This document shows positions 1 through 20,000 of a stretch of DNA of 20,000 bases, piece after piece. The number at the start of each line of letters is the position of its first letter. Position 1 is the stretch's first letter. This stretch comes from an uncultured virus (IMG/VR IMGVR_UViG_3300033149_002227) (Duplodnaviria; Heunggongvirae; Uroviricota; Caudoviricetes). The stretch is taken from positions 54,826 to 74,825 of the IMG/VR virus record IMGVR_UViG_3300033149_002227; one strand, written 5' to 3'. The translations under genes and the position numbers were made by a program. Below the pieces are notes generated by a model. That model saw only the letters and a program-made list of their open reading frames with translations, had not been told where the DNA came from and ran no database searches.

Positions 1-1
1 G

Positions 2-673
2 GAAGGCGAGGTGGCCGAGGATGCCGGTAATGATGAGCACATGGACGCAGAGGCTCCTGAGAGCGGCGTAGCGACGCCCATTGGTATGACCAACCTAGCA
101 GGCGAACCAACCATGGACGAGGCTGACGGGGCTGGTGGTGGCTTCTCAATGGGTTCTGGCTCTGGTGCACCATACGTTGGTGACATGGCAATGGATGCTG
201 ACCCAGAACTTGAAAATCTGGTAACATCTCGTGGACTTGGTGAAGCCAGTGTTCATATGTTTCGTAACGAGAGTGACGAAGCCCTGAGCGCCCTCGCTGA
301 AGCATTAGGTATGGATGAGTATGACCCATCGGACGATATGGTAGATGTTGAGAATATCAATCTGGAAGTTTATGACGAATCTACCGATTCATATCAGGAA
401 TTTCCTGTCTCCGTTGAGTGGAACGTAGAACCAACTGAATACGAGGGTCAATATCTATTCTACCAAGGTAGTGCGGACGTGGAAAGTATCAACCTAGTTA
501 ACCCAATTCGGGTCAACGGGAAGGTATACCGGCAGATGGATGATGAATTGGCGGCTCTTATTTTACAAACGTATAACACGAAAGAGACATCGTTATCGGA
601 TTACATTGCTGACCAATATGCTCACAAAATCGACATACCTCAGCACAAGTACCCAGACTCATCACGTAATTAA
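2..673 (+). CDS. Acidic hypothetical protein, probably 5'-truncated by the window edge
   Basis: The frame is open from base 2 (gaa ggc gag gtg...) to the TAA at 671-673. D/E/G-rich; no family recognised. Confidence 0.7.
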   Translation, partial: EGEVAEDAGNDEHMDAEAPESGVATPIGMTNLAGEPTMDEADGAGGGFSMGSGSGAPYVGDMAMDADPELENLVTSRGLGEASVHMFRNESDEALSALAEALGMDEYDPSDDMVDVENINLEVYDESTDSYQEFPVSVEWNVEPTEYEGQYLFYQGSADVESINLVNPIRVNGKVYRQMDDELAALILQTYNTKETSLSDYIADQYAHKIDIPQHKYPDSSRN

Positions 674-1215
674 TTAACCTCGACAGGAAGTCCCTGACTG
701 AGGTCGTAATATTTGCCTGACCAAAAACCAAATTGACCCTTCCGAATGCGACCTTTCCACCAGCGGAACTTAACTCCGGCTTCTTCAAATATTCCCAGAA
801 CTTCATCATGGTCAGCATCCCATACGGCATCGTCATTGCGTGACATCTTGAATGCCATCTGACCCTCCGCGTGAACGATGATTTCGGAGATTCCCGATTG
901 AATCACCCCACGAGCGCAGGGCGTACATGGTAACCAATTAATGTAGAGTTTGGCACCAAGGCAACTCGTACCCTTGCGTCCTGCGTTGTATATCGCATTA
1001 CGCTCGGCATGCTCGAAGTATTGATATTTCAGCGGGCGCTGTTGTCTTTCAAGAGTATCCTCGATCCCTCGTGGGTACCCGTTGTAGCCGAAACTGATTG
1101 GCGTGTTGTCTTGGTCAGCTATATAACAACCTGAGTGTGTACTTTCGTCGGGGCTGCGATCTGCAACCTCGTAGCACATGTTCATGTACATTTGATCCCA
1201 CGATGGTCTGTCCAT
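670..1215 (-). CDS. dCMP deaminase (ComEB/dCMP deaminase family)
   Basis: N-terminal RPSWDQMYM, GYNGYPRG, and zinc motifs HAERNA and PCTPC. Start moved to the ATG at 1215 because the longer ORF overlaps the divergent gene and its promoter. Confidence 0.93.
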   Translation of the reverse strand: MDRPSWDQMYMNMCYEVADRSPDESTHSGCYIADQDNTPISFGYNGYPRGIEDTLERQQRPLKYQYFEHAERNAIYNAGRKGTSCLGAKLYINWLPCTPCARGVIQSGISEIIVHAEGQMAFKMSRNDDAVWDADHDEVLGIFEEAGVKFRWWKGRIRKGQFGFWSGKYYDLSQGLPVEVN

Positions 1216-1276
1216 TTCGAATTCCAAGTTTGGTGTATAAACACATATAGTATCGTTTGTGGCACCGGTCAAGTGA

Positions 1277-1305
1277 TTGACAGACCGCCGTGTGGGTGTT
1301 ATAGT
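1277..1305 (+). promoter_or_regulatory. sigma70-type promoter with extended -10
   Basis: TTGACA (1277-1282), 17 nt spacer, TATAGT (1300-1305), with TG at 1297-1298. GGAG RBS precedes the ATG at 1329. Confidence 0.8.
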
Positions 1306-1328
1306 TACGGGATGAATGGAGAAACAAA

Positions 1329-2675
1329 ATGAAAACGATTCCAATAGGACCATCAATAGTGATGATGGTCGGTCCTTCTGGGGCTGGCAAGAGTACATTG
1401 ATAGAAAGGCACTTCAACTCGCGTGAAGTCATTTCTACCGATGCTCTGCGCGTGGAATTTACCGGCGACAAGCGTCGGCAAGATAAGGACGATGAGGTGC
1501 TGGCCGAGGTCAGTCGCCGTGTCGAAGCGAAAATTAATGTCGGGCAGCGCGTTGTTATCGACGCCACCCACGTGCGCGACCAAGATCGTCGCCGCTCACT
1601 CGAACTCGGACTGATGCTGGATGTCCCAATAACCTACTTGGTGGTGAACCGGTCGGTTGAATCCAAAATGCAAAAAGCAGGTTGGAGAAAGGACATTTAC
1701 GTTAAGAAGCTCACTAGCGGAAAACTTGTTAGCCTCATCGAGGCACACGAAGATACCTTCGTAGCCAACGAACACAAAATTCTTGCCGGTGACAGTCAAG
1801 GTAAGAAAGTCACGGTTATCGATACTCGCGTGGAAGAGTTCAAAGTCGCCCGCGAACTATCACGGGAAAATCCGGTTGAACAGTTGATATCGAGTGGTTT
1901 CAATCGCGTGCGTGTCGTCGCTGACGTGCACGGAAATCTGGAATCATTTCGTAAGGCTATCGACGTACCCGAGGACACCTTCCTGTTGTTTTTGGGAGAC
2001 CTATTGGACTACGATGTCCGTGGTATCCAGATTGTAGAACGTGTGTACAAAATGGTTCAAGAAGGCCGTGCTATCACTCTTCGTGGTAATCACGAACGGA
2101 AGATTGCGAACTGGGTTGTCAAGGAGCGTGGTAACGGTTTCGAAGGGAGTATCACTTCCGGCAACGACTTCACTGTTAATATGGTTAAGGCTATGACGCC
2201 AGCGCGTCGTGCTTTGTGGGAACGAAGGTTCCTAGCTCTGGTTGACCTGTCTCCTGATTGGATACAACTGGATCGGTTTCTATTCGTTCACGGTGCAGCA
2301 CACCGCTCTATTTGGGATGATACATTATTCCGTGCAGAGGAAGAATCGAAGCGTATGGCCATGGCCATGTTCGGTGAGTCCACAGGCAAGACCATCGGCG
2401 GTTACCCTGAGCGGTTGTACAACTGGGTTGATGATATTCCCACCCGACACACCGCTGTCGTTGGGCATGCCGTACTGTCAACCGAGGAGCCATTAACCAA
2501 AACCAATGACAAGGGTGGTAAGGCTATTTTCCTTGACACTGGTTCCTCGAAGGACATAGATGACTTCGGTCGCGGTCCTGCTGTTCGTGGACACCTGTCA
2601 TGGATGGAACTGAGCATTGGGGCTTTGTCACGCAATGGCAGCTATGTGGTGTTCGATGCATTTGGTCGGGACTGA
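1329..2675 (+). CDS. Polynucleotide kinase-phosphatase (P-loop kinase plus metallophosphoesterase), bacterial Pnkp-like, no ligase domain
   Basis: Walker A GPSGAGKS, ISTDALR and VIDATH in the kinase half; DVHG, GDLLD, GNHE, VHG, VGH and LDTG calcineurin-like motifs in the phosphatase half. Confidence 0.88.
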   Translation: MKTIPIGPSIVMMVGPSGAGKSTLIERHFNSREVISTDALRVEFTGDKRRQDKDDEVLAEVSRRVEAKINVGQRVVIDATHVRDQDRRRSLELGLMLDVPITYLVVNRSVESKMQKAGWRKDIYVKKLTSGKLVSLIEAHEDTFVANEHKILAGDSQGKKVTVIDTRVEEFKVARELSRENPVEQLISSGFNRVRVVADVHGNLESFRKAIDVPEDTFLLFLGDLLDYDVRGIQIVERVYKMVQEGRAITLRGNHERKIANWVVKERGNGFEGSITSGNDFTVNMVKAMTPARRALWERRFLALVDLSPDWIQLDRFLFVHGAAHRSIWDDTLFRAEEESKRMAMAMFGESTGKTIGGYPERLYNWVDDIPTRHTAVVGHAVLSTEEPLTKTNDKGGKAIFLDTGSSKDIDDFGRGPAVRGHLSWMELSIGALSRNGSYVVFDAFGRD

Positions 2676-3021
2676 AAAACCACACAACCAACGTCGCGTA
2701 TGGTTTGCATACGCGATGTTGGTTTTAATGAACATCATCGACGTGGTGTTCACCCGCACAGCCCTCTTCGTGAACACCACTGAAGCCAATCCCGTTATGA
2801 ACCACATGTACCAGAACTTCGGTATATGGGGTATAATTGCCGTGAAGATATTTTTCCTGACATTACTCGGATTCACGATTAAACACCTCCCACAACTACA
2901 TGCAGGTTACCGAACAGTATTTTATTGCGCAGTTGGAATCTACGGATTACTGGCTGCTTACCACGCATACTGGTTATTCGGAATAGACCCCCGATGGATA
3001 AGTAATATACACTTTGGATAA
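2617..3021 (+). CDS. Small membrane protein, DUF5658-like (start uncertain)
   Basis: Three hydrophobic segments and a D-x-x-x-T...EANP...K pattern. Confidence 0.6.
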   Translation: MGLCHAMAAMWCSMHLVGTEKPHNQRRVWFAYAMLVLMNIIDVVFTRTALFVNTTEANPVMNHMYQNFGIWGIIAVKIFFLTLLGFTIKHLPQLHAGYRTVFYCAVGIYGLLAAYHAYWLFGIDPRWISNIHFG

Positions 3022-3036
3022 TTGGAGAAATTAATT

Positions 3037-4662
3037 ATGCTACGTACAAAATCATCAAGTTGGTTCATTCCATTCTGCTTTGTCGGAGCGTTGATAGGTA
3101 TAATTCTCACGACCGGTCACTCTCCTGCCGCCCAACTCCGCTACGACACCAGTTCTCAACTGAATTACGGCGAACAATTCCAACGGGTACTCGATGCAAT
3201 ACGTGGCAATAGCGTTAATGCCGAGGCAGTAAAATCAGAGGAAGATTTATTCAATATTGCCGTCGATGCCATTTTGGAAAAAATTGGTGATAAGCACGGA
3301 AGATATTTTTCCGCTGAAGAATACCAACGGTTACAAGGCGACCTTCGACCTGCAAATTATACCGGTGTGGGGATTCAAATTGCTCCCGGCGCAGGTGGTG
3401 CCATTATTCTCAACATATTTGACAATTCTCCATTGCATAACATGGGCGTTAGAGTAGGTGATTTAATCACCGCTGCTGGTTCTCTGGGTGAACCGATGGT
3501 TGAATACGATCCAGAAGACCTGATGGTAATCGTAACCGCAATTAAAGGACGGGCAGGGACGGATGTTATATTAAACACCAGACGTGGAACTCGGAACCTT
3601 CCGCCTATTACTGTTCCACGAATACAGACTAGAAATCAATACGTGTATATGAAACGTTCCGAGACCGGAGTTCTCACAATACGAGTGACACAGTTTTCCG
3701 GTTCAGTCATCGGTGATATCAAATCTATGCTATCAGATCGAGGGTGGTTAGGTAGAAACGACGTGCTGGATACGAGTATTATCAAAGGTGTGGTTTTGGA
3801 TTTGCGGGGTAATCCCGGTGGTATATTGGGTCAAGCGGTATACGTTAGTGATTTGTTTCTCCCAAAGGACGTATCAGCAGTTCGCGTCATCGAGCGCCCC
3901 GAAGTTGAAGGCGGACCGGCTATGGCGTATAATTACCTAACTGCTGACGAAAGAATGTTCCCTGTTGATATTCCACGAGTAATATTGATAAACGGCGGTT
4001 CGGCGTCTGCATCGGAAATCGTTGCCGGAGCAGTACAAACACATGCCGAAGGTCTCATCATGGGTATTAAATCCTACGGTAAAGGTTCGGTGCAAACTGT
4101 CATTGATTTGCCCGGAGGAACCGGCATTAAAACCACCTCGGCTATCTACTTTGCGGGTGGCACCATGGAAATCGATGGTATCGGAGTAATGCCTGATGCT
4201 GTAGTTCTTCAACCCGACCCTATCGGACTGAGTGCCGACGACAAGAGTTTCAATGGTCACCTTATAAAGATTTCAATGGACCCCGAAATGGATCACCAAT
4301 TGAATGTGGCTCATACTTACATCAATGCATTTATCAGTGGTGAGCATGTATTGGACGTACCGGAATCACGACAGGCTGCGGAAAACAAAGCACACGGTGC
4401 TGAAACCAAACTCATAAACATTTGCGACCAACGGGGACTTCGGGGTTGTCCACCAGTGGATATCACATTATTCGAAAACATTGATCACGGTTCGTTTTTA
4501 TCAGATACGGATGCTGCGGGTTGGATGTGTTACCCAGACGAAGGAGAAACCGAGTGGGACGACATGTCATTTCTGGATGGCTACGGCATAAGTGATTTAT
4601 TCAGCCTTTCTTTATCGGGCCAAATGTGTCCAAATGACGAAATAACATTTACGTTGGAATAA
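3037..4662 (+). CDS. S41 C-terminal processing (tail-specific) protease, CtpA/Prc-like, with PDZ domain and N-terminal signal/anchor
   Basis: YTGVGI PDZ loop, LDLRGNPGG, catalytic SASASEIV and GKGSVQ, GIGVMPD, hydrophobic N-terminus. GGAG RBS precedes the ATG at 3037. Confidence 0.93.
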   Translation: MLRTKSSSWFIPFCFVGALIGIILTTGHSPAAQLRYDTSSQLNYGEQFQRVLDAIRGNSVNAEAVKSEEDLFNIAVDAILEKIGDKHGRYFSAEEYQRLQGDLRPANYTGVGIQIAPGAGGAIILNIFDNSPLHNMGVRVGDLITAAGSLGEPMVEYDPEDLMVIVTAIKGRAGTDVILNTRRGTRNLPPITVPRIQTRNQYVYMKRSETGVLTIRVTQFSGSVIGDIKSMLSDRGWLGRNDVLDTSIIKGVVLDLRGNPGGILGQAVYVSDLFLPKDVSAVRVIERPEVEGGPAMAYNYLTADERMFPVDIPRVILINGGSASASEIVAGAVQTHAEGLIMGIKSYGKGSVQTVIDLPGGTGIKTTSAIYFAGGTMEIDGIGVMPDAVVLQPDPIGLSADDKSFNGHLIKISMDPEMDHQLNVAHTYINAFISGEHVLDVPESRQAAENKAHGAETKLINICDQRGLRGCPPVDITLFENIDHGSFLSDTDAAGWMCYPDEGETEWDDMSFLDGYGISDLFSLSLSGQMCPNDEITFTLE

Positions 4663-5396
4663 TGTCGAAGTTCCCAACAATCAAGACAATCGACGACGTA
4701 CTGCCGTTCGTCAAGCATCACGAAGAGTTCACCGTGACTGAACATCAATGGGGTATATCAATTGATTACCAGACACCAGATGTAACCACGTTCAATACCC
4801 CACAGGCGAGAGAATGTCGCGGCATAAAATTCCGCTTGGACGGTAGTCTTCTAGCTCGCCCTTATCACAAGTTCTTCAATATCGGTGGTTCGCGAATGCG
4901 CACTGAAGCATTGATTGCGTCAGGGCGCTTCGACAACAAACACACTATCCTCTATATGCCGCATGGCTCGATGATTCACCCAATCGTTCATAATGACACG
5001 GTGTTCTTTTGCACCCGCTCGGGGATCACTGACGTAGCTGAGCAAGCACTCAGGTTTGTCACGCCTGTCCACGACTCACAGAACGCCGGACCGTGGTGTA
5101 CGGATTTCTGCTATGATTTGGCAAAATCAAATCTCACAGCAATTTTTGAATGGTGCCCCCAAGTTGAACCCGTTCAAAAATATCCAGCAAACAGGCTAGT
5201 ACTGACCGCTATCCGTACAAATCAAACTGGGGAATACCTCAGCTATGACAGCATGCGAGCACTAGCCGGTTCGTACTATATTCCTATGATCGGTTCCTTC
5301 GATGGCGACTGGACAGACGTTGCGAAAAATGAAAGTTATGTCATTCGGTGGAATGATGGTATGATGGGTAAACTCAGAAATAATCGCGGAAAATGA
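4662..5396 (+). CDS. T4 Rnl1-like RNA ligase homologue with degenerate catalytic motif
   Basis: ECRGIKF, ARPYHKFFNIG, GSMI, TRSG, TAIFEW, LTAIR and ESYVI...KLR follow the Rnl1 pattern, but motif I KxDG reads MPHG. Confidence 0.8.
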   Translation: MSKFPTIKTIDDVLPFVKHHEEFTVTEHQWGISIDYQTPDVTTFNTPQARECRGIKFRLDGSLLARPYHKFFNIGGSRMRTEALIASGRFDNKHTILYMPHGSMIHPIVHNDTVFFCTRSGITDVAEQALRFVTPVHDSQNAGPWCTDFCYDLAKSNLTAIFEWCPQVEPVQKYPANRLVLTAIRTNQTGEYLSYDSMRALAGSYYIPMIGSFDGDWTDVAKNESYVIRWNDGMMGKLRNNRGK

Positions 5397-5397
5397 T

Positions 5398-5646
5398 ATG
5401 GATTTAAGCAATTACGGAGAAGATATTTTGACTGCTGATGGGTTGGACGATGCCATAATCGGTGTCGGTACCCGATGTGGTCAACCACCCATTGCAGTGT
5501 ACGATGTATCGAAGGTGCTTGACATTCTCGTGGATCGCGACGGCATGACATATGAAGAAGCTGAAGAATACTTCGGTTTCAATATCGAAGGAGCGTGGGT
5601 CGGGGGACAAACCCCAATCTGGCTTCGCGTACCAGAGCAAGACTAA
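5398..5646 (+). CDS. Conserved phage hypothetical protein
   Basis: The ADGLDDAIIG...YD...MTYEEAEEYFGFNIEGAWVG..TP pattern is familiar from phage hypotheticals. Confidence 0.75.
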   Translation: MDLSNYGEDILTADGLDDAIIGVGTRCGQPPIAVYDVSKVLDILVDRDGMTYEEAEEYFGFNIEGAWVGGQTPIWLRVPEQD

Positions 5647-5663
5647 CTCACTAGGAGAAAGAA

Positions 5664-5855
5664 ATGAACTACGACGACCACGAAGATTTTAACAAGCATA
5701 GATTACCACATGAAGCAACGAAAGAATTCGCGAATGCTCGTGCCGCAGTGTACGACAACGCCAATGCAGTTTTTGCTGGCGGCACCCGAGATGGTATTGC
5801 TGCCCTCGTATTGGGTGGTACACTTTATCTAATAGCTAGTGCCTTACTTCTGTAA
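5664..5855 (+). CDS. Small protein with C-terminal hydrophobic helix
   Basis: AGGAG RBS; TAATG overlap with the next gene. Confidence 0.65.
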   Translation: MNYDDHEDFNKHRLPHEATKEFANARAAVYDNANAVFAGGTRDGIAALVLGGTLYLIASALLL

Positions 5856-6223
5856 TGAATACTGATATATTGATGACATCCATATGCATCGTTTTGGCTA
5901 TGGTGGCGATATATGTGATCCTCATCAGGAAGCATGCATCCAAAGATGAACGTGCCCGCGTCGAACGAACGTTGTATGCATCAGCCGGTGAAATTGTTAC
6001 GTGCCTGAACGGACATGAGATATGTGAGTTGGCTAAGGATATTTTTGTAGCTGACTTAATCAGTGTTAGTCAGTTCAAAAACTGGCGTCACCAACCACAG
6101 CCACAGCCGCATGATCCAATAACACCGTGTATGGTATGTAGAGCGCCCTATGTTAACTCAACTACAGCGTATGGTGGAACACAGTTGCACATCGATGGCG
6201 AGTGGAGAACCACCCGCTCTTAA
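5855..6223 (+). CDS. Membrane-anchored hypothetical protein with possible Zn ligands
   Basis: N-terminal TM helix; CxxxHxxC and CxxC motifs. Confidence 0.65.
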   Translation: MNTDILMTSICIVLAMVAIYVILIRKHASKDERARVERTLYASAGEIVTCLNGHEICELAKDIFVADLISVSQFKNWRHQPQPQPHDPITPCMVCRAPYVNSTTAYGGTQLHIDGEWRTTRS

Positions 6224-7092
6224 AGTCCTGCGTTGTAATGTGCAAGGATTCGGGCATCGGGTAGCATGTAGTTGTAGATAGCTATGTTATCGTACTGGCC
6301 ATCCGTCCGCGAAAAACTATCAAACGATGTATAACCAACTCTGAAAAATGTTTGGTTACCACCCCCATTATAACCAGTGGCGTAACCCACAGTATCATAT
6401 TCTACCCCATCGATCCAGAATGTAATCGTTTTCGCTAATCCGTTCCGTGTGGTAACAATATGATGAACGGTGTTGAGTGATAACTGCGCCGTCGCCGATG
6501 TCGTGACTATTGGCGAGCGAACATTGATTTCGTGATAGGCTCCGAGATGACCGGTGGAATTCACCGTTAAACTCCATAAGGCATTGTATTGAGCCTGTGG
6601 TAGGTTCGTCTGTGTACCACAGTGCACTATATGGTTCCGATCATTCAATGCACCACTTCCGCCACTAAAAGTATCCAACTTAACCCAACATTCAATGCTC
6701 ATGTAGCTTATTAACTGCAAGAGATTTTGACCAGTCTGAATCAGGTGCCCTCCATTGTAGGTGGTGGGTGGGACGATATCTGCATTTGCTCCGGGAAAAT
6801 CATATACTCCTCCCCCATCATTGACCAATCCGGGGAGGCCGTTAGGACCAGCACCGGGAAGAAGAGGTGGTGAAGGATTACCAGAAGTGAGCCGTGCATC
6901 AAATCCTGTACTCCGCTCGTGACCGGTCACTTGAGCTATGAATGCATTAGGTCCAGAATCAGTCGTAAATGTACCGCCAATGCCCCACGCATCGTTCAAT
7001 TCGTAAAAGACGACAGGATTATCAGCAAGCACCTCGTCAGAAGCCGAGATCGTAGGCTGATTGACCATATGCGCTGTGATGCCCGCGTGCAT
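6220..7092 (-). CDS. LamG/concanavalin-like domain virion protein
   Basis: DNPVVFYEL, SIECWVK, HHIVTT, FWIDG and IAIYNYMLP..I..HY LamG-like motifs. The ATG at 7092 overlaps the upstream TAA (TAATG). Confidence 0.8.
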   Translation of the reverse strand: MHAGITAHMVNQPTISASDEVLADNPVVFYELNDAWGIGGTFTTDSGPNAFIAQVTGHERSTGFDARLTSGNPSPPLLPGAGPNGLPGLVNDGGGVYDFPGANADIVPPTTYNGGHLIQTGQNLLQLISYMSIECWVKLDTFSGGSGALNDRNHIVHCGTQTNLPQAQYNALWSLTVNSTGHLGAYHEINVRSPIVTTSATAQLSLNTVHHIVTTRNGLAKTITFWIDGVEYDTVGYATGYNGGGNQTFFRVGYTSFDSFSRTDGQYDNIAIYNYMLPDARILAHYNAGL

Positions 7093-8996
7093 TATACAGG
7101 CACCAAGTTGCCGAACAATGTCCAAGTAGTGGTGGTCACTTTAAGAGCCGTTGCTACTGCATATTGCCCGTTCAATACTAGAGTTAAGTTTGCATTAACA
7201 TTTAGCGTATCGGTGTCTATTGCTACCGTTGTTGCTCCCGCTCCCAGTTGTTGAAAATGGATTTCTGTTCCTATAGGATATGCAACAGAAGCATTGGATG
7301 GAAGTGTCACTGTGTTTGCACCTGCATTGTCCATTGTAACCATTTTACCAGAGTGTCCCAATGTAAACGCACCGGGTCCATATGACACTCCTGTTTGTAT
7401 TTCGAATTCAAGTTTTGCGTCTATACCACCATTCACAACTAGCGTAGACCCATCCCATGTGAAGTTCGGGTCACCTTCGAGTGTTCCGTCACCGGTCCAT
7501 ACACCGATCTGATTATTAACAGGGGTGCCTACCTTTATTACATCACCAGCACCCGCGATGGTCTGCCATGTTGCAGTGGTTGCACTAGTGGCTACTAGAG
7601 TCTGCCCGATTGTTGGGGGTATTGCTGCGTCCACATTTACGTCTGCACCAGTAGTGGCTAGGTCGGAGGCTGCACCGACATCCTGCCATGTTGCAGTGGT
7701 TGCACTAGTGGCTATTAGAAACTGTCCGATTGTTGGGGGTGCGGCGAGGTCTATGTTTACGTCTGCACCACTCGTGGCTAGGTCGGAAGCCGCAGCGCCA
7801 CTAGCTGTGAGATCGATACCATTCCAAGTAATAGTACCGCCATCGTTATATAATTTGTCTGTTGTAACAGTTGGGGCTGTTTGGGAAGGAATAACAATAG
7901 CACCGGAAGAACCACCACCAGCACCAGCGCCCGGGGTTAGTGTCACGTTACCACCAGCCGCTATTCCGAGTGCATCACCAGCAGTCACGTTAACGTCACC
8001 ACCGACACCACTCAATTGCGGTAGACCGCCGAGGATGTTAACGTCACCACCACCACCAGTACCAGTACCACCAGCACCACCGATAACAGACGCAGCACCA
8101 CCAGCACCGTTGGAAGTATCACCTTCACCACCGGTTATGGAGATCGCACCACCAGTATTTGCGGCACCAACGCCAGCACCGGCAGTCAATGAAATTGGGG
8201 CACCGTCGGCGGCAACAGAAGCACCGGGGTTGATTATTACTTCACCACCAATACCTGTTGTGGAGTCACCACCAGTAATCGCAACTGCACCACCAGCGGC
8301 GGCAGTACCAACACCACCTGTAATGGATACGCTACCACCAACATTACCAGTACCAGAATCACCAGCACCGATGGACACAAGTCCACCCAGTCCGATTGCA
8401 GCATCACCAGCAGCAAGAACAACACTACCACCAATACCAGCAGCAGCACCACCAGCACCAGCAGTCAAGCCGATATCACCGCCGTTACCATTGGTACCAC
8501 CATCACCGGTTACGAAGTTCATAGTACCACCAGCGGCGGCTATGTTGCCGTCACCAGTTGTGACCGTGAACCCGACACCAGTATTACCGGCATTGCCAGT
8601 AGGGGTTTCGATATCGAATCCCGCAGTGGACCAATTGAGAACAGAAGCGGGCACAACATAGGTGCCAGAGTTATCACCCATGGTGAATGCGATAATGTTA
8701 TCATCGACACCCGTGAAGTTTTCGACATAAATTTGGGTGTTGAGATCGGCGTCTTCTAGTTTGGACAGTACGACACCACTAACACCAGCTAGGATAGCCC
8801 AACCACCACTGTATATTTCGAAGTCACCAAAGTCAGTGTTGTACCGCATCATGCCATTGGTTGGTGAGGCAGGGCGTTGAGCCGTGCCACCAACTGGGAT
8901 GGTCATCGAGGTAGTCCCGGGCAATTCAACGAGAGTTTCACCCGAGGCTGCAATAGTAGGCCAGAGTGTATCTCTCCAGTGGTTTTCTTGTGTCAT
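7092..8996 (-). CDS. Gly-rich tail fibre/virion structural protein (paralogue B)
   Basis: PVGGTAQRP..GMMRYNTD...E module, many GG(D/N)V.I..G repeats, C-terminal VTLP...PIGTEI...W.L.G domain. Confidence 0.8.
   Translation of the reverse strand: MTQENHWRDTLWPTIAASGETLVELPGTTSMTIPVGGTAQRPASPTNGMMRYNTDFGDFEIYSGGWAILAGVSGVVLSKLEDADLNTQIYVENFTGVDDNIIAFTMGDNSGTYVVPASVLNWSTAGFDIETPTGNAGNTGVGFTVTTGDGNIAAAGGTMNFVTGDGGTNGNGGDIGLTAGAGGAAAGIGGSVVLAAGDAAIGLGGLVSIGAGDSGTGNVGGSVSITGGVGTAAAGGAVAITGGDSTTGIGGEVIINPGASVAADGAPISLTAGAGVGAANTGGAISITGGEGDTSNGAGGAASVIGGAGGTGTGGGGDVNILGGLPQLSGVGGDVNVTAGDALGIAAGGNVTLTPGAGAGGGSSGAIVIPSQTAPTVTTDKLYNDGGTITWNGIDLTASGAAASDLATSGADVNIDLAAPPTIGQFLIATSATTATWQDVGAASDLATTGADVNVDAAIPPTIGQTLVATSATTATWQTIAGAGDVIKVGTPVNNQIGVWTGDGTLEGDPNFTWDGSTLVVNGGIDAKLEFEIQTGVSYGPGAFTLGHSGKMVTMDNAGANTVTLPSNASVAYPIGTEIHFQQLGAGATTVAIDTDTLNVNANLTLVLNGQYAVATALKVTTTTWTLFGNLVPV
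7563..7796. repeat. Two tandem ~120-bp in-frame repeats (40 aa unit)
   Basis: ctgccatgttgcagtggttgcactagtggcta occurs at 7563 and 7683; the protein has AASDLAT.GADVN.D.A.PPTIGQ.L.ATSATTATWQ twice. Confidence 0.92.
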
Positions 8997-9050
8997 GATT
9001 CATTCCTGTCAATGCTGTAGTATTTACTCATACTTAACACGTTAGCAAGA

Positions 9051-11090
9051 TTAGGCATTTGCCAGAATACCAAAACAAACACGAGCCAATGTAGAACCCG
9101 TATCAGGGGTGGTGTATGTCATTATGAGTTCATCACCTGCGCTAAGGACTAGTGGACCGAGAGCCGCCACGACACCAGTAAGTGATCCGATGGCGAATGT
9201 TATCGTTCCTATTGACGTACCGGGAGCAGTACCACCGGGTGATGCAACATGGAGATCGAATGTCGCCGGAGAAACCGAGGCCGTTGTCAGGGCATCACAA
9301 TAAGCAAAATGTCCACCGGTTCCCAAAGTAATAGTTCGTGGAATCGCCCAACGATGCACGTTTAGACCGGGAGTGGCAGCTACGAGCGAACTTCCCAAAT
9401 ATGCATTCAGATCATATGGGTGTAGTGCGGCAGCAATTTCGGTATCAACATAATTCATGGTGGCAGCGTCTTGCGCTATTACGGGATCAAGTACGTTACC
9501 GATTGCAAAGGCACCAGCGTTGATAGCACCAGTCATGGTACCACCAGCCAGTGCTAGGAATGGACCAATAGCAGCAATTCCATCATCAACGTATTTCTTG
9601 TTCGGCATATCATTATTAGCCAGAACCAGAGCTTCGTAAGATGCCGTTGATGTGGACAATGTACCATCGTCCTCAACCGTGAATCGTGTTGCACCACCAG
9701 TAGCCATGTTGATAGCACCATGAGGGCTACCTGTACCAGCCGTCAGAGTGATATCGCCAGCAGGAACACCAGTAGCATTGGCAGTAGATATATTGAAGGC
9801 ACCAGAGCCACCAGCACCAGAACCAGTGATCGCACTGATATCACCACCAAATTCTCCACCGCCACCACCGCCGTCACCTGCGATAATAGCCAAATCACCA
9901 CCATCACCAGACCCACTACCAGCACCGGATGTAATGGTTAAGGCACCACCAACATCACCATTACCACCAGCACCAGCATTCAAAAGCAATGCACCACCTA
10001 CGCCGGATGTTGTGCCACCGGCACCAGCGGTTACATCGATAGCACCACCAGCGGCTATGCCAAGTGAATCACCAGCAGTAATGTTAACATCACCACCAAC
10101 ACCACTCAGTTGCGGCACGCCACCGAGGATGTTAACATCACCACCATCACCAGTACCAGTACCACCAGCACCACCACTAATAGAGACAGTACCACCAGTA
10201 CCAGCCGAAGCATCACCTTCACCACCGGTTACGGAAATTGCACCACCAGAGTTTGCCGCACCAACACCAGCACCCGCGACTAAGCTAATAGGAGCACCAT
10301 CCGCAGCAACCGATGCCCCGGTAATAATATTGATCTCGCCGCCAATCCCTGATGTGGAAGCACCACCAATTAAGTTTATAGCCCCACCAGTATTTGTGGC
10401 ACCAAGACCAGCCGTAATCGTTACATCACTACCGGGGTTGCCACCGCCAGAATCACCAGCCGAGATAAAAACAGGTCCACCAATACCAGCGGTACCATTA
10501 CCAGCAGCAAACAGTAGACTACCACCGTTACCGAAGGAAGCACCACCTGCACCAGCGATTATATTAATAGGACCACCAGTAGTGTTAGTTCCGCCACCAC
10601 CAGTTGTGATATTGATAGCACCACCAGCGAAGGCTGCATCACCTGCACCAGTTGTTACCGTGAATCCGACACCAGCGTTCGAGGAAGCACCGGAGGGGGT
10701 TGTGATTCCGAATCCACTCGTTGACCAGTTAAGTACCGAAGCAGGCATGGTATAGGTGCCAGAATTATCACCCATTGTGAATGCGATAATGTTATCATCG
10801 ACACCCGTGAAATTTTCAACGTAGATTTCGGTGTTGAGGTCGCCGTCTTCTAGTTTGGACAGGGTAACACCAGCAAGAGTAGCCAAGATAGCCCATACAC
10901 CATTATACGCTTCAAAGTCGCCGAGGTCGGTGTTGAACCGCATCATGCCGTTGGCTGGTGAAGCAGGGCGTTCAGACGTGTCGCCGACTGGGATAAGTGT
11001 AGCAGTGGTTCCGGGCAAATCTACGAGGGTTTCACCCGACGCGTAAATGGTAGGCCAGAGTGTATCTTTCCAATGGTCTTGTTGTGTCAT
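9051..11090 (-). CDS. Gly-rich tail fibre/virion structural protein (paralogue A)
   Basis: N-terminal ~350 aa closely similar to 7092-8996; fibre-type NKKYVD, GGTMTG and DAATMNYVD motifs; distinct C-terminus. Confidence 0.8.
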   Translation of the reverse strand: MTQQDHWKDTLWPTIYASGETLVDLPGTTATLIPVGDTSERPASPANGMMRFNTDLGDFEAYNGVWAILATLAGVTLSKLEDGDLNTEIYVENFTGVDDNIIAFTMGDNSGTYTMPASVLNWSTSGFGITTPSGASSNAGVGFTVTTGAGDAAFAGGAINITTGGGGTNTTGGPINIIAGAGGASFGNGGSLLFAAGNGTAGIGGPVFISAGDSGGGNPGSDVTITAGLGATNTGGAINLIGGASTSGIGGEINIITGASVAADGAPISLVAGAGVGAANSGGAISVTGGEGDASAGTGGTVSISGGAGGTGTGDGGDVNILGGVPQLSGVGGDVNITAGDSLGIAAGGAIDVTAGAGGTTSGVGGALLLNAGAGGNGDVGGALTITSGAGSGSGDGGDLAIIAGDGGGGGGEFGGDISAITGSGAGGSGAFNISTANATGVPAGDITLTAGTGSPHGAINMATGGATRFTVEDDGTLSTSTASYEALVLANNDMPNKKYVDDGIAAIGPFLALAGGTMTGAINAGAFAIGNVLDPVIAQDAATMNYVDTEIAAALHPYDLNAYLGSSLVAATPGLNVHRWAIPRTITLGTGGHFAYCDALTTASVSPATFDLHVASPGGTAPGTSIGTITFAIGSLTGVVAALGPLVLSAGDELIMTYTTPDTGSTLARVCFGILANA

Positions 11091-11129
11091 GGTCCGTTCC
11101 TGTCAATGTACTACTTATTTACGCGATAC

Positions 11130-11160
11130 TTGACACCAAACGGGATTGGGTATATAAATA
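11130..11160 (+). promoter_or_regulatory. Promoter of the tmRNA gene (sigma70-like, overlapping TATAAATA)
   Basis: TTGACA (11130-11135), 17 nt spacer, TATAAA(TA) (11153-11160). Predicted start near 11165 matches the first paired base of the acceptor piece. Confidence 0.7.
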
Positions 11161-11164
11161 AGAT

Positions 11165-11440
11165 TACAGTTGCTTGAGCGAACCTTGGACGCTCTGCGGA
11201 CGCGGGTTCGAATCCCGCCACCTCCACCACTATGGGGGTGCACCGGTTTCGACGTGGTGATGAAAGACAAGTAGTGAGACTGTCGGGTAAGATATCCCCG
11301 AAAAGATTCAATTAAACTATCAGCAAACGATAGCTTCTATGATGGAGAGTACGCTCTCGCTGCGTAAGCAGGAGGCAGATTCTCAAGCGGTCTAAACAAC
11401 CGACACATCCGAGGTGTAATGAGCCTTGTTACCAAAGTAC
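11165..11440 (+). ncRNA. ssrA: Circularly permuted (two-piece) tmRNA; outer ends approximate
   Basis: T-arm GCGGG-TTCGAAT-CCCGC (11202-11218) and CACCTCC-A-CCA (11219-11229) precede GGGGGTG (11234-11240). These form a 7-bp acceptor stem with G3:U70. GGTTTCGAC motif follows; tag ORF 11323-11367 encodes ANDSFYDGEYALAA*. Confidence 0.95.
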
Positions 11441-11442
11441 TA

Positions 11443-11497
11443 GAGAAGGGCAGTTGGCGTTGACCGTGAATACGGACCACTGCCCTTCTCGTTTTCT
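11443..11497 (+). terminator. Long hairpin/probable terminator after tmRNA
   Basis: GAGAAGGGCAGT (11443-11454) pairs with ACTGCCCTTCTC (11479-11490); inner CCGT-GAAT-ACGG hairpin; followed by GTTTTCT. Confidence 0.75.
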
Positions 11498-11561
11498 ACC
11501 CCTCCGAAACTCCTAAAATGATAAGTACTAATGTGAAAAAATTTACACAGGAGATTCAGTG

Positions 11562-11867
11562 ATGGCTCAAGTCAGTTATGCCACACGTAGGAAGATTCGT
11601 ATCATCGAAAAGGAACTGGGAGCCGACTGGGAAACTCAGCATGCCGGTAAATCGATTGACGCGATCTACAACATCGTTATGGGTGACTTCCGCAAAAATC
11701 TATTTTGCAAAGTAGACCCAGAGACCAAAACAAAATTAGATGAAATGGTCGAATATAATGACATGCAAATGTCATCTTTAGTTGAAAAACTCGTCCGTGA
11801 GGAGTATGATAGGTATACACATGATCGAGATGCACGTGCCGACCATCTAGCATCTCAATTTGCCTAA
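11562..11867 (+). CDS. Putative ribbon-helix-helix DNA-binding protein
   Basis: KNLFCKVDPETKTKLDEMVEYNDMQMSSLVEKLVREE fits an RHH pattern; AGGAG RBS. Confidence 0.6.
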   Translation: MAQVSYATRRKIRIIEKELGADWETQHAGKSIDAIYNIVMGDFRKNLFCKVDPETKTKLDEMVEYNDMQMSSLVEKLVREEYDRYTHDRDARADHLASQFA

Positions 11868-11891
11868 TTAATCCGATTCGGAGTTTGGCCT

Positions 11892-12131
11892 ATGAAAGAA
11901 ACAGCCCCCTGCCCATGGTGTGATGATGGAGGAAGGCCGTTTCTTTACCTTTCTCGTAAGCCGTTCATGTCATACGCTATGCAATGTAATGTTTGCTTTT
12001 CTCGCGGTCCTCATGTTATTATCAAAGAACGCGACCCCCGTCTGAAAATGAAGGACAGGGAGAAACTTGTCAAACAAGCTCAAGACGAGGCTACCGAGAA
12101 ATGGAACGAGTTATATGAGAAATCCGGCTAG
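11892..12131 (+). CDS. Lar (restriction alleviation)-like zinc-ribbon protein
   Basis: PCPWC...CNVC.SRGP...A.EKWN. Confidence 0.7.
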   Translation: MKETAPCPWCDDGGRPFLYLSRKPFMSYAMQCNVCFSRGPHVIIKERDPRLKMKDREKLVKQAQDEATEKWNELYEKSG

Positions 12132-12348
12132 AATGCACACCATCATGGGACTGTTGGCTCAGCTATGGGGAAAGAATCCCGACATGAGATTAGTTCAACT
12201 CTGCTACTACGTAGAAGCCGAAAGTGCCAAGCGTTGCGGAGCCGAACCCCGCTCTGATATTTTCTACCTTGACGATGATGACTTTCTGGAGCAACTTCAG
12301 ATTATCCTTGAGAAAGAAATCAAACCAGTTGACCCGTTCTTCATTTAA
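12115..12348 (+). CDS. Hypothetical protein, DUF1040/YihD-like
   Basis: MRNPARM..I..LL..LW.KNPDMRL.QL...DIFYLDD; ATG at 12115 preferred. Confidence 0.65.
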   Translation: MRNPARMHTIMGLLAQLWGKNPDMRLVQLCYYVEAESAKRCGAEPRSDIFYLDDDDFLEQLQIILEKEIKPVDPFFI

Positions 12349-12363
12349 GTCTATATTCCGGCA

Positions 12364-12786
12364 ATGGAACAACTAATAGATTTAATGTATCTCGACGAGC
12401 TTGACCCATCTGGGGTCATCTACCCAACCGAAGTGGTCGCTCGTGCCGTTCAAGAAATCGAGAAACGTATCAACAAGACCGACGGAATTCTCGGCGAATG
12501 CAGTATACCCGTAGGAACCGATTTCTATGCAACCCCTGATATTAGATATCAATCCATTGATATGGGTCGGGTCAGTCATATTGTTCGGCACGTATGGATA
12601 GAGAAGAACAGGCTAAAGTGCAAAGTGAAGTTGTTAGGGCAGTATGCCCAAATCCGCGAGTTAATGCCAGTCGCGTTCGAAGGAATTCCGCGAGCCATTG
12701 GTGCAATCGAGGGCAGCGGTAAGGAAAAGGTGTGTACAGAGTACACCCTTATTACGGTAGACCTAGCAATGACGGAGCTTGAATAA
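12364..12786 (+). CDS. Degenerate homologue of T4 gp21-type prohead protease
   Basis: G.IYP.EV, LGE...P, ID..RVSHIV, K.KLL and Y.LITVDL align by eye with the family. The His and Ser motifs are replaced (GECSIP, GIPRA). Confidence 0.65.
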   Translation: MEQLIDLMYLDELDPSGVIYPTEVVARAVQEIEKRINKTDGILGECSIPVGTDFYATPDIRYQSIDMGRVSHIVRHVWIEKNRLKCKVKLLGQYAQIRELMPVAFEGIPRAIGAIEGSGKEKVCTEYTLITVDLAMTELE

Positions 12787-13301
12787 TGAGTTTAATGATG
12801 AATGATAAAAATCAATTTGTATTTCCGACTGAGGTGATTAATGATCTAGAAATCCTTGCCAGAGACCGATGTGTGGTGAAACGGGATGGCGGAGTTTCTA
12901 ATCGGCGTATTGATGCCAACAGAACAGATTTTGATGTAGATTATCTGGGTGTACAAGCTGAATATTGTTTCTCTATTTTATTTGATGTTGATATGCATCA
13001 TGAGGTAGGTGCCCTGTCCGGCGACTCTGGAAAACATGATTATGTAATTGATGGAGTTACTTTCGGAGTTAAAGGTGCCTTCGCGAATGCAAAATATCTA
13101 CTTGTGCCAAAGCACCAGTACCCAGTGAGTGCGGACGTGTTGGTTATGTTCCGGCATGTCTCAAAAAGAATGATGGTTTGTCATGGATATACTACTGGTG
13201 ACAACTTCATGGAACATCACATATGGAAAGATTTAGGATATGGAAGTGATGCTGTTATGCACGTATCAAAGTTGAACCCAATCAGTGAACTTATTGATTA
13301 G
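12786..13301 (+). CDS. Hypothetical protein, possible PD-(D/E)xK nuclease-like fold
   Basis: G..AE...GD.G..D......GVK pattern; weak. Confidence 0.45.
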   Translation: MSLMMNDKNQFVFPTEVINDLEILARDRCVVKRDGGVSNRRIDANRTDFDVDYLGVQAEYCFSILFDVDMHHEVGALSGDSGKHDYVIDGVTFGVKGAFANAKYLLVPKHQYPVSADVLVMFRHVSKRMMVCHGYTTGDNFMEHHIWKDLGYGSDAVMHVSKLNPISELID

Positions 13302-13309
13302 GTGTAAAT

Positions 13310-13522
13310 ATGCCTATCTATGAATACGAATGTAAGGCTTGTGATAAGCGTTCTGAGTTTATCCAAAAGTTCGATTCCGCCCCCAAACGGAAATGCCCAC
13401 GGTGCGGCGAACTAAAACTCAAAAAGGTGATTTCCCGTAGTTCCTTTCAGTTGAAAGGGTCTGGGTGGTATGAGACCGATTTTAAGAATAAGTCTGGAGG
13501 TTCAGATAATGAAAAACACTAA
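13310..13522 (+). CDS. FmdB-family zinc-ribbon protein
   Basis: MPIYEYECKAC...CPRCG...FQLKGSGWYETDF. Confidence 0.92.
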   Translation: MPIYEYECKACDKRSEFIQKFDSAPKRKCPRCGELKLKKVISRSSFQLKGSGWYETDFKNKSGGSDNEKH

Positions 13523-13742
13523 AGATACCGTGATGAACATGATCGCGGAACAAATGGGGATGCCCGTAGACGCTATAGAAACCACCCACAGAATGGTTGA
13601 TGATTTGGGAGCAGATTCGCTTCACGTCGTCGAGCTAATCATGGGATTGGAAGAAGAGTTCGAAATCGAAGTAGATGATGATGAATTCGACAAATGCACT
13701 ACTGTCCAACAAATAATTGATTATGTGAGCCTTGACTCCTGA
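13509..13742 (+). CDS. acpP: Acyl carrier protein
   Basis: DDLGADSLHVVELIMGLEEEFEIEV...TTVQQIIDYV; GGAGG RBS before the ATG at 13509. Confidence 0.92.
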   Translation: MKNTKDTVMNMIAEQMGMPVDAIETTHRMVDDLGADSLHVVELIMGLEEEFEIEVDDDEFDKCTTVQQIIDYVSLDS

Positions 13743-13788
13743 TCAGTTAGGTTATATGTTGATAGGATAGTAATAGAGGCAAACCCTA

Positions 13789-14334
13789 ATGCGCTGGTGG
13801 ATTCCCGTATCCAAAATCTGTAAGTTCCTTTCGTGGACAACCGAAGAGGATGGTATAACACATCAACACGGTTTGTACCGGCTCATAACCGACAGGGAGA
13901 TGAGCGAGCCGTATCTACATCGGTATTATCTCCTGAGCACCAGATGGTTGAAGCACTGGTTCCCAAAACTCTCCTACCGACTAGTGTTGCACAAGTGTGT
14001 GCGATCCGATGCTGATGGTCTCCATGATCACCCATGGGCTTGGAAGTCGAAAATACTCGACGGCGGTTATTGGGAATCCATCCCACGCTTATCAGAGGCA
14101 GACCCCGATTTCGAAACCTCAAGGGAGACCGCGAGGGTGTGGCGTGATCCGAAGGATGGATGGCGCAAAGGAAGTGCACTCGCGTACCATCGGCTCGAAT
14201 TGCCCCATGAAGGTGCAGAATCATGGTCTCTATTTCTAATGGGGCCGAAGGAAAAGGATTGGGGATTTCAAGATCGCCACGGTGTTTGGGTTCAGTGGGA
14301 AGAATACATTCACAACCGGCACCTATATCTATAA
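13789..14334 (+). CDS. Phage cupin-like protein
   Basis: PYL.RY, LH...SD...HDHPW....IL.GGY.E, HRLEL, WSLF..G....WGF. Confidence 0.7.
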   Translation: MRWWIPVSKICKFLSWTTEEDGITHQHGLYRLITDREMSEPYLHRYYLLSTRWLKHWFPKLSYRLVLHKCVRSDADGLHDHPWAWKSKILDGGYWESIPRLSEADPDFETSRETARVWRDPKDGWRKGSALAYHRLELPHEGAESWSLFLMGPKEKDWGFQDRHGVWVQWEEYIHNRHLYL

Positions 14335-14576
14335 TGACCAAGATCACATTACTGCAATTGGAGGTCGTCGAGTATGAAGATGCGGCTGATCTAGAGCGGC
14401 TTATTAAATTTCATAGGGACATGCTGTCTAAGGCAATCGACGACCTGAAGAACCCGAAGACCGATGCCATTATAAGCGCCGTTGCTTATAATCTGGTACA
14501 TCTGATGCGAGAGCTACAGAAAAACAAACGGCAACGGGCTAAGCTGCTAGTACTCGACGGTGGCAAAAAAGACTAG
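14334..14576 (+). CDS. Hypothetical protein
   Basis: TAATG-coupled start at 14334; helical, amphipathic sequence. Confidence 0.6.
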   Translation: MTKITLLQLEVVEYEDAADLERLIKFHRDMLSKAIDDLKNPKTDAIISAVAYNLVHLMRELQKNKRQRAKLLVLDGGKKD

Positions 14577-14603
14577 ACAAATCCGAAAACTTTATGTTAG
14601 ACT
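14574..14603 (+). promoter_or_regulatory. Possible sigma70 promoter of the AAA/vWA operon
   Basis: TAGACA (14574-14579), 18 nt spacer, TAGACT (14598-14603) preceded by TGn; GAGG RBS before 14643. Confidence 0.45.
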
Positions 14604-14642
14604 TCTCTTACATTTTGAATCAAATTATAAGAGGATGTATAC

Positions 14643-16085
14643 ATGTCATCAGACGCTAGCGACGAAGATATTGCACGTGCCAAAGCGGAGACAGAGTTTC
14701 TAGTCACGCCTTCCCAATTATATCAAACACTGGAACACTGCCTTTCCGCAGTCACCCCAGAAGGACAACCCAAAGAACAAGCGAACGTGATGGTATGGGG
14801 TGCCATGGGTATCGGTAAGACCGATGTCTGTCGTACTCTCGGCGTGCCATGGGGCATGCGCATAGTTTCCCTCCACCTTCCACAGTACGACCCTACTGAC
14901 CTAAAAGGCATTCCGATATTTCTTGATGACAAGGGCAACACTCTTGCTGAAACGGATTCCAAAGGTAAGGTTCGCTGGATACCTTCCAGTTATCTCCCAC
15001 AATTCATCAACCGTATTATTGATGAAGAATGCACCGAAGCAACCTTCGTATTTGATTGGCCAGATGCCGAGCAAATCATGGTTCACCTTTATTCGCCTGA
15101 TGGTAAGATTATTTGCCGTGCGAATGATCAGATGCAGGGCGATCTTGGTTTGGACAAATACACGGTTGATATCGATTCCATTAAGGGAACTGTAATGGTA
15201 CGTGGTGACCTCCAGAAGGGAGCCCGAATCCACGTCATCGACAAAGCCATCATCTTCCTTGATGAGCTTTCCGCCGCCGTACCTGAAGTACAGAACGCTG
15301 CTCTCCAGTTGGTACTGGACAAGCGTGTCGGTGAATATGACGTTCCTCCTTTTACTCCGCTGATTGCCGCTGGTAATCGTGAATCGGATCAGGCTTTCGT
15401 AAGCCCGATGTCCATGCCCCTGTGTAACAGGTTCATGCACCTTCGCCTCATTCACTCTGTGGAAGACTGGATGGACTGGGCTGTCATCAAACGCATCGAT
15501 CCTTCAATCCTTGGTTACATCCAGTGGAAGAAGCATCACCTGTTTCATTTCGAGCCCGACACTATCACCGAGGGTGATTGTGGTTTCCCCACACCTCGTT
15601 CGTGGGCTAAGCTCAGTGAGCAAATGAAAGGAATGGACGGATTACCAGAGTCGATTCAGGCTGCAATCATTACTGGTTACATCGGTAAGGCTATCGGTCA
15701 GCAGTTCATCGAACACCGAAAGATAGCACATAAGCTGCCTTCTACGGACGAAATTCTTCAGGGTAAGGAACCCGATATCCCTGACGACTTGAATGTTGGA
15801 GCCAAGTACCACCTTGCCTTGGGTCTGTGCTATGCACTTGCTGATTACCATGCCAAGTACTTCGACGAAGAACTCGGTAATGATGCGGAGTTCCAATGCA
15901 AAGAATGGCAGACAGCAGCCAACTCGTTCTGCAACTTCATCCACGATAATTTAGGTAAGGAGATGACGGTACTGTGTGTACACGTTGCCTCCCGTCATTT
16001 GGATATTTCATTCGTGAAATTCCGAAGCCCTAAGTTTACAGCCTTCGCCAAGAAGTATCGGAACATCATCCGCAGGACTATCTAA
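14643..16085 (+). CDS. MoxR/dynein-related AAA+ ATPase
   Basis: Walker A GAMGIGKT, DPTDLKGIP, Walker B IIFLDE, AAGNR, L.NRF.H, TPRSW. Confidence 0.92.
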   Translation: MSSDASDEDIARAKAETEFLVTPSQLYQTLEHCLSAVTPEGQPKEQANVMVWGAMGIGKTDVCRTLGVPWGMRIVSLHLPQYDPTDLKGIPIFLDDKGNTLAETDSKGKVRWIPSSYLPQFINRIIDEECTEATFVFDWPDAEQIMVHLYSPDGKIICRANDQMQGDLGLDKYTVDIDSIKGTVMVRGDLQKGARIHVIDKAIIFLDELSAAVPEVQNAALQLVLDKRVGEYDVPPFTPLIAAGNRESDQAFVSPMSMPLCNRFMHLRLIHSVEDWMDWAVIKRIDPSILGYIQWKKHHLFHFEPDTITEGDCGFPTPRSWAKLSEQMKGMDGLPESIQAAIITGYIGKAIGQQFIEHRKIAHKLPSTDEILQGKEPDIPDDLNVGAKYHLALGLCYALADYHAKYFDEELGNDAEFQCKEWQTAANSFCNFIHDNLGKEMTVLCVHVASRHLDISFVKFRSPKFTAFAKKYRNIIRRTI

Positions 16086-16086
16086 C

Positions 16087-17529
16087 ATGCAATTGCATGA
16101 ATTCGATGCGACTATCCTCGGAATAGCCGAGAGTGAGGAACAGTCTAACAAGTTTGTTCCTCCTCCGCGACGGTTCCGTAAGGATGAGTTCGCCGACGAG
16201 GATGCTTACAATGATCTCATCGTTGCCAAATCTCAGCTCCTTAAAGAATTCCCGTTTTGGGGAATTCTTGGGCTGACGGTGGTATTGGTCGAGCGTCCCG
16301 ATGACGAATTACCAACGCTTGCCACTGATGGTATGCACATTTTCTACAACGCGAATTTCACAAAAAAACTCACAAAGGGTGAACGTGTTTTCGCCATAGC
16401 CCACGAACTGTTTCATGGTCTATACGATCACGCTGGCAACAACAGCCGCTTCGAACATTATACCGGTATCAATATGAAACGGTTGTTCGAAGAGGGCGAT
16501 CAGGAAAAGATAAAAGAAGGGATGAGGCTGAAAATGCTTTGGAACTTTGCCGCCGACTTTATAGTTAATGGCGGACTGGTCGAAGCCCACGTTGGTGAAT
16601 TCATCAAGACAATCAATATCCTTTACGATGACGAATATCTTGGTTGGGCGGTCGAAGATGTTTACGATGACCTCCTGAAGAATCCTGAAAAGATTCCACA
16701 GGACGCACAGTGCCTAGACGAACACATCGAAGTTGAGGTTGTGTCTGACGAGGAAGCTGCCAAGGCCAAGGAAGAAGGGAAAGACGGCGAAGGCAACAGA
16801 TTCGTCATGGGAGAATCCGAATACGAGAAATTGAAATACGAGTGGAAAGAAACCATGATCTCTGCCGCTGCTGCTCAGAAGGAACACGAGCAACGCGAAT
16901 CGACTGCTGCCGGTTGTATCCCTACAGCCATTCAACGCCTTATAGACGAACTGGCGAAGCCGAAGGTGAACTGGAGGCAGGCATTGCGCCGTGCGGTCCA
17001 ACGAATCATCCACCGACGGTATTCGTACAAGTCTCCAAACAAGGGGCTCTTCAGTCGTGGCATCACAATCCCGGGTTTCCGTGATTCTGTAAACAAGCTG
17101 GATGTTGCTATCTTCGTCGATACCTCTGGTTCCGTTAGTGAGGCACAGTTAACCGCATTTATTTCCGAATTCAAAGGCATGATGGACGCATTCCCGCGTT
17201 ACAAAATCCACGCTCACTGTTTCGACGGTGCTGTCTGTGAAGAGAGTATTGTCAAGCTGGAGAAAAGCCATGGGCAAGATGGTTGGGACCACATCCGTAA
17301 ATTCATTAATCGTATTTCCGGTGGTGGTGGTACAGACTTCCAATGCAACTGGGATTACCTCAAGGAACACAATATTAAGCCACGCATGATCATCATGTTG
17401 ACGGACGGTTATCCGTGCGGTGGTTGGGGTGACCCCCGATGGGCTCCTACCATATTCTTCATGATGGGGAATGGTAGATCAATCAAGGCACCGTTCGGAG
17501 CAACGATTCATTACGAAGACTTCCAATGA
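16087..17529 (+). CDS. HExxH metallopeptidase-like plus vWA domain protein (DUF2201-like)
   Basis: ATDG...YN, AHELFH, WN.AAD..VN; MIDAS DTSGS, GGGTDF, TDGY. Confidence 0.9.
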   Translation: MQLHEFDATILGIAESEEQSNKFVPPPRRFRKDEFADEDAYNDLIVAKSQLLKEFPFWGILGLTVVLVERPDDELPTLATDGMHIFYNANFTKKLTKGERVFAIAHELFHGLYDHAGNNSRFEHYTGINMKRLFEEGDQEKIKEGMRLKMLWNFAADFIVNGGLVEAHVGEFIKTINILYDDEYLGWAVEDVYDDLLKNPEKIPQDAQCLDEHIEVEVVSDEEAAKAKEEGKDGEGNRFVMGESEYEKLKYEWKETMISAAAAQKEHEQRESTAAGCIPTAIQRLIDELAKPKVNWRQALRRAVQRIIHRRYSYKSPNKGLFSRGITIPGFRDSVNKLDVAIFVDTSGSVSEAQLTAFISEFKGMMDAFPRYKIHAHCFDGAVCEESIVKLEKSHGQDGWDHIRKFINRISGGGGTDFQCNWDYLKEHNIKPRMIIMLTDGYPCGGWGDPRWAPTIFFMMGNGRSIKAPFGATIHYEDFQ

Positions 17530-18392
17530 TCGATGTCCAATCCCTATTTCCTGAACTGGAAGGTTCCATTGTAACCTTCACTGGTGAGACAATCACGGTC
17601 ATGGTGCGTCACCGCGACACCCTTAGCTTTGAACTGAAGAAAGCAATGAGCCACCGAACGAAATGTCCGATGCATTTCATGATTCAGACAAAAACTGAAT
17701 TCAAGCAAGAATGGTGGATGGACGGTTCTATATACAACCCCTTCGGTGCTGCCATACAAACCATCACCAATACGGATTATTTGGAACATCATTATAACAA
17801 GGCTGGTCAATTGGCTTGTGAGTATGGTCCGGCGAAAATAGAACACCGTTACGGAAAACATTACAGGGAAGAATGGCGCAATTTGAAAGGACAACCCCAC
17901 CGCGATGGTGGACCGGCATTAACCGAAGTGGAATATTACTCCCCACCAGTTTCGGGGAAAGCGGAGATCACTCAGCGGGTATTCACGTGGTGCCAGCGCG
18001 GGGAGCCATCGAATGGCGACTCATGGGCGGATCAGATTGATCTCTCGGGGACAGAAACGATTAAGAAAACGCCAGACGGATTCATACGAACGTTGGAGAT
18101 GACAGAACGTCAACTAACGTGGTACCAAGATGGGCAGAAACACCGAACCGACGGACCAGCGGGCATAATTTTCCACGACTTCAAAGAAATTGAGAAAGGT
18201 GGGAAAATTAGATGGACGTGGGGTAGTTGGGACATGGATTGGTGCATTAAGGGAAAGATTATACCAACCGGAAAAATACTGAAGTGGGCTAAAGCAGCCT
18301 CGATTAAAATGTGGAACGAGCCTTGTTACGACAAGTCTGTGTTCCGAAACCCTGAAGATGAATTTCATTTCATCACTGACTTTGCGGAGTAA
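17526..18392 (+). CDS. Hypothetical protein with HRxDGPA-type repeats
   Basis: HRDGGPA and HRTDGPA, plus degenerate CEYGPA and YNPFGAA units following Trp/Tyr residues. Confidence 0.7.
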   Translation: MIDVQSLFPELEGSIVTFTGETITVMVRHRDTLSFELKKAMSHRTKCPMHFMIQTKTEFKQEWWMDGSIYNPFGAAIQTITNTDYLEHHYNKAGQLACEYGPAKIEHRYGKHYREEWRNLKGQPHRDGGPALTEVEYYSPPVSGKAEITQRVFTWCQRGEPSNGDSWADQIDLSGTETIKKTPDGFIRTLEMTERQLTWYQDGQKHRTDGPAGIIFHDFKEIEKGGKIRWTWGSWDMDWCIKGKIIPTGKILKWAKAASIKMWNEPCYDKSVFRNPEDEFHFITDFAE

Positions 18393-18396
18393 AATT

Positions 18397-18588
18397 ATGA
18401 ACGTACAAGATTTCACGGTAACCGAACGTGTTGATGGCGAACGGCGAGCGTGTACCGATGGTTTGCGAATTAACATGACTAAGGAGTATGCCGAATCATT
18501 GCTAATCATTTTGAAAACGGAACTATTGGACAAAACCAAACACGAAGTGGATATCTGTCTATTTGGTGAGATAGCGCTTGACTACTAA
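18397..18588 (+). CDS. Small hypothetical protein
   Basis: GGAG RBS before the ATG at 18397. Confidence 0.55.
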   Translation: MNVQDFTVTERVDGERRACTDGLRINMTKEYAESLLIILKTELLDKTKHEVDICLFGEIALDY

Positions 18589-18599
18589 CACGCCAGAAG

Positions 18600-18635
18600 T
18601 GGCGAATTAAGTCCAAATAAGGCGATAATTCGCCA
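18600..18635. terminator. Inverted repeat between convergent genes
   Basis: TGGCGAATTA (18600-18609) and TAATTCGCCA (18626-18635); 16-nt loop; no clear U tract. Confidence 0.45.
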
Positions 18636-18646
18636 ACTAAGGCGAG

Positions 18647-19288
18647 TTAACCGAACTGCTTTTTGGCTGCACTGGCAATCTCGCCAGAGTGAAATGGCAG
18701 AACACGTAGAACACGATTAAGGTGCTTGCACGTTATTCCTCGCTCACTAGGATTACGCTCACGCGGATATCGCTCTTCAGGATAGATCGCAGCATCTAGT
18801 ACCGTACACATGTACTGGTAACCCCAATACAGGAACGACGGACACGTACAATGCATCTTGATGTTTCCCGCCCACAGCAACATACGAGCACGTTCTGAGA
18901 AATTCAAATCTGGGTCTGATGCTATTTCCTCCCAGTCTTCAAATTGAATGCTGTTGGTGTAGCGGATACGATTGCTCTCGCTGTTTGAAGAGTTGACGTG
19001 GAAGTTCATTACATCGTCTGGCTGGAATCCAACAAACCTAATACCGGTTAGTTCATCTGCTCTGATTTTCTGACTCAAGAAACTACCATCAACCAACGAG
19101 CCGATTTCCTTATAAGTGGCTTCGTTCAGGGTAGCGACTGTTCGCATCGGGACACTAATGTAGGGACTGTGTTGCTGGCACACCGCAGAGTGCCGAGTGT
19201 AGTCAACATTTTCTACGATGGTATTAGAACCATGGTATCCCCATTGTCCCCGTAGTACTGGTCGGTTCTGTAACTTCGATACCTGCAT
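18647..19288 (-). CDS. SWIM-like zinc-finger phage protein (start uncertain)
   Basis: CTCPSFLYWG...CKHL. Confidence 0.7.
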   Translation of the reverse strand: MQVSKLQNRPVLRGQWGYHGSNTIVENVDYTRHSAVCQQHSPYISVPMRTVATLNEATYKEIGSLVDGSFLSQKIRADELTGIRFVGFQPDDVMNFHVNSSNSESNRIRYTNSIQFEDWEEIASDPDLNFSERARMLLWAGNIKMHCTCPSFLYWGYQYMCTVLDAAIYPEERYPRERNPSERGITCKHLNRVLRVLPFHSGEIASAAKKQFG

Positions 19289-19290
19289 GA

Positions 19291-19836
19291 TTAATCTACC
19301 GACAAGATGAATGAGTTAGCACGGTTCATCCAACCTTTGCGGAACTTCTCCTGCGTTGGGTTGTTAGCGATGATCTTCTCATAGAATGCCTTGCGCTCCT
19401 CGACCATGGCGTTCTGAAAATATGGACCCATTGCGTCTTGAGCCTTCTTGGCAGCGTCACGAGTCATCGGCCCCATGCCACCATCGACACCAAGAGTTCC
19501 GAAGCCAGCCTTATTTATGGTCTTCTGGAGAATCTTCACAGCGCGACCCGGTCCGTGATTGACAGCCATGTCAAATACGAATACCTGTGGGTGTGGGAAC
19601 ACGAGCCAATCAATCTTCGGCTTCTTTAGGTAACGTGTATCATAGATGTCCCGAGCTTCATCCTCGGTGAGGTTCTTCACATCATCAACTGATACGGGAT
19701 GACCTCGCCATTCAGTCAGGGTTTGTTGTGTTACGCCCAGATTGGTGGCACCACCTTTGTCAGCGGGATCGTTGACGAATCCACCCTCATGTTTTAAAAT
19801 AATGTTCTTAATTGGGTCATCGTATACATTACTCAT
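19291..19836 (-). CDS. Glycoside hydrolase family 108 lysozyme/endolysin with peptidoglycan-binding C-terminus
   Basis: HEGGFVNDPADKGGATNLGVT, FDMAVNHG, VDG.MGP.T, F.KGWMNR. Confidence 0.93.
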   Translation of the reverse strand: MSNVYDDPIKNIILKHEGGFVNDPADKGGATNLGVTQQTLTEWRGHPVSVDDVKNLTEDEARDIYDTRYLKKPKIDWLVFPHPQVFVFDMAVNHGPGRAVKILQKTINKAGFGTLGVDGGMGPMTRDAAKKAQDAMGPYFQNAMVEERKAFYEKIIANNPTQEKFRKGWMNRANSFILSVD

Positions 19837-20000
19837 GATATTTCCTTGAATTGATTGGGAGTTATGTCTATATTTACGTCGATAAGCACTGGAACCGAAA
19901 TTTCATTAAGAAAAAAGAATGTTGGCTCTCAGGTTCATGTTGAGAACTAAGTCACACTTTAGAATTTGATCCAAGTCGGCATTCAATGTATATTGAACTC

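Follow-up and report, generated by a model that had tools for sequence, protein, structure and literature searches.

A complete permuted two-piece tmRNA gene, probably of betaproteobacterial descent, on a fragment of an uncultured jumbo myovirus

The stretch of DNA analysed here (hereafter the window, 20,000 nucleotides) comes from the 3' end of a record of 74,825 bases, of which it makes up the final 20 kb; the record belongs to an uncultured virus, IMG/VR IMGVR_UViG_3300033149_002227. Very likely it carries a complete permuted two-piece ssrA gene of a jumbo myovirus, which descends from the betaproteobacterial lineage of such genes and works as a tmRNA by the mechanism proposed below. The data behind this reading are the sequence, the conservation of the fold and of the tag peptide, and the lineage of the gene. 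The Rfam family RF04321 (tmRNA_permuted) matches positions 11166–11367 on the plus strand. The match scores 101 bits, where 47 are required (window-wide E 5.2e-19), and spans model positions 1–213 of 213, the acceptor piece preceding the coding piece in the gene. It was the sole Rfam 15 family above its cut-off in the 20-kb window, and no riboswitch family reached the Rfam threshold there. The match bears out the circularly permuted two-piece tmRNA that a preliminary description had proposed from the letters of the sequence, and the acceptor stem, the G3:U70 pair, A73-CCA, the T-arm, and the start of the coding piece at G11234 were all found where that description had placed them.

The phage fragment and the relatives of its tmRNA gene

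The record covers part of the genome of a jumbo myovirus that resembles Rak2 and Atu_ph07. CheckV estimates its completeness at 20%, which implies a full phage genome of about 370 kb, in agreement with the 350–490 kb of the jumbo myoviruses that gave the best matches to its baseplate wedge protein (Sinorhizobium phage Phosso, Salicola phage SCTP-2, Agrobacterium phage Atu_ph07, Xanthomonas XaC1, and Cronobacter GAP32). This protein of 1,526 residues has matches in 93 phage records, all of them below 60% identity. Outside the window, the record encodes T4-type baseplate wedge and hub-lysozyme proteins, a gp55-like late sigma factor, SbcC/SbcD-like nucleases, and a virion protein of 3,409 residues, and within the window there are genes for a dCMP deaminase, a polynucleotide kinase-phosphatase, an RnlA-type RNA ligase, a GH108 endolysin, and tail-fibre-like proteins. 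The genes for the baseplate proteins, the late sigma factor, the SbcCD-like nucleases, and the endolysin, together with the relatives of the wedge protein, confirm the phage-like genome that had been suspected from the window. A twin IMG/VR contig (G001, 83 kb), 99.9% identical over the overlap, extends 36.7 kb beyond the record and adds 12 tRNA genes, as well as genes for an Acb1-like protein, a DNA ligase, and an Rv2179c-like 3'-5' exoribonuclease. No SmpB gene (PF01668) was found in the two phage fragments (G000 and G001; 111 kb, about 30% to a third of the expected genome), a negative result of little weight at this coverage.

A blastn search (word size 11) with positions 11100–11500 gave no match in 50,697 phage records. 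Viral relatives were sought with a degenerate pattern that starts in the T-arm, spans the spacer, and extends into the acceptor 5' strand, and 21 viral contigs were recovered, one of them identical (L020, which is the twin contig G001). All of the 20 contigs scanned with Rfam (L024 was left out) match RF04321, with 77–147 bits. The same pattern occurs at no fewer than 120 loci of the genome collection, many of them in Rhodocyclaceae (Accumulibacter, Dechloromonas, and Azonexus). Another search, with an 18-base stretch made up of the D-loop plus P2a, hit at least 120 metagenome contigs. When 121 loci were screened for gene order (the 120 listed metagenome contigs plus the twin contig locus L145), the permuted order was seen in four among the matches listed, L145 included, and the others look one-piece.

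Two of these four, L173 (85% identity over 328 bases) and L180 (77% over 213), are close relatives, and with L103 (73% over 243) and the window gene they form a four-member subfamily. L103 lies on a 2.6-kb contig that had been binned into an alphaproteobacterial MAG. Its surroundings are phage-like and match the window: a Lar-like gene follows downstream, and a tail-fibre-like gene lies upstream in the opposite orientation. Among 20 other genomes of the same order as this MAG, 19 have permuted genes of their own at 134–155 bits, and the sole match in the MAG is an outlier at 118.6 bits. We conclude that the L103 contig comes from a phage and was binned wrongly.

Part or all of the stretch occurs in 20 of the 24 listed runs, and half or more of its words in 15; the run types are sediment, hydrothermal-vent, cold-seep, and seawater metagenomes. 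A 324-base contig of the sediment run X1 covers 11165–11488 with zero differences, and so does an 897-base contig over 11197–11633 in the vent run X2, which belongs to a different study; the source sample may be among these two. In the marine metatranscriptome X17 we found a 156-base contig (depth 2) over 11317–11446 with four differences (97% identical), a weak hint that a close variant is transcribed, given that RNA libraries can contain DNA and that the contigs show no ends. In X18, as in most X17 contigs, the cover is confined to the universally conserved T-arm region.

Gene layout, fold, and transcription signals

The features of the gene are collected in Table 1. The tRNA-Ala-like domain is complete, with an acceptor stem of 7 bp, the G3:U70 pair (G11236:U11223), A73, CCA, and a T-arm with a UUCGAnU-type loop. 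The coding piece would end near 11442, and a weak second beta_tmRNA match is found at 11392–11442.

Table 1. Features of the permuted tmRNA gene and its flanks, in window coordinates
Feature	Position	Strand	Details
Sigma-70-type promoter	11130–11158	+	TTGACA 11130–35, 17-base spacer, TATAAA 11153–58
Acceptor piece, 64 nt	11166–11229	+	From the RF04321 alignment; includes the 5' strand of the long helix P2
Outer cross-piece helix ACAGU/ACUGU	11166–70 with 11279–83	+	5 pairs, 3 compensatory, 100% paired
Helix P2a CUCUGCG/CGUGGUG	11192–98 with 11253–59	+	One U.U mismatch; 89% of cells paired
T-arm	11202–11218	+	GCGGG 11202–11206, loop UUCGAAU, CCCGC 11214–11218
Acceptor 3' strand CACCUCC	11219–11225	+	Followed by discriminator A73 (11226) and encoded CCA (11227–11229)
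Intervening spacer CUAU	11230–11233	+	4 bases, read from the sequence
Acceptor 5' strand GGGGGUG	11234–11240	+	7 pairs with 11219–11225
Coding piece (putative 3' end)	11234–11442	+	Acceptor 5' strand, P2 3' strands, hairpins, tag frame, 3' domain
D-loop analogue CACCGGUUUCGA	11241–11252	+	Part of the coding piece
Hairpin before the tag, at the place of pseudoknot 1	11284–11300	+	CGGG 11284–87/CCCG 11297–11300, 9-base loop
Tag reading frame	11323–11367	+	GCA resume codon at 11323, TAA 11365–11367; encodes ANDSFYDGEYALAA
Stop-codon hairpin CUGC-GUAA-GCAG, helix-5-like	11360–11371	+	CUGC 11360–63, GCAG 11368–71
3'-domain hairpin A, CGGU/ACCG	11388–11402	+	Conserved loop CUAAACA; one pair compensatory in L173
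3'-domain hairpin B and conserved tail	11410–11437	+	CGAGGU 11410–15/GCCUUG 11423–28
Terminator-like hairpin	11443–11497	+	GAGAAGGGCAGU 11443–54 pairs with ACUGCCCUUCUC 11479–90, then G and UUUU; fold prediction

Nine helices were evaluated on an alignment of the four subfamily members, a set of related sequences small enough for the outcome to be indicative only. Overall, 92% of the cells are paired, compared to 37–51% when the partners are slid by 1–3 columns, and seven pairs change on both sides, a number reached by none of 500 shuffles. The acceptor stem and the T-arm are invariant and 100% paired in all four sequences. The outer cross-piece helix has its equivalent in L103 as GGUAAUC/GAUUACC, and in P2a the U.U mismatch becomes A-U in L103 and a G-U pair becomes A-U in L173. 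Three of the four pairs in the hairpin before the tag are compensatory in the relatives (94% paired). A natural variant of hairpin A is present in run X17, where 11391 T>C occurs together with 11399 A>G, and the U-A pair is converted to C-G. The six pairs of hairpin B are 100% paired and two of them vary, on one side only; the 3' motif GCCUUGUUACCAAAG at 11423–37 is letter-for-letter identical in the Rhodocyclaceae gene L034. At the position of the stop-codon hairpin (83% paired) the relatives form small hairpins with other pairs.

Two cross-piece helices had been put forward in the preliminary description. The outer one stood the comparison, with compensatory changes at three of five pairs, but UGCUUG/CAAGUA (11171–76 with 11268–73) turned out weak, with 75% of its cells paired, no covariation, and four of six pairs broken in one relative or more. 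A local hairpin (GAGCG 11177–81/CGCUC 11190–94) competes with the putative middle of P2 (11171–11191 with 11260–11278). By-eye comparison of the four-sequence alignment revealed no covarying partner for the loop of 11284–11300 in the pre-tag stretch or in the 3' motif, and as far as pseudoknots are concerned the body looks simpler than that of a textbook one-piece tmRNA. One pairing of the minimum-energy two-strand fold, ACCUUGGA (11182–89) with UCCGAGGU (11408–15), was discarded; L173 changes the first strand to AAGUUAGA and leaves the second unchanged.

The gene has its own promoter, as had been anticipated, and both hexamers (TTGACA and TATAAA) with their 17-base spacing are kept in L173, L180, and L103, with a different spacer sequence, so that all four members of the subfamily have them. 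These promoter columns align with the promoter columns of the Rfam beta_tmRNA model. Transcription likely starts near 11165–66, and the acceptor piece would then need no 5' trimming. The downstream hairpin of the preliminary description was recovered too, as a terminator-like stem followed by UUUU, and at the same location L173 and L103 have different hairpins that are also followed by a U-run. Neither signal was listed by a simple promoter and terminator scan, the promoter because the scan rule needs a T at the last -10 position, and the hairpin because its loop exceeds the scan maximum of 8 bases. We also considered whether TATAAATA could be a late promoter of the T4 type. All four promoters contain it, yet it has a single occurrence in a 74.8-kb record full of structural genes (its chance expectation in the window is 0.66), and the candidate was rejected.

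This completeness, from the promoter through to the terminator, weighs against the gene being a non-functional relic, that is, host ssrA sequence acquired through inaccurate excision or retained for attachment. By the account given in PMC9004378, ssrA fragments do occur in phages that integrate into this gene, and the 63 bases around the T-arm are 92–94% identical to Accumulibacter genes, as a relic might be. However, outside the universal core the gene has diverged until no BLAST match is left and still keeps its pairing and its tag peptide. No integrase-annotated PHROG or Pfam family appeared among the matches in the annotated parts of the phage fragments, and relatives that are 73–85% identical retain the tmRNA gene beside the same neighbours, tail-fibre-like and Lar-like genes. 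We consider a relic highly improbable.

Tag peptide and proposed mode of action

The tag ANDSFYDGEYALAA, with its stop codon in the CTGC-GTAA-GCAG hairpin, was confirmed at the place where it had been read before. The subfamily relatives have the tags AYDSAYDGGFALAA, ANDAIYDEEDHGYALAA, and ANEAIYDGDYALAA, and the codons of the final A-L-A-A differ at third positions only (GCT/GCA/GCC, CTC/CTT/CTA, GCT/GCG, and GCG/GCC). The insertion in the L180 tag measures 9 bases and keeps the frame, and ARAGORN independently calls the tags of L180 and L103. Judging from these sequences, selection acts on the tag at the level of the peptide. It has 14 residues versus 10 in Rhodocyclaceae (ANDERFALAA), and the additional YDG-E/D-Y block is conserved in three of the four subfamily members. 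The tag strings YDGEYALAA and YDGDYALAA had no match in the literature searched.

For the processing, charging, and tagging steps, and for the benefit to the phage, we infer the following course. A precursor would start at about 11166 from the sigma-70-type promoter. Host RNase P would cut it before G11234 and exonucleases would trim CUAU back to the encoded CCA, leaving an acceptor piece of 64 nt and a longer coding piece (about 210 nt), held together by the 7-bp acceptor stem and helix P2. The host AlaRS would charge the RNA through G3:U70 and A73 and, together with host SmpB, the molecule would enter stalled ribosomes, compatibility being assumed for both proteins. Translation would resume on GCA, ANDSFYDGEYALAA would be appended, and its ALAA end would mark the product for host proteases. 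The phage could benefit from ribosomes that are kept free during infection, alongside its own set of tRNAs. Taken from the sequence, the gene is real and looks expressed, and it probably functions as a tmRNA.

A different role for such a tmRNA would be to serve the ends of the phage itself, its longer acidic-aromatic tag directing the tagged host proteins towards one specific adaptor or protease, or the molecule outcompeting the host tmRNA. The length of the tag and its YDG-E/D-Y block would fit this role, and so would the gene of an S41 C-terminal processing peptidase (Ctp/Tsp-like) at 3022–4662, which is 6.7 kb upstream of the tmRNA gene. Tsp acts on ssrA tags. Similar ideas have been raised for phage Melnitz, according to its description (PMC9004378). 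Against it, the S41 gene was found in none of the five other tmRNA-bearing viral fragments searched (18–63% complete), and the 111 kb of annotated sequence showed neither a Clp nor an adaptor gene. On the whole this role seems unlikely, and the notion that the S41 protease is a regular partner of phage tmRNA was dropped on the count of the five fragments.

The S41 gene matches TIGR00225 with an E of 2.4e-52, under the cut-off of that model; its product is possibly a protease of a route that the phage would own.

Rather improbable, in our estimation, is the wider picture of a phage-only beta-type branch in marine-sediment jumbo phages, with its own tag of 14–17 residues (AN-D/E-x-F/I-Y-D-G-E/D-Y-ALAA), a pseudoknot-free body, a Ctp/Tsp-like protease, and its own tag-and-degrade route. 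If true, this would amount to a phage-run tag-and-degrade route, more than topping up host rescue. A tmRNA that works with the factors of the host is the reading we keep in what follows.

Descent of the gene and comparison with known systems

The window gene remains under the cut-off of all three lineage-specific Rfam models, with 65.6 bits on beta_tmRNA (RF01850, cut-off 84), 49.2 on the cyano model (RF01851, cut-off 70; model positions 54–122 only, the tRNA-like part), and 42.8 on the alpha model (RF01849, cut-off 50). Of the three, beta_tmRNA gives the best score. Within the subfamily, the beta_tmRNA scores are 86.3 for L173, which passes, 78.3 for L180, and 75.1 for L103. Beta_tmRNA is also the best lineage model in all 20 viral relatives scanned (51–141 bits), nine of which pass the cut-off of 84. 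A profile HMM of the subfamily gave 60–93 bits on Rhodocyclaceae genes that themselves reach 222–276 bits on beta_tmRNA, and it aligned over positions 19–280 of 281. The same profile reached 30 bits at most on 19 alphaproteobacterial genes and did not match the alpha-type gene of phage Phosso.

The preliminary description had also called the phage copy compact, which does not set it apart. Among the 61 genome loci with at least 50 bits on the profile, the spacer between the two pieces measures 4 bases in 57 and 3 bases in three, the remaining one being L103, with 21 bases; a 4-base spacer is thus the common state of the bacterial relatives. Their 4-base spacers are mostly CTNN, and the identical CTAT is present in one Accumulibacter MAG (L044). 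Besides the very short spacer, the window gene possesses the other lineage-specific beta parts: the placement of the promoter and 5' leader, the long composite P2, and the 3' hairpin with its tail motif. All this points consistently to a gene that diverged within the two-piece lineage of Betaproteobacteria (Rhodocyclaceae-type), which now circulates in phages; the gene belongs there by descent and not by passing the model. The placement was made by model and profile scores, the RNA being short and saturated.

The suggestion that the gene might represent an independent, fourth permutation, in which a phage gene turned two-piece from a one-piece ancestor, was not supported by these comparisons. 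It would agree with the scores under all three lineage cut-offs, and with a pre-tag hairpin that lacks the AGGCGA loop of bacterial and other viral beta-type genes. But the gene shares its break point, 4-base spacer, and promoter position with Rhodocyclaceae genes, as well as the position of the outer helix and the 3' hairpin with GCCUUGUUACCAAAG. Moreover, the sister gene L173 passes beta_tmRNA, the profile aligns nearly end to end with Rhodocyclaceae genes, and among the viral relatives the beta scores grade continuously from 51 to 141. We regard an independent origin as very improbable, because all of the common features would have to be recreated. Knowledge of how permuted tmRNAs arose is left unchanged by this gene.

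It had been supposed that standard annotation misses the gene, and this holds for one tool and fails for the other. ARAGORN, whose use had been recommended, returned nothing in its default mode for the window or the record, and Rfam 15 finds the gene easily. With the option -ps, ARAGORN reported a permuted tmRNA at 11137–11510 of the window with a wrong tag. By default it found 23 of 24 relatives, with implausible tags for L173 and L247. The miss is a threshold accident of the window gene, not a blindness to the family. Rfam pipelines with RF04321 will catch the gene, and ARAGORN-only pipelines, used in huge-phage surveys, can miss such tmRNA copies.

The closest known system is the betaproteobacterial two-piece tmRNA (RF01850) of Accumulibacter, Dechloromonas, and other Rhodocyclaceae (L034, L043, L044, and L081). 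The phage gene agrees with these genes in gene order and break point, in the 4-base spacer, in the distance of the promoter from the outer helix, and in the P2 architecture. Both also have a pre-tag hairpin, a tag of the form AND...LAA, and GCCUUGUUACCAAAG in a 3' hairpin. It differs in the loop of the pre-tag hairpin, which is UAAGAUAUC in the phage and AGGCGA-type in the bacteria, in its additional hairpins after the stop codon, and in its lower G+C.

Phage tmRNAs have been on record since at least 2014, as PMC4131195 attests, and a tmRNA database of 2025 is described as holding 79 bacteriophage sequences (PMC11915505). The same source presents RF04321 as made in 2025 by merging three lineage models (PMC11915505). 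Buchholz et al. (2022) described a two-piece ssrA in Melnitz, a phage of OM43 (Methylophilales), and by their figures 53 of 133 unique phage tmRNAs are two-piece, 50 of these 53 being marine or aquatic; the three bacterial two-piece lineages were also found in their phages (PMC9004378). From that account, Melnitz and the pelagimyophages resemble our phage, being T4-like aquatic myoviruses in which a promoter of early type precedes a complete permuted ssrA. The Melnitz gene is of alphaproteobacterial type and is reported with a glutamine riboswitch (PMC9004378), whereas the window gene is beta-type and belongs to a jumbo phage.

Phosso (469 kb) is related by its baseplate wedge protein (33% identity) and has a permuted ssrA, although one of alpha type (108 bits on RF01849) that spans 603 bases. 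In the other four of the five closest cultured jumbo phages there was no permuted tmRNA above cut-off. Since in Phosso, the one cultured relative with a known host, the alpha type of the tmRNA matches the lineage of the Sinorhizobium host, the beta-type gene hints, by analogy, at a host among the Burkholderiales ("Betaproteobacteria") for our phage.

Huge phages (>200 kb) have been reported to carry tmRNA together with SmpB, and the survey of Al-Shayeb et al. (2020) describes in them a translation load of tRNAs plus tmRNA like the one found here (PMC7162821). In that survey, as its text presents it, tmRNAs were called by ARAGORN, with one-piece and two-piece forms not separated (PMC7162821). 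Two-piece tmRNA in phages was thus already known. What is specific here is that the gene belongs to a small subfamily carried by phages, whose conserved tag is longer, that its diverged body lies under the lineage-model and ARAGORN thresholds, and that a gene for a Ctp/Tsp-like protease, which may or may not bear on it, is nearby. With it, this uncultured jumbo phage of marine sediments and vents gains a diverged beta-type two-piece tmRNA in its translation toolkit.

Repair and protease genes near the tmRNA

The gene for an S41 C-terminal processing peptidase of 546 residues lies 6.7 kb from the phage tmRNA. Its product matches Pfam Peptidase_S41 (E 4e-31) and TIGR00225 'prc' (E 2.4e-52, below the model cut-off), with no PHROG family found at E<=0.001. 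As S41-family proteases include ssrA-tagged proteins among their substrates, this proximity is suggestive of a possible connection, although none of five other tmRNA-bearing viral fragments searched carries an S41 gene, which counts against it. Together with a DUF5658 protein, the S41 gene sits between genes for a Pnkp-like kinase-phosphatase and an RnlA-type ligase, the two of which make up a tRNA-repair pair.

Features of the window, its record and related contigs
Feature	Location	Strand	Remarks
Polynucleotide kinase-phosphatase, bacterial Pnkp-like	window 1329-2675	+	AAA_33 + Metallophos domains
S41 C-terminal processing peptidase	window 3022-4662	+	Peptidase_S41, TIGR00225
RNA ligase, T4 RnlA-type	window 4662-5396	+	
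Tail-fibre-like paralogue 1	window 7092-8996	-	
Tail-fibre-like paralogue 2	window 9051-11090	-	
T4 late-promoter word TATAAATA	window 11153-11160		overlaps -10 hexamer
Zinc-ribbon protein, acyl carrier protein, phrog_4786 ('cysteine dioxygenase') match	window 13310-14334	+	
ATPase	window 14643-16085	+	phrog_1297
DUF2201 metallopeptidase/VWA-like protein	window 16087-17529	+	directly after ATPase
Second phrog_4786 gene, two radical-SAM genes	G000:C1:39966-44720		elsewhere in record
Acb1 (anti-CBASS) domain fused to PcfJ-like domain	L273:8896-10812		638 residues; twin contig G001
Permuted tmRNA, alpha-type	L281, record 349596-350198		Sinorhizobium phage Phosso; RF04321

The tmRNA promoter and its upstream neighbours

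The T4 late-promoter word TATAAATA is present in the promoters of all four members of the tmRNA subfamily, and occurs only once in the whole 74.8-kb record. Immediately upstream of the tmRNA gene are two neighbouring tail-fibre-like paralogues, which share N-terminal virion-protein motifs and, as self-matches in the DNA comparison, 76% identity across ~1.1 kb of each.

Other gene sets

The phrog_1297 ATPase and the DUF2201 protein are a conserved phage pair. The zinc-ribbon, acyl carrier, two phrog_4786 and two radical-SAM genes may constitute a small modification or biosynthesis set. Besides encoding the Acb1–PcfJ-like protein and an Rv2179c-like 3'-5' exoribonuclease, the 37-kb extension of the twin contig carries 12 tRNA genes.

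Permuted tmRNAs on a MAG-binned contig and in a cultured phage

One subfamily tmRNA was found on L270 (G002:C200), a phage-like contig of 2,619 bases with a tail-fibre-like gene and a Lar-like gene, which was binned into an alphaproteobacterial MAG and is the sole source of the permuted-tmRNA match of that MAG. L270 is probably a phage fragment placed in the MAG by a binning error. The cultured jumbo-phage relative Phosso has a permuted tmRNA of the alpha type, whose match to the Rfam permuted model is 603 bases long, and therefore includes an unusually long stretch between the tmRNA pieces.
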